A stretch of DNA of 64,000 nucleotides from Dehalococcoidia bacterium (GCA_026003895.1 BPIC01000007.1:19473-83472); one strand, 5' to 3'; counted from the first letter of the stretch, positions 1 through 64,000 are shown. Translations and numbers: made by a program. The notes: generated from the letters alone by a model not told the origin.

Positions 1-648
1 CGCAAGGGTATTGAGCGCCTCGACGGCATCGCGCCGTCGGTCAACCACGTAGGCGCCGAGGTCGGCGAGCTGGAGGTCCCAGTAGGCAAGTTGATCGGGC
101 TTGGCTTGCCGGTCGCGGACGAGCCGAAGCAGCGAGTTGCGCTGGAGAAGGACGCGGTTGTACTGCTGGAGGGATCGAAGATACTTCGCGTCGACCTGAG
201 CGTTCATAATGTCGAGGTAGCGGCGGCGTTGCGATGGCGATCCGGCGACCAGGTCGATATCGAGCGGGCTGAAAAGGACCACCGTCACCTGGCCGATGAC
301 ATCCACAGACCGACGGGGAGCGCCGTTGATCTTCATGCGCTTGGTGATGCCGTTACCGTTTTCACCGAGGGTGGCGGTCATTTCGATCTGGATGACAGAG
401 GCGGCGCGACGGACTTTGGCAACGATCCGGGTGTAGGGGAGCGGATCTTCGAACGCGAGCCAGTTGATCCATTCGCGCTCAGGTGCGCTTCGCGCCGAGC
501 GGGTGGTGGCAACGATATGAATGGCATCGAGGAAGTTCGTCTTTCCTTGGGCGTTGTCACCTTGCAGGACGGTCACGCCGGGCGGCAGGTCCAGCTCAAG
601 ACGGGCATAATTGCGGAAATTCGTCAGGCCGAGATGTTCGCAGCGCAC
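1..648 (-). CDS. recF: DNA replication/repair protein RecF, N-terminal 216 codons (3' end lies beyond window start)
   Basis: Absent from the ORF track because it runs off the window edge. My minus-strand translation from GTG at 648 reads VRCEHLGLTNFRNYARLELDLPPGVTVLQGDNAQGKTNFLDAIHIVATTRSARS...SPSQRRRYLDIMNAQVD...LLQRNSLLR. It shows a RecF-type LxNFRNY N-terminus and Walker A GDNAQGKT. Confidence 0.85.
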   Translation of the reverse strand, partial: MRCEHLGLTNFRNYARLELDLPPGVTVLQGDNAQGKTNFLDAIHIVATTRSARSAPEREWINWLAFEDPLPYTRIVAKVRRAASVIQIEMTATLGENGNGITKRMKINGAPRRSVDVIGQVTVVLFSPLDIDLVAGSPSQRRRYLDIMNAQVDAKYLRSLQQYNRVLLQRNSLLRLVRDRQAKPDQLAYWDLQLADLGAYVVDRRRDAVEALNTLA

Positions 649-757
649 GGCTGACCCAGCGGAGCGGATGCTCGAACCGTAGCACGAACGTGCTCCCCTC
701 GCCAGCCGGGATGATCGTCGGCTCCGATCGGCGCGTATTCGGAATGGAGGTGGCGCC

Positions 758-1460
758 ATGTCGGACCTCGCCGCGTTGCTCGATACCTACGGCCTGCTGG
801 CGCTCGCGCTGGTGCTCTTTCTCAAGGAGGCGGGAATCCCGATTCCGGTGCCGGGCGATGTGCTCGTCATCGTTGCTGGGACGCGCGCGGCCGCCGGCGC
901 CTTCGGGATCGTCGAACTGGTGCTCGTGCTGGTCGTTGCGGCAGTGCTCGGCGCCCTCATTCAATATGCGGTGGCGCGGGGGCCGGGGCGCCGGCTGCTC
1001 TACCGATTCGGTCGGCTTTTTGGACTGTCGGCAGCGCGGCTCGACCGGGTTGCTGCTTCGGTTGGCCGGCGGGGGTCCACTGGGCGTCGCCGCCGGTCGG
1101 CTCACGCCGGGGGTGCGCACCGTCGTGGTGATTGCCTGTGGGCTGGCCGCAATGCCGCTGCGCCGGTTCGTCCTTGGCATTGTCATTGGCAGCGGGCTGT
1201 TCTTCAGCCTCCACGCCGCTCTTGGCTTTGTCGCCGGGCCGCCGATCGTCGCCGCGGTGCAGGGGCTGAACCTGCCAATCGTCCCGCTTCTGCTCGTCAA
1301 CGCGTTCGCCGGGCTGGTGTTTTGGTTGCTGCGCCGGCGGCGAGCGGCGCCAGCTGCGCTGGCCTGGGTGGATGCTGGCTGCCCGGCCTGCGCGGTCGCC
1401 GGTCTCGTGCTCCGCGACCCAGCGCTGGGCGACGGCGTCGCCGCACAGGCCGCCGCCTGA
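758..1460 (+). pseudogene. DedA/SNARE-associated family membrane protein, reading frame broken by one extra G
   Basis: N-terminal half in the frame of ORF 758 (LFLKEAGIPIPVPGDVLVIVAG...RLDRVAASVGRRG). C-terminal half in the frame of ORF 483..1460 (GPLGVAAGRLTPGVRTVVVIACGLAAMPLRRFVLGIVIGSGLFF). The two join across G5 run 1071-1075. Deleting one G restores ...VGRRGPLGVAAGRLTPGVRT, which is DedA-like. Confidence 0.7.
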
Positions 1461-1734
1461 CTGCCTCTCGTCTGGGACGGACAAAGCGCGAGGAGTGTCG
1501 GCGATGCGAGGAAATCAGCGGGACGCTCCTCGCTGGCGGTCTGAACGCCCAAAGAATGCCGCCTCGCGTCGCTGAGGATTGGCTTCCCCGCAAAGGCTCG
1601 TGGTCGAACGCGCCACGACGCGCCGGCCAGTGTCACGATGGGGGCAAGGGCGTCTGTCTGCAGCGCTATGGAGGCCTTGGATCGGGGGTGCGCATCGTCG
1701 GCCGGTGGTGGCGGGGTGCGCGGCCGTCAGCGCC

Positions 1735-2652
1735 TCAGTCGAGGTCGAGTTTGAGGGCGCGAATAGCATTCTTGCGCATGAACTTCTCGTAGACCTCGGG
1801 CCGGAACTCGCGGCGTTTGCCACCCCACTCGAACCCATTTTCGATGGTCGCGTTGAAATCGTCGATCCAGACCTTGGGGTCGATGGCCGGATAGTCGGAG
1901 CCGAAGACGAACTTGTCCTGCAGGACGGTGTTCATGTACTGGAAGATGATCGGATCGGTCCAATAGATGTAGCGCGGGAGCCAACCGGACAGGTCGATAT
2001 AGACGTGTTCATGCCGCCAGGCAACGGCAAGTGCTTCGGATGCCCAAGGCCAGCCGGAATGGCCCATGATGATCCGCAGGTTCGGGAAGTCGGTTGCGAT
2101 GTCGTCGATCGCCACCGGCTGGCAGGAGCGGATCTTGCAGCGCGTCATCCGGGTTGTTCCGGTGTGGATGAGCACACACATATCGAGCGCTTCGCACGCC
2201 TCGAGGATGGGGTACATCAGTTTCTGGTCGTTCGGAAAGCAGTCCTGATAGGCGGGGTGGAACTTGAGCCCGATGAGCCCGAGCTCATTCTTGCAGCGCT
2301 CGGTCTCGCGCACCGCCGCCCGGGCGCCAAGATGGGGATCAACGCCGCCGAGGCCGAGGAACATGTCCGGGTAATCACGGCAGTATTTGGCGAGGTAGTC
2401 GTTTGGCAGGGCGCGGCCCCATTCGTGGTACGAGACCATGTTAACGAGGACGGCGCGTTCGCAATTGGCGCGCTTGTAGGTCTGGTAGGTCTCGGCGATC
2501 GGCAGATATTGCCGGCCGTGGTGTGGGGCGTCTGGCTGTTTGCTGAAGAAGCCGTAGTGGGCCTCGGTGTAGGACGGGCCATGGCCGAGGCAGGTCTCTT
2601 CAGTAAAGGGATGAATGTGGACGTCGATCGGCTTGACGTCGACTAGCGGCAT
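1735..2652 (-). CDS. Amidohydrolase_2 (PF04909-like) metal-dependent hydrolase/decarboxylase family protein
   Basis: 305-aa ORF with IDVHIHPF at the N-terminus, then GLKFHP, VLIHTG, GHSGWPW and FGSDYP, typical of the ACMSD/LigI-type TIM-barrel amidohydrolase_2 family. Confidence 0.8.
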   Translation of the reverse strand: MPLVDVKPIDVHIHPFTEETCLGHGPSYTEAHYGFFSKQPDAPHHGRQYLPIAETYQTYKRANCERAVLVNMVSYHEWGRALPNDYLAKYCRDYPDMFLGLGGVDPHLGARAAVRETERCKNELGLIGLKFHPAYQDCFPNDQKLMYPILEACEALDMCVLIHTGTTRMTRCKIRSCQPVAIDDIATDFPNLRIIMGHSGWPWASEALAVAWRHEHVYIDLSGWLPRYIYWTDPIIFQYMNTVLQDKFVFGSDYPAIDPKVWIDDFNATIENGFEWGGKRREFRPEVYEKFMRKNAIRALKLDLD

Positions 2653-2681
2653 CGCGTGCTCCTCGCCGGGTAATGGGGATG

Positions 2682-3464
2682 CTAACGCGGGAAGCGCGAG
2701 TAGTCAGGCGGGCGTTTCTCCAGGAAGGCGGTCATTCCCTCGGTCGACTGCTCGTTGTTCCAGACGACGTTCAGCAATTCGCTGCCGTGCATCCACGACG
2801 GATAGTGCAGGTCACCGAGATAGTTCAGGTTCACCTTGAGATAGCGCAGCGTCGCCGGCGCGTGGCTGTTGATGGTCGCCGCCCACTCTTCGACCTTCGC
2901 CTCAAGCTGGTCGTCGGGGACGACCGCATTGATCATGCCCCAATCGAGCGCCTCTTGGGCGCTGATCCGCCGGGCGAGAAAGAGCATCTCTCGAGCGCGG
3001 CGGTCGCCGATCGTGATTGGTAGATATTGGGTCGCGCCGACCACAGGGAGGGCGCCGACACGAGCGCCTGACTGGCCGAAGATCGCCGTCTCGCTCGCAC
3101 ACACGAGGTCACAGTAGAGCTGCCATTCGTTGCCGCCACCGATGCAGTAGCCCCGCACCATCGCAATCGTTGGTTTGCCGCAATTGCGAAGCAGCATGCA
3201 GAGCCGTCGCATCTTGTTGTTCCAGATGTGGCCGGTGGTCTCGTCGAGCGCCAGCATTGCCTGCATCTCGCCGCCGGCGCAGAAATGGTCGCCCACCCCG
3301 TAGAGGACTCCAACCCCGATCGTCGGGTCTTCGTCGAGCTGGGTGAAGGCGTGAATAATTTCGTCGAGCGTCTGCATGTTGAACGCGTTCCGGATGTGCG
3401 GCCGGTTGATGCCGACCCAGAGCGTCCGGTCGCGAACGTCGACGACGAGGTGTTCGTAGTTCAT
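2682..3464 (-). CDS. Enoyl-CoA hydratase/isomerase (crotonase) superfamily protein
   Basis: 260-aa ORF with LWVGINRPHIRNAF, FCAGGEM, PTIAMVRGYCIGGG and a C-terminal EGMTAFLEKRPP, all crotonase-fold hallmarks. Confidence 0.85.
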   Translation of the reverse strand: MNYEHLVVDVRDRTLWVGINRPHIRNAFNMQTLDEIIHAFTQLDEDPTIGVGVLYGVGDHFCAGGEMQAMLALDETTGHIWNNKMRRLCMLLRNCGKPTIAMVRGYCIGGGNEWQLYCDLVCASETAIFGQSGARVGALPVVGATQYLPITIGDRRAREMLFLARRISAQEALDWGMINAVVPDDQLEAKVEEWAATINSHAPATLRYLKVNLNYLGDLHYPSWMHGSELLNVVWNNEQSTEGMTAFLEKRPPDYSRFPR

Positions 3465-3500
3465 CGCTGCTCCTTGCGCCGTGAAACCCTAGTGGCGAGG

Positions 3501-4985
3501 CTACACGATCGGGCGATAGTCATCTCCTCCGGTGCGCGGTGCGCTCAATTCTGCGGCGACGGCCGCGCCCAACCGCTCGACGCCTTCGCGGATGACCTCC
3601 GGCGGCTGCGCTGCAAAGCAAAGGCGTAGCTCGTTCAGGCCGCTGCCGTCACTGTAGAAGAGATTGGCGCCGGCGAAGAGCACGCCGGCGGCGGTCGCGC
3701 GGTCGAGCAGGCGCGCGGTTTCGATGGCGAAGCCGAGCCGGCACCAGAGGAAGATCCCTCCCTCCGGCACCCGAAACGTGAGCGCCGCTGGCGGCAGACA
3801 AGCGGTGAGCGACGCCGTCATCACGTCCAGCCGGCGGGCGTGCTCGGCACGCAGCCAGACCAAATGGCGATCGAGCCCACCGCTGGTCACGAACTCAGCG
3901 AGCGCCAGTTGCATCAGGTTGGCGGTGTGCATATCGCTGCGCAGCTTGATTTGGGCGAGCTGGCGGATGAGCGCTCGCGGTGCGGCCAGCCACCCGACGC
4001 GCAGCCCCGGCGCGAGCATTTTCGAGAAGGTGTTCAAATAGATGACCACGGAATGCTCGTCCAACTGATAGAGCGGCGGAGGGGGCGAGCCACGGAACCC
4101 GAGCTCACGGTAGGCGTCATCCTCGACAATCGGCACGCGGTAGCGGGCTGCCAGCTCGATCAGGTCGCGTCGTTGGGCAATGCTGAGGGTGGCGCCGGTT
4201 GGATTTTGGTAGGCTGGATTGGTGTAGAGGAGCTTCGGCCGGTAGCGAAGGAAGATATCCTCTAACTCTTCGAAGTCGGCCCGGGCGATGTCCCAGCCGA
4301 CGAGGCGAACGCCGGCCGCGCCGAATGCCTGGAGTGCTGAGCGGTTCCCCGGACGATCGACGACCACGGTGTCGCCGCGCTCGAGGAAGCATTTGGCGAG
4401 CAGATCGAGCCCTTGGAGCGAACCGGAAAGGACCATCACCTGATCCGGGGCGATGCGGTAGCGCGCGCCGATCGCTTGGCGGAGTGCCGGCTGGCCTTCG
4501 GTCGGGCCATGGCCAAAGACGGCGGCTGGTTGGCGAAGCGCTGCTTCGGCCAAGAAGAGCTGGAACTGCTCAGCGGGAAAGCCGTCGAGCGCTGGTGAGC
4601 CGACGGCAAACGAAATGACATCCGGCCGGGCGGCGGCGCGCATCAGCCCCTCGACGGCCGGGTCGACCGGGGCGTGGGCGCCGTAGGCTAGTTTGCTGCG
4701 CCACGCGAGAGGTGCGTCGGCAACGTCCGGGTTGGCGCAGACATACGTGCCGCGGCCGACTTGGCCACGGACGAAGCCGCGCGCCTCCAACTCGCGATAC
4801 GCATTGATGATCGTCGTCCGGCTGACGCCGAGCTGGCCGGCCAACTGCCGCTCCGGAAGCAACCGTGTCCCGGGGGGCAGGTCCCCACGCCGGATCGACT
4901 CTGCCAGCGCCTCGGTCAGCTGCTGGTAGAGCGCGGCCGACCGCGTCCGTGAGAGGGTGAGGCTCGAAAAATCCACGCGCGCCAT
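3501..4985 (-). CDS. MocR/PdxR-type regulator (GntR wHTH fused to a class-I aminotransferase-like domain)
   Basis: LYQQLTEALAESIRRGDLPPGTRLLPERQLAGQLGVSRTTIINAYRELEARGFV is a GntR HTH, followed by about 400 aa of aminotransferase fold (NPAYQNPTG, YLNTFSKMLAPGLRVGW). I chose the start at ATG 4985 (MARVDF) rather than 5090, because the longer form overlaps the divergent gene. Confidence 0.85.
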   Translation of the reverse strand: MARVDFSSLTLSRTRSAALYQQLTEALAESIRRGDLPPGTRLLPERQLAGQLGVSRTTIINAYRELEARGFVRGQVGRGTYVCANPDVADAPLAWRSKLAYGAHAPVDPAVEGLMRAAARPDVISFAVGSPALDGFPAEQFQLFLAEAALRQPAAVFGHGPTEGQPALRQAIGARYRIAPDQVMVLSGSLQGLDLLAKCFLERGDTVVVDRPGNRSALQAFGAAGVRLVGWDIARADFEELEDIFLRYRPKLLYTNPAYQNPTGATLSIAQRRDLIELAARYRVPIVEDDAYRELGFRGSPPPPLYQLDEHSVVIYLNTFSKMLAPGLRVGWLAAPRALIRQLAQIKLRSDMHTANLMQLALAEFVTSGGLDRHLVWLRAEHARRLDVMTASLTACLPPAALTFRVPEGGIFLWCRLGFAIETARLLDRATAAGVLFAGANLFYSDGSGLNELRLCFAAQPPEVIREGVERLGAAVAAELSAPRTGGDDYRPIV

Positions 4986-5083
4986 TCTAGAGTCCGCCGC
5001 CGGCTGAGCAAGGGCCAATCGCCCATTGGCTCTTTTGTATACACTGACTCCCGACGAGAATGCCCCGGGCGGACGGAGGAGAG

Positions 5084-6343
5084 ATGGCACTCAAGAGCAA
5101 GCGCCGGCGCGATAGCCAGCAGTGGATCCTTGACTGGATGACCAAAACGAATGGGCGAGTTCAGAACTTCGCCTACGACTGGCGGCAGCTGCCGCCGGAG
5201 GTCAAGTCCTACCGAATGATCCCGCGGGTGCTCGAGCGCTACGCGCGACATTATGAGGAGATCGCTCGTGCCGCCGAAGCTGCCGGCCACCGCGAGACGG
5301 CGCATGCCCATTATTGGAAGGCCGCCGACACCTACCGTGATGCTCAGCACGCCATCTTTCAAGACGACAACCCCGAGAAGATCTATCTCCACGGCAAGCT
5401 GCTCGAGACGTATGGGAAGGTGATCGAGCTTTCCGACTACCCGATCGAGCGCGTTGAGATCCCGTGGGAGGGCGTGCAGATCCAAGGCGTCTTCCACATG
5501 ACCGGCGAACGTGGCGCCCCGACGGTCATCTACGCACCGGGGATGGACCAGACAAAGGAAACCTATCCCGACCCGGTAGACAATGCCTTTGTCCGGCGTG
5601 GCTTGAATGTCCTCTGTCTCGATGGCCCCGGCCAGGGGACAAGTAACTTGCGCAAAATCCGCGTGACCGACAACAACTGGGAGCGCGCAGCCAGCGCAGC
5701 AATCGACTGGCTTGAGCAGCGTCCCGAGGTCGACCCGAGCCGGATCGGCTTGTGCGGCATTTCCTTCGGCTCCTTTTGGTCGATGCGAACTGCAGCATAT
5801 GACCGGCGGGTCCGCGCCTTAGCGACGGCCTCGGCCTGTTTTTCGTCGAAGCTGGCGATCTTTGAAGAGGATTCGCCGCGCTTCAAGCAGATGTTCATGT
5901 ACATGGCCGGCTATGAGAACGAGGAGTCCTTTGACGAAATGGCCGAGAAGATGACCATGGATGGCCACGCGAAGAACATCACTTGTCCGTCGCTGACCTG
6001 TATTGGCGAATACGACCCGCTCTGCCACCTCGACGAAGCGATCCCGATTTGGGAGCAGATTCCTGGTCCCAAGGAGATGTGGATCCTCGAAGACGACTTT
6101 CATTCGCCGCCCAAGATCGAGGGCCTCGGCGGGCTGGATGTGTACTACTACCTTGCCGATTGGCTACGAGACGCCCTGAATGGCAAGCACGACCAGCCGG
6201 GGATGAGCACAATTCGGATCGTCCCGAAGAAAAGTGGCGCCGGGGCATACTCGCCGCCAGCGCGCGGAGTGTTTCTGCCGGAGCGCGTTGGCGCGACGAT
6301 GCCCGCCGAAGCGATCCTTCGCGGTCACAACGGCCATCGGTAG
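5084..6343 (+). CDS. Alpha/beta hydrolase, FrsA/DUF1100 or 2,6-dihydropseudooxynicotine-hydrolase-like
   Basis: Nucleophile elbow GISFGS, about 420 aa with an N-terminal helical cap region. GGAGGA lies upstream of ATG 5084. Divergent from the MocR regulator. Confidence 0.75.
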   Translation: MALKSKRRRDSQQWILDWMTKTNGRVQNFAYDWRQLPPEVKSYRMIPRVLERYARHYEEIARAAEAAGHRETAHAHYWKAADTYRDAQHAIFQDDNPEKIYLHGKLLETYGKVIELSDYPIERVEIPWEGVQIQGVFHMTGERGAPTVIYAPGMDQTKETYPDPVDNAFVRRGLNVLCLDGPGQGTSNLRKIRVTDNNWERAASAAIDWLEQRPEVDPSRIGLCGISFGSFWSMRTAAYDRRVRALATASACFSSKLAIFEEDSPRFKQMFMYMAGYENEESFDEMAEKMTMDGHAKNITCPSLTCIGEYDPLCHLDEAIPIWEQIPGPKEMWILEDDFHSPPKIEGLGGLDVYYYLADWLRDALNGKHDQPGMSTIRIVPKKSGAGAYSPPARGVFLPERVGATMPAEAILRGHNGHR

Positions 6344-6408
6344 CGCCGAGCGACCATGACCAAATCGTCTCTCACGACATCGGGAGCCGAGTGGAGGGGA
6401 GTGAGCTG

Positions 6409-7719
6409 ATGCACGCTACGAATGTCCGTCGCACGATCGCGCCCGAAGGCGTGGCGCGCCCCCCCTACGGCGCCCCGCCCGCCGTCTTAGCCGGCGATTG
6501 GGTCTTTATCGGCGCGACGATGGCGACCGACTGGGAACGCGGAGTCGCCGAGGACTGCCGCGGCCCCGAGGATTTTCCCTTCGACTTGCCACCGATGGCG
6601 CGCCAAGCCGAGGGCATCTACCGCACGCTTGAACGGGTGCTCGGCGCGGCCGGGAGCGCTGTCAAGCATATTGTCCGCCTCGATCAATTCACGCCGGAGC
6701 ATGGCCAGTTTCGTCATTACTTGCCAGTGCGCGATCGGTACATCACACAGGACCGGCCGGCGAGCACCGCGCTCGCGATCAAAGAGTTGCTTGTCCCCGG
6801 CGCCGTGATGCAACTGGACGGGATTGCAATCGTTCCACGTGACGGGTTCGTCAACGTCGGTATCAACAATCCAGCCGCGCCCGCGCCGCGCGCTGGGTAT
6901 TCGATGGCGATCCGCGCAGGCGATTGGATTTGGTGCTCCGGCGCCTCGCCGACCGATTTCAAGAGCCGAGCCCCCTATCCCGGCGGGGTCGGCCACACCC
7001 AGCCTGAGGAAATCATCGTCGATCCGAACTTCTGGTACGGCTCAGAGATCCGGCTGCAAACGCAATACGACTTGCACAAGCTGGAGCTGTATCTCGATGC
7101 GGCTGGCTCCGACTTCGCCCACGTCGTCAAGGCGCAGGTCTATCTGACCGATGCGCGCGACCTTGGCGGGTTTATGGAGGTGTGGCGGGAGACCTTTGGT
7201 GACGATCCACCAGCAACCTCGGTGCAGGTGATCGACAAGATGGGAATCGGAGGCTCGCGCGTCGAGATCAACATGATCGCGATCGCCAAGGATGGGGCGC
7301 TCCGCCGTGAGGTCATTCACACCGCCGCCGCGCCTCAACCGCACATTCCAGCGCCGCAGGCAATCAAAGCTGGCCCCTATCTGTTTCTCTCCGGCCGCGA
7401 AGCGGTTACCGAGCAGGGAATCGACCCGCGAGTGAAGCCGAACGGCGCGTCGCCGTACCTCGGCTCGAAGAGCCGCGATGAGATGGCTGTCATCTTGGAG
7501 CATACGGATGCCATCTGCCGCGCCGCCGGGGGGTCGCTGCGCGACGTGGTGCGGATGCAGGTGTTCACGCCAGACCTGCGCGAGATTGGTCCGGCGCTCG
7601 GGCCGTGGACGGCTGCCTTCCCGAGCGATGCACCCACCCTCACCGTCGTGGGGGTGACGGGACCGCTGCCGGTCCCCTCGCTCGCCCTGACGACCGACAT
7701 CATGGCCTACATCCCCTAA
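6409..7719 (+). CDS. Protein with three tandem RidA/YjgF/L-PSP-like domains
   Basis: Start at ATG 6409 (MHATNV), preceded by GGAGGGGA. Three consecutive modules of about 140-150 aa each end in the family-typical ...V(E/Q/D)(I/L)..(I/M)A strand (VMQLDGIAIV; RVEINMIAIA; LTTDIMAYIP). The track ORF 5983..7719 carries a spurious 5' extension over the upstream gene. Confidence 0.75.
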   Translation: MHATNVRRTIAPEGVARPPYGAPPAVLAGDWVFIGATMATDWERGVAEDCRGPEDFPFDLPPMARQAEGIYRTLERVLGAAGSAVKHIVRLDQFTPEHGQFRHYLPVRDRYITQDRPASTALAIKELLVPGAVMQLDGIAIVPRDGFVNVGINNPAAPAPRAGYSMAIRAGDWIWCSGASPTDFKSRAPYPGGVGHTQPEEIIVDPNFWYGSEIRLQTQYDLHKLELYLDAAGSDFAHVVKAQVYLTDARDLGGFMEVWRETFGDDPPATSVQVIDKMGIGGSRVEINMIAIAKDGALRREVIHTAAAPQPHIPAPQAIKAGPYLFLSGREAVTEQGIDPRVKPNGASPYLGSKSRDEMAVILEHTDAICRAAGGSLRDVVRMQVFTPDLREIGPALGPWTAAFPSDAPTLTVVGVTGPLPVPSLALTTDIMAYIP

Positions 7720-7957
7720 CGGCAGCGCGTTCTCTCCGCTGGCGCCGCCTGCACCCTGTCGGACGATTGGGTTGTGCCGGGGGAGCAGGGATTGCCACGC
7801 CTCGCTGGTGGAGGGCACAGCAGGCAAACGGTCCTCGCCGCCGAGCATTCTGGGAGCACCCGAACATCGTGCGCGGTGCGGTCTCAGTGCAGCCGAGCTC
7901 GTGCCGACCCGGAGGTAGGGCGAGTGGCGCAGGTTGACGTGGGAACTCGCTGCGGTG

Positions 7958-8974
7958 TCAGCGGACGGCGGTGGGCTGGGGAGCGGGGCGAGCGAAGCCC
8001 GGCGAGTCGTAGGGATAGCCGAGGTCGATCGCGCTTGCGGCGTCGAGTTGGGCGGTCGCCTCGGGAGACAGGCGGAGGGCGAGCGCTCCGAGCGTGTCGG
8101 CCAGCTGGTCACGCGTACGAGCGCCGATGATCGGCGCGGTGATCCCCGGCCGGTCCATCACCCAGCGCAGCGCAACCTGTGCTGGCGTTGCTCGGCACTC
8201 GTCGGCCACCGCTCGAACGGTATCAATGATGCGGAAGGTGCGTTCGTTCAGCCGGGCGTTCCAGCGGGAGGCGAAGGGGCTGCGCTGCGCCTGATCGCCG
8301 CGGCTGCCGGGCGGCGGCGGCTCGTGCTGGCGGTACTTGCCGGTCAGCAGTCCGCCGCCGAGCGGGCTCCAAGGGATGATGCCGAGACCAAATGCCTGAC
8401 AGGCGGGGATAAGCTCGCGCTCGATGTCGCGCCGGAGCAGGCTGTATTCGGGTTGAAGGGAGATCCAAGCCGGTTGGCGGCGCTCGGTCGCCAATGTCCA
8501 CGATTGCCCCAACTGCCAGCCGGTCAGATTGGAGCAGCCGAGGTAGCGCACCTTGCCCGCGCGGACGCAGTCGGCAAGCGCGTCCAGCGTTTCTTCGATC
8601 GGCGTGCTGTCGTCCCAGCGGTGGATCTGGTAGAGGTCGATCCAGTCGGTTCGAAGGCGACGGAGGCTGGCGTCGACCTGATCGAGGATGTGGCGGCGCG
8701 AGAGGCCGACATCGAGCGGTCCCGGCCCGATCGGTCCGCGCACCTTGGTCGCCAAGACGATTGCTCGGCGTTTTGCGCCGAGCAGCCGGCCGAGCTGTTC
8801 CTCCGACGCGCCACCGCCGTAGACATTCGCGGTGTCGATGCAATTGCCCCCGGCATCGAGGTACTGGTCGATGATGGCGCGGGCGTCGTCGTCGCTCAGC
8901 TGGCCGAACTGCATTGCGCCGAGGATCAGCTCGCTCACTTGGAGGCCAGATCGGCCGAGCGGTCGTAGCTTCAT
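7958..8974 (-). CDS. Aldo/keto reductase
   Basis: MKLRPLGRSGLQVSELILGAMQFG, IDTANVYG, DLYQIHRWD and RYLGCSN are AKR signature blocks. The start could be ATG 8974 or 8977. Confidence 0.85.
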   Translation of the reverse strand: MKLRPLGRSGLQVSELILGAMQFGQLSDDDARAIIDQYLDAGGNCIDTANVYGGGASEEQLGRLLGAKRRAIVLATKVRGPIGPGPLDVGLSRRHILDQVDASLRRLRTDWIDLYQIHRWDDSTPIEETLDALADCVRAGKVRYLGCSNLTGWQLGQSWTLATERRQPAWISLQPEYSLLRRDIERELIPACQAFGLGIIPWSPLGGGLLTGKYRQHEPPPPGSRGDQAQRSPFASRWNARLNERTFRIIDTVRAVADECRATPAQVALRWVMDRPGITAPIIGARTRDQLADTLGALALRLSPEATAQLDAASAIDLGYPYDSPGFARPAPQPTAVR

Positions 8975-9048
8975 CATCACGCTCCCACTGGGCAGTATCT
9001 GCGCTTGCACCGCCATCCGCAAGCGGCGATGATCGGCGCGGAGGAGCG

Positions 9049-9783
9049 ATGGACCTGAACGGCAAGGTGTGCCTCATTACCGGCGCCTCGGGCGGTATCG
9101 GCGAAGCGATCGCCTACGAGTTGGCGAAGGAGGGCGCGTCGGTCGTGCTCTTCGCGCGGCGTGCCGATCGGCTGGAAACGGTGGCGGCGGCAATCGGCGG
9201 CGAGCGGGCCGCAACCGTGGTCGGCGATGTCAAGAACGCGGACGATATCCGGCGGGCCGTGGCGACCGCTGTCGAGCGATTTGGCGGGCTCGACGTGCTC
9301 ATCAACAATGCCGGCGTCTCGATCATGGGCAACCTGCACTCGATTCCGATCGAGCTGGTCGAGCACGGCTGGGCAGTGAACGTGATCGGACCGATCCTCT
9401 GCGTGCAGGCGGCGCTGCCGGAGATCGAGAAACGTGGCGGCATGATCGTCAACATCTCGTCGGCGATGTCGCTCCGTCCGACGAAGAACCTCGCCGTTTA
9501 TTCGGCGACGAAGGCGGCGCTGAATGTGATTTCGGCGTCGCTGCGCGAGGAATTGCGCGAGCGCGGGGTGCGAGTCTTGACCGTTCATCCCGGTTTTATC
9601 GCCAACGAGTTCACGCGCAACACCTTGGCCGCGCCGGGGATGGAAGCGGATTTGCAACGGCTGACCTCGATGCCGTCGGGCCGGACTTCCGAGGATGCGG
9701 CGCGCGATATCGTCGCAGCGATGAAGGCAGACGCCGAGGTGTACCGGTCGCTGCCGGAAATGCCGCTGACGACGCCCCTCTAG
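9049..9783 (+). CDS. Short-chain dehydrogenase/reductase (SDR)
   Basis: MDLNGKVCLITGASGGIGEAIA (TGxxxGxG), NNAG, and S...YSATKAAL (YxxxK). GGAGGA lies upstream of ATG 9049. Confidence 0.85.
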   Translation: MDLNGKVCLITGASGGIGEAIAYELAKEGASVVLFARRADRLETVAAAIGGERAATVVGDVKNADDIRRAVATAVERFGGLDVLINNAGVSIMGNLHSIPIELVEHGWAVNVIGPILCVQAALPEIEKRGGMIVNISSAMSLRPTKNLAVYSATKAALNVISASLREELRERGVRVLTVHPGFIANEFTRNTLAAPGMEADLQRLTSMPSGRTSEDAARDIVAAMKADAEVYRSLPEMPLTTPL

Positions 9784-10226
9784 CGGGCGAGCCGAACCCG
9801 CACTTGCTTCAACTGATAATAGAGGAAGCAACCAACGCAGAAGCCGGCGAGGGCGACCGCAGCAGCGAGGGCGACCATGCCCGCGAAGATCCAACCGATC
9901 AGCGGCGCTCCGGCGAGAAAGGCGAGTTGCGCCGCTGCCAGACAGCCGACCGCGATCGAATTGTTGAAGCGCATGAGAACGCGCGGCTCGCGCGGCGCAT
10001 CCGGGATCCAGCGAGCGAGGATGAGGCTGCCAATCCGAAAGATAGGGCTCCACCGTTGGCCGAAGAGAACGCCCGGCAGGAGCAGCCCGAGCACCACGGT
10101 CGTAAGCAGCGGTTGCTGCAAGACCAAGCCAGCGATCACGCCGGTGAGCAGGGTCCAACGATTGAGCATGACGATCGGCATGGGAATGTCGTCGCAAGAC
10201 ACGGCGGCACGGGCAGAGAGCAACAT
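9780..10226 (-). CDS. DUF4395-like small membrane protein
   Basis: 148-aa ORF with four hydrophobic segments and an N-terminal NRWTLL motif. Family assignment is from memory. Confidence 0.55.
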   Translation of the reverse strand: MLLSARAAVSCDDIPMPIVMLNRWTLLTGVIAGLVLQQPLLTTVVLGLLLPGVLFGQRWSPIFRIGSLILARWIPDAPREPRVLMRFNNSIAVGCLAAAQLAFLAGAPLIGWIFAGMVALAAAVALAGFCVGCFLYYQLKQVRVRLAR

Positions 10227-10258
10227 GAACGAACTCCGCGCCCAACGGGGCCGCCGGA

Positions 10259-10288
10259 GTTATAAAGTAAACCGGTCAAGAAAGTCAA
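10259..10288 (-). promoter_or_regulatory. Putative sigma70-type promoter for the DUF4395 gene
   Basis: An AT-rich patch in otherwise GC-rich DNA. The minus strand reads TTGACT (10288-10283), an 18-nt spacer, then TATAAC (10264-10259), about 33 nt upstream of ATG 10226. Confidence 0.3.
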
Positions 10289-10309
10289 GTTTCGCGGCGG
10301 CGTGCGCGG

Positions 10310-11188
10310 TCAGCCGGCGATTGCCTCCGCCAGCGCTGGGTTGACGATCTGCTCGAACTGGACGTCGTCGCCGATCATCCCCCACGAACGCATCCAGTCG
10401 CGGGCGCGCTCGAACTCGGCGCGGGTGTAGGGTTTGGGCGGGACGTAGGCGATTCGTCGCCAGTTGACTTCTTCGTACGTCAGATCGCCGGCGCGCTCCA
10501 TCGCCAAGATGCGCCGACGGTAGCCTTCGACGTCGCTGTTGAGGAAGTCGACGGCGCGGCGCAGTGCCCGGATCAAGCCGGCGGCCGTAGCAGCATCGAC
10601 GCTGTCGTTCACCACCTCGCCGCCGCGAAAGACAGCTTCACAGACGACCCGGCAGCCCTGCTTTTCCGCGAGGCTGGTGAACGGTTCGGGGAGGATCGCG
10701 GCCTCGACCTCGCCGGCGAGCAGCGCTTCCAGCCGGTTGCGATGAAAGCCGCCGTGCAGACAGTGGATCTCCTCGCGCGGCAGGAAGCCCTCGAGCAGCT
10801 TGAGCGTGAGGTAGTGGCCGCCGGTCTCCCAGGCGACGGCGACGGGACGGCCTGCGAGGTCATCCGCCCATTCGATCCCGCTGTCCGGCCGGACGACGAT
10901 CGACTGCGTTTCAAGGAGCGGCCGCCGCGCGATAAGCCAGCCACGATGCTGTGCCCGCTCGACTCGGCGAAGACAGCCCCACTCGCAGGCGTTGAAAATC
11001 TGGATCTCGCCGGCGTCGAAGAGGCGCTCCTTCTGGCGGTCGGCGAGCGATCGGGCTTGCGGCTGCGAGATGTCCTTGTCCATCACACGGATCTCGAGCC
11101 CCTCATCCGCGAAGAAGCCCTGTTCCTGTCCGACGATCCACGGTAGGTCGTAGGCGGGGCCGTTCGGGCCCACGGTCAACGTCCGCAT
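10310..11188 (-). CDS. NMT1/THI5-like (SsuA/TauA-fold) substrate-binding-domain protein, no signal peptide
   Basis: 292-aa ORF with GGGAGG upstream. The two-lobe SBP-like pattern (DLPWIVGQEQGFFADEGLEIRV..., GRPVAVAWETGGHYL) lacks an N-terminal hydrophobic leader. Confidence 0.6.
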   Translation of the reverse strand: MRTLTVGPNGPAYDLPWIVGQEQGFFADEGLEIRVMDKDISQPQARSLADRQKERLFDAGEIQIFNACEWGCLRRVERAQHRGWLIARRPLLETQSIVVRPDSGIEWADDLAGRPVAVAWETGGHYLTLKLLEGFLPREEIHCLHGGFHRNRLEALLAGEVEAAILPEPFTSLAEKQGCRVVCEAVFRGGEVVNDSVDAATAAGLIRALRRAVDFLNSDVEGYRRRILAMERAGDLTYEEVNWRRIAYVPPKPYTRAEFERARDWMRSWGMIGDDVQFEQIVNPALAEAIAG

Positions 11189-11358
11189 CGCGCCCTCCCG
11201 GCTGCCATCCTACGAGCGCGACGAACGGACGTCAACGAATGCGCGATCGTGCACAGATTTCGTGTGACATAATTGTTTCCCGGCAGGGCATCGTCGGCGA
11301 AACGAATGCCGCACCGATTCCGTGGTCACGGCGTGACACCTCGAACGGCGGTGGAGTG

Positions 11359-14300
11359 ATGCGGGGATTTCGCACTGTTTCGGCAACCGTGACGGCGCTC
11401 GGCATCATCCTGTTGGCGGCGGCGATCCCGCTCCCGGTCGCGCCGGGGTCCGGGCCGGCGTCTGCGAGTGCTCTTCGGCTCGAGATTCAACAGGAGCGTG
11501 CTCCTGGAGAGCGGCCGTCCGTCAGCGCCTACCTCGACGCGGACGGCGCTCTCGTGCTGCCCGACGGGTTTTCCGGTGCGCTCGACCCAACGGGCTACCA
11601 GCTGGTCGAGAGCCTCGACGGCCGGCCACGCTTTCTGCCTGCCGATCGCGGTCCGCTTGCGCCCGGCAGCGACTCCAATTGGAGCAGCCTCTTCCCTCTC
11701 ACGGGGACGGAGGACACCGTCTCTGCCATGGTCGCCTACAACGTCTCGGGAACGGTGATGATCTACATTGGCGGCGACTTTCTCGCGGCGGGCGATCAAG
11801 TCGTCAACCGGGTGGCGCGCTTCAACAGCGCGACGAGCCGGTGGGAAGCGCTGGGTTTCGGGCTGAACGGCTCCGTGACGGCAATGACGCGCATCGGAGA
11901 CGTGCTCTACGTTGGCGGCTCGTTCACGGCGCGCTGTCTGAATGTCGAATGTACGCAAACGAGCACGGCTGAAGGGATGAACCACGTCGCCGCCTACAAC
12001 ACGGTGACCGGGGTGTGGTCCGGCCTTGGCAACGGCCTCGATGGCAAGGTCGAGGCGCTGATCGACAATGGAAGCGAGGTCATTGCCGCCGGCAGCTTCG
12101 TTGAGCAGTGTGCCGACCCCACCTGTAGCACCACGCTGGGGCGCGTCGGCCTGAACCGCGTTGCGCGATGGGACGGGACGGCATGGCAGCGGCTGGGCTA
12201 CGGGCTGGACGATACTGTGTATGCGCTTGTTTACGCGCCGGTTGCAAAGGTTCTCTACGCTGGTGGGAGGTTCAAGCGTCGGTGCAACGACGCCGATTGC
12301 TTTTTTTCTACAACTGTTGGGTACAACCTTGTCGCCAGCTACGCGGATCCCTTTACCACGGTAGGGGGAACGTGGGCGACGCTCGGCAATGGCCTGCGTC
12401 ACAACACGTACTTCGGCCGTGTACAAAGTCTTGGGCGGAACCCGAACAACGACCGTATCTTCATCGGCGGTGAATTCAACGAAACGTGCTCGGACGTCTC
12501 CTGCACTGCTGGCACACTCGTCAGTCAGAATGTCGTCATCTGGGACCCTTCGACGAGCATGTGGCACAACGCTGGCAACGGAGTCGACGGCGTCGTCCAT
12601 GACTTTTTGTTCGTTGATGGCGCCATGCACCTGGTGGGGGCCTTTGAAGCGCCGTGCACGGCGCTCGCCTCGTCGTGCACGTCCAGCACGACCGTCATTC
12701 TGAACTCGGTCGCGCGCTACAACCCTGCGGGGGCAGGCAGCTTCGATCCGGTGGATTTCGGGGTCGCTGGCAACGCGTTCGTTCTCGATACCGTGGGCGG
12801 CACCACCGACCTGTACGTGGGCGGCGATTTTGATCAAGTCTGCGTCGTTGTGGCCGTCTGCGGCGGTCTCGTCGGCGGTCGTGGTCTGCAGGTCGGCAAT
12901 GTTGCCGTGCACCGTGCGGTCGGCGGTTGGCAAGCGATAGGGGCGCAGGGAAATAGCCCGTCGAGTGATATCCACGCAATCATCGTCCAGGGCGACGACG
13001 TCTACATTGGTGGCGCGTTCGGCAGGGTAGCCAACGTGCCGGGAACGAATGGGGTCGCCCGGTGGAATCGCAGCACGAACACGTGGTTTGCACTTGGCAA
13101 CGGGCTGGACGGTGTGGCTTATGCGCTCGTTTGGCATAACGGCCAGCTCTATGCCGGCGGCAGCTTTCGCAAGGCGTGTGCGGACGCTGACTGCACGACG
13201 ACCGGCGCCGACCTGAACCGGGTTGCCCGCTTTGACGGGGCAGCGTGGCAGCCGCTCGTTAATGGAGTGAACTATTCGGTCTACGCGCTCGCCTCAAGTG
13301 GGCCGACACTGTACCTCGGCGGGCCGTTCACCCGCGCCTGTTCGGATGCAACCTGTTCAACGTTTGGAACGAACATCAACCACGTCGCCGCTTGGGATGG
13401 CGCCACCTTCGTGCCCCTTGGCAACGGTCTCGACGAAAACGTGTACACCCTCCATATCGAGGGAAGCACGCTTTATGCCGGAGGCTCGTTCAACGAGCGC
13501 TGCACCAATGCGGACTGCACGACGAAGGAGGCGAACGGCGTCAACCGCGTCGCGCAATGGACGGGGTCGGAATGGCTGCCGGTGGGGTTTGGGCTGAACA
13601 ACAGGGTCGAGCGGCTCGTTTGGTTTGGCGGCCAGTTGGTTGTCGGTGGGACATTCGACGCCCGATGCACCAACGTGACCTGCTCGACCGAGGAGAAGAA
13701 CGGTGTTAATCGGATCGCCCGCTTCGACGGTTCGGCTTGGCAACCCTTCGGTTTCGGCTTCGACGACGGCGTCCTTGCGCTGCTGCCGCTGGGCGGTGCG
13801 CTCTTCGCCGGGGGCAGCTTTACGGCGCTCTGCGCCGACGCCTCCTGTGCAACCGAAGGCGCCGCACTCTCCGGCATCGCGCGGTGGGATCCCACCGTCG
13901 CGGCGTGGCTGCCGCTTGGCAGCGGCGTGCGCGCGAGGTCGGCATACGAGGTTGTGCGGGCGCTGGGCGGACTGGGTGGCTACGTGGTGGCGGGCGGACA
14001 GTTTGGGAGTGCTGGGGGGAAGGCGGCGGGGCGCTTCTCCCTCTTCGGTCCGGTCGCCGAAGCGGGCGTCGGTGCGATCGGCGTGCCGAACCCGGTGCTT
14101 GCCGGCGAGCGGATCACCTACACGGCGACAATCACCAATGTTGGGCCGGCGGTCGCGACGAGCGTTGTGCTGACGGCCACGCTCGACCCGGACACCACCT
14201 TCGAAGGCGCTGTTCCCTCGCAAGGCAGCTGTACGGGCACGACGACGATCGTTTGTTCACTTGGGTCGATCGCGGCGGGTAGTGCGGCGACGGTGACGGT

Positions 14301-14658
14301 TCGCGTGTTCTCGGAACTGGGGCCTTCCGGCGTCGTTGCCACCTTCGCAATCGGCACTGCCAGCATCGATCCGGTTGCCGGCAACGACGTGCTCGATGTC
14401 GGTACCGACGTGGTGACGGCGACGCCCTCGCCGCCGCCCGGCTCGACGGCGACACCGACGGTTCCGCCCGGCTCGACGGCGACGCCGACCCGAACGGCCA
14501 CACCGACGCGGACGGCGACCGTGCCACCACCGCCGGGTTCGACGCCGACCGTGACCCGCACGCCGCGGCCGACGCGCACCGCCACGCTTGGTCCAAACGC
14601 AGTTCGCAGCTTCTATCTTGGGAGTATGCCGGTCAACGTCGCCTACGACGGAGGGTAG
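11359..14658 (+). CDS. Large secreted protein: about 14 DUF5122-like beta-propeller blades (most with a Cys-pair insertion), a DUF11 domain and a PT-rich tail
   Basis: Start at ATG 11359 (MRGFRTVSATVTALGIILLAAAIPLPVAP is signal-like), preceded by GGTGGAG. There are 14 occurrences of the blade core (L/V)Y(V/A)GG.F. Blades are linked by N(R/H)VA(R/A)(W/F)(D/N)...W..LG.GL. DUF11-like block: ITYTATITNVGPAVATSVVLTATLD. C-terminal tail: TATPSPPPGSTATPTVPPGSTATPTRTATPTRTAT. Confidence 0.8.
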   Translation: MRGFRTVSATVTALGIILLAAAIPLPVAPGSGPASASALRLEIQQERAPGERPSVSAYLDADGALVLPDGFSGALDPTGYQLVESLDGRPRFLPADRGPLAPGSDSNWSSLFPLTGTEDTVSAMVAYNVSGTVMIYIGGDFLAAGDQVVNRVARFNSATSRWEALGFGLNGSVTAMTRIGDVLYVGGSFTARCLNVECTQTSTAEGMNHVAAYNTVTGVWSGLGNGLDGKVEALIDNGSEVIAAGSFVEQCADPTCSTTLGRVGLNRVARWDGTAWQRLGYGLDDTVYALVYAPVAKVLYAGGRFKRRCNDADCFFSTTVGYNLVASYADPFTTVGGTWATLGNGLRHNTYFGRVQSLGRNPNNDRIFIGGEFNETCSDVSCTAGTLVSQNVVIWDPSTSMWHNAGNGVDGVVHDFLFVDGAMHLVGAFEAPCTALASSCTSSTTVILNSVARYNPAGAGSFDPVDFGVAGNAFVLDTVGGTTDLYVGGDFDQVCVVVAVCGGLVGGRGLQVGNVAVHRAVGGWQAIGAQGNSPSSDIHAIIVQGDDVYIGGAFGRVANVPGTNGVARWNRSTNTWFALGNGLDGVAYALVWHNGQLYAGGSFRKACADADCTTTGADLNRVARFDGAAWQPLVNGVNYSVYALASSGPTLYLGGPFTRACSDATCSTFGTNINHVAAWDGATFVPLGNGLDENVYTLHIEGSTLYAGGSFNERCTNADCTTKEANGVNRVAQWTGSEWLPVGFGLNNRVERLVWFGGQLVVGGTFDARCTNVTCSTEEKNGVNRIARFDGSAWQPFGFGFDDGVLALLPLGGALFAGGSFTALCADASCATEGAALSGIARWDPTVAAWLPLGSGVRARSAYEVVRALGGLGGYVVAGGQFGSAGGKAAGRFSLFGPVAEAGVGAIGVPNPVLAGERITYTATITNVGPAVATSVVLTATLDPDTTFEGAVPSQGSCTGTTTIVCSLGSIAAGSAATVTVRVFSELGPSGVVATFAIGTASIDPVAGNDVLDVGTDVVTATPSPPPGSTATPTVPPGSTATPTRTATPTRTATVPPPPGSTPTVTRTPRPTRTATLGPNAVRSFYLGSMPVNVAYDGG

Positions 14659-14980
14659 GACTCCCGGCGACGAGACGTGTTCGCCGCGACGTTCGAAGAA
14701 CCCCCCTTGTCGCAGGAGCAGATGGGCCGGGCGCGGCGCCATCCTGAGCTTTCTCCGGCGCGAAACAAAACCGGCGTGATGCGTGGCTGAGCGCCTCGTC
14801 CGCGTCGGACACCGCGGTGAGCACCTTGCAGCGGAACGAATGGCGGACAAGGAGAGGCCGGCGGCGCCCTGCCCCTCTCCGTCCCGTTTGCGAGTGGTGC
14901 GCTGGACCTGTTGGTGGAGAGTTGCCCGCCCGAGTCCCGTCGAACTCGATGGGAGGAGGGCGTTCACTCCGGCTGCAGTG

Positions 14981-15006
14981 CAGCGGGGCCCCGCCGGGCC
15001 CCGCTG
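14981..15006 (-). terminator. GC-rich hairpin just downstream of the propeller gene stop (no U-tract)
   Basis: cagcggggcc-ccgccg-ggccccgctg forms a 10-bp perfect stem with a 6-nt loop, 6 nt after the TAG at 15012-15014. A homologous hairpin recurs at 20403-20426. Confidence 0.35.
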
Positions 15007-15529
15007 GTGGGCTAGCCGAGGGGCTGAGTGAGCAGGGTGATGGGGATCTGCTGGGCGGTGGTGGGGTTGCTCGAGGGCGTGCTGGTCGGGGTGGGCGTGT
15101 TGGTTGGTCCCGGTGGACTCGTTGGGGTGGGCGACGGTGTGGGGGTGGGGGTGGCGAGGGAGACGATGATGGAGACGGTGGTGGGGCCGGCGGAGCCGCC
15201 AGTGCCGTCGCTGGCAGTGACGGAGAAGGCGTCGCTGGGGTCGCGGCTGCCGCCATGCTGTTAGGTGAGGAGGCCGGCGTCGATGTCGGCTTGGGTGAAG
15301 GTGCTGCCGGTGGTGAGCGCAGTGCCGGATTTCTTGAGGGTGCCCTTGGTGGGTGGGGAGGTGAGGGAGAAGGTCTGGGAGGTGGGGGTGCCGGCGAAGC
15401 CGCCGGTGGCGAGGAGGTGGGAGGCGGCGAGGGTGGTGGTGCCGCCTTGGGTGACGGCGAGGGGTGAGGTGGTGATGGAGATGGGGGAGAGGGCCCAGCC
15501 GGCGTAGCCGTGGTGGATGCCGCCGCTCT

Positions 15530-16690
15530 CGATGCGGGTGAAGTCGCCGCCGGCGTCGAGGGCGGTGTTGCTGACGAAGAGAGCGAAGATGGTGCCGGCA
15601 GCGTTGGGGTTCCAACTGGTGGCGTTGATGAGGTCAACGGTGGTGTCGATGGCGGCGATGCGATTGCGGGCTTGGCCGCCGATTTGGGTGAAGTCGCCGC
15701 CGGCGTAGAGGGTGGTGCCGCTCAGGGCGAGGGCGAAGACGGCGTTATCGGCGTTGGGGTTCCAGGTGGTGGGGCTGCCGGTGGTGGTGTCGATGGCGGC
15801 GAGGTAATTGCGGGGCTGGCCGCCGATTTGGGTGAAGTCGCCGCCGGCGTAGACGGTGCCGCTGCCGAGGGCGAGGGCGCGGACAAAATTATTGGCGTTG
15901 GGGTCCCAGCTGGTGGGGGTGCCGGTGGTGGTGTCGATGGCGGCGAGGTAATTGCGGGTCTGGCCGCCGATGGAGGTGAAGTTGCCGCCGACGTAGAGGG
16001 TGGCGCCGCTGAGGGCGAGGGCGGAGACGAAGCCATTGGCGTTGGGGTCCCAGCTGGTGGGGGTGCCGGTAGTGGTATCGATGGCGGCGATGCGGTTGCG
16101 GGTCTGGCCGCCGATGGTGGTGAAGCTGCCGCCGACATAGAGCGTGGCGCCGCTGAGGGCAAGGGCGAACACCGAGTTATTGGCGTTGGGGGTCCCAGCT
16201 GGTAGGGTTGCCGGAGGTGCTGTCGATAGCGGCGATACGGTTGCGGGTCTGGCCGCCGATTTCGGTGAAGTCGCCGCCGACATAGAGCGTGGCGCCGCTG
16301 AGGGCGAGGGCTCTCACCGAGGAATTCGGGTTGGGGGCAAACGCTGGGTCGACGGTCTTGTCGCTTTTGATGTGGGCGAGGTTGGTGCGGGGGAGGCCGC
16401 CCACCTTGGTGAAGCTGCCGCCGACGAACCAGCCGCCACTGCCGTCAGAGACGAGGGCAAATACTGGGCCATTGACGGTGGGCCACGAGGCGTCGCGGGT
16501 GCCGCTGGTCGGGTCGAGGGCGACGAAGGAGCCGGTCGGCGGACCGATCTGGGTGAACTCGCCGCCGAGGTAGACGGTGGTGCCGCTGCGGAGGACCGCA
16601 TTGACGGGGCCGTTGGTGACCCACGTGGTGGCGGGGGCGTCGCTGGGGGCGGCGGTGGAGGGGGTGGCTGGGTGGAGCAGGGGGAGGACA
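15530..16690 (-). repeat. Tandem 144-bp (48-codon) coding repeats = propeller blades
   Basis: The anchor motif ggccgcc(g/c)a(t/c) or its diverged form starts at 15674, 15818, 15962, 16106, 16251, 16395 and 16539. Spacings are 144, 144, 144, 145, 144, 144. Units between 15670 and 16300 are near-identical at the DNA level. Confidence 0.85.
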
Positions 16691-16764
16691 GGGAGCAGGA
16701 GCAGGAGGAGCGCGAGGCGGGAGAGGGCCGAGCGCGCGCGCGGGAGCTGTGAGCGACGGGTCAT
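16289..16764 (-). repeat. Direct repeat copy A (5' end of the full-length propeller gene)
   Basis: Aligns by eye base-for-base, with most positions identical, to 19801-20270. Weaker similarity continues into the upstream leader regions (16765-16870 vs 20271-20400). Confidence 0.8.
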
Positions 16765-16949
16765 GCTGAGCCTCCTCCGGTGCAGGGTGGGCGGGGTGGA
16801 CGGTCGAATGCGGGGGTGCGCAGCGGCTGAGGGCGCGAAAAGGATACCAAGCGTGGAGGTGGTGGAGCAAGATGGGAGCGGAGTGCGGCCGCGACGCCAG
16901 CGAGCCGTGCTGTGGAGTCCTGTCGCGGGAGCGAACTTCTCTAAAACAC

Positions 16950-18353
16950 TCAGGCCGAAGGCGCCGGGGAGAAGGCCCGGGCAGCGGCCAACCACTGCCT
17001 CGCTTCGGCGATCGCCGCCGCCACTTGGGTTGGCGCCGTGCCGCCCGGCACGTCGCGGGCTGCGAGGGCGGCGGAAACGTCGATAGCTGCAACGTCGTCG
17101 CCGAAGAGCGGAGAGTGCACTCGCAGCTCCTCGGGTGTGATGGCCCGCAGCGAGCTGCCCGCCTCTTCGGCGCGTCGCACGAGCCTGCCCGCGATCTCAT
17201 GGGCCACGCGAAACGGCAGCCCTTTGCGGACGAGATAATCGGCAAAGTCGGTGGCGAGCGCGTCGTCGGAGATCGCCGCCTCCATCCGGGCCGCGTTTAC
17301 GGTCCAACTGGCCACCATGCCGCGGAAGACGTCGAGGCAGGAAAGGAGGGTCTCGGCGGCGTCGAAGAGCGGCGGCTTGTCCTCTTGGAGGTCGCGGTTG
17401 TAGGAGAGCGGCAGCCCTTTCAATAGTGTCAGCAAGGCCATCAGATCGCCGTAGACGCGGCCGGTCTTGCCGCGCACCAGCTCGGCGACGTCGGGGTTCT
17501 TCTTCTGCGGCATGATGCTGCTGCCGGTCGCAAAGGCATCGTCGAGCGTGATAAAGCCAAACTCGGCGCTTGTCCAAAGGACGACTTCCTCGGCAAATCG
17601 CGAGAGGTGGGCCATCACCAAGGCGGCGGCAGCAGCGAATTCGACGGCGAAGTCGCGGTCGCTGACGGCATCGAGGCTATTGCGGGTGATTCGGGTGAAT
17701 CCGAGTTCTCGCGCCACGCGCCACCGGTCGATCGGGTAGGGCAGCCCGGCGAGCGCCCCGCTGCCAAGTGGGAGCTCGTCTGCCCGCGCCCAACAGTCTT
17801 GAAAGCGCCCGACGTCCCGGCGCAGCATTTCCACGTAGGCGAGCAGGTGATGGCTGAAGAGCACCGGCTGCGCTCGCTGCAAGTGCGTATAGCCGGGCAT
17901 GACAACGCCGAGATGGCGCTCGGCCTGGTCGACGAGGGTCTCGGCCAAGGCGACGATCCGCCGGACGGTCTCGGCACTGGTGTCGCGCAGCCACAGGCGG
18001 AGGTCGAGGGCAACCTGATCGTTCCGTGAGCGGGCGGTGTGAAGGCGTCCCGCCGCCTCGCCGATGAGCTCGGCAAGACGCGCTTCCACATTGAGGTGGA
18101 CGTCTTCCCGGTCGGTGCGCCAGACGAATTCGCCGCGCTCGATCTCGCCGGCGATCTGTTCGAGACCGGCGACGATCGCCTCGGCGTCGGCAGCCGGGAT
18201 AATGCCTTGGGCGGCGAGCATCCGGGCATGGGCGATGCTGCCAGCGATGTCGTAGGGCGCGAGGCGGCGGTCCGTGTCGATCGAGGCGGTGAACGCTTCG
18301 ACAGCGGCATCAGTGCCTTTGGTGAATCGGCCGCCCCACAGCTTGTCGCTCAT
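16950..18353 (-). CDS. argH: Argininosuccinate lyase
   Basis: 467 aa: MSDKLWGGRFTKGTD..., GYTHLQRAQP, GSSIMPQKKNPD (fumarate-lyase signature). The start ATG overlaps the argG TAA by 1 nt (TAATG). Confidence 0.95.
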   Translation of the reverse strand: MSDKLWGGRFTKGTDAAVEAFTASIDTDRRLAPYDIAGSIAHARMLAAQGIIPAADAEAIVAGLEQIAGEIERGEFVWRTDREDVHLNVEARLAELIGEAAGRLHTARSRNDQVALDLRLWLRDTSAETVRRIVALAETLVDQAERHLGVVMPGYTHLQRAQPVLFSHHLLAYVEMLRRDVGRFQDCWARADELPLGSGALAGLPYPIDRWRVARELGFTRITRNSLDAVSDRDFAVEFAAAAALVMAHLSRFAEEVVLWTSAEFGFITLDDAFATGSSIMPQKKNPDVAELVRGKTGRVYGDLMALLTLLKGLPLSYNRDLQEDKPPLFDAAETLLSCLDVFRGMVASWTVNAARMEAAISDDALATDFADYLVRKGLPFRVAHEIAGRLVRRAEEAGSSLRAITPEELRVHSPLFGDDVAAIDVSAALAARDVPGGTAPTQVAAAIAEARQWLAAARAFSPAPSA

Positions 18354-19606
18354 TAGTGAGTCCCGGGCTCGGTCTTTGGCGGCATGATCGCGCGTAGTGA
18401 TTCGGCGCTCGGCAGCAGTTGCTTCGCCGCTTGGACGCGCGCCGCCATGCCGGCAATTTCAATGAAGCCGAGTGCTGCTTGGTGGTTGAATTGGTCGCCG
18501 CGGCCGTAGGTTGCAAGCGCCTCAGAATAGAGCGAATTGGGCGACTTGCGCCCCACCACCGTGCATGACCCGCGATTCAACCGGACCCGCACGGTGCCCG
18601 TGACAAAGCGCTGGGTGCTCTGCACGTAGGCCATCAGGTCGGCGTGGTGCATGGTGAACCAAAACCCGTTGTACACCATGTCGGCGAATTCGCGGGAAAC
18701 AAGCTGCTTGAAGCGCTGTTGTTCTTTGCTTAGGGTTAGCTGCTCCAGATCACGATGCGCCTCGAGGAGGACGGTCGCTGCCGGGGCTTCGTACACTTCG
18801 CGCGACTTGATGCCGACGAAGCGGTTTTCGATGTGGTCGATGCGACCGATTCCATGCTCGCCCGCAATCTTGTTTAACCGGGAGATGAGCTCGACGCCGT
18901 CCAGCCGCTCGCCATCCAAGGCGACGGGGATGCCTTGCTCGAACTCGATTTCAAGGTAGCGAGGCGTAAGCGGGGTCTGCTCGATCGGCTTGGTCCACAG
19001 GAAGGCATCCTCCGGCGGTTCGACCCACGGGTCTTCGAGCACGCCGGATTCGATGCTGCGTCCCCAGAGATTGACGTCGACCGAATAGGGGCTCGTCTTG
19101 ACGAACGCGCCGAGGTCGAGACCGTGCTGCTCGGCATAGGCGATTTCGTCCTCGCGGTTCCACGTCCATTCGCGCACTGGGGCGATGATCCGGAGGTCCG
19201 GCGCAAGCGTGCTGATGCTAATGTCGAACCGGACTTGGTCATTGCCTTTGCCGGTGCAGCCGTGGGCAACGGCAACCGCGCCATGCTCGCGGGCGACATC
19301 GACGAGGAGTTTGGCAATAAGCGGCCGGGCGAGCGCGGTGGCGAGCGGATATTTGCCTTCGTAGAGCGCGTTGGCTTGCAAGGCGGGCCAAACGCAGGCG
19401 CGGACAAAGTCGTCCCGGGCGTCGATGACGAGCGCTTCCTTCGCGCCAATCGCGAGCGCGCGGCGGCGGATGGGCTCGATATCCTTCTCGTTTCCGAGAT
19501 CGATCGTCAGAGCGATAACGTCGAGACCGTACTTTTCCGGAATCCAGCGGATGGCGACCGAGGTATCGAGCCCCCCGCTGTAGGCGAGGACGACGGTGTC
19601 GGGCAT
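18353..19606 (-). CDS. argG: Argininosuccinate synthase
   Basis: 417 aa: VVLAYSGGLDTSV, AVAHGCTGKGNDQVRF, and the SPYSVDVNLWGRS region. GGAGGAG upstream. Confidence 0.95.
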   Translation of the reverse strand: MPDTVVLAYSGGLDTSVAIRWIPEKYGLDVIALTIDLGNEKDIEPIRRRALAIGAKEALVIDARDDFVRACVWPALQANALYEGKYPLATALARPLIAKLLVDVAREHGAVAVAHGCTGKGNDQVRFDISISTLAPDLRIIAPVREWTWNREDEIAYAEQHGLDLGAFVKTSPYSVDVNLWGRSIESGVLEDPWVEPPEDAFLWTKPIEQTPLTPRYLEIEFEQGIPVALDGERLDGVELISRLNKIAGEHGIGRIDHIENRFVGIKSREVYEAPAATVLLEAHRDLEQLTLSKEQQRFKQLVSREFADMVYNGFWFTMHHADLMAYVQSTQRFVTGTVRVRLNRGSCTVVGRKSPNSLYSEALATYGRGDQFNHQAALGFIEIAGMAARVQAAKQLLPSAESLRAIMPPKTEPGTH

Positions 19607-19754
19607 AGCTCCTCCGGCTTGGAACGATAGGGCAGCGCTTGCAACCCGATCAAGGAGTCGCTCGCCGTCGAAGAAGCCACGAGCGGTTCGTCACGACAAC
19701 GGCTGACGGCGGGTGGTCAATGGCGGCTAGTGGCTCGAGCTTGGCCCGGCCGGT

Positions 19755-20270
19755 CTAGGTGTTGCGGTGGCGCCGGGTTGCGCCGGCCTCGGAGTCGTAG
19801 GTGTCGCCGCTGAGGGCGAGGGCGTTCACTGGGGCATTCGGGTTGGGAGTGAACGCCGGGTCGACGGTCTTGTCGCTTTTGATCTGGGCGAGGTTGGTGC
19901 GGGGGAGGCCGCCGACCTTCGTGAAGTCGCCGCCGATGAACCACCCGCCGCTGCCGTCTGAGACGACCGCGAACACGGTGCCATTGACAGCGGGCCACGA
20001 GGCGTCGCGGGCGCCGCTGGTCGGGTCGAGGGCGACGAAGGAGCCGGTTGGGGGACCGACGTAGGTGAAGTCGCCGCCGAGGTAGACGGTGGTGCCGCTG
20101 CGGAGGACGGCGTAGACGGGGCCGTCGGTGATCCACGTGGTGGCGGGGGTGTCGCTGGGGGTGGCGGTGGAGCGGGTAGCTGGGTGGAGCAGGGGGAGGA
20201 CAGGGAGCAGGAGCAGGAGGAGCGCGAGGCGGGCAAGGTTGGAGCGCGAGAAGCGCGAGCGGTGGCCCAT
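19755..20270 (-). pseudogene. Truncated 5' copy of the DUF5122 propeller gene (signal peptide plus about 3 blades)
   Basis: ATG 20270 with GGAGG upstream. MGHRSRFSRSNLARLALLLLLLPVLPLLHPATRSTATPSDTPATTWITDGPVYAVLRSGTTVYLGGDF... is collinear with the first ~155 aa of the 16764 gene. Homology is lost near 19800 (ALALSGDTYDSEAG...*). Confidence 0.7.
19801..20270 (-). repeat. Direct repeat copy B (pairs with 16289-16764)
   Basis: Same orientation as copy A. The two copies bracket argG-argH. Confidence 0.8.
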
Positions 20271-20402
20271 GACTAGGGACCTCCATTGGCATCGGTGGAT
20301 GGTGAGCGATCTCCGGATGAGGGTGGCAGGGAGAGCGCCCTCGGGAGACCCTGAACGCGAGGATAGCAAGGGGAGCGCGGTGGGAGCAAGGCGAGGCGGC
20401 GG

Positions 20403-20426
20403 AGCGGGGCCTTAGGGGGCCCCGCT
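20403..20426 (-). terminator. Hairpin homologous to 14981-15006
   Basis: agcggggcc-ttaggg-ggccccgct forms a 9-bp stem. It follows the remnant tail coding sequence that ends with TGA at 20433-20435. Confidence 0.3.
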
Positions 20427-20432
20427 GGTGGG

Positions 20433-20567
20433 TCAATCGAGGGGCTGAGTGCGCAGGGTGATAGGGATCTGTTAAGCGGTGGTGGGCGTCGGCCGTGTGA
20501 TCAGCGGGGCGAGCCCGAGTGCCAACACGAGAAGCGCTCCCGCTACCAGAACGCCCGGTCGACGCAT
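20433..20567 (-). pseudogene. Remnant of a third propeller paralogue: signal/TM peptide fused to the conserved C-terminal tail, interrupted by TAA
   Basis: Minus-strand translation gives M(SM)RRPGVLVAGALLVLALGLAPLITRPTPTTA-TAA-QIPITLRTQPLD-TGA. The last ~17 codons and the flanking hairpin align with the 3' end of the 15012 gene (..NPTTAQQIPITLLTQPLG-TAG). GGGAGG lies upstream. Confidence 0.4.
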
Positions 20568-20732
20568 GGACATGCCTCCCAACTAAAGGTCGCGCCGATA
20601 AGATGGTTGTTCGTAGCGTTTCAGCGTTAGGTGGTAAGTTACCAAAGTCGGGTTGCGACGGGCAAGGCAGCACGCGGTAGCGGGAGACGCCCGAGTGGCT
20701 TGCTCACCGTGGCGATCGGTACACTTCGGCTC

Positions 20733-23291
20733 ATGATCCCGATTCGGCTGCGCCTGCGGAATTTCCTCAGCTATCGCGAGACCGAACCGCTCCACTTCGA
20801 CTCGTTTCAGATTGCGTGCTTGTGTGGGGAGAACGGCCACGGCAAATCGACCCTGCTCGATGCGATCACGTGGGCACTCTGGGGGCGCTCGCGTGCGAAG
20901 ACCGATGACGAGCTCATCCACCATGGGCAGACCGACATGGAGGTCGAGTTCGAGTTCCAACTCGGTGAAGCACGCTACCGGGTCATCCGCAAGCGGTCGC
21001 GCGGCAAGGGGAAGTCGGTCGCGGGTCTGGAGCTCCAGATGGACGCGGGCGGCCGTTTCACCTCGCTGAGCGGCAACTCTATCCGCGAGACCGAGCAAGC
21101 GATCGTGGACCTGTTGCGTCTCGATTACGAAACCTTCGTGAATAGCTCCTTCTTGCTTCAGGGGAAGGCCGATTCGTTTACCATCAGTCCGCCCAGTAAG
21201 CGGAAGGAATTGCTCGCCGAGATTCTCGGCCTGACGCAGTATGACGAGTTGGAAGCGCGTGCCCGCGAGCGTGTCCGCACGTGCAAACAGGCGATCGAGC
21301 ACATCGACGCCAAGATCGAACAGATCGACGCCGAACTTACCAATGAACCGCGCTATCGCCAATTGCTCGAGACGTTCGTCCTCCAAGCGACGAAGCTCGA
21401 GGCCGAGGTCGACCAGCTCGACGGGGAGATCGAAGGGCAACAACAACTTCGCCAGCACCTTGGTAGCGCGCCCCAGCTCATCCGCGAGATTGAGGAGGAG
21501 CTTCGCCGGGCAGACCAGCTTCAGCAGGCGCGGCGGAAGCGGCTCGACGAGCTCACGGCGCAGATCGAGAGCGCCGAGCGTGTGCGGGCGGAGCGTGCCG
21601 AAATCGAAGAAGGGTACGCTTGCTATCAGGCCGCACAGCAGGTTGTGGCCGAGCAGAGCGACAAGGCGTCACGCCTGCACGACCTGCAGGCCAAGCGGCA
21701 GCAGCTTGTCGCTGCCATTCAACAGGCAGTTGCTAAGCTGGAGCAAGAACGTTCCCAGCTTTTCGGCAGAATCGAGCAGCTCACTGCCGCCGCCGGCGAT
21801 GTTGTCTCGCTGGATGCGGAGATTGCCGCGCTTGCGGAACGCGTGGAGGCGGCGCAGGCGCGGCGCGAGGCGCTCGCAACGCGGCGGGAACTGCTCCAAC
21901 AACTGGTTGAGCGCACCGGTCAGTACGCCGCCGAGCAGGACCAACTCCGCCGTGAGATGAAGGGCTTGAAGGAGCGGATCGAGTACCTGCGCGGGATGTC
22001 GCGCTGCGAAACCTGCGGCCAAGATCTAAGCCCACCGGTGCGCGACCGACAAATTGCGTTCCTTGAGGCCGAGGGCAAAAAGCTGGGTGACCGTTTCCGC
22101 GATCTGAAGCGGCAGATTGAGGAGCTTGCTGAGCAGCGCGCCGAGGAACAGCGCGCCATCGCCGAGGAAGATGCCGCGGTCCGCGCGATCCTCGACGGTG
22201 AGGGTCGCCGCCTCGCTGGGCTACGCGAGCGCCGAAACGCAGCGGTCAAGGCGGCAGCCGAGCTGGAACGGCTTCGGCCGCGGCTTGCTACGCTGGATGA
22301 AGCGCTCGCAACCCGCCGCTATGCGGAAGCCGAGCAGGCAGCCCTCGCGGAACTCGACGCCGCGATCGCGGTGCTCGACTTCGACAACGAGGCACTCAAA
22401 GCGGCCCGGGAACGCGTCGAAACGTTTCGGCCGTTCCTCGAACGCTATGGCCGATTGCAACAGGCGGACGAGCAGATTGAGCGCTGGCGGGGCGAGGCGC
22501 AGGAGCGGGCAAGCGAGCTTGCCGACGCCGAGCGCGCGATTGCTCGGCGCAAAGGGGAACTCGAGGAGTATCGGCAGCGCGCCGCGCAGCTCGCTGGGGT
22601 CGAACAGCGACTTCAGCAGCTCGGGAGCGCCCTCGCTGCCCTCCGCCAGGACTACCTCGAGGCGGACCGCCAGCGCTCCCGCTACCAACAGCTTGTGGAC
22701 ACCTGCGATCAACTCCGCGCTCAGCGCGTCGAATACGAAAAGGAGCGCGGCGAGGCCGCCCGCGAGCTGGGAATTTACGAAGAACTTGCCCGCGCGTTTG
22801 GCAAGGGCGGGGTGCAGGCGCTCATCATCGAGACGGTGCTTCCCGAGATCGAGGAAGAAGCCAACGCGTTGCTCGCGCGCATGACCGACGGGAGGATGCG
22901 CCTCGCCCTCGCGACCCAGCGCGAAACGCAGCAGGGCAAGCTGGTCGAAACGCTGCTCATCCAGATCTCGGACGAGCTCGGCCTGCGGAATTACGAGTTG
23001 TTTTCAGGTGGCGAGGCGTTTCGGGTCAATTTTGCGCTTCGCATCGCGCTAGCCAAGCTGCTGGCCCGGCGCGCCGGCGCGAGGCTCGAGACCTTGGTGA
23101 TCGACGAGGGGTTCGGCACGCAAGACGCCAGCGGTCGCGACCGCCTCATCGAAGCCATTCGGTCGATCGAGGGCGACTTCGCCAAGATCATCGTGGTCAC
23201 CCACATCGATGAATTAAAGGAAGCATTTCCCGCCCGCATCGAGGTCACCAAAGGCGCGGACGGCTCGAAGTTCGCGGTCTCTCGGCGTTAG
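20733..23291 (+). CDS. sbcC: SbcC/Rad50-family DNA repair ATPase
   Basis: Start at ATG 20733 (MIPIRLRLRNFLSYRE). Walker A GENGHGKSTLLDAITWALWG, long coiled coil, central zinc hook CETCGQ, signature FSGGEAF, Walker B LVIDEGFG, and VVTH. Confidence 0.85.
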   Translation: MIPIRLRLRNFLSYRETEPLHFDSFQIACLCGENGHGKSTLLDAITWALWGRSRAKTDDELIHHGQTDMEVEFEFQLGEARYRVIRKRSRGKGKSVAGLELQMDAGGRFTSLSGNSIRETEQAIVDLLRLDYETFVNSSFLLQGKADSFTISPPSKRKELLAEILGLTQYDELEARARERVRTCKQAIEHIDAKIEQIDAELTNEPRYRQLLETFVLQATKLEAEVDQLDGEIEGQQQLRQHLGSAPQLIREIEEELRRADQLQQARRKRLDELTAQIESAERVRAERAEIEEGYACYQAAQQVVAEQSDKASRLHDLQAKRQQLVAAIQQAVAKLEQERSQLFGRIEQLTAAAGDVVSLDAEIAALAERVEAAQARREALATRRELLQQLVERTGQYAAEQDQLRREMKGLKERIEYLRGMSRCETCGQDLSPPVRDRQIAFLEAEGKKLGDRFRDLKRQIEELAEQRAEEQRAIAEEDAAVRAILDGEGRRLAGLRERRNAAVKAAAELERLRPRLATLDEALATRRYAEAEQAALAELDAAIAVLDFDNEALKAARERVETFRPFLERYGRLQQADEQIERWRGEAQERASELADAERAIARRKGELEEYRQRAAQLAGVEQRLQQLGSALAALRQDYLEADRQRSRYQQLVDTCDQLRAQRVEYEKERGEAARELGIYEELARAFGKGGVQALIIETVLPEIEEEANALLARMTDGRMRLALATQRETQQGKLVETLLIQISDELGLRNYELFSGGEAFRVNFALRIALAKLLARRAGARLETLVIDEGFGTQDASGRDRLIEAIRSIEGDFAKIIVVTHIDELKEAFPARIEVTKGADGSKFAVSRR

Positions 23292-25261
23292 CTCGGCGTG
23301 CCCGGAGCGGCCTCGGTGCGCAGCGACTCACCCACCGCAGGTGGCGCGAACCCGACGAGCAGGTCGCCGGCGCGCAGGAGGCTGTCGCCGCGCACGGGGA
23401 GGCGAACGTCGCCGCGCTGGAGAAAGGCGAGATACGCCTCCCGCGGGAGACGCAGTTCGCGCAGCCGCTTGCCGACCCACGGGGATCCGTCGCGGATCGT
23501 GATTTCGAGGATCGGCAATTCAGCCGTCGGCGGTGTGCTGAACGGGGCACGGTCATCACGGTCGGAAGCGAGGCCAAGCGCCTGTAAGACGTCCGCGCGC
23601 CGCAGCAGGCCGACCAGTCTTGACGAGTCGCGCGGATCGACAACCGGGATTGCCGCCACGCTTTCGATGTTTGGTTCGTCGAGCGCTTGGGCGATCGTCT
23701 GGTAGGGCACCACGGTCGGAAACTCATGGCGCGCCCAAGGGATGACGGCCGAGTCCCTGCCGGTGACGAGAAGCGCTCCTTCGATATCGTGCGGCCCGAG
23801 CAAGCCGATGAGCACGCCGCGCGAGTCGACGATCGGCGCCTCCTCGCCGCGAGCGCGGATGACCTCGGCGGCCTCACCAAGCGTCGATGTCGGGGCGAGC
23901 GTCGGATAGCGCGTCGTCATGAGGTCGCGCACCAAGGTGGTGCTCAGTAATTGGGTGGCGATGGGGCCTTGGGGCCGACCGGCGTCGGTGTCCAGCACCC
24001 GGTAGATCGACCACGGCTCGGCACGGCGTGAAACCTCGGCCGCTCCCCAAGCGAGGGCAACGATGACGAGCACGAGGAAGGGATCAGCGCCGAACTCGAA
24101 GGCGAGCAGGGACCCTGCGAACGGAGCGCGCACGACGGTTGCCAGCAGGACTACCGCGCCAACGAGGGCGAAGGTGCTGGGATCGCCTCCAGGGAGGAAG
24201 GGCAGCAGCAATCCGCCCAACCCTGCGCCGAGCGCCTCACCCACGCCGATAATCGGGCCAATCACGCCGCCAACGCCGCCAAGACCGAGCGTAGTCACGA
24301 GTGCGCTGGCGCGCCCGGCGGCGGTAACCAGCCAGAGCGGGTCGGGTCCGGTGGCGAGGAGGGCGGGCGGAATCGGGTCGATTCCAGCGAAGGCGGGGCT
24401 CACGAGGCTGAGGCCGCCGACAATCAGCCCGCCGATGGCCGGTGTCACAAGCAGCGGTGCACCGAGGCGGCGGAGCGTGCCAAGCACAAGACCGATGAGC
24501 GAGGTTGTCGCTAGTCCGACCACCAGCGCTGCCACAGCGACGGCGAGCAGCGCAATCCAGCCGCCCGGCTCGACGGGGCTCATTCCAACCGGCAGAGCCG
24601 CGGCAACCCCGAGCAGCCGGCCAAGGAGGGCACCGAGCCCGGCGGCGACAATCAGCGCGATCAAATCGCCGGCAGTGGGCCGTCCGGCGACCGTCTCGAT
24701 CGCGAACAACAGCCCGGCAAACGGTGCACCGAAGGCGGTGGAGAGGCCGCCGGCGACGCTCGCCGCGACGATTCCTCGCAGCGAGACGGCACGCTGGCGA
24801 GCCAGCAGGCCGGCGCGGCGAACGAGGGAGGCAGCCAGCGCAATCGTCGGCTCCTCGCGGCCGGCGGCGCCACCAAACACGACAGTCGCCGCCGCCAAGC
24901 CGAACTGGCCAAGGCTCTGGGTGACCCCGGCTGGCCGGCCGGAGAGCAACCGGTCGTAGCCATTGCCCCACCAACGCCGGCCAATCCCAACGAGGATGCC
25001 GCCAACTCCGGGCGCGAGCAGGACGAGGAGCGGGAGACCGCTCTCGAGACGGAAGGCGGTCGCTGCGCCGGAGAGGAACTTAAAGAGGCCGAGCAGCGCG
25101 ACCGAGGCGACCGCGGCAAGTGCCCCCACCACGAACCCGGAAACGGCAGGCCGCAATGAACCAAGGATGGACGTGGACTCAGCGGGAGAAGGTGTTTCGA
25201 TGACCTTTGTTGCGAGCGGTGGGGCAAATTCAGCCGGATCGACCGTCACGGGGCCCCTCAC
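23288..25261 (-). CDS. ClC-family chloride channel/antiporter fused to a CBS pair and a TrkA-C (RCK_C) domain
   Basis: 657 aa with multiple TM segments, GREEPT (cf. GREGP) and GGVGGVIGP. Two CBS-like units follow (LVRDLMTTRYPTL...; ...AAIPVVDPRDSSRLVGLLRRADVLQAL). The C-terminal ILEITIRDGSPWVGKRLRELRLPREAYLAFLQRGDVRLPVRGDSLLRAGDLLV is TrkA-C. Confidence 0.8.
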   Translation of the reverse strand: MRGPVTVDPAEFAPPLATKVIETPSPAESTSILGSLRPAVSGFVVGALAAVASVALLGLFKFLSGAATAFRLESGLPLLVLLAPGVGGILVGIGRRWWGNGYDRLLSGRPAGVTQSLGQFGLAAATVVFGGAAGREEPTIALAASLVRRAGLLARQRAVSLRGIVAASVAGGLSTAFGAPFAGLLFAIETVAGRPTAGDLIALIVAAGLGALLGRLLGVAAALPVGMSPVEPGGWIALLAVAVAALVVGLATTSLIGLVLGTLRRLGAPLLVTPAIGGLIVGGLSLVSPAFAGIDPIPPALLATGPDPLWLVTAAGRASALVTTLGLGGVGGVIGPIIGVGEALGAGLGGLLLPFLPGGDPSTFALVGAVVLLATVVRAPFAGSLLAFEFGADPFLVLVIVALAWGAAEVSRRAEPWSIYRVLDTDAGRPQGPIATQLLSTTLVRDLMTTRYPTLAPTSTLGEAAEVIRARGEEAPIVDSRGVLIGLLGPHDIEGALLVTGRDSAVIPWARHEFPTVVPYQTIAQALDEPNIESVAAIPVVDPRDSSRLVGLLRRADVLQALGLASDRDDRAPFSTPPTAELPILEITIRDGSPWVGKRLRELRLPREAYLAFLQRGDVRLPVRGDSLLRAGDLLVGFAPPAVGESLRTEAAPGTPS

Positions 25262-25440
25262 GATCCTGACTCGACCGGCAGAGCGGCGGCTGCCGGCATT
25301 CTATCGGCGGGGTTTGGCTCCGTCAACGCGCTCACAGCCGAGGCGGTCCACGGTTCTCCCGGGGACGGCTACTACCGGGGTTGGGGACGCCCGGCCGTCC
25401 GGCCGGCGGCGAGGTCGTGCAGATTCGACTCTCGACGTGG

Positions 25441-26466
25441 TCAGCGGACGAAGCGGTTGGCGCGCGGCAGCAAGGTGCGGTCGAACAGCGTCTCGGGCGC
25501 CGGATCGCGGAGCAGCCCTTGGCTGCGCTGCAACTCCAATGCGAGCCGCAGCGCCGCGACGGTTGCCTCGTCCATCACGACCTCCCAGAGCAGCGACCAG
25601 CGCCGGGCGTAGTTCTGAGCATTTGCCTGTGTCATTCGCAGGTGGCGAGTCATCAGTTGGGCGACTTCGGAGGGATGCTCGCGACCCCAGCGCACGGCAA
25701 GGCTGATGGCGGCGAGGGATCGCGCCGCCTCGTCGGGGTAGCCATCGACGAAGCCGCGGCGCATGGTGACGGTGGCGACGATCGGCGGCGCATCCAACTG
25801 GGTGGCGCGCCGCCATTCGGCTGGGAGGTCGCCGACGATCCGGTATCGGTCCGCATCGGGAAGGCCGGCGACTGTCAACCCGCGCAGTACGGCAGCATCG
25901 ACCTTGCCGCTCTCGAGCAGCAAGACGAGTTGGGTTTCGGTCGCCGCGACCGTGCGCACTTCATGCGGTGCGATTCCGTAGCCGTGGGTAAGGACCGACC
26001 AGAGCAGCAGTTCGCCGCTCGAGCCGAGGCCGGGAGTCCCAACCAATTTGCCGCGCAGGTCGCCGATAGTCTGGATCGTCGAGGTGACAGGGACGATGAG
26101 CTGCTCTTCGGCAAGTTGGAGTCCCGCGACAATGACAACGTGGCTATCCTCTTCGAGCAATTTGGCGGCCGACACGGTAGGCAGCCCGACAGCGACGTCG
26201 AGCTCGTTGGTCGCAAGGGCGCGGCGCAGTCCTTCCGGTCCGCCATAGCGCTGGAAGCTCGCCGGAAGGCGCTGGCTGGCGAACAACTGGCCTTCTTCGA
26301 GGACAAAGCCGATTCCGGCGGGCAAGCCATTGGCGATGTAGCCCACCCGCACTGGCCGGCTCTCGCCCTCGAACGGAACCGGTTCGTTGGCGGAACGCTC
26401 CTGCCAACTGACGCAGGCCGGCAGGAGCGCGGCGAGCAGCAGAAGCGAGACGAAGCGGCGGAGCAC
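25441..26466 (-). CDS. Lipoprotein, NMT1/SsuA-type ABC substrate-binding protein
   Basis: GTG start overlaps the upstream TAG by 1 nt. Leader MLRRFVSLLLLAALLPAC has a lipobox-like Cys, followed by an SBP-type two-lobe sequence. Confidence 0.65.
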   Translation of the reverse strand: MLRRFVSLLLLAALLPACVSWQERSANEPVPFEGESRPVRVGYIANGLPAGIGFVLEEGQLFASQRLPASFQRYGGPEGLRRALATNELDVAVGLPTVSAAKLLEEDSHVVIVAGLQLAEEQLIVPVTSTIQTIGDLRGKLVGTPGLGSSGELLLWSVLTHGYGIAPHEVRTVAATETQLVLLLESGKVDAAVLRGLTVAGLPDADRYRIVGDLPAEWRRATQLDAPPIVATVTMRRGFVDGYPDEAARSLAAISLAVRWGREHPSEVAQLMTRHLRMTQANAQNYARRWSLLWEVVMDEATVAALRLALELQRSQGLLRDPAPETLFDRTLLPRANRFVR

Positions 26467-27269
26467 TAGCGGCCGACGAACACCGGCTTGCGGCGCTCGC
26501 GGACGGCGTTTCGGCCTTCCACAGCGTCTTCGGTCGCTTGACTAATCGCGAGATTCGACGCTTCGTAGGGAAGGTGGTCCCGCAGGGTGCTCGTTGCTGC
26601 GTGGTAAATCGAGCGGCGGGTAAGGCGCAGGGCGATCGGCGGTCCATCGGCGATCTTGCGGGCAAGTTCCATCGTTTTCGGCATCAGCTCGAGGTCGTCG
26701 ACGACGTAGTTGGCGAGCCCGATCTCCCCGGCGCGTTCGGCGGAGATCTCATCACCAGTGAGGTACCACTCGAGGGCGCGGGGCAGGCCGAGCAAGCGGG
26801 CCGCAAACCAGCTTGCGCCGACTTCCGGCGCAAGCCCGCGTTTGATGAACATTGGCAAGAAGCGTGCCGACCGCGCCACGACCCGCATGTCTTGCATCAT
26901 AGCGAGGCAGAGGCCACCGCCTGCCGCCACGCCGTTCACGGCGGCGATCGTCGGCTTGTCGATCTCGTGCCACGCGAGCGGTAGGCGTCCGCTGTAGCCG
27001 AGCGGGTCCATTTTTTGGCGGTGAAAGGGATTGTCGGCGGTTTGGCCGCGCGCCTCCGAGATATCGGCGCCGGTGCAGAAGCCGCGCCCGGTGCCGGTCA
27101 CGACGACTACCCGGACGTCGGGATCATCGCGCAACTGCTCCGGCAGGCGCAGCAGTTCGAGGCCCATCGCCGCATTGAAGGCGTTGAGCTTTTCCGGCCG
27201 GTTCAAGCGGACGACGGCGATCCCGTCGTTGACGTCGATGACAAGGTGCTGATAGTCACGGTAGTCCAT
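26466..27269 (-). CDS. Enoyl-CoA hydratase/isomerase family protein
   Basis: GIAVVRLNRPEKLNAF, GRGFCTGADI, PTIAAVNGVAAGGG. Start taken at ATG 27269 (MDYRDY), preceded by GAGGAG. Confidence 0.85.
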   Translation of the reverse strand: MDYRDYQHLVIDVNDGIAVVRLNRPEKLNAFNAAMGLELLRLPEQLRDDPDVRVVVVTGTGRGFCTGADISEARGQTADNPFHRQKMDPLGYSGRLPLAWHEIDKPTIAAVNGVAAGGGLCLAMMQDMRVVARSARFLPMFIKRGLAPEVGASWFAARLLGLPRALEWYLTGDEISAERAGEIGLANYVVDDLELMPKTMELARKIADGPPIALRLTRRSIYHAATSTLRDHLPYEASNLAISQATEDAVEGRNAVRERRKPVFVGR

Positions 27270-27428
27270 GCTCTCCTCATTCGTGCCGGCAGTATGGCCC
27301 ATCCTACGCGCTGCCTCAAGAAGGTGAGCGAGTGCGTCCGGCAGAGGAGCCGTTCTCGCTCAGCCCGGCCGCAAGCGCAACGCCTCCCGCCGCGGACTGT
27401 GGCCGCGTCCTGAAGTTGCTCAGAGCTG

Positions 27429-28856
27429 TCAGCGGTCGACCACGGTCTTGGTCGCCCTCCAAAGGGCGAGCAGCTCGTCCAGCGTGTACTGCTCCAGCAT
27501 GCGGCCTTCCTCACGGGCGCGTGCTTCCATGGCGGCGAAGCGGCGGCGAAAGCGGTCGGCGGCGGCCCGCAGCACGTCTTCGGCCTCGAAGCCTTCCCAA
27601 CGTGCAAGCTGCGCCGTCATCCAGAGGACGTCGCCGAGCTCCCAGAAGCGCTCCTCGGTCGTCTTGGCGCTGCGCAGCTCGGCGAGCTCCTCGTCGAATT
27701 GCGCCCAGACGCCTTCGATGGACTCCCAGGTGAAGCCGGCCTTGGCGGCGCGGAGTTGGAGGGCGTTCGCGAGGGCAAGCGCCGGCATACTGCGGGGGAC
27801 GCCATCGAGGCGGGAGCCGCCTTGGCGCTCGGCGGCCTTGATCTTTTCCCAATTTGCTTCGACTTGCTCGGCAGTGGAAGCGGCGACATCGCCGAAGACA
27901 TGGGGGTGGCGGCGGATCAGCTTGGTCGTGATCCAACGGTAGACGTCGCGAACCGTGAAGATGTCGCTCTCTTCGGCAATCGCAGCATTGAGGTAAACCT
28001 GCAACAAGACGTCGCCGAGCTCGTGGCCATAGGCGACGAGGTCTCCGCTGTCGAGCGCGTCCACCGCCTCAAATGTCTCCTCGATGAGATAACGGCGAAG
28101 CGATTGGTGGGTCTGCTCGCGGTCCCACGGACAATCTCGGCGGAGCCGATGGACGACCTCATCAAAGGTGCGCTCAGCGCCGGATCCGGCACCCTCGAGC
28201 AGGGCAATCGGCGGCAGATAGAGGCAGGTCAGGTGGTCGATCGAGTCGGACCGGTCGATGGCATAGAGCGGCAGCCAAGCAACGCGTTCGTCCTCGAGCC
28301 CGGCGTGGAAGATGAGCGCGACCCGATGCTCCTCGGGATAGCGCTCGAGGAGCGCGATCTTCGCGAGGCCGGCGCTGCGTCGATCGTAGATTTGGCCGAT
28401 GAGGGCGGGCCGGAACGGGTCGACATCGGGCTGGGAGGCATCCGCGATCTGGAGGCCGGCAGCGAGGGGATCGACGGCAACCGCTGCCAGAGCGGGCTCG
28501 ACGAAACTGAGGCCGGCGACGATCCGGACTGGGATGCCGGCCGCCTGTGCGCGCTCATGCAGCAGCCGCACGGTGGTCTCAGCGACGAGCGGATGACCGG
28601 GAACCGCATACACCACGTCGCCTCGCTCGGCGGTGGCGAGAAGCTGGGAGACAATCGTCTCGTAGAGGGCCTCAAACGATTCGGCACGGTCGTACTCGTC
28701 ATCGAACGACTCGACGCGGACGGAGGGCGGGATGATGGCGACGGCCGGATGGCGGCGTGTCCGGAGGTAGACCGTCTCGGCGTTGGCGAGAATCGCGGCT
28801 GCCTGCCGGGTGACGAGCTCGGGGCCGCCTGGCCCGAGCCCGACGATCGTTATCAT
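27429..28856 (-). CDS. mazG: Tetrapyrrole-methylase-domain / MazG nucleoside triphosphate pyrophosphohydrolase fusion (YabN-like)
   Basis: N-terminal MITIVGLGPGGPELVT (TP_methylase). C-terminal tandem MazG repeats (ETFEAVDALDSGD...ELGDVLLQVY; EELAELRSAKT...ELGDVLWMTAQLA). Confidence 0.85.
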   Translation of the reverse strand: MITIVGLGPGGPELVTRQAAAILANAETVYLRTRRHPAVAIIPPSVRVESFDDEYDRAESFEALYETIVSQLLATAERGDVVYAVPGHPLVAETTVRLLHERAQAAGIPVRIVAGLSFVEPALAAVAVDPLAAGLQIADASQPDVDPFRPALIGQIYDRRSAGLAKIALLERYPEEHRVALIFHAGLEDERVAWLPLYAIDRSDSIDHLTCLYLPPIALLEGAGSGAERTFDEVVHRLRRDCPWDREQTHQSLRRYLIEETFEAVDALDSGDLVAYGHELGDVLLQVYLNAAIAEESDIFTVRDVYRWITTKLIRRHPHVFGDVAASTAEQVEANWEKIKAAERQGGSRLDGVPRSMPALALANALQLRAAKAGFTWESIEGVWAQFDEELAELRSAKTTEERFWELGDVLWMTAQLARWEGFEAEDVLRAAADRFRRRFAAMEARAREEGRMLEQYTLDELLALWRATKTVVDR

Positions 28857-29007
28857 GCTGGGCGATTATCGAGCCGGCCGGTGACGGCGCGCAAGGTGAA
28901 GGCGGCACGCGCCCCCGCGGCGGGCGTACAATTCCTTCAGTCTACCAACGGAACGGCACACTCTGAACACGTCGTCTCCTGCCACGCCGGGCCAAATTGC
29001 GGGTCTC

Positions 29008-29583
29008 GTGCTCGCCGCCGGTGAATCGCGCCGCATGGGGCGCCCAAAGGCGTTGCTGCCCATCGGTACGGAGCTATTCGTGCAGCGCATCCGGCGCGTG
29101 CTGCTTGACGCCGCGCTCAACCCGGTGCTTGTCGTCCTCGGCCACGCCGCCGACGAGATTGTTCAAGCGGCTGGCATACCTCCGGACGCGATTGTGCTCA
29201 ACCCCGCCTATCAATCGGGGATGCTTTCGTCGATCGTGGCCGGCATTCGTGCTCTCGAACCGACGGCTGCCGAAGCGCTCGTCCTCGCGCTGGTGGATGG
29301 GCCGGACATCTCAACACTGGTGGTTCGCCGACTGATGGAGCGGTTTTGGGCCACGCGGGCGCCGGTCGTCGAGCCTATTCACGAGGGCAAGCACGGCCAT
29401 CCGATCTTGATCGCGCGCTCGCTCTGGCCGGAGATTGTGTCGGCTGATCCCGAAGTCGGGGCGAAGGAAGTGATCCGCCGCCACCGTGACGAGGCTGCTC
29501 AGGTGGAGTGGGACGACCCGAGCGTGCTCACCGATCTGGACACGCCGGCCGATTTTGATGCTTGGGCGGCGAGCCGGCGATGA
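29008..29583 (+). CDS. MobA/MocA-like molybdenum cofactor nucleotidyltransferase
   Basis: (GL)VLAAGESRRMGRPKALLP motif, LVLALVDGP. The GTG 29008 start comes from the track. The true start may lie a few codons upstream, since IAGL precedes in frame. The stop overlaps the next gene's start (ATGA). Confidence 0.75.
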   Translation: MLAAGESRRMGRPKALLPIGTELFVQRIRRVLLDAALNPVLVVLGHAADEIVQAAGIPPDAIVLNPAYQSGMLSSIVAGIRALEPTAAEALVLALVDGPDISTLVVRRLMERFWATRAPVVEPIHEGKHGHPILIARSLWPEIVSADPEVGAKEVIRRHRDEAAQVEWDDPSVLTDLDTPADFDAWAASRR

Positions 29584-30392
29584 GCGCGATTACCCGGCGC
29601 ATCTTGCAGGCGATTGATACTGGCGAGACCATCGCCATTGTGAGCTTGCTCGAATCGGAAGCGGTCCCCGCCGAACGGCTCGGATCACGCCTCGTCGTTC
29701 CGGAAGAGGGTGAGCCGGTCGGCGGCTACGGAGACCCCGCGCTGGACGAAGCGGCCATCACGAGCGCCCGCGAGGTAATTGCCGCCGGGAAGGGCGGGCA
29801 GCAGCGGATCGTCGATAGCCTAGAACGAGCATCCCGCTTGTTCATCGAGTTGATCGAGTCCCCGCCGTGGCTGATCGTGGTCGGCGCCGGGCATGTTGCC
29901 AAGCCGACGGCGGCGCTCGGCAAAATGGTCGGCTTTCGGGTTACGGTCCTCGATGATCGGCCAGACTTCGCCAATTGGGAGCGGTTTCCCGACGCTGACG
30001 AAGTGATCGCAGAGGACTTCCGGCTGACGCTGGAGCGGCTTGTCCCGCAGATGCATCGGCAAACGTACGTGGTTTTGGTGACGCGTGGCCACCGGCAGGA
30101 CGAAATGGTGCTGCGGCAAGTGATTGGCTCCCGCGCCGGCTACATTGGCATGATCGGCAGCCGACGGCGTGCGCGGCTCGTGCTGGAAGAGTTGCTTGCC
30201 GATGGCTTCCCCGAGGAACAGGTGCGCCGGGTGCATTCGCCGATTGGATTGGACATCCGGGCGGAGACTCCGGAAGAGATTGCCGTGAGTATCATTGGAG
30301 AGATCATTTCGGTGCGGCGTGGCGGAACTGCGCGGACGCTGAGCGGCCGGCCGGTGCTGCGGCAGCCGATGAGGAGCCCCGATGGACCGTGA
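29580..30392 (+). CDS. XdhC/CoxI-family Moco insertion accessory protein (Rossmann C-domain; cysteine-free)
   Basis: PWLIVVGAGHVAKPTAALGKMVGFRVTVLDDRP, YVVLVTRGHRQDE, GYIGMIGSRRR, SPIGLDIRAETPEEIAVSI. No Cys occurs anywhere in the 270 aa. Confidence 0.8.
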   Translation: MSAITRRILQAIDTGETIAIVSLLESEAVPAERLGSRLVVPEEGEPVGGYGDPALDEAAITSAREVIAAGKGGQQRIVDSLERASRLFIELIESPPWLIVVGAGHVAKPTAALGKMVGFRVTVLDDRPDFANWERFPDADEVIAEDFRLTLERLVPQMHRQTYVVLVTRGHRQDEMVLRQVIGSRAGYIGMIGSRRRARLVLEELLADGFPEEQVRRVHSPIGLDIRAETPEEIAVSIIGEIISVRRGGTARTLSGRPVLRQPMRSPDGP

Positions 30393-30708
30393 GATCTACG
30401 CGGCGATTGAGGAGGCGCACGCGAGGGGCGACGTGGTGGTGCTGGCGACGATCGTCGGCACCAAGGGGTCGACCCCTCGCAAGGCCGGTTCGAAGATGCT
30501 GATTTACCCCGACGGCAAGATTCGCGGCACGATCGGCGGCGGATGCGGTGAAAACGACGTCTGGCTTGCCGCCCAAGAAGTCGCCGCCAGTGGCAGGCCA
30601 CGAATCGTCCGTGTCGACCTGACCGACGACTACGCCGTTGAGGCCGGCATGGTGTGCGGCGGCGTGATGGACGTGCTGGTGGAGCCGCTCCCGCCTGATG
30701 CCAACTAG
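30382..30708 (+). CDS. Stand-alone XdhC_CoxI N-terminal-domain protein
   Basis: VVLATIVGTKGSTPRKAGSKMLIYPDGKIRGTIGGGCGENDV is the conserved XdhC N-domain block including GGC. It has 11-nt overlaps with both neighbours. Confidence 0.75.
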   Translation: MDREIYAAIEEAHARGDVVVLATIVGTKGSTPRKAGSKMLIYPDGKIRGTIGGGCGENDVWLAAQEVAASGRPRIVRVDLTDDYAVEAGMVCGGVMDVLVEPLPPDAN

Positions 30709-31225
30709 GCCGGTCGAGGTCCAATTTCGACGGTACGACGGTGTGGTCAAGCGCCAGGTTACCGCGTCGCTGCTCGGCGAACGCGAGGGGGAAGTGCGCC
30801 TCGCCGTGCCGTTCAACAGCGTCTTTCAGACGCTGCGCGGCCCGTGGACGCCGGCGACGGCGGCCATCTACCGCTTTTGGCGCGGTGGCTGGCACAATGT
30901 CTGTACGGTCGTGTCGCCGGAAACGCGTCGGCCGGCCTTCCTTTATTGTGACATTCACGCACCCATGGAGTTTGATGGTGGGCGCCTGACTGTCCTCGAT
31001 CTCGATCTGGATATCCTCGTGCACCCTACCTTGTCGTACCGGGTTCTGGACGAAGAGGAGTTCGCTGCCAACTGCGCGGCCTTTCACTACCCGTCGGATC
31101 TCGTGGCGGGGGCGCAGTCTGCGCTCGCCTCGCTCGAAGCCCAGCTGCAGGGGCACTGCGGCCTCTTCTCGGATGGTCGGCTGTTCACGCTGTCGGCAGA
31201 CGAACGGGCGGCACTCGGGGTGTAG
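30698..31225 (+). CDS. DUF402 (Ntdp/FomD-like nucleotide phosphohydrolase fold) protein
   Basis: 175 aa: ...FLYCDIHAPMEFDGGRLTVLDLDLDILVHPTLSYRVLDEEEF... matches the Y.D...P......i...DL.LD..v.p.g...lDedE core of DUF402. Confidence 0.7.
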   Translation: MPTRPVEVQFRRYDGVVKRQVTASLLGEREGEVRLAVPFNSVFQTLRGPWTPATAAIYRFWRGGWHNVCTVVSPETRRPAFLYCDIHAPMEFDGGRLTVLDLDLDILVHPTLSYRVLDEEEFAANCAAFHYPSDLVAGAQSALASLEAQLQGHCGLFSDGRLFTLSADERAALGV

Positions 31226-31432
31226 AGGTCCCTATTCGGGGTGATCCGGATCGCTGACCGTCTGAGCGGAGTACCCTCGCGAGGGAGCGAAGCTCGTGGT
31301 CGTCCTCGAGATGCTTGAACCGATGGAATCGCCGGAGAATTGCTTCGACGGCGCTGAAACTTTCTGGAAGATGATCTCGTATCATGCATGGCCGTGAAAG
31401 GCGGTCCGTCGTTACCTGGGGAGGACAGGACG

Positions 31433-32911
31433 ATGACGAGCGGTCGGACAGTGGCGCGTCGCCGGCGGATCCTCGGGCTGGGGGTTGGCCAGGTGGTGGT
31501 GCTGCTCGTGGCACTGGTGGCCGCCGCCGCTGGAGGCTATTTCGGGTATCAGCGTTTCTTTGCGCCGGAGACGGCTGCTCAAACTCGGCTGCAAACGCAG
31601 CCAATTCGGCGTGGCAACCTCGCCGCTACTGTGAGTTCGACGGGGACGGTCCAAGCTGTCAACACGGCGCGGCTGGCCTTCCGCGGCGGCGGCACGCTCG
31701 CCGAGGTGCTGGTCAAAGTTGGGGACTCGGTGACTGCGGGCCAACCGCTCGCCCGCTTGGACACCAAAGAACTCGAGATCGCCCTACGTCAGCAGCAGGC
31801 GAACCTAAGTTCCGCCCAGGCGCGCCTCGCTCAGACTCTCGCTGGCGCAACGGAGAGCGATATCCAGGCCGCCGTGGCGAGCGTCGCGAGTGCTCAGACG
31901 CAACTCGCCCGTGCCCAATCGGACTATGAGAAGCTCGTCGCCGGGCCGAGCCAAGCCGAGATTCAGCAAGCGGCTGCGGCGCTCGAGAAGGCGCGTAACG
32001 CGCTTCAAGCTGCCCAGACCGACTATGACCGGATCGCGTGGCGGGGCGATGCTGGTTCGAGCAGCCAAGCTGTCGCGCTGGCGAACGCCACCGCGGACTA
32101 CCAGACGGCGCTGGCGAATTACAATGCCAAAATTGCACCGCCGAATCCCGGCGATCTCGAAGCGGCGCGCCAAGCGGTCGCGAGCGCTCAGCAAGGCGTT
32201 GAGTCCGCGAACGCGCGATTGGCGCAGTTGCGCGCGGGACCGCTGCCGAGTGATGTGGCTGTGGCGCGCGCGGCAGTGGAGACGGCGGCGGCCCAGCTGG
32301 CGAGCGCGCAGCTTAACCTCGAACGGGCGACGCTCACTGCCCCCTTCGATGGCGTGGTCCAGGCGGTCACGGCGGCGCCGGGCGAAGTCGTCTCGGGGGT
32401 GTTCATCACGCTCGTTGACCCCAACACCTTGCGGCTCGACGTCAACGTCGACGAGAACGACGTCGCGCGGATCGAACTGAACCAGCCGGCGACGATCTCG
32501 CTCGACGCGCTGCCAGGCCGAACCTTCCGCGGCCGAGTAATTGCGATTGCGCCGACCGCGACGATCGCCCAAGGCGTCGCGTCGTATCTCGTTTCGGTCC
32601 AGATCGATCAGCCGCAGGGAGTGAAACCTGGGATGACGGCGAGTGTCCAAATCACGGTTGAACAGCGGACGAACGTGCTGCTGGCTCCAGCGCGCGCCGT
32701 GCGGACGCAGGGACGGGAACGGGTGGTCGACGTCCTCACGCCAAGTGGAAGAGTGGAGACCCGGGTGGTGACGGTCGGGTTGAGCAACGACCAGCAGGTC
32801 GAGATCACACGTGGCGTTGAGGAAGGCGAACAGGTGGTACTGGCGACGACCGGAACCCGACCTGCCACGACAAATGTCCCGGGGCTTCCCGGCATGGTCG
32901 TTCGACCCTAA
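31433..32911 (+). CDS. Efflux membrane-fusion (HlyD/periplasmic adaptor) protein
   Basis: Start at ATG 31433 (MTSGR) after GGGGAGGA. One TM, then the GTVQAVNTARLAFRGGGTLAEVLVKVGDSVTAGQPLARLD lipoyl motif, a long coiled coil, and beta-barrel/MPD regions. Confidence 0.8.
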   Translation: MTSGRTVARRRRILGLGVGQVVVLLVALVAAAAGGYFGYQRFFAPETAAQTRLQTQPIRRGNLAATVSSTGTVQAVNTARLAFRGGGTLAEVLVKVGDSVTAGQPLARLDTKELEIALRQQQANLSSAQARLAQTLAGATESDIQAAVASVASAQTQLARAQSDYEKLVAGPSQAEIQQAAAALEKARNALQAAQTDYDRIAWRGDAGSSSQAVALANATADYQTALANYNAKIAPPNPGDLEAARQAVASAQQGVESANARLAQLRAGPLPSDVAVARAAVETAAAQLASAQLNLERATLTAPFDGVVQAVTAAPGEVVSGVFITLVDPNTLRLDVNVDENDVARIELNQPATISLDALPGRTFRGRVIAIAPTATIAQGVASYLVSVQIDQPQGVKPGMTASVQITVEQRTNVLLAPARAVRTQGRERVVDVLTPSGRVETRVVTVGLSNDQQVEITRGVEEGEQVVLATTGTRPATTNVPGLPGMVVRP

Positions 32912-32947
32912 ACTGCTGCGATTAACCCCACTCCGAAAGGACGGTCT

Positions 32948-34609
32948 ATGATCCGGCCCCTCCGTTTTCTCTCGGCCTGCCTGGTCGCCGCACTCTTCGC
33001 CTCGGCGGCACCCACTGGCGGGACGAACGCGCAGGCCGGTCCGCCGCCCAGTCCGTTCTTTGTCAAGCATTCGACGCCGGTGCTCGCCGAGCCGGGCTAC
33101 CCGATTGACCTCTTCACTGATGAGTTCGCGACGCCGGCGCTCGATTCCGGTTGGTATTTCATCCGCCAGGACCCGGGTTACTGGCGGACCGGTCCACCGT
33201 CGGACACGTTCGAGATCATCACGCAGCACGGCGATATCTACGGTGACGGTGCTACCGCGCGGAACATTACCTTGCGAGGTGCGCCGGAAGACTGGGAAAT
33301 TCGCACGAAGCTGCACTTCGAGCCGGTGCTGCCAACGCAGCAGGCGGGACTGATCTTCTACGAAAACGACCAAAGCTACGTGAAACTGGTGCGGATCGCG
33401 CTGCCGGCCCAATTCCCCGGCCAGAGCACTCAGCGGATCCAAATGCTGTATCAGCTGAACGACGAGACGAAAGCAGTCGGCGAGCTGAATGTGCCGAACA
33501 CAACGGTCTACTTGCGAATGCGGCGAGTGGGTGGCCGTGTCGATGGCTGGTGGTCGTCCGATGGCGTGAACTGGCACGCGGTGGCCACGATGCTTGAGGT
33601 GTTTGTCCGAGGCAGTGTCGGGATGTTCGCGGTGAACGGCAACGACAACCTCGGCGCCGGCCCGACCGCGACCTACGAGTGGTTTCGGGTGTTCAACGTC
33701 GTTAGCCTCGGCTACGACTCGCTCGGTGTGGCTACGCCAAGTGTGATCAAGGACGGCGCAACTTACAAGATGTGGTTCACCGGACAAGGAGACAATCCCC
33801 CAGCGACCGCCCAAGCAATTGGCTACGCGGAATCGCAGGATGGGATTACCTGGACCCGCCCATTCACGACGCCGGTTTTCACCGGTCAAGGGCCGCCGAG
33901 CAACGACCGCTTCGTCGCAGAGCCGACGGTGCTGAAAGAGGGGCCGCTCTACCGAATGTGGTACGCGGGCTACCGCGAGGTGCAGGGACGGCAGCTCGGG
34001 GATATCTACTACGCCACCTCGACCGATGGGGTTACGTGGCGTCGAGAGAATCGCACGCGCGAGGGGGTGGTGTTGCCGGTGCTTGGCGTCGGGACACCGG
34101 GAACGTGGGACGATCTCGATGTCCGTCCCGGCCGGGTCATTCGCGACGGTGCCCTGCTCGTGATGTATTACACCGGGCGTTCCCAACGCGGCGGCGTGGG
34201 GATCGGCCGCGCGACGTCCACGGACGGGCTGATCTGGACGAAGAGCCCGGGTCCGCTGATTGCCAACGCGAGCAACCCGCGAAGCGTTACCCGCGCCGGT
34301 GAAACGCTGACGCTGCTCTTTCAGCAGGATGGACGAATCTTGGCGGCGACCTCCGCGGACGGGCTACGGTGGTCACCCGGGACACCGGTGATCGCAGGTG
34401 GCCCAGCGACGGCGTGGGATGCCGCCACGGTCGTCGATGCGTGGGGAATTGTTGACAACGGTGTGCTCAAGGTGTGGTATTCGGGTGGTCCAATCCGCCG
34501 GATCGGGTTCGCACAGGCGACCGGTGGCGCATTGGTTCAAACGTTTCTCGCGCTGACGACGGTGAACGGCGCTGCCACAGCACGCGTGTCTTCCGTCGGG
34601 AATCCGTAA
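32948..34609 (+). CDS. Secreted two-domain protein: ConA/LamG-like jelly roll plus GH-like beta-propeller with Asp-box-like SxDGxxW motifs
   Basis: Signal MIRPLRFLSACLVAALFASAAP. N-domain FTDEF...LDSGWYFIRQDP...QQAGLIFYENDQSYVKL...VGMFAVNG. C-domain with four repeats: ESQDGITW, TSTDGVTW, TSTDGLIW, TSADGLRW. Confidence 0.7.
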   Translation: MIRPLRFLSACLVAALFASAAPTGGTNAQAGPPPSPFFVKHSTPVLAEPGYPIDLFTDEFATPALDSGWYFIRQDPGYWRTGPPSDTFEIITQHGDIYGDGATARNITLRGAPEDWEIRTKLHFEPVLPTQQAGLIFYENDQSYVKLVRIALPAQFPGQSTQRIQMLYQLNDETKAVGELNVPNTTVYLRMRRVGGRVDGWWSSDGVNWHAVATMLEVFVRGSVGMFAVNGNDNLGAGPTATYEWFRVFNVVSLGYDSLGVATPSVIKDGATYKMWFTGQGDNPPATAQAIGYAESQDGITWTRPFTTPVFTGQGPPSNDRFVAEPTVLKEGPLYRMWYAGYREVQGRQLGDIYYATSTDGVTWRRENRTREGVVLPVLGVGTPGTWDDLDVRPGRVIRDGALLVMYYTGRSQRGGVGIGRATSTDGLIWTKSPGPLIANASNPRSVTRAGETLTLLFQQDGRILAATSADGLRWSPGTPVIAGGPATAWDAATVVDAWGIVDNGVLKVWYSGGPIRRIGFAQATGGALVQTFLALTTVNGAATARVSSVGNP

Positions 34610-34656
34610 CCGAACGCTCGCTCGGGCGCCGGAGGGGCGGCCAAAGGAGCTGATAG

Positions 34657-37600
34657 ATGGCGCTGACTCGTCTCGCGATCACCCGCCCGCTGACGATTCT
34701 CATGCTCATCCTCGGTCTCGTCATCCTTGGTGTCGTGAGCTACCGTCAGTTGCGGGTTGACCGGTTGCCCAACATCAATTTCGGCTTCGTGAGCGTGTTG
34801 GTCACGTGGACGGGCGCCAACCCGCAGGATGTGGAGGAGTACATCCTCAAGCCGCTCGAGGGCGCAGTGTCGGGCGTCTCCGGAGTCGCGAGCATCAGCT
34901 CGCAAGCGTCAAGCGGCCGTGGTTCAGTCAGCGTTCAGCTCGCAGAAGGAGTCGATCCCGACAAGGCTGCGGTGGAAATCGAACGGCGTGTCGCCAGCAT
35001 TCGGGGACGCCTGCCCGCCGACGCCGGTGCACCAGTCGTAAATCGAGCCGACCCGAACGCCTTCCCAATTATGAACATCGCCGTGACGAGTGACCGACCC
35101 CTCGACGAGCTCTACGACATCGTGGTCAACCAAGTGCAGCCACGGTTGCAATCCGTCATCGGTGTCGCCGATGTCACCGTCATTGGTGGCTTGCAGAAAG
35201 AGGTCCAAGTCCAAGTCGACGTCAACAAACTGGCGGCGTATGGCCTGACGATGCAGCAGCTTCAAGCGGCGATCGCCCGCGAGAACCTGAATGCGCCCGC
35301 CGGCAGCCTTGTCGAGGACAACCGGTCGGTGAACGTTCGGTCCATCGGTGAGTATCAGCGCGTCGATGACTTGGGTAATGTCGTTGTCTCGACGAATACT
35401 GGCGCGGGCACGCCTGCCATTCCGCTCCGGAATGTCGCGACCATCCGCGAGGACTACAAGACGCGCACCCGTATCCAGAGGCTTTCGGGGGCGGAAGCAA
35501 TCGGGATTTCGATTATCAAGCAATCCGATGCCAATAGTCTCGAAGTGGCGCATGATCTGAAAGAACAGGTAGAGCGCATCCAGCGGTTGTTGCCGCCAGA
35601 TGTGCGGCTGCGGATCACGAACGACACCTCGCGCTTTACTGAGGCGAGCTTGCATGCCGTGGAGTTTGACCTCGGGCTTGCGGTTGTCCTCTGCGCCCTT
35701 GTTCTGATGCTGTTTCTCCATTCCTGGCGCAACGTGCTCATCGTTGTCCTTGCGATACCGACCTCGCTTATTTCGACGTTCATCGTGATGTACGCGATGG
35801 GGCTGAGTCTGAACACCGTTAGTCTGATGGCGCTGGCGCTCTCGATCGGCATCTTGGTTGACGACTCGATCGTGGTGATCGAGAACATTCACCGCCACTT
35901 GAAGCTCGGTGAAGGTCCGCTGATCGCGGCGTTGAATGGTCGGAGCGAGATTGGGATGGCGGCGATGGCGATTACCTTTGTCGACGTCATCGTTTACCTG
36001 CCGTTGATCTTCATGAGCGGATTTCTTGGCCGTCTCTTCCGCGAGTATGGCATCACGATCGCGATCGCGACGCTCTTCTCGCTGTTCATTTCCTTCACCC
36101 TGACGCCGATGTTGGCGAGCCGGCTGCTTGGTCCGCACCGCGCCGGCCATCGTCCGAACCTCTTCGAGCGGTTTGGTCTCGCGTTCGATGCTGTTTGGGA
36201 TCGGATCGCCCAGTTCTACGGACGGACACTGCGGGTCGCGCTGCGAATGCGGCCGGTTGTCATCATCGTGGCGGCGCTGGCGCTTGCTGGAGCGTTCTCG
36301 CTGGTTCAGCTGCGCATCATCGGCCAAGAATATGCGCCAACCGACGACGATAATCAGTTCACGGTGAGTGTCAACATGCCGCAGGGCAGCTCGCTGGCGG
36401 CGGTCGATGCAGCAACGCAGGCGGTTGAGGCGATGATCCGGCAGGTGCCGGAGGTTGACGAGGTGTTCTCGTCGATCGGCGTCGGCTTTGGCGGCGGCGG
36501 CAATGCCACGATTACCGTCCAGTTGAAGGACAAAGGGACACGATCGCGCTCGGTATTTGACGTCATCAATGAGCTCCGCGCCAAAGGCCAGCAGATCACG
36601 GCTCAGACCCGGGCGACCTTGAACTTTCGCGTCGAGAACCCGCTCGGTGGTGGCGGCGGAGGTGGCAACAACATCTCGGTCCGGCTGCTGGGCGATGACT
36701 ATCCGACAATGGTGCGTACGGCGGCCGAGCTCGGCGAATATCTGAAGTCGGTGCCGGGTGTCGCGGAGGTGCGTGTCTCGCAAACGGCGGGCGAGCCGGA
36801 GATCCGCGCCGTCGCCAACCGGAGCCGGATGGCCGACTTCGGCGTCTCGCAGCAGACAGTGGCAAGCTCGCTGCGCATGGCGCTCTCGGGAGCGACCGTC
36901 GGGGCGTTGCGGCCGGAAGGTGAGCTGCAGCGCGATATCACGCTTATCGCTCAACCGAGCGACCGGGAGAACGTGCAGGCAATCGCCAACCTGCCGATCC
37001 CGACGGCGAGCGGCGGCTTCACGCGGCTGGGCCAAGTCGCCGAGATCACCCGGGCGAACGCGCCGACCTCGGTCAGCCGGCAGGACCGGCAGCGCACGCT
37101 GACGATCAATGTCACCCCGAACGGTCCGGTTGGACAGGTAGCGGATAACCTGCGGAAGGCGCTCGCCGAGTACCAGCTCCCGAGTGGTTACCAGACCATC
37201 GTCGGCGGCTCGGCAGCGACCCTCGATCAGGCGTTCCGCCAGCTCATAGCGGCGCTCTGGTTGTCCGTGCTTCTTATCTACATGCTGATGGTCGCGCTCT
37301 ACGAGTCGTGGCTGCATCCGTTCGCCATCATGTTTTCGGTGCCGGTGGCCCTCGTCGGGGCGTTCCTCGGGCTCTGGGTGACGGGCAACACGCTCAACAT
37401 CTTCTCGATGCTCGGCATCCTGATGCTGCTCGGCCTCGTGGCGAAGAACGGTATCTTGTTGGTGGACTACACCAATACGCTGCGGGCGCGCGGGATGGCG
37501 CGGCTGCCGGCGCTGCTCGAGGCTGCCCCAACGCGGCTGAAGCCGATCATGATGACCTCGGCGACGATCGTGATGGCGATGATCCCGCTCGCGCTCAAAC

Positions 37601-37857
37601 TGGAGGCGGGCGCCGAATCGCGGGCTCCGCTGGCCGTCGTCGTGATTGGCGGAGTCATTTCCTCCACGTTGCTGACGCTCTTCCTCGTTCCGGCGGTGTA
37701 CACCTACCTCGATAGCTTCGGGGAACTGGTTGGACGGCTGTTCCGACGTGGCGAGGTCGTTACGGAGGCGGCCCCTGTCGCTGTCGCCGCATCGGCGTCC
37801 GGCCCGCTCGGTGACGTCGCGGCGAGCGGCGCGCGCCCGCGCCGCTGGTTCCGCTGA
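34657..37857 (+). CDS. RND (AcrB/HAE-type) efflux transporter
   Basis: 1066 aa, MALTRLAITRPLTILMLILGLVILG..., with 12-TM/two-large-loop organisation and conserved GILVDDSIVVIENI and GLVAKNGILLVDY blocks. Confidence 0.9.
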   Translation: MALTRLAITRPLTILMLILGLVILGVVSYRQLRVDRLPNINFGFVSVLVTWTGANPQDVEEYILKPLEGAVSGVSGVASISSQASSGRGSVSVQLAEGVDPDKAAVEIERRVASIRGRLPADAGAPVVNRADPNAFPIMNIAVTSDRPLDELYDIVVNQVQPRLQSVIGVADVTVIGGLQKEVQVQVDVNKLAAYGLTMQQLQAAIARENLNAPAGSLVEDNRSVNVRSIGEYQRVDDLGNVVVSTNTGAGTPAIPLRNVATIREDYKTRTRIQRLSGAEAIGISIIKQSDANSLEVAHDLKEQVERIQRLLPPDVRLRITNDTSRFTEASLHAVEFDLGLAVVLCALVLMLFLHSWRNVLIVVLAIPTSLISTFIVMYAMGLSLNTVSLMALALSIGILVDDSIVVIENIHRHLKLGEGPLIAALNGRSEIGMAAMAITFVDVIVYLPLIFMSGFLGRLFREYGITIAIATLFSLFISFTLTPMLASRLLGPHRAGHRPNLFERFGLAFDAVWDRIAQFYGRTLRVALRMRPVVIIVAALALAGAFSLVQLRIIGQEYAPTDDDNQFTVSVNMPQGSSLAAVDAATQAVEAMIRQVPEVDEVFSSIGVGFGGGGNATITVQLKDKGTRSRSVFDVINELRAKGQQITAQTRATLNFRVENPLGGGGGGGNNISVRLLGDDYPTMVRTAAELGEYLKSVPGVAEVRVSQTAGEPEIRAVANRSRMADFGVSQQTVASSLRMALSGATVGALRPEGELQRDITLIAQPSDRENVQAIANLPIPTASGGFTRLGQVAEITRANAPTSVSRQDRQRTLTINVTPNGPVGQVADNLRKALAEYQLPSGYQTIVGGSAATLDQAFRQLIAALWLSVLLIYMLMVALYESWLHPFAIMFSVPVALVGAFLGLWVTGNTLNIFSMLGILMLLGLVAKNGILLVDYTNTLRARGMARLPALLEAAPTRLKPIMMTSATIVMAMIPLALKLEAGAESRAPLAVVVIGGVISSTLLTLFLVPAVYTYLDSFGELVGRLFRRGEVVTEAAPVAVAASASGPLGDVAASGARPRRWFR

Positions 37858-37882
37858 GGGCGTGCTCGGCTACCATTGCTGA

Positions 37883-39001
37883 GTGAACTGCGCATTCACT
37901 CTGATCACGACCGATGGCGACGCGCGGCGCGGCCGGCTCATCACGAGTCGCGCGGTCATCGAAACTCCGGCGTTTATGCCGGTGGGCACTCAGGCGACCG
38001 TCAAGACGCTGCGCCCAGAGCAGGTCGCAGATCTCGGCTATCGGCTGATTTTGGCGAATACCTACCACCTGCACCTTCAGCCGGGCGAGGAGATTGTCGA
38101 GCGGCTGGGTGGCGTCCAGCGCATGATGGGGTGGCCGGGCGCACTGCTCACGGATTCGGGCGGCTACCAAGTGTTCAGCCTGTCTGCGTTGCGCGAGGTC
38201 GACGACGACGGTGTCACCTTTAGCACACCGCTCGGCCCTCGGCGGCTGACGCCTGAAGGAGTGATGGCGATCCAGCGGGCACTCGGCTCGGACATCGCGA
38301 TGGTGCTGGATGACGTTCCTCCTATGAATGCGCCGCCATCCGTGCAGCGCGCGGCCCTCGAGCGGACGCATCGCTGGGCACTCCGCTGCTTGGCGGCGCC
38401 ACGGCGGCCGGACCAAGCGCGCTTTGCCATCGTCCAGGGCGGGGCTGTGATCGAGTGGCGACGCGAGTCGGCGAGCTTTCTCGCTGGGTATCCGTTCGAC
38501 GGGTTCGGGATTGGCGGGCTCTCGCTCGGCGAGGAAAAATCCCTGACGTGGGCACTGACTGCCGCTGCCTGTGCGGCGCTTCCCGCCGAGCGGCCACGCT
38601 ACCTGATGGGCGTTGGGGCGCCGGACGACCTCGTCCGCGGCGTCGCCGCTGGCGTGGACCTGTTCGACTGTGTACTGCCGACGCGGATCGCCCGCCACGG
38701 CGCGGTGTTTACGCGGTTCGGTCAGCTGTCGCTTAAGTCGGGCCGGCTCGCCGCTGCCGGTGGTCCGATCGATGAGCAGTGCGACTGCCTCGCCTGCCGG
38801 GAATACTCGCGGGGCTGGCTGCGTCACCTGCTCCTTGTGGGCGATCCGCTCGGGATGCGGCTGGCAACACTGCACAATCTGCGGTTTCTTTCGATGTTGA
38901 TGGCGGAGATTCGGCGAGCAATCGAGGAGCAGCGGTTCGCTGCGTTCGCGGCGAGCTATCCGTATGGATCGATTCGAAGAGGCGATCTTCCCGCGGCGTG
39001 A
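37883..39001 (+). CDS. tgt: Queuine tRNA-ribosyltransferase (tRNA-guanine transglycosylase)
   Basis: ARRGRLITSRAVIETPAFMPVGTQATVK, LLTDSGGYQVFSL, FAIVQGG, FDGFGIGGLSLGE, GVDLFDCVLPTRIARHG, and CDCLAC...RHL...LHNL zinc site. Confidence 0.9.
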   Translation: MNCAFTLITTDGDARRGRLITSRAVIETPAFMPVGTQATVKTLRPEQVADLGYRLILANTYHLHLQPGEEIVERLGGVQRMMGWPGALLTDSGGYQVFSLSALREVDDDGVTFSTPLGPRRLTPEGVMAIQRALGSDIAMVLDDVPPMNAPPSVQRAALERTHRWALRCLAAPRRPDQARFAIVQGGAVIEWRRESASFLAGYPFDGFGIGGLSLGEEKSLTWALTAAACAALPAERPRYLMGVGAPDDLVRGVAAGVDLFDCVLPTRIARHGAVFTRFGQLSLKSGRLAAAGGPIDEQCDCLACREYSRGWLRHLLLVGDPLGMRLATLHNLRFLSMLMAEIRRAIEEQRFAAFAASYPYGSIRRGDLPAA

Positions 39002-39248
39002 GCTGTTCGGGAGGGCGCTGCTGCGACTGGTGAACCTCGCCGATCAGCGGGGAGTCTCGCTCCGGGTGGACGACTTCCGCGCCGTCCTCCCCTGCGGTGA
39101 CGGAGAAATCTCATACGAGTTGCAGCTCTTTGGGCGGACCGTTGTGCGGCGTACTGAGCGCGGCCGCATCGTCTGGAGCGGCGAGAGCTTCGACTTCGAA
39201 CGCGGGTTGGACTTATTCGAGCGCGCGGTCGAGGAAGCGGACACGTGA
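38964..39248 (+). CDS. Hypothetical 94-aa protein (overlaps the tgt 3' end by 38 nt)
   Basis: This ORF fills most of the 335-nt gap between tgt and its paralogue. Third-codon positions are mostly G/C, as in neighbouring genes. No clear SD sequence and no recognisable motif. Confidence 0.35.
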   Translation: MDRFEEAIFPRRELFGRALLRLVNLADQRGVSLRVDDFRAVLPCGDGEISYELQLFGRTVVRRTERGRIVWSGESFDFERGLDLFERAVEEADT

Positions 39249-39336
39249 CGAAAAGGGAAGGATTTCGTGCTCTGGCGGAATCTCACCCTCCCGTCTCTTC
39301 GGACTTGGGTGACCGTACAACAGCGAGGAAGTCAAC

Positions 39337-40305
39337 GTGAGCGAGAGGAGACAGGACGACAGCCGGTTGCCGCCACCAGGGCTTGAGTGCAGAGCGGCAC
39401 GGAGCGGCATCGTGGTGCCCGCCCCGTGGGGCGCCGTGCGAGGACTGCTTCCGGAGGAATTGCGAGCAAGCGGCGTCACCGGGCTGGTGGTCGGAAGTGT
39501 GGAACTCGCGCTGCGGCCGGGTCTCGCAACGGTGGAGGCGCTGGGCGGCCTTGGGGCGCTCACGGACGGGCTCGCCGTCATCGGGGAACCGGGAATCGGT
39601 GCGCTGCTCGGGGAAGGCGGGCTCCCGCCGGCGCGGATTGGACGCGCTGGCGAAACGATCGCCTACCGCAACGGACTGGATGGCGCCGAAGGGGAGCTGA
39701 CGCCGGAATCCTCACTTGCGGCGCAGCAACGGCTGGGTGTCGCAATTGCCATCGCCCCGACGCTTCCGGAGCACCTCACAGTAAACGAGCGGCCCCGGGC
39801 GATCCCCGTTACGCTCGCCGAGACGTGGTTGCGCCGGGGCGCAGCAGTTCGCAGTGCGGCGCGTGTGCTCGCGCTCATTCCAGCCGGCAGCCCGCGGTTT
39901 CAGCGGCGACTGCTGGAGGTGGCGGCCGAGTCTGGGTTCGACGGGGTTGCGGTGGCGACCTTGGTGCCGCGCAAGGGATGGCCGGCGGGTTGGATCTGGC
40001 TGGCGCTCACGGTATCGACTGTCGACGACGTTCGCACCGCCGTCGCGCTCGGCTACGACTATGTCGTGCCGAGCTTTGCGCTCACCTTGGCGCGCCGGGG
40101 CGAGGCGCTCGCTGGGACGAGCGCTGTTGCGGTCGCCGGCTTCCCCGCCGAGACGGGCCCCCTCGATCTAGCGTGCGACTGCCCGGCGTGCCGATTTCCG
40201 CTCGGCTATTTGGCTCATCTCGTCCGGGCGAACGAGATGCTGGGTGAGACCCTGCTGCTGCTGCACAATTTGCGTGTCCTGACCCGGATCGCCGACGCGG
40301 CTTGA
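39337..40305 (+). CDS. Divergent TGT-fold paralogue (zinc site kept, base-pocket residues changed)
   Basis: GTG 39337 after GAGGAAG. By-eye collinear alignment with the adjacent Tgt: ELTPESSLAAQQRLGVAIAIAP, FDGVAVATL, ALGYDYVVPSFALTLARRG, CDCPACRFPLGYLAHL...LLLLHNLRVL. Confidence 0.7.
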   Translation: MSERRQDDSRLPPPGLECRAARSGIVVPAPWGAVRGLLPEELRASGVTGLVVGSVELALRPGLATVEALGGLGALTDGLAVIGEPGIGALLGEGGLPPARIGRAGETIAYRNGLDGAEGELTPESSLAAQQRLGVAIAIAPTLPEHLTVNERPRAIPVTLAETWLRRGAAVRSAARVLALIPAGSPRFQRRLLEVAAESGFDGVAVATLVPRKGWPAGWIWLALTVSTVDDVRTAVALGYDYVVPSFALTLARRGEALAGTSAVAVAGFPAETGPLDLACDCPACRFPLGYLAHLVRANEMLGETLLLLHNLRVLTRIADAA

Positions 40306-40337
40306 CCCCGCGCGCGACGGATTGCTAGGCTGTTGCC

Positions 40338-40685
40338 ATGCCGCGCTACACGCTCCACCTTGCCCCCAAAGCCGAGTTCGAGGCAAGTGACCCATCTTCT
40401 GACTACGCGCCAGCAGCGTTTGCGCGTGAGGGATTCATTCACTGTACGGACGGCGCCGAGGAGATGGCACGTACCGCGAACCGGCACTACGCCGGCGATC
40501 CGCGCGAGTTCCTCGTGCTCGTCCTCGATCGGGAGCGGATCGCTGCTCCGGTGACGGTGGAGGATGAGCGCGGAATCTATCCGCACATTCACGGGCGGCT
40601 GAACCGCGACGCGATCGTTCGCATTGTGCCGATGCCGCGCTCCCCCGATGGCCGATTCCTGCCGCCCGAGCTCGGCGCACCGTGA
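40338..40685 (+). CDS. DUF952 family protein
   Basis: 115 aa with REGFIHCTDG ... GIYPHIHGRLNRDAI, the characteristic GFIHCS / YPHIYG blocks of DUF952. Confidence 0.7.
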   Translation: MPRYTLHLAPKAEFEASDPSSDYAPAAFAREGFIHCTDGAEEMARTANRHYAGDPREFLVLVLDRERIAAPVTVEDERGIYPHIHGRLNRDAIVRIVPMPRSPDGRFLPPELGAP

Positions 40686-40851
40686 GTCGCCGCGCGGGCG
40701 GTGTCACTCGCCTGCCTCTCGCGCCTGAAGGATTGATCGAGCGCGGTCGCGCACGCCTGTCCTCGGCCTGGACGACGAATGCGGGCTTCGCTGGTGAAGC
40801 GAGCGCGTGGAGTGTGCGTCACGCCGTGAAGAGCGCTGGAGGTGAGACTGG

Positions 40852-42201
40852 GTGAATCGAGAGGAGGCGCGACGGCGTGCTGGGGAGTTGATGGCGCAGG
40901 CCCGCGAGCAGGGCGTCCGCTATGTCAATCTCCAGTTTACCGACATCACCGGCATCGCCAAGAGCGTCACCATTCCGGTGGAACGGCTCGGTGAAGCGGT
41001 CGAGCACGGGAAGTGGTTCGACGGCTCCGCGATTGAAGGGTTCGCGCGAACCGCCGAATCCGATATGTACCTGCTGCCGGACTTGGAGACGTTCGCGATT
41101 CTGCCGTGGGAGAAGGGGGAGGACGCGACGGCGCGGGTGCTCTGCTGGATCCACAATCCAAACGGCGAGCTCTTCGCGGGCGACCCACGCGCGACTCTCC
41201 GGCGTGCGCTCGACGAAGCACGGGCGATGGGGTTCCAGTATCAAGTTGGGCCAGAGCTCGAGTTCTTCCTCTTCAACCGGCAGGGATCGGCGATTGCCCC
41301 CTTGCCACACGACCGCGCTAGCTACTTCGACTACTCGGCGGACCAGGCGGCGCACGTGCGCCGGCAAATGGTCGACGCGCTGCAAGCAATGGGCGTCGTC
41401 GTTGAGTCGGCGCACCACGAAGTGGCGGCAGGTCAGCATGAGATCGACCTGCGCTACGCCGACGCGCTCGCGACTGCCGATAACGTCGTAACGGTGAAAT
41501 ACACGTTAAAGGCGATAGCTCAGGCGCACGATCTGTATGCGACCTTTTTGCCCAAACCCATCTACGGGATCAATGGCTCCGGCATGCATTGCCACCAGAG
41601 CTTGTCGGACTTGCAAGGGCGTAACCTGTTTGCCGACCCGTCGGATGAGTATGGCCTATCGGAGATCGCGCGCTCGTTCATTGCCGGCCAGCTGGAGCAT
41701 GCACGGGGGATGTGTGCCGTGCTGTCGCCGCTGGTGAATAGCTACAAACGGCTGGTCGCGGGGTACGAAGCACCGGTGTACATCTCGTGGGCGCGAGTGA
41801 ACCGCTCGGCGCTGATTCGGGTGCCGAAAGTAAGCCCCGGCCGGCAGGACTCGACTCGTCTGGAGCTGCGCTGCCCGGATCCGGCGTGCAACCCGTACCT
41901 CGCCTTCGCAGTGATGCTGAAAGCCGGGCTGGACGGCATCCGCCGGGAGCTGCCGCTCCCCGAGCCGATAGAAGAAAACATCTTTCAGTTCGATGAAGCT
42001 GAGCTGCGAAGACGCAATATCGGCATTCTTCCCAGCACGCTTGGTGAAGCGATCGACGCGCTTCTTGAAGATACTGTGGTCCAGGATGCGCTTGGAGATC
42101 ACATTCTCGAACGCTTTGTTGAAGCGAAACGGCAAGAATGGGACTCGTTTCGGGCCTATGTCTCGCAATGGGAGCTCGATCGCTATTTTGAAGTGTACTA
42201 G
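40852..42201 (+). CDS. glnA: Glutamine synthetase, type I
   Basis: GTG start after GGAGGTGA. FTDITGIAKSVTIP, FDGSAIEGFAR, GPELEFFLF, KPIYGINGSGMHCHQSL, NSYKRLVAGYEAP, RVPKVSPG..TRLELRCPD. Confidence 0.9.
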   Translation: MNREEARRRAGELMAQAREQGVRYVNLQFTDITGIAKSVTIPVERLGEAVEHGKWFDGSAIEGFARTAESDMYLLPDLETFAILPWEKGEDATARVLCWIHNPNGELFAGDPRATLRRALDEARAMGFQYQVGPELEFFLFNRQGSAIAPLPHDRASYFDYSADQAAHVRRQMVDALQAMGVVVESAHHEVAAGQHEIDLRYADALATADNVVTVKYTLKAIAQAHDLYATFLPKPIYGINGSGMHCHQSLSDLQGRNLFADPSDEYGLSEIARSFIAGQLEHARGMCAVLSPLVNSYKRLVAGYEAPVYISWARVNRSALIRVPKVSPGRQDSTRLELRCPDPACNPYLAFAVMLKAGLDGIRRELPLPEPIEENIFQFDEAELRRRNIGILPSTLGEAIDALLEDTVVQDALGDHILERFVEAKRQEWDSFRAYVSQWELDRYFEVY

Positions 42202-42266
42202 GTTGTTCTTGCTGCTCTCCGCTGCCCTTGCTACACTTTGAGTACCCCGGGTCTCGGGGAGGGTAC

Positions 42267-43706
42267 ATGAAGAACCTAACACCGCAATCGGTCGTTGCCG
42301 AGCTCGATAGGTACATCGTGGGGCAGACCGAGGCGAAGCGCGCGATGGCAATCGCGCTCCGGAACCGGTATCGCCGCCAGCAGCTCCCCCCGGAGATCGC
42401 CCGCGAAATCGCACCAAAAAACTTGCTATTGATCGGCCCAACTGGTGTTGGCAAGACCGAACTTGCTCGCCGGGTGGCCGCGCTTGCCGACGCGCCCTTC
42501 GTCAAGGTAGAGGCGACGAAGTTCACCGAGGTCGGCTACGTTGGTAAGGATGTCGATTCCATCGTCCATGACCTCGTCGAGGCGAGTGTCCAACTCGTTC
42601 ACGAGGAGAAGCTGAAAGAGGTCGAGGCGCGGGCGGAGACCCAGGCGACTGAGAAGATCTTGAATTATCTCGTTCAGCAGCTGCCGGTGACCGCGCGAAA
42701 GGTGGCAGCGAAGCGGAGCTCCGGCGGTGCTCAAGCGGCCGCCGATGTGGCAGAGACGCCCGCAGCACCTCCGCGGCCGCGGCCGATCACCCGTGCCGAC
42801 AAAGCGCGCCTCCATCGTGAGCGTGATCGACTGCGGTCGATGCTTCAAAGCAAACAGCTCGAAGACCAAATCATCGAAATCGAGGTGGGCGGCGAGGTCG
42901 ACCGCTTCGAGTCGATGCTCGAGTTTGGCGGCGCCAATCCAGAAGAGATGAGCGATGCCTATAGCGACTTCCTCGAGTCGTATCACGGCGTAGGGGGATC
43001 GCGGCGTCGCTCGCGGCGCGTCTCAGTGAAGGAGGCGCGGCGCATCTTGACGCGCGAAGAGGCGACCAAACTGATCGACATGGAGAACGTCATCGAGACG
43101 GCGGTGCAGCGCGCCGAATCGAGCGGTGTCGTGTTTATCGACGAGCTGGATAAGGTGGCTGGGCCCCGCCACGAGATCGGCTCCGATGTCTCGGGCGAGG
43201 GCGTCCAGCGCGACCTGCTCCCGATCGTCGAAGGGACGACGGTGACAACGCGCTACGGGCCGATCAAGACCGACCACGTGCTGTTCGTGGCGGCAGGCTC
43301 GTTCTACCAGAACAAGCCATCCGACCTGATCCCTGAGCTGCAAGGGCGCTTTCCGCTGCGTGTCGAACTGAAAAGCCTGACGGAAGAGGATTTCCGGCGG
43401 ATCCTGACCGAGCCGGAGAACGCGCTCACCAAGCAATACATCGCGTTGCTCGGGACCGAAGGCGTCACAATCACCTTCGGTGACGACGCGATCGCCGAGA
43501 TCGCCCGGGTCGCAGTGTTGATGAACGAACGCCTCGAGAACATCGGCGCTCGCCGGTTGCACACCATCATGGAGCGGGTGCTCGAGGAGATTTCCTTCAG
43601 CGCTCCGGAGCGAGCTGGCGAGACGATTCATATCGATGCGGAGTTCGTGCGGGAGCGCATGGCGGAACTGATCAAGGATCAGGATCTCAGCCGCTACATC
43701 CTGTAA
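42267..43706 (+). CDS. hslU: ATP-dependent protease ATPase subunit HslU
   Basis: MKNLTPQSVVAELDRYIVGQTEAKRAMAIALRNRYRR, Walker A GPTGVGKTELARR, FVKVEATKFTEVGYVGKDV, GVVFIDELDK, FVAAGSF. No hslV lies adjacent. Confidence 0.9.
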   Translation: MKNLTPQSVVAELDRYIVGQTEAKRAMAIALRNRYRRQQLPPEIAREIAPKNLLLIGPTGVGKTELARRVAALADAPFVKVEATKFTEVGYVGKDVDSIVHDLVEASVQLVHEEKLKEVEARAETQATEKILNYLVQQLPVTARKVAAKRSSGGAQAAADVAETPAAPPRPRPITRADKARLHRERDRLRSMLQSKQLEDQIIEIEVGGEVDRFESMLEFGGANPEEMSDAYSDFLESYHGVGGSRRRSRRVSVKEARRILTREEATKLIDMENVIETAVQRAESSGVVFIDELDKVAGPRHEIGSDVSGEGVQRDLLPIVEGTTVTTRYGPIKTDHVLFVAAGSFYQNKPSDLIPELQGRFPLRVELKSLTEEDFRRILTEPENALTKQYIALLGTEGVTITFGDDAIAEIARVAVLMNERLENIGARRLHTIMERVLEEISFSAPERAGETIHIDAEFVRERMAELIKDQDLSRYIL

Positions 43707-43758
43707 GCTGTAGGCCATCGTGGCCGGGACCGGCCCTCATACGCGGACCGAGGGGGAG

Positions 43759-46680
43759 ATGGCGGACGAGTCGCTCCAGCTGGTCGTCGTCGGGTCGGAT
43801 GGGCGCGAGGAGCGCAAGCCGCTCGCCGACGGCACCACCTTGATTGGCCGGGATCCGGACTGCCAGATTCGGCTGGTCGACGCCACCATCTCGCGCCGGC
43901 ATGCCGCGATCGAGCGCGACAACGGTCGCCTCCGCCTGACCGATCTTGGCAGCGCGAACGGGACCATCCTCAATGGGCTGACGCTCGTCCCACGGAGCCC
44001 GGTGACGCTGCGCGAAGGCGACGAGATCGTCATCGGCTCGTTCCGGCTGAAATTGCAGCGCGATGTAGCCGGATGGTCACCGCGCCAGGCGGCACCGCCA
44101 GCCTCTGCGCCGCCGCCAGTGCAGCCGCTCGCGGCGCCGTATGGCGCATCGTCCCCACCGCCGGAGTTCCGCGCCCCGGCGCCGCCATTCGGCGGAGAGC
44201 CTGGTAGCCCGTCCCGCGAGCTGACGAGCATTGGCGTCGGGTATCAGCCACCCCGCCTCATTGTGTGGGACCGGGGAAGCTCCCGCGAGTATCCCATTCC
44301 GGCGTCCGGGCTGGCGATCGGGCGGGATCCGGCGAACGCTGTCACGATCGATGACCCGCAGGTCAGCCGACGTCACGCCGAGATTCGCCACGTTCCCGGT
44401 GGCTACGAAATCGTCGACCTCGGTAGCACCTACGGCGTCTTCCAGAACGGCCAGCGCGTCGGTCGGAAAATGCTGGTCGACAACGACACCTTTCACATTA
44501 GCGATTCGGTGCGGATCGTCTTTCGCGCTGGCGCAGCGCTCCCACCGCCCCCGAGTCCGGCGACGCTCCAAATCGAGTTCGGGACGCGGGATGTCATCAC
44601 GATCGGACGCGATCCAAGCAACGACATCCCGCTAAATCACCCGCAAGTCTCGCGGTTTCACGCTCGGCTGACGCGGCGCGGCGCCGAGGTGCTGCTGAGC
44701 GATCTCGGGTCGACGAACGGGACGTTCGTCAACGGCCAGCCGATTGCGACGGTGCCGCTGCGCGACACTGATCACTTCCAGATCGGCCCCTATGAGTTCA
44801 CGATCAGCGGTGGGCTCGTTGCCGCGGTCTCCAACGAAGGCAACATCCGCGTCGACGCGGTCAATATCAGCCGGACGGTCCGTGGCAACAAGGTGATCCT
44901 GCAGCCCGTCACGCTTAGCTTCAAGCCACGGGAGCTGGTTGCGGTTGTCGGCGCCTCCGGCTCGGGCAAGACGACTCTCCTGAACGCGCTTTCGGGGTTC
45001 CGTCCCGCGACGCAAGGCCGGGTCTTGTACAACGGGCAAGACCTCTATCGCAGCTTCGAGGTGTTTCGCAACTCGATCGGGTTTGTGCCGCAGGACGACA
45101 TCATCCACCGTGAACTGCCGGTGATCGAGACGCTGCGCTACGCCGCGAAGCTTCGGCTGCCGCGCGACACAACGGCGGCCGAGCGAGAGGAGCGCATCGC
45201 CGAAGTCTTGTCGGACTTGGGGCTCGAGGAGCAGCGCAATAACCGGGTGGAAGAGCTCTCTGGCGGGCAGCGCAAGCGTGTCAGCATGGGGGTCGAATTG
45301 CTGACGCGGCCGAGCCTCTTCTTCCTCGATGAGCCGACATCCGGCCTCGATCCTGCGACCGAAACGCGGATGATGCAGCTCTTGCGCCAATTGGCCGATC
45401 AAGGCCGGACTATTCTCCTGATTACCCACGCCACGCAGAACATCAAGCTGTGTGACAAGGTCGTCTTCATGGCGCGCGGCGGCTATCTCGCCTTCTTCGG
45501 GACGCCAGCCGAAGCGTTGGAGTTTTTCGGCGTCCAAGAGTTCGCCGACATCTACGACATCATGCAGGGCGAGGAAACGCGTGGCCTGATCGCTTCACGC
45601 TACGCCGCGTCACACTATCACGAGGAGCATCTCGGCTCGCTCAGCCGGGAAATCCGGGATGTCGCCGGGCAGTTGACGAACAAGGCGCGACCTGCTTCGC
45701 GCAAGAAGGGCATCTCAAGCATCCGCCAACTGTTCATCTTGACCGCGCGTACGATAGCGGTAACGAGGGCCAACCGGAAGGCGCTCGGTATCGTGCTCCT
45801 TCAAGCACCCATCATTGCGCTGCTTGTGGCGATCGTTTTTCCTCGCACGATTTTCAATGATCGGCCGGTCTACATCCCGCCAGAGCGGGTCCTTGCCGCC
45901 GGCTTGCAAGTCGATCCGGCCAAGCCACTGCCGAACTGCGGACTGAGCCAGTCGCAAATGGACGAATTGCCGGAGATCTTACGCCAGCCCGAGATGAAAG
46001 AGGGTTGCGGGAACGCGATGCGTGTCATGTCGCTGCTCTTCTTCATGGTGCTGGTCGTGATCTGGTTCGGAACGTCGAATGCTTCCAAGGAGATCGTCAA
46101 GGAGCTCCCCATCTACAAGCGGGAACGGATGATCGGTATCCGTATCGTTCCTTACCTGTTTTCGAAGGTAATCCCGCTCTTGGGGATTGCCTTGATTCAA
46201 AACGTCGTCTTTCTGCTCATTATGATGATCATCCTGCCGTTCCCATTCGACGGACCGCGGATGTTCCTCGAGTTTTTCGGGATGCTGTATATGGTGAGCA
46301 TTGCGGCCGTGCTGCTTGGCCTTTTCGTGTCGTCGGTTGTCGGCAGCGTCGACGAGTCGAACAGTATTGTGCCAATCCTCCTGATCCCGCAGGTGGTGTT
46401 CTCGGGCGCGGTGATCCCGCTTGCCAAGATGCCGGGCTTCACCCAACCGATCGCAAATTTCGTCATCAGCCGGTGGGGTTGGGAATCGGTCGGCAACATC
46501 CTCAACGTCTCGCACATGGCCGAGAAGCAGGGCGGCCCAACCTATCAGATGCTGATCGAGCAAGAATGGCTGAACGCGTTCGACGTCAGCGTGCGCACGC
46601 ACTCGCTCATCCTCGTCGCCTTCTGCGTTGTCTTTCTGGCTGCCTCCTACGTCGCGTTGCGCCGAAAGGACACCGTCTAA
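43759..46680 (+). CDS. ABC exporter (ATPase plus ABC-2 permease, ABCG-like topology) with three N-terminal FHA domains
   Basis: Start at ATG 43759 after GAGGGGGAG. FHA cores: LIGRDPDCQIRLVDATISRRHAAI...LTDLGSANGTILNG; AIGRDPANAVTIDDPQVSRRHAEI...IVDLGSTYGVFQNG; TIGRDPSNDIPLNHPQVSRFHARL...LSDLGSTNGTFVNG. Walker A GASGSGKTT, signature LSGGQRKR, Walker B LFFLDEPTSGLD, then a 6-TM ABC-2 region. Confidence 0.85.
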   Translation: MADESLQLVVVGSDGREERKPLADGTTLIGRDPDCQIRLVDATISRRHAAIERDNGRLRLTDLGSANGTILNGLTLVPRSPVTLREGDEIVIGSFRLKLQRDVAGWSPRQAAPPASAPPPVQPLAAPYGASSPPPEFRAPAPPFGGEPGSPSRELTSIGVGYQPPRLIVWDRGSSREYPIPASGLAIGRDPANAVTIDDPQVSRRHAEIRHVPGGYEIVDLGSTYGVFQNGQRVGRKMLVDNDTFHISDSVRIVFRAGAALPPPPSPATLQIEFGTRDVITIGRDPSNDIPLNHPQVSRFHARLTRRGAEVLLSDLGSTNGTFVNGQPIATVPLRDTDHFQIGPYEFTISGGLVAAVSNEGNIRVDAVNISRTVRGNKVILQPVTLSFKPRELVAVVGASGSGKTTLLNALSGFRPATQGRVLYNGQDLYRSFEVFRNSIGFVPQDDIIHRELPVIETLRYAAKLRLPRDTTAAEREERIAEVLSDLGLEEQRNNRVEELSGGQRKRVSMGVELLTRPSLFFLDEPTSGLDPATETRMMQLLRQLADQGRTILLITHATQNIKLCDKVVFMARGGYLAFFGTPAEALEFFGVQEFADIYDIMQGEETRGLIASRYAASHYHEEHLGSLSREIRDVAGQLTNKARPASRKKGISSIRQLFILTARTIAVTRANRKALGIVLLQAPIIALLVAIVFPRTIFNDRPVYIPPERVLAAGLQVDPAKPLPNCGLSQSQMDELPEILRQPEMKEGCGNAMRVMSLLFFMVLVVIWFGTSNASKEIVKELPIYKRERMIGIRIVPYLFSKVIPLLGIALIQNVVFLLIMMIILPFPFDGPRMFLEFFGMLYMVSIAAVLLGLFVSSVVGSVDESNSIVPILLIPQVVFSGAVIPLAKMPGFTQPIANFVISRWGWESVGNILNVSHMAEKQGGPTYQMLIEQEWLNAFDVSVRTHSLILVAFCVVFLAASYVALRRKDTV

Positions 46681-46681
46681 G

Positions 46682-49102
46682 TCAGCGCAACGGGATCCGG
46701 ACGGAGTCTGACCCGTCCAGACGGGTCAGCCGTTGGCCGCTTTCCGGGCGATACAGGCCGACTAAGAGATGGGTCGCGCCAGCGGGAGTCGGGACGGTGC
46801 GAATGTCTTCGATGGTCTCACCGATGTCCCAAAGATCGGTTGGTTGCCGATAGTTGGCGGGCGGAGAGTCGGCCTGCGCAAGGAGCCGCCCCGCGTCGTC
46901 AAGCACATGGACGAAGACGGTGTAGGCTGCACTCGGACGACCCGCCGCGTGCCAAACGAGCCGCAGCGTGCGCTGGCACGTTCCGTCGTGGCAGCGCGGA
47001 TCGGTGAAATCGTAGCCCGCGAGCGTGATACCGTCGCCGAACCGGACGTCCAGCGGCTGGCGGGGCGCGGCCGGAGGCTGGAGGGCGGTGACCTTCACCC
47101 GACCGAAGATCACGTTGCCGTCCGGGGTAGTGCTCGCGAGGCGCTCACCGCTGCGCCGGTCGTAGAGTCCGACCGCGATTCGATATTCGCCCGGCGGCGT
47201 GTCGGGCTGGACCGCGAGGTCGTACCGGCCGACGACGAGGTCGCCCGGCCGCCATTGGTAGCTCGGGTAGCCGTTGGCATCGCCAATTCCCCACCGACGT
47301 CCGTCGCGGTCGATCAAGTGGCTGAACCAGGCGAGATCGGCGGTGCCGGTTGGAGTGTTCGCTACTTGCCACGTGAGGGTCAGGGGAAGCGTCGCGCCAC
47401 GCTCCACGTGTGAGCTCTCGGCATGGTCGAGCAGGCGCACCGGTCCAACGGCGACCGACTCGGGCGCCGCGCTAAGCCGAGCGGCGAGCGCCCGGTTCTG
47501 TTCGGCGTTCAGCTGATAGGCGACGAACGCGATCGTTTCGGCGGGGCCGGGGCGCTCGGCGATACGGGTGATCGGGTCGAACCAACGGTCCAGATTGGCT
47601 GGGCGCGATGACCACGGAAAGAGATACAGTACCGGGCGGTCGGGAGAGTCCGGAACGACGAACGATTGCCGACCATCGACCCAGCGAATGTCAAACGGCC
47701 GCCGCAGCAGCAGGAGCGTGCTCGGGTGGTCGACATATTCGGACGAAAGCATCACGATGGGATCGCCAGCGACTTCGTCGTTGAGGAAGCGGCCAATCGC
47801 GTTCATCTCGCTGTGGAACCCGTAGTACACCTCGGGTCGCGTCGCCCAGTCGACGAAATATTCGCGATGGACGACGGCGGCGGTTGCGCCAAGCCAAAGC
47901 ACGAGCGCCGCCGTGATGGCCATGCCGAGGGCGAAGCCGGCCATCCGAGCTCGCCGGAGGACCACGCTGACGAGCCAGTCGAGCCCGATCGCCGGCAGCG
48001 CGAAAATCGCGGGGATGAGTCCAACCGCCCGCAGATAGTGGGGGGCGCTCGTCGAGAGCGCGGTTGGCAGGATCATCACGCTGATCCAAATCAACAGGAA
48101 GCCATACGCCGGCTGACGGAGCCGGAGCAGCGCGAGGATCAGGCCCAGATAGAAGAAGATCGCGCCCGGGAGGTCGAAGACTGGCCGGTTGGCGATGTTG
48201 CGTCCCCAGAGGTAGTCGCCACGGACGGAAAACATGCCGAGGGCGTCAACGACGTTGACGAGAGGAGACTCTGGCGCAGCCGGGTCCGCGCCACCGACGC
48301 CGGCGACCTGCTCGAAACGAGAGAAGAAGATCGCCGGGTGGTTAGCGTAGTAGGCTGCGAGCGGTGCGAAGACGATCACGGCGACGCCGACGTAGACGAG
48401 CAGGCCACGCCAACTGGCGTGTAACCAGTCGCGCTTGACCACGGCGAGATAGCCGACGAGGAGGATGAGGATAAGCGGCACGGCGCGATCGGCGAAGTAG
48501 GTGTACTGCACCGCGCCGAAAAGCGCCCCTCCGACCGGCCAAGCCCAGCGACGGCGCTGCGCAAGGCCGATCCACAGCACGAGGAGCGCGAGTGTCAGCA
48601 CGAGGGGCAACGTGATTGCCCGGAAGCTATTGCGGCTGAGCACGAGGTGCCAGAAGTTGATCGCCAGCCAAGCGTCGGCGAAGAGAGCGATTCGGGGCCC
48701 GAACAGTCGGCGGAAGAGGAGATGGCCGGCGACGAGCGTCGCGAGCCCGACGGTGATGGAGGCCGCCCGCATGGCGATCGGCTCTGGCCCGAACATCGTC
48801 ATCGAGAGCGCCCCGAGGTAAATGAAGAGCGGCTCACGGCCTCCATTGTTGCGCTCGAAATAGATCGGCCGGACCCCAAGCTCGAGGACTTCGCGAGCGT
48901 CGAGCCCGTACATCGCCTCGTCATGGGAAATCCCAGGCGGGACTTCTGTGATCTGGGTAATTCGGAGAAAGGCGGCGAGGAGGAGGATGCCGGCGAGCGC
49001 GAACAGCTCGATTCGAAGCGGGAGCAGGCGTTCGCTGGCGGCAGGAGGTGTTGCGGTGGTCTGCACGCTCTCGTGAGGCGCGGGTGCGGCCTGAGTCGTC
49101 AC
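46682..49102 (-). CDS. GT-C membrane glycosyltransferase (GT39/PMT- or ArnT-like) with a large extracytoplasmic C-terminal region
   Basis: 806 aa with ISHDEAMYGLDA (a DE motif in the first loop), more than 10 TM segments, and about 330 aa of soluble beta-rich C-terminus. Confidence 0.75.
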   Translation of the reverse strand: MTTQAAPAPHESVQTTATPPAASERLLPLRIELFALAGILLLAAFLRITQITEVPPGISHDEAMYGLDAREVLELGVRPIYFERNNGGREPLFIYLGALSMTMFGPEPIAMRAASITVGLATLVAGHLLFRRLFGPRIALFADAWLAINFWHLVLSRNSFRAITLPLVLTLALLVLWIGLAQRRRWAWPVGGALFGAVQYTYFADRAVPLILILLVGYLAVVKRDWLHASWRGLLVYVGVAVIVFAPLAAYYANHPAIFFSRFEQVAGVGGADPAAPESPLVNVVDALGMFSVRGDYLWGRNIANRPVFDLPGAIFFYLGLILALLRLRQPAYGFLLIWISVMILPTALSTSAPHYLRAVGLIPAIFALPAIGLDWLVSVVLRRARMAGFALGMAITAALVLWLGATAAVVHREYFVDWATRPEVYYGFHSEMNAIGRFLNDEVAGDPIVMLSSEYVDHPSTLLLLRRPFDIRWVDGRQSFVVPDSPDRPVLYLFPWSSRPANLDRWFDPITRIAERPGPAETIAFVAYQLNAEQNRALAARLSAAPESVAVGPVRLLDHAESSHVERGATLPLTLTWQVANTPTGTADLAWFSHLIDRDGRRWGIGDANGYPSYQWRPGDLVVGRYDLAVQPDTPPGEYRIAVGLYDRRSGERLASTTPDGNVIFGRVKVTALQPPAAPRQPLDVRFGDGITLAGYDFTDPRCHDGTCQRTLRLVWHAAGRPSAAYTVFVHVLDDAGRLLAQADSPPANYRQPTDLWDIGETIEDIRTVPTPAGATHLLVGLYRPESGQRLTRLDGSDSVRIPLR

Positions 49103-49106
49103 CCGA

Positions 49107-49520
49107 TCAGATGGGGCGCTGGCCCTGCCCCTTCGGGACGAGCCGCGAGTCGACGATGTCGCCGTCCTCGATCAAGCCTCCGAGTGCGCCCAACTCGGTC
49201 CCCTCCGGGACGATGATGATTACCCAGTCGTCCAGCCCGAGCTCGAGGCGCAAGTTATCGTCCATGCCTTCCGGCCGATACGGCTGGACGTTCTCAGCGC
49301 CGAACTTGCGCCGCAGGTCATCGAGCGTCTGCCCGGGAGCAGGTTTGACTAAGATCTGACCCGGTTCGTACCCGGTCGCCGGACTCGGCTCCTGAGCTTG
49401 GCTCTGCGCCGGCTTTCGCGACAGCGGGGATGGCCCGATTGGCCCGCCGCTCACGTGGGGAGGGACCCCGCACCCGGCGACGAGCAACGCGGCGACCGGC
49501 AGCAACAGCCACGTCCGCAT
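49107..49520 (-). CDS. Lipoprotein, unknown function
   Basis: MRTWLLLPVAALLVAGC lipobox. 137 aa. Ends 4 nt before the start of the GT-C gene. Confidence 0.6.
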   Translation of the reverse strand: MRTWLLLPVAALLVAGCGVPPHVSGGPIGPSPLSRKPAQSQAQEPSPATGYEPGQILVKPAPGQTLDDLRRKFGAENVQPYRPEGMDDNLRLELGLDDWVIIIVPEGTELGALGGLIEDGDIVDSRLVPKGQGQRPI

Positions 49521-49619
49521 TGTCTTCTCCTTTCGCCGAGCGCCTGTTGAACGATCCTACCCGCCCTGCCGGACGAAGTCAAACTCATCGCGTTCCACAG
49601 ACGAATGGTCGGGGACGAC

Positions 49620-51224
49620 CTATCGCCGGCGCAACACCTGAAATTCGGCGATGTCCCGCTCTTTGACGTAGTCGTTGGCGAGGCGAGCCTTCAAGGCGGG
49701 GAAGCCATCGAGCAGCGAAACCGAATCCTGAGGCTGAATGGGGTTGACGTCTTTGGCGACGAGAACAACATACGCTGGCTTGGCGGCGTCGAACTCGCGG
49801 AGGAAGGTCTCGCGCGCCTCGCGGCGAAGAGGGCTCTCGGGGCGGTCGATGGTGAGGGGATAGCTGAAGATGTACCGTGTCGGCGCTGGGCGGTCGGCGA
49901 GCCAGTTGACGAGCGCTTGGAAGCCCCAAACCAGCACGGTGTCGTTCGGCCCGGTGTGGGCGGCGAGGTAGTTCGCCGTTTCGCGCGCGGCGCTGAATGA
50001 ATAGACGTCGCGGTCGTTCAGGTTGTGGCCGAAGGCGGCGAAGTAGTCGCGATCGCTTGTCATGCCGAGCAGAAGTGGGAGGTCACGGCCCAGCTTGCCT
50101 TGCTGGTCGAACCAGACGGGAAGCAGAACGATGCCGGCCAGAAACACCGCCGCGCCGCGCCGCAGCCACGCGTCAGCGCCTGGGCGTCGGATGCTGTCCC
50201 AAATCGCTTCGAGGCCGAAGCCGGCGAGGCCGGCGAGCGGCGGCAGCACGACTGACCAGTGGTAGCTGAAGAACTTCCCTTGGCTCCAGACGCCTACCAA
50301 GCTGGCGAGCAACCACGTGGCGAGAAAGAGCGTGAGGAGAGGACGGCGACGTGCGCCGACGAATCCGGCGGCGGCGAGCGGTGTGAGCGGGCCCATCCGT
50401 CCGAAAAAGTCGGCCGTTGCCCAAGCCGTCGCCTCCAACGTCAGATTGGCGCCCGTTTGCACGTGAAGCTGATTGAAGACGACGACGGCCTCCCACATTT
50501 CGGCGAATGCGCCGCCAGCCGCCAGCAAGGCGCTCGGGACGAGTATCGCTGCCGCGCCGCCAGCCGCGTAGGCGGCGAGATCGAGCGCCGTTTTCCAGCA
50601 GATGGGGGCGCGGGCGATGATCACGAAACCGCCAAGCAGCGCGAGTGGCGCGGCAGTGGGTTTGAACCAGAGGAGCGAGCCGAGCAGCACCCCACCGACG
50701 ATCGCAGCGAGAGCGCCTCGCCGGCGCCCGGCGATGAGCACGGCAAACCCGAGCGCGCTGATGCCGGCGATCAGGAATTCGGCTTGTCCGCGGTCCCACC
50801 ATTCGAACTGAAGGACGCTCGCCGCGCCGAAGAGCGCGGCCGCCGCGAGTGCCGCGCGTGATCCAGCAGGCCGCAGCAACGCCCAGAGCCCCACCATCCC
50901 GCCGAGCAGGACAAGTTGTTCGAGCAGGTGCACGGCCTGCCACGACCGGCCGAAGAGGCGAAAGGCGAGCGCATAGGCGTAGTCGATCCCGGGGGGCTTG
51001 TGGTCCCACGCGTCACGATAGGGAAGCTGGCCGCGCAGAATGGCATCGGCGATCGTCGCAAAGATCCCTTGGTCGCGACCGAATGGTTGAGCGAGCAACG
51101 GCAGGCTCAGCAGGATGAACCCGGCCGCAATCACGCCGAGCGCGACAATCTCGCCACCTGGAATGGGCACGGCGCGCGAACGCACCGATGCGCCGGCGAC
51201 CGCCGAGTCGACCACTTGGGTCAT
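49620..51224 (-). CDS. Membrane glycosyltransferase, PMT_2/ArnT-like
   Basis: 534 aa, polytopic. The first loop QPFGRDQGIFATIADAILRGQLPYRDAWDHKPPG resembles PMT_2 family GT-C enzymes. ATGA overlap with the upstream HAD gene. Confidence 0.65.
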   Translation of the reverse strand: MTQVVDSAVAGASVRSRAVPIPGGEIVALGVIAAGFILLSLPLLAQPFGRDQGIFATIADAILRGQLPYRDAWDHKPPGIDYAYALAFRLFGRSWQAVHLLEQLVLLGGMVGLWALLRPAGSRAALAAAALFGAASVLQFEWWDRGQAEFLIAGISALGFAVLIAGRRRGALAAIVGGVLLGSLLWFKPTAAPLALLGGFVIIARAPICWKTALDLAAYAAGGAAAILVPSALLAAGGAFAEMWEAVVVFNQLHVQTGANLTLEATAWATADFFGRMGPLTPLAAAGFVGARRRPLLTLFLATWLLASLVGVWSQGKFFSYHWSVVLPPLAGLAGFGLEAIWDSIRRPGADAWLRRGAAVFLAGIVLLPVWFDQQGKLGRDLPLLLGMTSDRDYFAAFGHNLNDRDVYSFSAARETANYLAAHTGPNDTVLVWGFQALVNWLADRPAPTRYIFSYPLTIDRPESPLRREARETFLREFDAAKPAYVVLVAKDVNPIQPQDSVSLLDGFPALKARLANDYVKERDIAEFQVLRRR

Positions 51225-51874
51225 GACGCCAGCCGCACCAATGGCGGCAGCTCATCGAGGCGGTCGATGATGAAGTGTGGTCTCACGGCGAGAAGCTCTT
51301 CCGTTGGAAGCGCGTCGCAGCGTACCGCACAGGTGCGTGCGCCGGCGGCGTGACCCATCAGGATGTCGTAGAGGCTATCGCCGACCATGAGGCAGCCTTC
51401 CGGGGGCACCTGCAGCCGCGCGGCGAGTGTCGTCACCATCTCCGGGTGCGGTTTGCCGCGGGACACCGAGTCATGACCGAGCACGTCGCGGAAGTATGGC
51501 AGAAGCCCCGCCGCCGCGAGGGCGCGCTGCGCCATGTCGAGCCGTTTGGAGGTCGCCACCGCGAGCGGCAGACCAAGGGCGGTAAGCGCCTTGAGGCAGG
51601 GCAGCGTCTCGGGAAATGGTCGGACGGCGAGGACCGCGTTGGCGGCGTAGCGCGTCCGGTAGTCTTGCATTAGGTCGCTGACGTGCTCGGAGGCGATCCC
51701 GAACTCGAGGAACAGTTCGTCCAAAAGCAAGCCGCGGCGCATCAGGCGTTCGAACCGTTCGGCGGGCGGTGCCGGGAGTCCAGCGGCAGCCAGCACCTCG
51801 CGTGCCGTCGCGATCATGCCAGGGAAGCTATCGATCAACGTCCCGTCGAGGTCGAAAATGACCGCGCCGATCAC
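51221..51874 (-). CDS. HAD-superfamily phosphatase (phosphoglycolate phosphatase-like)
   Basis: GTG 51874 start (GTGA overlap with the upstream stop). VIFDLDGTLIDS motif I, ATSK motif II, and MVGDSLYDILMG motif III/IV. Confidence 0.8.
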   Translation of the reverse strand: MIGAVIFDLDGTLIDSFPGMIATAREVLAAAGLPAPPAERFERLMRRGLLLDELFLEFGIASEHVSDLMQDYRTRYAANAVLAVRPFPETLPCLKALTALGLPLAVATSKRLDMAQRALAAAGLLPYFRDVLGHDSVSRGKPHPEMVTTLAARLQVPPEGCLMVGDSLYDILMGHAAGARTCAVRCDALPTEELLAVRPHFIIDRLDELPPLVRLAS

Positions 51875-53286
51875 TTCTTGAACGCGGGGTCGCACGCCTC
51901 GAAAAACTGAACCGATTCGATCCAGGCTTTGCCGTTGTCGACGTCCGGCCACCCTCTGACGCGGATGAATAGCGTCATCTTATTGGTGACGGCAATCATG
52001 CTGACGAGCGGATTGTTGTTGTTCCCCATGGTCTTCCAGCCGCCGTAGCGGCCGGCATCCTTGTCTGGTTGGCCGCCGGACGCCCGACCCCAAATGACGG
52101 TGGCCGCGTCCGGATTGGTGCTGCCGGTTGGGTCTAGCCCGATCTCGCGCAGCAGCGGTAGCGACCCGTCACGCCGGCCATTGCCAAACACCTGCTGCGC
52201 GGTAGCGTAAAACGCTTGATACCACTTGCCCGGCGTGACGGTGAAGACTTGATATGCGCCAGCAACGAAGTTCCCGGAGCCTTCGATCAGCCACGAGGCG
52301 CGGCCGAATTTCTCGTAGCCCGTCTCCTCGATCGACTTGACGTTGCCGCTGCTAAACCAGGTCCATCCGTTCGGCACGCCGTTGGTGTAACCCTCATCCA
52401 TGGTGGCGTTCTTGGCGAGGCTCTTTTCGATTTCATGCTCGAGCCGGCCGCACGCGGGGTGCACTGGATTTGGCGTCGGCCCGGTGGGCTTGGTCACCAC
52501 CGGAGTGGTCGGCGTGGCGGTCGGTGCGGGAGTGGGTGTCGCCGCGAGTACGAGCTGCGGCGTTTCGTTGGGACTCCGCGGTGTGATGGCCTCCTGTGGG
52601 TAGAGACCGGCTTCTTTGCCGACGTCGCCGCCGTTGGCAACGGTCACCTGCCCGGCGCGGGCCCACGGCTGGTCGGTCTTCCACCGTTGGAAGACCCGCC
52701 GTTGCGCTCGGAGCACGGCGACGTTCTTCATGTCCTCGTAGGCCATGGGCAGGCCGTTGAAGGCGATCGGGTCGGAAACCGAGAGGAACGCATCCTTGAT
52801 CGCCTTGTCCTTCTCGAGGAGGGCGTAGTGGTTCTTGACGATGTCATCCCAGCTCTTGCCCCGGTCTTCTTCCCACTTCAAGGCGTTCGGCACTTCGCGG
52901 ACAACGGCGAGCCAATCGTCTTTGCCGGCGGCGTTTAGCTCGTCGAACACGTTGACGAACGTCACGATACCGCCCTGATCCGGGCGCCACTGAAAGACGA
53001 CCTTCTGAAAGGCTTGGGAAACGAACCCCTTCCACTGAAACCGATGGGACACCGGGTAGCCGACGGCGCTCACGCCGCCAAAGCGTCGAAACCAGGTATA
53101 AAACGGCACGTCGTTGTTATCAGTGACGGCGAAGCCGTGGCCGGCGGGCGCTGATCCACGGGTCTGGGTATAGAAGCGGCCGTTTGGAATGTCGAACTCA
53201 TCGGCCCCTTGTGCGCCTACTGGAACGGTGAGGCTGATGGTAACGAGGATCAACCCGGCTGCAAGAAGAAGTCGCGTGAGCGCCAT
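51871..53286 (-). CDS. Secreted protein: N-terminal domain of unknown function, PT-rich linker, C-terminal beta-sandwich-like domain
   Basis: Signal MALTRLLLAAGLILVTISLTVPVGAQG. FDIPNGRFYTQT...GFAVTD...GYPVSHRFQWKGFVSQAFQKVVFQW. Linker ATPTPAPTATPTTPVVTKPTGPTPNP. Confidence 0.65.
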   Translation of the reverse strand: MALTRLLLAAGLILVTISLTVPVGAQGADEFDIPNGRFYTQTRGSAPAGHGFAVTDNNDVPFYTWFRRFGGVSAVGYPVSHRFQWKGFVSQAFQKVVFQWRPDQGGIVTFVNVFDELNAAGKDDWLAVVREVPNALKWEEDRGKSWDDIVKNHYALLEKDKAIKDAFLSVSDPIAFNGLPMAYEDMKNVAVLRAQRRVFQRWKTDQPWARAGQVTVANGGDVGKEAGLYPQEAITPRSPNETPQLVLAATPTPAPTATPTTPVVTKPTGPTPNPVHPACGRLEHEIEKSLAKNATMDEGYTNGVPNGWTWFSSGNVKSIEETGYEKFGRASWLIEGSGNFVAGAYQVFTVTPGKWYQAFYATAQQVFGNGRRDGSLPLLREIGLDPTGSTNPDAATVIWGRASGGQPDKDAGRYGGWKTMGNNNNPLVSMIAVTNKMTLFIRVRGWPDVDNGKAWIESVQFFEACDPAFKK

Positions 53287-53580
53287 GCAGGTTCCTCCGC
53301 TGCGTCGCTCATCCTAGCAGACAAGCAAGGGCCTGACCAGCCAGACGACGCGTCGCGGTGCGGTCGAGGCAACGCGGCGGCAACTGGGTGCGCCGGCCGT
53401 GGCAGGTTCGACCTGACCACGAGGCTGCAGGAGGCTCAGCGGTGGTCTGGGCGCTTGGGCATGAGCCGCGCACGAGCGAGGCGATGCCGATCGAGGGGGA
53501 GAACGGCTGTGTCTGCTCGGGCACTCTGCTCTGGTCGCGATAATGCGGGGGAAGCCCGTCGGTTTCGCCGCAGCGGTGCG

Positions 53581-54558
53581 TCAGACTGCGTCGACCGCCT
53601 CGCGGAGCGCCTTCAGGTTGGCGGCTGGCACCGTCAGCGGATAGGTGCAACCCGGCGCCAGGATGAGTCGTCCGCCGGTGGCCGCGATCGATTGGCGCAC
53701 CTCGTTGGCGACGTCGTCAGGTGCGCCGTGCAGAGCCGGGCCATTTTGGTCGAGTCCGGCGAAGGGGATGGTCTGAGCGGCGCCTTCTGCGAGTCTAGGC
53801 GGCGTTTCACGGTCGTGCCACGAGATGCAATCGACCGGCCAGCGGAGGGCAGCATCGAAATACGCGCCCTTGCCATGGGCGTGGGCGACGAGGATTCGGG
53901 CACCTGCTTCGCGCAGCCGGGTGAGCACGTGCCGGTCCCAGGGGTCGCCAAATCGGTCGAACAGATCGCGCGGCATGGTTGCTGGGTGGGCGTGCTGACT
54001 CGAGTAAAAGATGCCGTCGGCGCCGGCCTCAAGCATCGCGACGCCGGTTCGAGCCACGTCGTCGGCGATTTGTTCGAGGGCGGCGGCGAACTCCGGCGTC
54101 TCCATGATCTCACGCGTCAGCGAGTTGCCGACAAGCCGAGCGGCGACCGTGAGTGGGCCGAAAACTGTCTGGAGAACGGGCGTGTCACCGACGGCCTCAC
54201 GCACGATGCGCACCGTCTCGACCTGCTCGCCGACCGCGCCCCACGTGAGCGGAAGCGTCGGCAGCCGGGCCCAGTCTGCTGGGCCGTGCACCGGGAACTC
54301 GACGATTTGGGTTGTCCCAAGATCGTTGCGCGCGAGCACGGTCTTGACGCCGTAGTCAATCGCTTGGTACGAGCCGGAAGGAGTGATCTTGACGATGTCG
54401 AGGTCATACTCACGCTGGAAGTGGATCACGACCGGGGCGAAGGAGGCGGCGGCGAGGTCCCGGCCTGGCGCATGTTGCCAAAAGGTGAGAGGGGGTCGGT
54501 CCGTTTCTTGTCGTCGCAGCGTCGCGTAGACGCGTTCGCGATGGGTCATGCGTGCCAT
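53581..54558 (-). CDS. Uroporphyrinogen decarboxylase (URO-D)/MtaA-like family protein
   Basis: Start at ATG 54558 (MARMTHRERVYATLRRQETDRPPL) after GGAGGA. About 325 aa TIM-barrel pattern of the URO-D family. The track ORF has a spurious 5' extension. Confidence 0.7.
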   Translation of the reverse strand: MARMTHRERVYATLRRQETDRPPLTFWQHAPGRDLAAASFAPVVIHFQREYDLDIVKITPSGSYQAIDYGVKTVLARNDLGTTQIVEFPVHGPADWARLPTLPLTWGAVGEQVETVRIVREAVGDTPVLQTVFGPLTVAARLVGNSLTREIMETPEFAAALEQIADDVARTGVAMLEAGADGIFYSSQHAHPATMPRDLFDRFGDPWDRHVLTRLREAGARILVAHAHGKGAYFDAALRWPVDCISWHDRETPPRLAEGAAQTIPFAGLDQNGPALHGAPDDVANEVRQSIAATGGRLILAPGCTYPLTVPAANLKALREAVDAV

Positions 54559-54602
54559 GCCATCCTCCGACAACACGATACACGACCGGCCGACGGCGCT
54601 GC

Positions 54603-55310
54603 TCAGGTGGGGGGAAGGGAGAGCGCACGGACGGCGTGCTCGATCTCGTCGACGAGGCGAGCCGGCGCCACGTTGCGCGTAAAGTGAGCCGGGCCAAAAC
54701 GCAGAATGAAGCGGCGGTAGTCCGGCGGCGCGGCCCAGATCCCCGCCGGGATGATCGGCACCGGACCGGCTCCAGTCCGTTCGGCACGGCAGACGAAGCG
54801 AACGAAACCGGACCGGAACGGCAGGATGGTCATATCGTCGGGTTTCGTGCGCCATTCGGGATCGATCGTTGGGTAGCCTTCCGGGAAAATCGCTACCACC
54901 TCGCCGGCCCGCAGCAGGGCCGCTACCGCTTCCCCCGCACGACGCAGGTAGGGTACCACGTCAGTGTCACGATAGGCGGGTCGAGCCCGGCGGGCGAGTG
55001 CCTCGCGGCGTAGCAGCACTGGCCAGCCGAGCAACTGACAGCCGGCTTCGAGGAGCGCCCGGCCGCGAGGTCCTGGCGCCCAGTCGGCAGCGACGACCAG
55101 CCGAACGGGCCGGGGCAGCCGCGAAATGAGGATCGCGCCGTCGTAGAGGTGATGAAAATGACGGGCGGCGATGAGCACTGGACCGCGGGGTGGGAGATGC
55201 TCGAGGCCCTCGATCGTCAGGTCAAGGCGCAGTCGCGTTCCGATGGCGGCGACGGTCCGGCAGAACGCCCCAGCGATGCGACCAACCGGGGTCTGCCAAC
55301 TGGCGGTCAC
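54603..55310 (-). CDS. PlsC-type (lysophospholipid) acyltransferase
   Basis: IAARHFHHLYDG (HxxxxD block) and VAIFPEGYP (FPEG block). GTGA overlap with the upstream gene. Confidence 0.75.
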   Translation of the reverse strand: MTASWQTPVGRIAGAFCRTVAAIGTRLRLDLTIEGLEHLPPRGPVLIAARHFHHLYDGAILISRLPRPVRLVVAADWAPGPRGRALLEAGCQLLGWPVLLRREALARRARPAYRDTDVVPYLRRAGEAVAALLRAGEVVAIFPEGYPTIDPEWRTKPDDMTILPFRSGFVRFVCRAERTGAGPVPIIPAGIWAAPPDYRRFILRFGPAHFTRNVAPARLVDEIEHAVRALSLPPT

Positions 55311-56173
55311 CCGACTCGGGACGGGCGGCGCTCACCTTCTCCGAGGGGATTGACCCGCAGCGCCGGAAGCCGCGGACGGAGCAAAAGGACCGCGGGCAGA
55401 ATGCCAAGCCCCGCCGCGAGCGCCACTGGCGGCCAGAGGCCGTACCCCGCGCAGAGGACCATCGCCCAGAGCAGGTTGGTGACATAGACGAGCAGCGGGA
55501 AGCCGGTTGGTGCTCCCGCGGCATTGCTCCGCCAAAGGAGGCGAGCGACCGTCATAAAGGTGAACCCTGTCAACATCCAGCCGATGAAATTGCGGACGGG
55601 CATCCCGTAGTACGGCCCGGTTTCGTGCCAGACCCAGAACTTCAGCCGCAGCCCCTCGTACGCCATGGCAGGGTCGAGGACCAGATCCCAAGCCGTGAGA
55701 AACCACACGCCGAGGGCGATTGCGAGCGCTCCGGCAGGCCGCCAGCCGTGGCGTGCCACGATCCCCGTGCCGATCAGGTAGGCAGCGAAGCCGAGGTAGA
55801 ACCACGAGAGCGGAATGGTGTACGGGACGAGGTCGAACACCATCCAGCCGAGCCCGCCGGTATACGAGTAGGGACCGAAGGGGATGCCAGCGCCCGTTCC
55901 GGCGAGTTCGAAGGAAAGTGAGATGAGCGTCGCGGCGCCGAAGAAGATGAGCGTCTTGCGTCGGCCGACGAAACGCCACCCGAAGACGAGCATCGCCGCT
56001 GCGCCGAACCAAATGTGGAGAGCGCCGAGGTATTGCATGCTGAAGGCGTAGGTCTGAACGCCCAGTGGACTGCTACTCCAAAGCTGGGGGTTGGGCGCCA
56101 TCACCAACATGCCGACGATCCCGAAGACGAGGGCAGCGACGTGAGCGAGGTACAGGCCGCGGACGAGCGTCAT
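55307..56173 (-). CDS. cruF: Carotenoid biosynthesis protein family (PF04240, CruF-like) membrane protein
   Basis: Start at ATG 56173 (ATGA overlap with the GT2 stop). Polytopic. WVWHETGPYYGMPVRNFIGWMLTG resembles the G(V/M)P..NF.GW core of the family as I remember it. Confidence 0.6.
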   Translation of the reverse strand: MTLVRGLYLAHVAALVFGIVGMLVMAPNPQLWSSSPLGVQTYAFSMQYLGALHIWFGAAAMLVFGWRFVGRRKTLIFFGAATLISLSFELAGTGAGIPFGPYSYTGGLGWMVFDLVPYTIPLSWFYLGFAAYLIGTGIVARHGWRPAGALAIALGVWFLTAWDLVLDPAMAYEGLRLKFWVWHETGPYYGMPVRNFIGWMLTGFTFMTVARLLWRSNAAGAPTGFPLLVYVTNLLWAMVLCAGYGLWPPVALAAGLGILPAVLLLRPRLPALRVNPLGEGERRPSRVG

Positions 56174-57345
56174 GCTGGTGCTCCTTCTACCAGAATTCGG
56201 CCACGCCACAGGTGGCGGCGCCGGAAGAGGCTGACCCAGATGGCGATCAACGCGGGTGCGTCGGCGAGAGGCGAGAGCCAGTAGCTCCAAGGACGGGACG
56301 GGTACGCCGACGCGGCGCCGACGAGGACGCCAATTCTCCCCGCAAGCAGGACGAAGTTGAGCGCAGCGAGTGCTCGGCCGACGTTCGAACGGGTCCGCAG
56401 GAGGAAAGGAAGGAGGAGCGACGGGAGCGCTTGGATGAGGGTGGCTTCAATAAGCCCACGAATCGCGAGCGGCCTGCCGAATTGGTCGACGAGCGGTAGG
56501 GAGCGCGGCCAGTTTCGCCAGATCGCCATCGCCGAATCGTACATCTGCACCCACGCGAGGCTGGGCGCCTCCGCCATTGCAACGCGCTCGCCAGCGGCGA
56601 CGAAGATGCGCGCGAGTGTCACATCCTCGCAGCGCGAGCTTCGTATCGGATGAAACCCGCCGAGTTCGGCGAGAGTGCGCCAGTGGACAAGAAGGCACTG
56701 GCCATTGGCCTGGGCGACGTCGACGGTCCGCGCGACGGTTCCGGGAGGGCCGAGCCGGTACACCAAGGTGGTAAGGAAGGCGGGGTGAATCAGCGCGTCG
56801 AGCCATCCTGCGAGGCGTTGCTCGATCGCGGCGGAGAGGAGCGTCAAGCGTTCGCGCTCGGCGAAGGCAACCAGCGACGCGGCGAGGGCCGGCGCAGGCC
56901 GGACATCGGCGTCGACGCAAAGGAGCCACGGTGTGCGGGCAGCGCGCCGTCCAACCTCAAGTCCCCAAGCCTTCCCATTCCAGCTGGGCGGAACAGGGCT
57001 CGCATCGAGCCAGCGGACCCGTCCATCCCGTGCCGCTGCGGCCTCGACCAATGCGCGAGTGGCATCGACCGAACCGCCGTCGACGACGAGAATCTCGGCG
57101 ACCTCCTCCCCTTGACGAAGCAATCCCTCCAGACACGGTTCGAGACGCTCTTCCTCATTCAGCACCGGCACGATCACGGTGACGGAATTCGGCGCAGCGC
57201 GGGAAGGCGTGATTTGTCGGGCGGCGCGCCGCCGCAAAAAGCGGGCGACGACGCGCCCGGCGGCGGCAAGCTGGGCAAGGAGAAGCGCGGCTCCAAGCAG
57301 AGTCACGAGACGATGATAGGTGAGGTGGGCAAGCGAGAGGAGCAT
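56170..57345 (-). CDS. Family-2 glycosyltransferase with C-terminal TM segments
   Basis: VTVIVPVLNEEERLEPCL, ILVVDGGSVDAT, LLCVDADV (DxD-type). N- and C-terminal hydrophobic helices. Confidence 0.8.
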   Translation of the reverse strand: MLLSLAHLTYHRLVTLLGAALLLAQLAAAGRVVARFLRRRAARQITPSRAAPNSVTVIVPVLNEEERLEPCLEGLLRQGEEVAEILVVDGGSVDATRALVEAAAARDGRVRWLDASPVPPSWNGKAWGLEVGRRAARTPWLLCVDADVRPAPALAASLVAFAERERLTLLSAAIEQRLAGWLDALIHPAFLTTLVYRLGPPGTVARTVDVAQANGQCLLVHWRTLAELGGFHPIRSSRCEDVTLARIFVAAGERVAMAEAPSLAWVQMYDSAMAIWRNWPRSLPLVDQFGRPLAIRGLIEATLIQALPSLLLPFLLRTRSNVGRALAALNFVLLAGRIGVLVGAASAYPSRPWSYWLSPLADAPALIAIWVSLFRRRHLWRGRILVEGAPA

Positions 57346-57416
57346 TTCATAATTGTTGTTGCGGAGGACTGCAGGTACGTATGATCGTGGGAGAAATTAC
57401 CGCTTTAGGTGAAGCG

Positions 57417-58994
57417 ATGAGCAGATTGAAACGCGCCTTCGTCGGCCCGCTCCTCGGCCTTGGTGTAATCGCTACGGCGTGCGCTCCGACAGCGCCCGCC
57501 TCGCCTGCTCCTGGCCCATCGCCTCAGGCGCAGCAGCTCGCCGAAACGCAAACCCTGACGCTCGGCTACCCGAATGTCCCGGCAAACCTCGATCCCCACA
57601 CGAACGTCGGTGGGACGGTCCGCAAATTCGATATGTTCGAGACGCTGGTTTGGCTCGACGACACCGGTCGCGAAGTGAGGCCGCTGCTTGCGACAGAATG
57701 GCGGCTGGTGGACCCGACGACGTGGCGGTTTACGTTGCGATCCGGCTCGAAATTTCACGACGGCACGCCCCTGACCGCCGAGGATGTCGTCTTTTCGTGG
57801 AATCGGGTGACCAATCCCGCGCTTCGCTCTCAGGTGCCCGGCAACGCGCCCAGCATCGCGTCGATCAGTGCGCCCGATCTCGCCACCGTCGAAGTGAAGA
57901 CCAAAGCGCCAAGTCCGCTCCTGTTGCGCCACATCGAGCAGTTGGCCATCGTACCAAAGGCCTATCTCGAGCGTGTCGGCGATGAGGAATTTCGGGCCAA
58001 ACCAATTGGATCGGGACCGTTCCGCTTCAAGGAGTTTCGTCCGGAAGACCGCGTGGTGGTGACCGGCTGGATGGAGCACCCCTTCCGGAAGCCGACGCTG
58101 ACTGAAGTGACGATCCGAGCCATACCGGATCAAACCGTCCGAGCGACCGGCTTGCGGCTGAAGGAGCTTGACGTCGGATTGCAGCTCGGTTTTGACAGCG
58201 CCGAGGCGCTGCAGCGCGAGGGACTTGAGGTGGTCTCTCGATCGACAGGCGTGATTGGCGTGCTAATGGACAGCGTCGGCGGTGGCGGCATCGAACCCGG
58301 GCCCATTGCCGACAAACGGGTGCGCCAAGCGCTCGCCTACGCCGTCAACCGCGAAGAATTGGCGAAGGGGCTTTTCCGAGGCTTTTCGCAGCCGGCTGGC
58401 TATCTCATCCGTGAGGGCGTTTTTGGCTATAACCCCGAGGTCAAGCCGTACACGTTTGATCCGGCGAAGGCGAAGCAACTCCTCACGGAAGCGGGCTACC
58501 CGAACGGATTCAAGCAGGACCTCGAATACTGGAACTTCTCGGCGAACATCAACAATACGGCGCTCTACCTTCAGGACCAGTTCAAGAAGAACTTGAACAT
58601 CGATCTGGAGCTCAAGCCGCTGGAGTCGGCGATCTTCGTCCAGAAGATCTACAAGCGCCAGCCGATTGCGTCGCTGTATCTCGGGGGGCTTGGCACGGGC
58701 ACGGACGCTGACTCGTCGTTGGTCTGGTACTGGTCCGAGAACCCATCGTTCGGCAAGCGCTACAACAATCCCGAATTCGACCGCGTGTATTTGGAGAGCA
58801 CCCGCGAGCTGGATCCGGCGAAGCGGGAGAAGCTGCTCCAGCAGGCCATCGCCATTTTGCAAGAGGACCCGCCGTGGCTCGGGCTGGTGACGAATGTCGA
58901 CGTCTCGGCTTGGCACAAGACGGTCAGCGGATTCACCCCGCGCGGCTTCGAGAATGGTTATCCTCGCTTTGACGAGATCAAGCGCGTGAAGTAA
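57417..58994 (+). CDS. ABC transporter substrate-binding lipoprotein, family 5 (peptide/nickel type)
   Basis: MSRLKRAFVGPLLGLGVIATAC lipobox. LTLGYPNVPANLDPH..., WRFTLRSGSKFHDGTPLTAEDVVFSW, typical SBP_bac_5. No permease or ATPase genes lie adjacent. Confidence 0.8.
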   Translation: MSRLKRAFVGPLLGLGVIATACAPTAPASPAPGPSPQAQQLAETQTLTLGYPNVPANLDPHTNVGGTVRKFDMFETLVWLDDTGREVRPLLATEWRLVDPTTWRFTLRSGSKFHDGTPLTAEDVVFSWNRVTNPALRSQVPGNAPSIASISAPDLATVEVKTKAPSPLLLRHIEQLAIVPKAYLERVGDEEFRAKPIGSGPFRFKEFRPEDRVVVTGWMEHPFRKPTLTEVTIRAIPDQTVRATGLRLKELDVGLQLGFDSAEALQREGLEVVSRSTGVIGVLMDSVGGGGIEPGPIADKRVRQALAYAVNREELAKGLFRGFSQPAGYLIREGVFGYNPEVKPYTFDPAKAKQLLTEAGYPNGFKQDLEYWNFSANINNTALYLQDQFKKNLNIDLELKPLESAIFVQKIYKRQPIASLYLGGLGTGTDADSSLVWYWSENPSFGKRYNNPEFDRVYLESTRELDPAKREKLLQQAIAILQEDPPWLGLVTNVDVSAWHKTVSGFTPRGFENGYPRFDEIKRVK

Positions 58995-59002
58995 GAGGCG
59001 GC

Positions 59003-59019
59003 TCCCCGGCAGCGCCGGG
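59003..59019 (+). terminator. Short GC hairpin after the SBP gene
   Basis: ccccggc-agc-gccgggg forms a 7-bp stem, 9 nt after the TAA at 58992-58994. No U-tract. Confidence 0.3.
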
Positions 59020-59090
59020 GGCTAGCACTCAGCCACCAAGGCCTGCCCAATCCCTATACTGACGCAATTCCGTTCTGGAGGCGGCAGAGC

Positions 59091-61958
59091 ATGGGCGTTC
59101 CCCACGCCTGGGCACGGCAGGCAATGGTGGTTTTCTTTTCGCTGAGCCACGCGCTGACCCCGGCGGGCGCCGGCGCCGTGGACGTCCTTCCCGCGGGTGC
59201 GGCGGCTCCAATTGCTGAGCCGCCTCTCGCCGCCCGCTACGCCGTCTCCGCAGCAATAGGGCGCGACCTTGAGGTCTTCCATGCCCAGCTGAACGGCGGC
59301 CGCGCCCACTTTCAGAACCTTGCGCACGGTCTGCGCGCCATCGTGGATGGTGGCATGCTCGAGGTCGAGGCTGGGGCCGACCGATGGTCCGCGCGGCTCG
59401 CGAGCTGGGGACGAGGCGCCAATTGGCAACCGCTCGACTTCGAAGCGCCGCGCGGGTCGCTCAATCGAGTCGAGGCGCACAGCACCGGGCTCACCGCTTG
59501 GGTCCAAAATGGGCCGCTGGGGATTCAGCAAGGCTGGACGATCGAGACGCGGCCGCCCGGTGAAGGTGTCCTTGGGTTACGGGTGCGGCATGCCGGCACG
59601 CTGCGCGGTGTCATCGAGGCAGACCGGCGTGGTCTTGCGCTTACGGCCGGGGAGGGGTGGACGGCGCTCCGCTGGACCGGCCTCCTCGCGTGGGATGCCA
59701 CGGGCCGCGAGTTGCCGGCCTGGCTCGAGGGCGACGGCGACGAGACGGTCGTCCGCGTGAACGATGATGCGGCGGTCTACCCGGTGACGGTTGACCCGTG
59801 GGTACAGGCTGCGCGGCTGACCGTTGCGGGTGCGCTCGATGGCGACGAGCTGGGCGTTTCGATCGCGATCAGTTCCGATGGCAGCACGATCGTCGCTGGC
59901 GCGCCGCATTGCGGGTGCTCGGCGGAAGGTGGCAGGGCCTACGTTTTCTTGCGCCCAAGCGGTGGCTGGACAACGACCTCCACCTTTGCGGCCCGGCTCG
60001 GGCTCCCGGCGCCCGGCGCCGGTGACCGCTTCGGCGTCGCTGTGGCCTTGAGCGCCGATGGACGTGTCATTGTCGTTGGTGCGCCGAACGACGATAGCGT
60101 GGCCACCAATGGTGGCGCAGCATACGTCTATCTTCGCCCTGCCAGTGGCTGGACGTCGACGAACGCGCCGGCAGCAACGCTCACCGCTGCCGCCAGCCAA
60201 CCGGGGGACACCTTCGGCCTCGCGCTGGCGCTTAGCGGCGACGGGTCCACGCTTGCGGTCGGCGCCCCGGGCGTGGACTTGGATGCTGCCGAGGCGGGGG
60301 CGGTCTACGTGTTCCTCCGCCCGCCGGCGGGCTGGGCGACGACGAATGCTCCGGCGGCGCGCCTCACCGCCTTCGATGGATTGGCTGGGGATAGTTTCGG
60401 CTTGGCCGTGGCGGTCAGCTTCAATGGCGACACCATTGTCGTCGGGGCGCCCAATGCCGATGCTCCGGACGACGATTGCGGCGCCCTCTACGCGTTTACC
60501 CGACCGGCAGGCGGCTGGGTGACAACGAGTAGCGCAGCGAAACTGCTCCAAACGGACCCCGATCCGAGCGACTTTCTGGGTTGGGCGGTCGCGATCAGCG
60601 CTGACGGAACGACGATTGCTGGTGGGACCGCCTATTTCTTCGCGTATCCCGGTGGGGTATTCCTCTTCGTCAGGCCGGCGAGTGGCTGGGTTTCGACGAC
60701 CCAGCCAACAGCGCGGATTACCGCCGACAGCGAGAGTGATGGCGCGGGCTTTGGCACAAGTCTTGCACTCTCGGCCGACGGCGGACTGCTGGTGGTCGGA
60801 GCGCTCTACGCCACGGGCCAGCGGGCGGCAACCGGGGCAGTTTTTGTGTATACCCGGCCTACCGGTGGGTGGACTAGCACTTCAGCATTCACGCAGAAGC
60901 TGGTGGCGGCGGATGGTGCGATCCAAGACCAGTTCGGCGCGGCAATTGCGGTGACCCCGGATGGCGCATCGATCGCCGTCGGCGCAAACAACTTCATCCA
61001 GAACAGTGGCGAACAAACTGGGGCAGCCTACGTGTTTGTTCGCCCGACGATCGGCGGAATTAGCCCCGCCAGCGGTTCGCCGGGAACCGTGGTGACGATC
61101 GACGGTGTCAATCTCGAAGGGGCCACGTCGGTGCGGTTTGGCGGGACAGCGGCATTGAGCACGACCATTGTGTCATCGAGCCGGATTCTGGCGACGGTCG
61201 CTTTTGGATCATCCGGCCTCGTTGAGGTCGAGTCGCGCGGGATTGTCGCCGCCTTTGGCCCATTCACGTTCGTACCGGGCCCGACGACAACGGCGATCGC
61301 CGGTGTTTCGCCGAGCCCGGCGCGGGTGGGCGAGAGCGTCGTTGTCAGCTTTACGGTGTCCTCGGCGCTTGGGCCGCCGACAGGAAGGGTGCGCGTCTTC
61401 GATGGGGCGGCGAGCTGCACGGCGACAGTGGCGGAAGGACGCTGCTCGCTCACCTTTGGGTCGGCGGGACGGAAGACATTGCGGGCAGAGTTCGAGGGGA
61501 GCAGTGCCTTCGCTGGGAGCACGTCGCTTCCCGTCTCGATTGATGTGAAAAACCCAACGAAAACGCAGATCGTTGAGGTGGGCCCCAACCCCTCAATCCT
61601 AGGACAGAATGTGGTCGTCCGCTTTGACGTTGATGCGGCGCATGGCACGCCGACGGGAACGGTGGTGGTAAGTGACGGCCGAGTGAGCTGTCAGGCGCCG
61701 GTGCTCGCGGCGCAGTGTGCCCTTCCGTCGACGGTCGCTGGCGTTCGAACGATCCGGGCGAGCTACTTGGGAGAGGGGGACTTTTTGCCGAGCACGTCGA
61801 ACCCGATCGACCAAACGGTTCTCGCGCCGACGCCGACGCCGGATGTGACGCCGGCGGTGGGAACGCCAACGCCCGCGCCCTCGCCGACCGCGACTCGGCA
61901 GCCTGATGGCCGCCAACGCTACTACATCGCCGCGGCTGGGGCTGGGTCGCCGTCCTAA
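59091..61958 (+). CDS. Secreted FG-GAP-like (integrin-alpha-type) 7-blade propeller protein with IPT/TIG and two Ig-like domains and a PT-rich tail
   Basis: Seven repeats of FG.A(V/L)A(L/I)S.DG.T(I/L)(V/A)VGAP....GA(A/V)YV(F/Y).RP..GW. IPT-like ISPASGSPGTVVTIDGVNLEGATSVRFGG. Two Ig-like modules. Tail APTPTPDVTPAVGTPTPAPSPTAT. Confidence 0.8.
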   Translation: MGVPHAWARQAMVVFFSLSHALTPAGAGAVDVLPAGAAAPIAEPPLAARYAVSAAIGRDLEVFHAQLNGGRAHFQNLAHGLRAIVDGGMLEVEAGADRWSARLASWGRGANWQPLDFEAPRGSLNRVEAHSTGLTAWVQNGPLGIQQGWTIETRPPGEGVLGLRVRHAGTLRGVIEADRRGLALTAGEGWTALRWTGLLAWDATGRELPAWLEGDGDETVVRVNDDAAVYPVTVDPWVQAARLTVAGALDGDELGVSIAISSDGSTIVAGAPHCGCSAEGGRAYVFLRPSGGWTTTSTFAARLGLPAPGAGDRFGVAVALSADGRVIVVGAPNDDSVATNGGAAYVYLRPASGWTSTNAPAATLTAAASQPGDTFGLALALSGDGSTLAVGAPGVDLDAAEAGAVYVFLRPPAGWATTNAPAARLTAFDGLAGDSFGLAVAVSFNGDTIVVGAPNADAPDDDCGALYAFTRPAGGWVTTSSAAKLLQTDPDPSDFLGWAVAISADGTTIAGGTAYFFAYPGGVFLFVRPASGWVSTTQPTARITADSESDGAGFGTSLALSADGGLLVVGALYATGQRAATGAVFVYTRPTGGWTSTSAFTQKLVAADGAIQDQFGAAIAVTPDGASIAVGANNFIQNSGEQTGAAYVFVRPTIGGISPASGSPGTVVTIDGVNLEGATSVRFGGTAALSTTIVSSSRILATVAFGSSGLVEVESRGIVAAFGPFTFVPGPTTTAIAGVSPSPARVGESVVVSFTVSSALGPPTGRVRVFDGAASCTATVAEGRCSLTFGSAGRKTLRAEFEGSSAFAGSTSLPVSIDVKNPTKTQIVEVGPNPSILGQNVVVRFDVDAAHGTPTGTVVVSDGRVSCQAPVLAAQCALPSTVAGVRTIRASYLGEGDFLPSTSNPIDQTVLAPTPTPDVTPAVGTPTPAPSPTATRQPDGRQRYYIAAAGAGSPS

Positions 61959-62106
61959 GCACTGCGCGGTGGTCGACGCGCCATCCCATGCGCGTTCCCA
62001 TTCTGGGCGTTGCGGGGAATCGACGGGATGCTCGCCTCGCGGAGTCGGCTAGCTCGCCGTGACAGGTGGGCATCGAGGGCGCGTTGGCTGGGGGCGGAGG
62101 GTCAGG

Positions 62107-63276
62107 CTACCCTCGCGAGGGGTGGCGCTGAAAGAAGGTCGCAAGACGGCGCAATGCTTCCTCGATGCGTTCGAGGGAGTTGGCGTAGCAGAAGCGCAGA
62201 TAGCCTTCGGCATTGCCGCCAAAGTCGACTCCGGGTGAGCAGGCGACGTGCGCGTCCTCGAGGATCCGAAACGCGAGCGCGCGCGAGTCGGAGCTCCAGC
62301 GGCGGGCGTCGGCGAGGACGTAGAACGCGCCGGTGGGCTCGTGCCGGAGCGTGAAGCCGATCTCACGCAGCCCGGCGATCAGCCGGCGCCGTCTCCGGTC
62401 GTACTCGGCACGCATCCGGGCCACCTCCGGGCCTCCGTGGCGGAGGGCCGCGACGCCGGCGCACTGAGCAAAATCGGCAGCGGAAATGAAAAAGTTCTGG
62501 GCGAGCTTCTGGATTGGTCGGACCAGTTCGTCGGGGACGATCAGCCAGCCCAGCCGCCAGCCAGTCATCGCCCACGCTTTCGAAAAGCCGTTTAGGACGA
62601 TGGCGTTCGGGGCGAATTCGAGCATCGTCCGTTCGCGGCCCTCGTAGACGAGGCCGTGATAGATCTCGTCGGAGATGATGGGCAGGCCCGTGGCGGCGAG
62701 GTCGGCCATCGTCTCGGCGGTGAGCAGTGTGCCCGTGGGATTGGACGGCGAGTTGATGAGGATGGCCTTCGTCCGGGGGCCGAGACGCGCCTCGATCTCG
62801 CGAACGTGGAACTGATAGCCGTCGTCGGGATCCAACGGGACGAATCGAGGGATGCCGCCGAAGAAGCGGATGAAGTTCGGATAGCAAGCGTAGCTTGGGT
62901 CTCCGAGGATGACTTCATCGCCCGGTTCGAGGAGGGCCGCCATCGTCATCCAGAGCCCGGGCGAGGTGCCGGCCGTGACGATCACTCGCTCTGGCGAGAC
63001 GGCGACGCGGTAGGTCGTCCAGTAATGCTCGGCGATCGCCTCGCGCAGCTCGCGGCGGCCGAGGCTGTGGGTATAGTGGGTCGCGCCGGCGTTGAGCGCA
63101 GCAATCCCGGCGGCGCGGATCACCTCTGGCGTGTCGAAGTCCGGCTCGCCGATCTCGAGGTGGATGACGTCTTCGCCGGCGTGCTCGATCGCTTGCGCGG
63201 CCTCGAGCACTTCCATGACGATGAACGGCGAGATCGCTCCGGTGCGGGCGGCGCTGCGAAGGTTGTCACCCTTCAC
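62107..63276 (-). CDS. Class-I pyridoxal-phosphate aminotransferase (aspartate/aromatic type)
   Basis: HLEIGEPDFDTP, INSPSNPTG, NGFSKAWAMTGWRLGW (PLP lysine block), RFCYA. Confidence 0.85.
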   Translation of the reverse strand: MKGDNLRSAARTGAISPFIVMEVLEAAQAIEHAGEDVIHLEIGEPDFDTPEVIRAAGIAALNAGATHYTHSLGRRELREAIAEHYWTTYRVAVSPERVIVTAGTSPGLWMTMAALLEPGDEVILGDPSYACYPNFIRFFGGIPRFVPLDPDDGYQFHVREIEARLGPRTKAILINSPSNPTGTLLTAETMADLAATGLPIISDEIYHGLVYEGRERTMLEFAPNAIVLNGFSKAWAMTGWRLGWLIVPDELVRPIQKLAQNFFISAADFAQCAGVAALRHGGPEVARMRAEYDRRRRRLIAGLREIGFTLRHEPTGAFYVLADARRWSSDSRALAFRILEDAHVACSPGVDFGGNAEGYLRFCYANSLERIEEALRRLATFFQRHPSRG

Positions 63277-64000
63277 GAGGTTCCCCCTCGCCGGCGCGGC
63301 GCTGAGCGAACGCCCAATCGAGCAGCAGCGCGGACTCCGCTGCCGGGTTTGGGCTGTGCAGAACGACGACGATCATCCGGTGGCCGCCACGCGTCGCCGA
63401 AGCCGCGTAGGCGCGGCCGGCGCGCCGCGTGTAACCGACTTTGATCCCGTCCGCTCCGAGGTAGCTGCCCAGCAGCGTGTTCAAGTTCGAAATGCGATAC
63501 GGCGGGTCAGCGCGGACAACCCACGATCGGGCGGCGACGATCGTGGCGAATTGGTCGTTCAGCATCGCCTCGCGAGCGATTCGGGCAAGATCCTCGGCAG
63601 TCGAGAGGTGATCTGGGTGGTCGAGGCCGTGTGGGTTGACGAAGCGGGTGTGCCGGAGGCCCATCCAGCGGATCCGCTGGTTCATCATTGTCACGAAGGC
63701 GGCGTCGGAGCCGGCGATGTGGCGACCAATTGCTAAGGCGGCGTCGTTGCCGGAAGGTAGCATCAGGCCGTATAGCAGGTCTTCGAGGGGAAGAACCATT
63801 CCCGGCCGCAGGCCCATCACCGTGCTGCGCGGCATCGCGCTTGCGTCAACGTCGATCACGACGACGTCGTCGAGCCGCCCCTCTTCAAGGGCGACCAGCG
63901 CGGTGACCATTTTTGTCAGGCTGGCGGGGTGAACAGCGGCGCGCTCGTTCTTGCCGAAAAGCAGACTACCGGTGGTGGCATCGAGCACCGCCACCTCGGT
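63266..64000 (-). CDS. D-alanyl-D-alanine carboxypeptidase (peptidase S11), C-terminal part; 5' end beyond the window
   Basis: PASLTKMVTALVALE (SxxK), LPSGNDAA (SxN), IKVGYTRRAG (KTG-like). It is open to the window end and has an 11-nt overlap with the downstream aminotransferase gene. Confidence 0.8.
   Translation of the reverse strand, partial: TEVAVLDATTGSLLFGKNERAAVHPASLTKMVTALVALEEGRLDDVVVIDVDASAMPRSTVMGLRPGMVLPLEDLLYGLMLPSGNDAALAIGRHIAGSDAAFVTMMNQRIRWMGLRHTRFVNPHGLDHPDHLSTAEDLARIAREAMLNDQFATIVAARSWVVRADPPYRISNLNTLLGSYLGADGIKVGYTRRAGRAYAASATRGGHRMIVVVLHSPNPAAESALLLDWAFAQRRAGEGEPREG

Follow-up and report, generated by a model that had tools for sequence, protein, structure and literature searches.

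Within the window, the 64,000-nt stretch of DNA analyzed here (Dehalococcoidia bacterium, GCA_026003895.1 BPIC01000007.1:19473-83472), a gene downstream of tgt encodes a protein that has kept the fold and the zinc ligands of tRNA-guanine transglycosylase but has lost its catalytic and pocket residues. We tentatively regard this paralogue as a catalytically dead pseudo-Tgt, which would most likely serve as a non-catalytic partner of the Tgt encoded upstream. A conserved 94-aa protein may join the two, and a DUF952 protein is no stable part of the system. This hints at a bacterial counterpart of the eukaryotic enzyme, which has two subunits.

All genes of the locus are on the forward strand. The canonical tgt (positions 37883 to 39001; 372 aa; PF01702, TIGR00430) encodes the catalytic tRNA-guanine(34) transglycosylase. 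The conserved ORF for the orphan 94-aa protein (38964 to 39248) starts inside the 3' end of tgt in another frame and overlaps its last 38 nt. The gene for the degenerate TGT-fold paralogue (PF01702) ends at position 40305 and starts either with a GTG at 39337, giving 322 aa, or with the GTG at 39412 that is used by NCBI, giving 297 aa. Next come the gene for a CC0527-type, ADP-ribosyltransferase-like DUF952 protein (PF06108; 40338 to 40685), a facultative neighbor of the paralogue, and the gene for glutamine synthetase I, glnA (40852 to 42201). ORF calling reproduced the gene boundaries of the first-pass annotation, and no terminator was found between the genes of the module. At every locus the small ORF overlaps tgt by 35-38 nt; a second overlap, of 4 nt between the small ORF and the paralogue gene, occurs in the four lineages L001, L081, L084 and L085.

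The window was also scanned for genes that would place the paralogue in a known modification or defense system. A Pfam scan of its 40 called ORFs found no que or dpd gene, in line with the first-pass annotation, and no CBASS, QueC-like or CD-NTase gene. PADLOC gave no match to a defense system and PHROGs gave no match either. Furthermore, the PDB profile search returned no match between the paralogue and DpdA or Cap10. A defense or DNA-modification island of the DpdA or Cap10 type was therefore rejected.

The membership of the paralogue in the TGT family is clear. The match to PF01702 (E = 4.7e-25; 88.9 bits against a cut-off of 26.3) spans residues 32-318, whereas the TIGR00430 score of 65.2 bits is under the equivalog cut-off of 306.75, which the adjoining Tgt exceeds with 420.6 bits. 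The AF2 model (pLDDT 91.3) reveals the expected TGT barrel; the top Foldseek match is the Tgt from Z. mobilis (E = 5e-22, TMq 0.77-0.80). The predicted architecture is a (beta/alpha)8 barrel that carries a zinc subdomain at its C-terminal end. Compared with Tgt, the N-terminal hairpin and the C-terminal helices are missing, and the chain ends 12 residues past the zinc-ligand His. The CxCxxC...H zinc site, which had been noticed by eye, is formed by Cys280, Cys282, Cys285 and His310, all of which are invariant across the family. Roughly 25 other degenerate TGT-like proteins that likewise keep the zinc site were observed.

Bacterial Tgt (TIGR00430, EC 2.4.2.29; e.g., that of Z. mobilis) is the best match of the paralogue in both sequence and structure. 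Common to both proteins are the barrel, the zinc subdomain, the beta-hairpin insert with YRNxLDG and the aE motif GYLxHL..A.E.LG. A profile of the paralogue scored 110-114 bits against bacterial Tgt, 83 bits against QTRT1 and 34 bits, in the zinc part only, against QTRT2; ArcTGT, DpdA and Cap10 gave no match. The paralogue has 27.6% identity with the adjoining Tgt, and its profile scores 88 bits against the neighboring Tgts, which is lower than the 128 bits against ordinary Tgts. This lower score indicates that both copies have diverged. A recent tandem duplication of the adjoining tgt is not supported by these figures, and the duplication or acquisition is therefore old.

Unlike bacterial Tgt, the paralogue lacks D280, D102, D156, Q203, M260 and the GGLxxGE loop, and it is acidic instead of basic. 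An Asp had been reported at the nucleophile position by the first-pass annotation. The alignment shows that this residue, the Asp of GYDYVVP, pairs with Z. mobilis D277, and that D280 itself aligns with Val244, a register that agrees with the AF2 strand 242-245. This position varies across the paralogue family, with Val, Ala or Glu in place of the nucleophile. It had also been proposed that the TD of LLTDSGG is kept as GALTDG. However, HMMER and MAFFT both pair LTDSGG with VIGEPG. D102 is replaced by Glu84 at the end of the AF2 strand 80-84, and the TD of GALTDG is located in the preceding loop. The earlier case for residual catalysis thus rested on misassigned residues. Glu84 is invariant in the paralogue family, and a Glu also occurs at this position in the distant proteins P0037, P0038 and P0041.

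The proposed replacement of the positions that read the base was borne out by the alignments. In the window copy D156 is replaced by Thr, and Q203 by Ala or by Pro according to which alignment is used. A segment shorter by ~14 residues stands in for the GGLxxGE loop, and the part bearing Glu235 is deleted. Within the family D156 corresponds to Thr or Ala, Q203 to Pro or Ala and Gly229-Gly230-Leu231 to Ala-Thr-Leu. Met260 is replaced by Ala or Leu, again depending on the alignment. The paralogue is mildly acidic, with a pI of 5.6-6.2, and has lost the net positive charge that Tgt (pI 8.3-9.2) carries. Several new motifs, namely APWG, EGG, YRNxxDGA, APxxP and NxR, are invariant.

The paralogue evolves about three times faster than Tgt (dN ~0.33 vs 0.11) and is under purifying selection, with a dN/dS of 0.2-0.3 at saturated dS. 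The ORF is intact at every examined locus except L002, where it is frameshifted; the intact copies in eight other lineages have 37-71% identity. The invariant columns, 80 of ~300, are not spread evenly but cluster in specific structural elements. The zinc subdomain together with helices aE/aF has a mean conservation of 0.86, is 47% invariant and shares 56% identity with the consensus of Tgt. Next comes the loop-helix motif with a conservation of 0.80, while the former pocket and the nucleophile segment, with 0.56-0.58, are the least conserved part. The interface of the Tgt homodimer is made of the zinc subdomain with aE-aF and of the loop-helix motif (bioRxiv 10.1101/2020.09.01.277731). The paralogue keeps the interface residues Y330, H333, L334 and E339; the position of K52 is occupied by Arg in P0001-P0007 and by Ala or Leu in the distant P0037 and P0038.

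The upstream gene encodes a canonical Tgt, as had been annotated (PF01702, E = 4e-132; TIGR00430, 420.6 bits against a cut-off of 306.75). In the alignment all catalytic and pocket residues, D102, D156, Q203, G229/G230, E235, M260 and D280, are present and the set of zinc ligands is complete. What is odd in this protein is confined to the hot spot of the dimer interface, with a Trp at the position of Z. mobilis Tyr330 and a Met at that of Phe92. The combination of Y330W and F92M is found in all 7 catalytic Tgts of the clade and in none of their 113 nearest relatives. The outgroup Tgt P0190 already has W330, and its gene adjoins neither the small ORF nor a paralogue.

The small ORF, which had been treated as incidental, turned out to be the gene coupled most tightly to tgt. 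It is a real gene: the protein is found with 53-85% identity in eight further loci, is always 93-95 aa long, and has a dN of ~0.12-0.14, similar to that of Tgt. The ORF is missing from all 78 canonical tgt loci examined. The AF2 model (pLDDT 90.4) predicts a helix, a five-stranded sheet and another helix. Pfam, NCBIfam, PHROGs, PADLOC and the PDB profile search gave no match for this protein, and Foldseek returned nothing significant from PDB and BFVD; weak similarities to SycE-like and immunity proteins stayed below significance. The idea that the small ORF is the detached N-terminus of the paralogue was rejected. P0037 has its own N-terminal hairpin plus an upstream small ORF, and the predicted fold differs from the hairpin of Tgt. 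The small protein, whose gene is translationally coupled to tgt, may be a third component of a Tgt/paralogue system.

The system was found only in a few uncultured Chloroflexota MAGs, which apparently come from hot springs. The adjacency of tgt and paralogue is broken in two of their lineages. In L091-93 the paralogue gene adjoins glnA and is intact, with 71% identity to the window copy, and tgt and the small ORF occur elsewhere in the same samples; in L086 neither tgt nor the small ORF is located upstream of the paralogue. The linkage in an operon is therefore dispensable. The adjacency at the other loci is weak evidence, because the genomes are closely related and their synteny is generally conserved. 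The gene glnA directly follows the paralogue, or DUF952, in 8/8 loci in which the downstream gene was identified, including both loci with no adjoining tgt. In L086 only 2 nt separate the stop of the paralogue from the start of glnA. We regard glnA as genomic context and not as a demonstrated member of the module.

Among the closest known counterparts is QTRT2 (QTRTD1), the non-catalytic subunit of eukaryotic TGT. Both proteins are TGT-fold paralogues that keep the zinc site and the dimer architecture and in which the catalytic Asps and the base pocket are replaced; in QTRT2 D279 is changed to Glu, D105 to Cys and M259 to Cys (PMC6165067). There are, however, clear differences. The paralogue is no orthologue of QTRT2: its profile score against that protein is limited to the zinc subdomain and far under that against bacterial Tgt. 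The D102 and D280 positions are Glu and Val/Ala/Glu in the paralogue but Cys and Glu in QTRT2. The latter has ~415 aa, whereas the paralogue has ~300 aa and is devoid of the N-terminal hairpin and the C-terminal part. In addition, an orphan 94-aa protein accompanies the paralogue, and a heterodimer is a prediction in the present case.

The TGT fold has also been recruited for tasks beyond the insertion of preQ1 into tRNA, as in DpdA, ArcS and Cap10. DpdA, whose gene belongs to dpd clusters, retains the catalytic Asps; the paralogue, in contrast, has lost the nucleophile and has no dpd-like gene among the 40 window ORFs. ArcS contains the C-terminal C1-C3/PUA domains. These domains are absent from the paralogue, which has no NCBIfam match to TIGR00432 or NF040592 and in this differs from ArcTGT and ArcS. 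Cap10 from type IV CBASS has no zinc site, dimerizes via a remodelled tRNA surface and is accompanied by a CD-NTase and the QueC-like Cap9 (bioRxiv 10.1101/2025.04.06.647259). The paralogue differs in having the zinc site and in the lack of CBASS genes among the window ORFs and of a PADLOC match. The literature searched contained no account of a non-catalytic Tgt paralogue from bacteria, although the coverage was incomplete and this is not proof of absence.

Of the two readings offered by the first-pass annotation, we prefer the QTRT2-like non-catalytic partner, with which the data are consistent. The other, a retargeted transglycosylase, is disfavored because the nucleophile is absent and variable, the pocket is least conserved and the net positive charge is lost. 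Several observations nevertheless count against a pairing with Tgt. The kept interface would suit a homodimer of the paralogue equally well, and its geometry may differ, given the missing N-terminal hairpin and C-terminal helices. The residues altered by Y330W and F92M touch across the Tgt homodimer and could simply compensate for each other in a Tgt that works as a homodimer. Furthermore, the paralogue is frameshifted in L002, P0190 has W330 with no module, and the linkage is lost in two lineages. A rival explanation is a stand-alone, non-enzymatic protein that no longer works with Tgt. As a zinc-binding homodimer it would bind or regulate something else, possibly in connection with glnA, and the adjacency to tgt would be the scar of an old tandem duplication. 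We consider this explanation rather unlikely, even though the paralogue stays intact and upstream of glnA when unlinked from tgt, with only 2 nt between the two genes in L086. Degenerate TGT-like proteins also occur alone elsewhere (e.g., P0039 and P0041), and QTRT2 by itself homodimerizes (PMC6165067). On the other hand, nothing connects TGT folds to glutamine synthetase, and the proximity of glnA may be inherited synteny in a single narrow clade. The 4-nt overlap between small ORF and paralogue in four lineages argues for co-translation with the tgt/small-ORF pair, and the interface hot spot of Tgt is changed in exactly the clade that bears the paralogue.

It is quite improbable that the paralogue is a remodelled enzyme with a new chemistry or substrate, perhaps the small protein or a base other than preQ1. 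Such an enzyme could rely on a rebuilt pocket and on the invariant Glu that stands in for D102 and recurs in P0037, P0038 and P0041; the new invariant motifs and the conserved small protein encoded alongside would also be in line with it. TGT folds have been repurposed before, for example for protein deazaguanylation by Cap10 (bioRxiv 10.1101/2025.04.06.647259). This view is opposed by the variable nucleophile position, the poor conservation of the pocket segments and the deletion of the base-reading loop. The lack of que, QueC-like, CD-NTase and dpd genes among the 40 window ORFs and of a PADLOC match also speaks against it, and the zinc site and the canonical interface are kept, unlike in Cap10. 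Least probable, and in our opinion very unlikely, is the view that the paralogue is a duplicate in slow decay that itself serves no function. The fast evolution of the paralogue, the loss of catalytic residues and of both termini and the frameshift in L002 could be seen in this way, as could the neighboring DUF952 gene, which is demonstrably decaying in L091. However, the ORF is intact in eight other lineages spanning 37-71% identity, and dN/dS remains at 0.2-0.5 in spite of saturated dS. The invariant columns are clustered, the AF2 model is confident, and the gene is retained even when unlinked from tgt.

The pairing of a pseudo-Tgt with the catalytic Tgt remains our preferred reading. On this view the paralogue is a descendant of a bacterial Tgt that has lost the nucleophile, the residues that read 7-deazaguanine and the net positive charge but has kept the dimer interface in both its halves, together with the barrel and the zinc subdomain. 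It would pair as a non-catalytic partner with the catalytic Tgt encoded upstream, so that a role analogous to that of QTRT2 would have arisen independently of QTRT2. The 94-aa protein would possibly add a third component, and the heteromeric complex might alter the mode or timing of the enzyme's action or its choice of RNAs. The complete version of this proposal, i.e., a heteromeric bacterial TGT composed of a Tgt with an interface re-cut by Y330W/F92M, a QTRT2-independent pseudo-Tgt and the orphan 94-aa subunit, is doubtful as a whole.

Bacterial Tgt is regarded as an obligate homodimer with one working active site per tRNA. In eukaryotic TGT this asymmetry is made permanent by pairing a catalytic with a dead subunit. 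If the preferred reading is true, the transition from a homodimer to a pair of catalytic and dead subunits would have a second natural instance, convergent with QTRT1/QTRT2 and inside the Bacteria. The advantage of a dead subunit could then be studied in a simple system, and the queuosine field would gain a new small protein. The practical weight is limited, since the system is restricted to a few Chloroflexota, uncultured and apparently from hot springs, and the pairing is predicted from sequence.

The assignment of the ORF at 40338-40685 to DUF952 was correct (PF06108, E = 1.2e-17; 64 bits against a cut-off of 23.7), but its inclusion in the module was not upheld. No link between DUF952/CC0527 proteins (ADP-ribosyltransferase-like, PF06108) and TGT has been described (PMC8120803). 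DUF952 is present in three lineages, a deletion remnant in one and missing in at least four. As a core component it was rejected; because of these repeated losses it is probably outside the module. The gene follows the paralogue in the window, in L002 and on the P0007 contig; it is gone from L001, L081, L084, L085 and L086, and in L091 it persists as a 71-aa deletion remnant.

The tgt gene (37883-39001, 372 aa) follows an RND efflux pump gene (34657-37857) in a chromosomal stretch of about 65% GC, and all the genes of this run are on the plus strand. The small ORF (38964-39248, 94 aa), which matches locus tag KatS3mg060_3408, starts 38 nt ahead of the tgt stop in a different frame. It is followed, after an 88-nt spacer, by the TGT-family ORF, called here the paralogue (39337-40305, 322 aa), which has a GAGGAAG box ahead of its GTG at 39337; the NCBI start is at 39412, and the protein is 100% identical to an NCBI entry from a Dehalococcoidia (Chloroflexota) MAG. 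DUF952 (40338-40685), glnA (40852-42201), hslU (42228-43706) and an FHA-ABC transporter gene (43720-46680) complete the run. Between the genes from the RND pump to the FHA-ABC transporter no intrinsic terminator was found, the only two terminator-like matches being intragenic (one in tgt, one in glnA), and the same run yielded no promoter-like site. The 40 ORFs called in the window include no que, dpd or defence genes; the absence of the first two had been noted in the first-pass annotation.

The upstream Tgt is the textbook enzyme that this annotation described: it scores 420.6 bits on TIGR00430 (cut-off 306.75), and all of its catalytic, pocket and zinc residues are intact. The view that the 322-aa protein is a paralogue with the TGT fold is supported by both the family search and structure prediction. 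The paralogue matches PF01702 (E 4.7e-25) and, over residues 31-315, the Z. mobilis Tgt (phmmer, E 1e-17); its AF2 model (pLDDT 91.3, pTM 0.87) is matched to the same enzyme by Foldseek with E 5e-22 and TMq 0.77-0.80. On the Tgt equivalog model it reaches only 65 bits, far under the threshold. Searched against solved structures, the paralogue profile scores bacterial Tgt at 110-114 bits and the two subunits of the eukaryotic enzyme lower, catalytic QTRT1 at 83 and non-catalytic QTRT2 at 34; it does not match ArcTGT, DpdA or Cap10.

Residue equivalences with the Z. mobilis Tgt are concordant between HMMER, MAFFT and the AF2 strand register. All four zinc ligands (C318, C320, C323, H349) are invariant in the paralogue family, and the base-reading residues are lost, both as first proposed: D156 is Thr, Q203 pairs with Ala or with Pro according to the alignment used, and G229-G230-L231 is Ala-Thr-Leu, after which 14 residues, with the Glu235 loop, are deleted. 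M260 is Ala or Leu, again alignment-dependent. Two earlier assignments had to be corrected. The Asp thought to be kept at the nucleophile position, in GYDYVVP, is the equivalent of D277, and the nucleophile D280 itself is Val244; GALTDG is not the counterpart of LTDSGG, which is VIGEPG, where D102 is replaced by Glu84, invariant across the family. The paralogue also has no N-terminal beta-hairpin (about 40 aa), and since it stops 12 residues past the zinc-ligand His, the C-terminal helices are missing too. It is very probably a functional pseudoenzyme of bacterial Tgt descent, one that binds zinc and cannot carry out the Tgt reaction.

The Tgt homodimer interface comprises the loop-helix motif Thr47-Thr62, the aromatic cluster Trp326/Tyr330/His333 of helix aE, Phe92' of the other subunit and the salt bridge Lys52-Glu339' (Klebe/Reuter, bioRxiv 10.1101/2020.09.01.277731). 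When conservation within eight paralogue family members was mapped onto Z. mobilis numbering, the highest mean (0.86, with 47% of positions invariant and 56% identity to the Tgt consensus) was that of the zinc subdomain and helices aE/aF (318-352), followed by the loop-helix motif (44-62; 0.80). The ex-pocket and nucleophile segments (229-291) reach 0.56-0.58, with about 10% invariant, and the neighbouring Tgts are evenly conserved across the mapped regions (0.78-0.93). The paralogue retains Tyr330, His333, Leu334 and Glu339; the Lys52 position is Arg in the close family (P0001-P0007), Ala in the distant member P0037 and Leu in P0038, and a new invariant Trp occurs in the loop, in an APWG motif. 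This pattern indicates that selection keeps the dimerisation and zinc-folding features of a TGT, and not the catalytic ones.

Changes at the same interface are seen in the neighbouring Tgts. The clade has seven Tgts, namely the window copy and, at 71-86% identity to it, P0184-P0189; every one carries Trp330 and Met92, and 113 of the 113 next-closest Tgts (52-60% identity) have Tyr330 and Phe92. A second sample comprised 129 canonical Tgts, among which Trp330 is found in the window's own protein alone. The outgroup P0190 (65% identical) already has Trp330 but keeps Phe92, and neither the small ORF nor the paralogue lies beside it. These substitutions are compatible with co-evolution at a putative heterodimer interface; a compensatory pair within the Tgt homodimer explains them equally well, because residues 330 and 92' are in contact across it. 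The paralogue profile scores neighbouring Tgts at a mean of 88 bits versus 128 bits for ordinary Tgts, so both copies have diverged since the old duplication or acquisition behind the paralogue. The neighbouring Tgts have basic pI values (8.3-9.2); those of the paralogue are mildly acidic (5.6-6.2), with one exception.

The adjacency from which a transglycosylase module had been proposed is conserved in part. The related loci L001, L002, L081-83, L084 and L085 share the tgt / small ORF / paralogue order, with a tgt-small ORF overlap of 35-38 nt at every locus and, in L001, L081, L084 and L085, a 4-nt overlap of small ORF and paralogue that implies translational coupling. In two JGI samples, however, fliN/fliL lie downstream of tgt and the small ORF (L089, L090), and the paralogue (P0002, 71% identity) is on other contigs of the same samples (L091-93), in a TspO / paralogue / DUF952 remnant / glnA arrangement. 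In L086 the distant degenerate copy P0038 lies directly 5' of glnA-hslU, 2 nt separating its stop from the glnA start, and neither tgt nor the small ORF is upstream. The paralogue is therefore not lost upon separation from tgt. At all eight loci with an identified downstream gene it lies upstream of glnA, including those without an adjacent tgt, and in every lineage the pair next to it, or to its DUF952 neighbour, is glnA-hslU. In the window, L002 and the P0007 contig the gene after the paralogue is DUF952; the 71-aa ORF at L091:3050-3265 (also in L092 and L093) keeps both DUF952 ends (MPR..HLAP...EGFIHC...NRDAIV) without the middle and is an internal-deletion remnant; the other loci have no DUF952. 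As a neighbour, DUF952 is facultative or in the course of decay.

The small ORF is restricted to this clade (10 clusters, 59-100% identity) and was absent at 78 of 78 canonical tgt loci checked. Its acidic product has a confident AF2 model (pLDDT 90.4) with a helix at 11-29, five strands within 34-75 and a helix at 78-93. Searches of Pfam, NCBIfam, PHROGs, PADLOC, PDB and BFVD gave it no significant relative by sequence or by structure. From its conserved overlap with tgt, it may be a Tgt-bound accessory subunit. The clade Tgts share a conserved C-terminal tail, YPYGS[IV]RRGDLPAA; the 38 nt that code it (38964-39001) also specify, in the other frame, the first residues of the small protein (MDRFEEAIFPRR), and each frame constrains the other.

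We tentatively propose as the likeliest mechanism, at somewhat less than an even chance, that the paralogue is a non-catalytic dimer partner of Tgt, QTRT2-like in function and of independent origin. It would pair with the catalytic Tgt as a dead subunit, in a separately evolved parallel to QTRT2, which keeps its zinc site with Asp279 replaced by Glu, Asp105 by Cys and Met259 by Cys (PMC6165067). Both proteins keep the zinc site and have replaced catalytic residues; the paralogue differs in its bacterial host, its separate derivation and the orphan small protein encoded alongside. QTRT2 on its own homodimerises (PMC6165067). That the paralogue is a stand-alone homodimeric binding or regulatory protein, a reading for which the glnA linkage is a lead, is rather unlikely. 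It is improbable that it is a remodelled enzyme working through the invariant Glu, as might be argued by analogy with Cap10 or ArcS.

The idea that the paralogue is simply a decaying duplicate is highly improbable. In pairwise codon analysis, with saturated dS (>1), the paralogue has a dN of about 0.33 and a dN/dS of 0.2-0.3, compared with dN values of about 0.11 (Tgt), 0.12-0.14 (small ORF) and 0.04-0.06 (GlnA); by these values the paralogue evolves about three times faster than Tgt and yet is under purifying selection. The copy in L002 (STL-CHL33 MAG) is frameshifted, L002:7980-8901 being read in two frames with a break near 8429-8449 and a second half of just 46% identity; the copy is a genuine pseudogene or else the product of an assembly error.

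No bacterial non-catalytic Tgt paralogue was found described in the searchable literature, coverage of which is incomplete. New here would be the predicted QTRT2-like pseudo-subunit in bacteria, independently derived, together with the orphan small protein; for specialists it would be a surprising parallel, one limited to a few uncultured genomes. Among 5.8 billion clustered proteins the close relatives form only seven clusters (47-100% identity), after which the next matches are ordinary Tgts at about 30% identity; among 1.84 billion 50%-identity representatives the family comprises P0003, P0006 and P0007, and only 2 of 185,579 GTDB species representatives carry it. Distant degenerate relatives are P0037 (237 bits), P0038 (173), P0039 (153) and the fragment P0040, below which scores grade into canonical Tgts. 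P0039 and P0041 are encoded by stand-alone genes, each in an unrelated context. At L081-L083 the public annotation has the wrong strand: it calls a 272-aa minus-strand gene with no Pfam hit (L081:6411-7229) over the intact plus-strand paralogue ORF (6282-7289 in L081, likewise in L082 and L083), so that surveys would miss the paralogue.

About 25 of the best 150 representative matches are other TGT-like proteins with all four zinc ligands and without Asp280, most of them also without pocket residues (P0057, P0064, P0066, P0068, P0071, P0074, P0079, P0083, P0089, P0090, P0097, P0104, P0108, P0111, P0126, P0132, P0136, P0154 and others). Loss of catalysis in TGT paralogues may thus be a more widespread, unstudied phenomenon, possibly recurrent in metagenomes.

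The FHA-ABC gene (986 aa; three FHA domains, an ABC ATPase and an ABC-2 membrane domain) is also conserved downstream of hslU in related loci, and in the window no hslV lies immediately 5' or 3' of hslU. A 475-aa fusion of a tetrapyrrole methylase and a MazG pyrophosphohydrolase is encoded at 27429-28856 on the minus strand. GC skew is positive in all 2-kb bins of the window (1-64000) except one and the cumulative skew climbs steadily, so the window probably sits within a single replichore.
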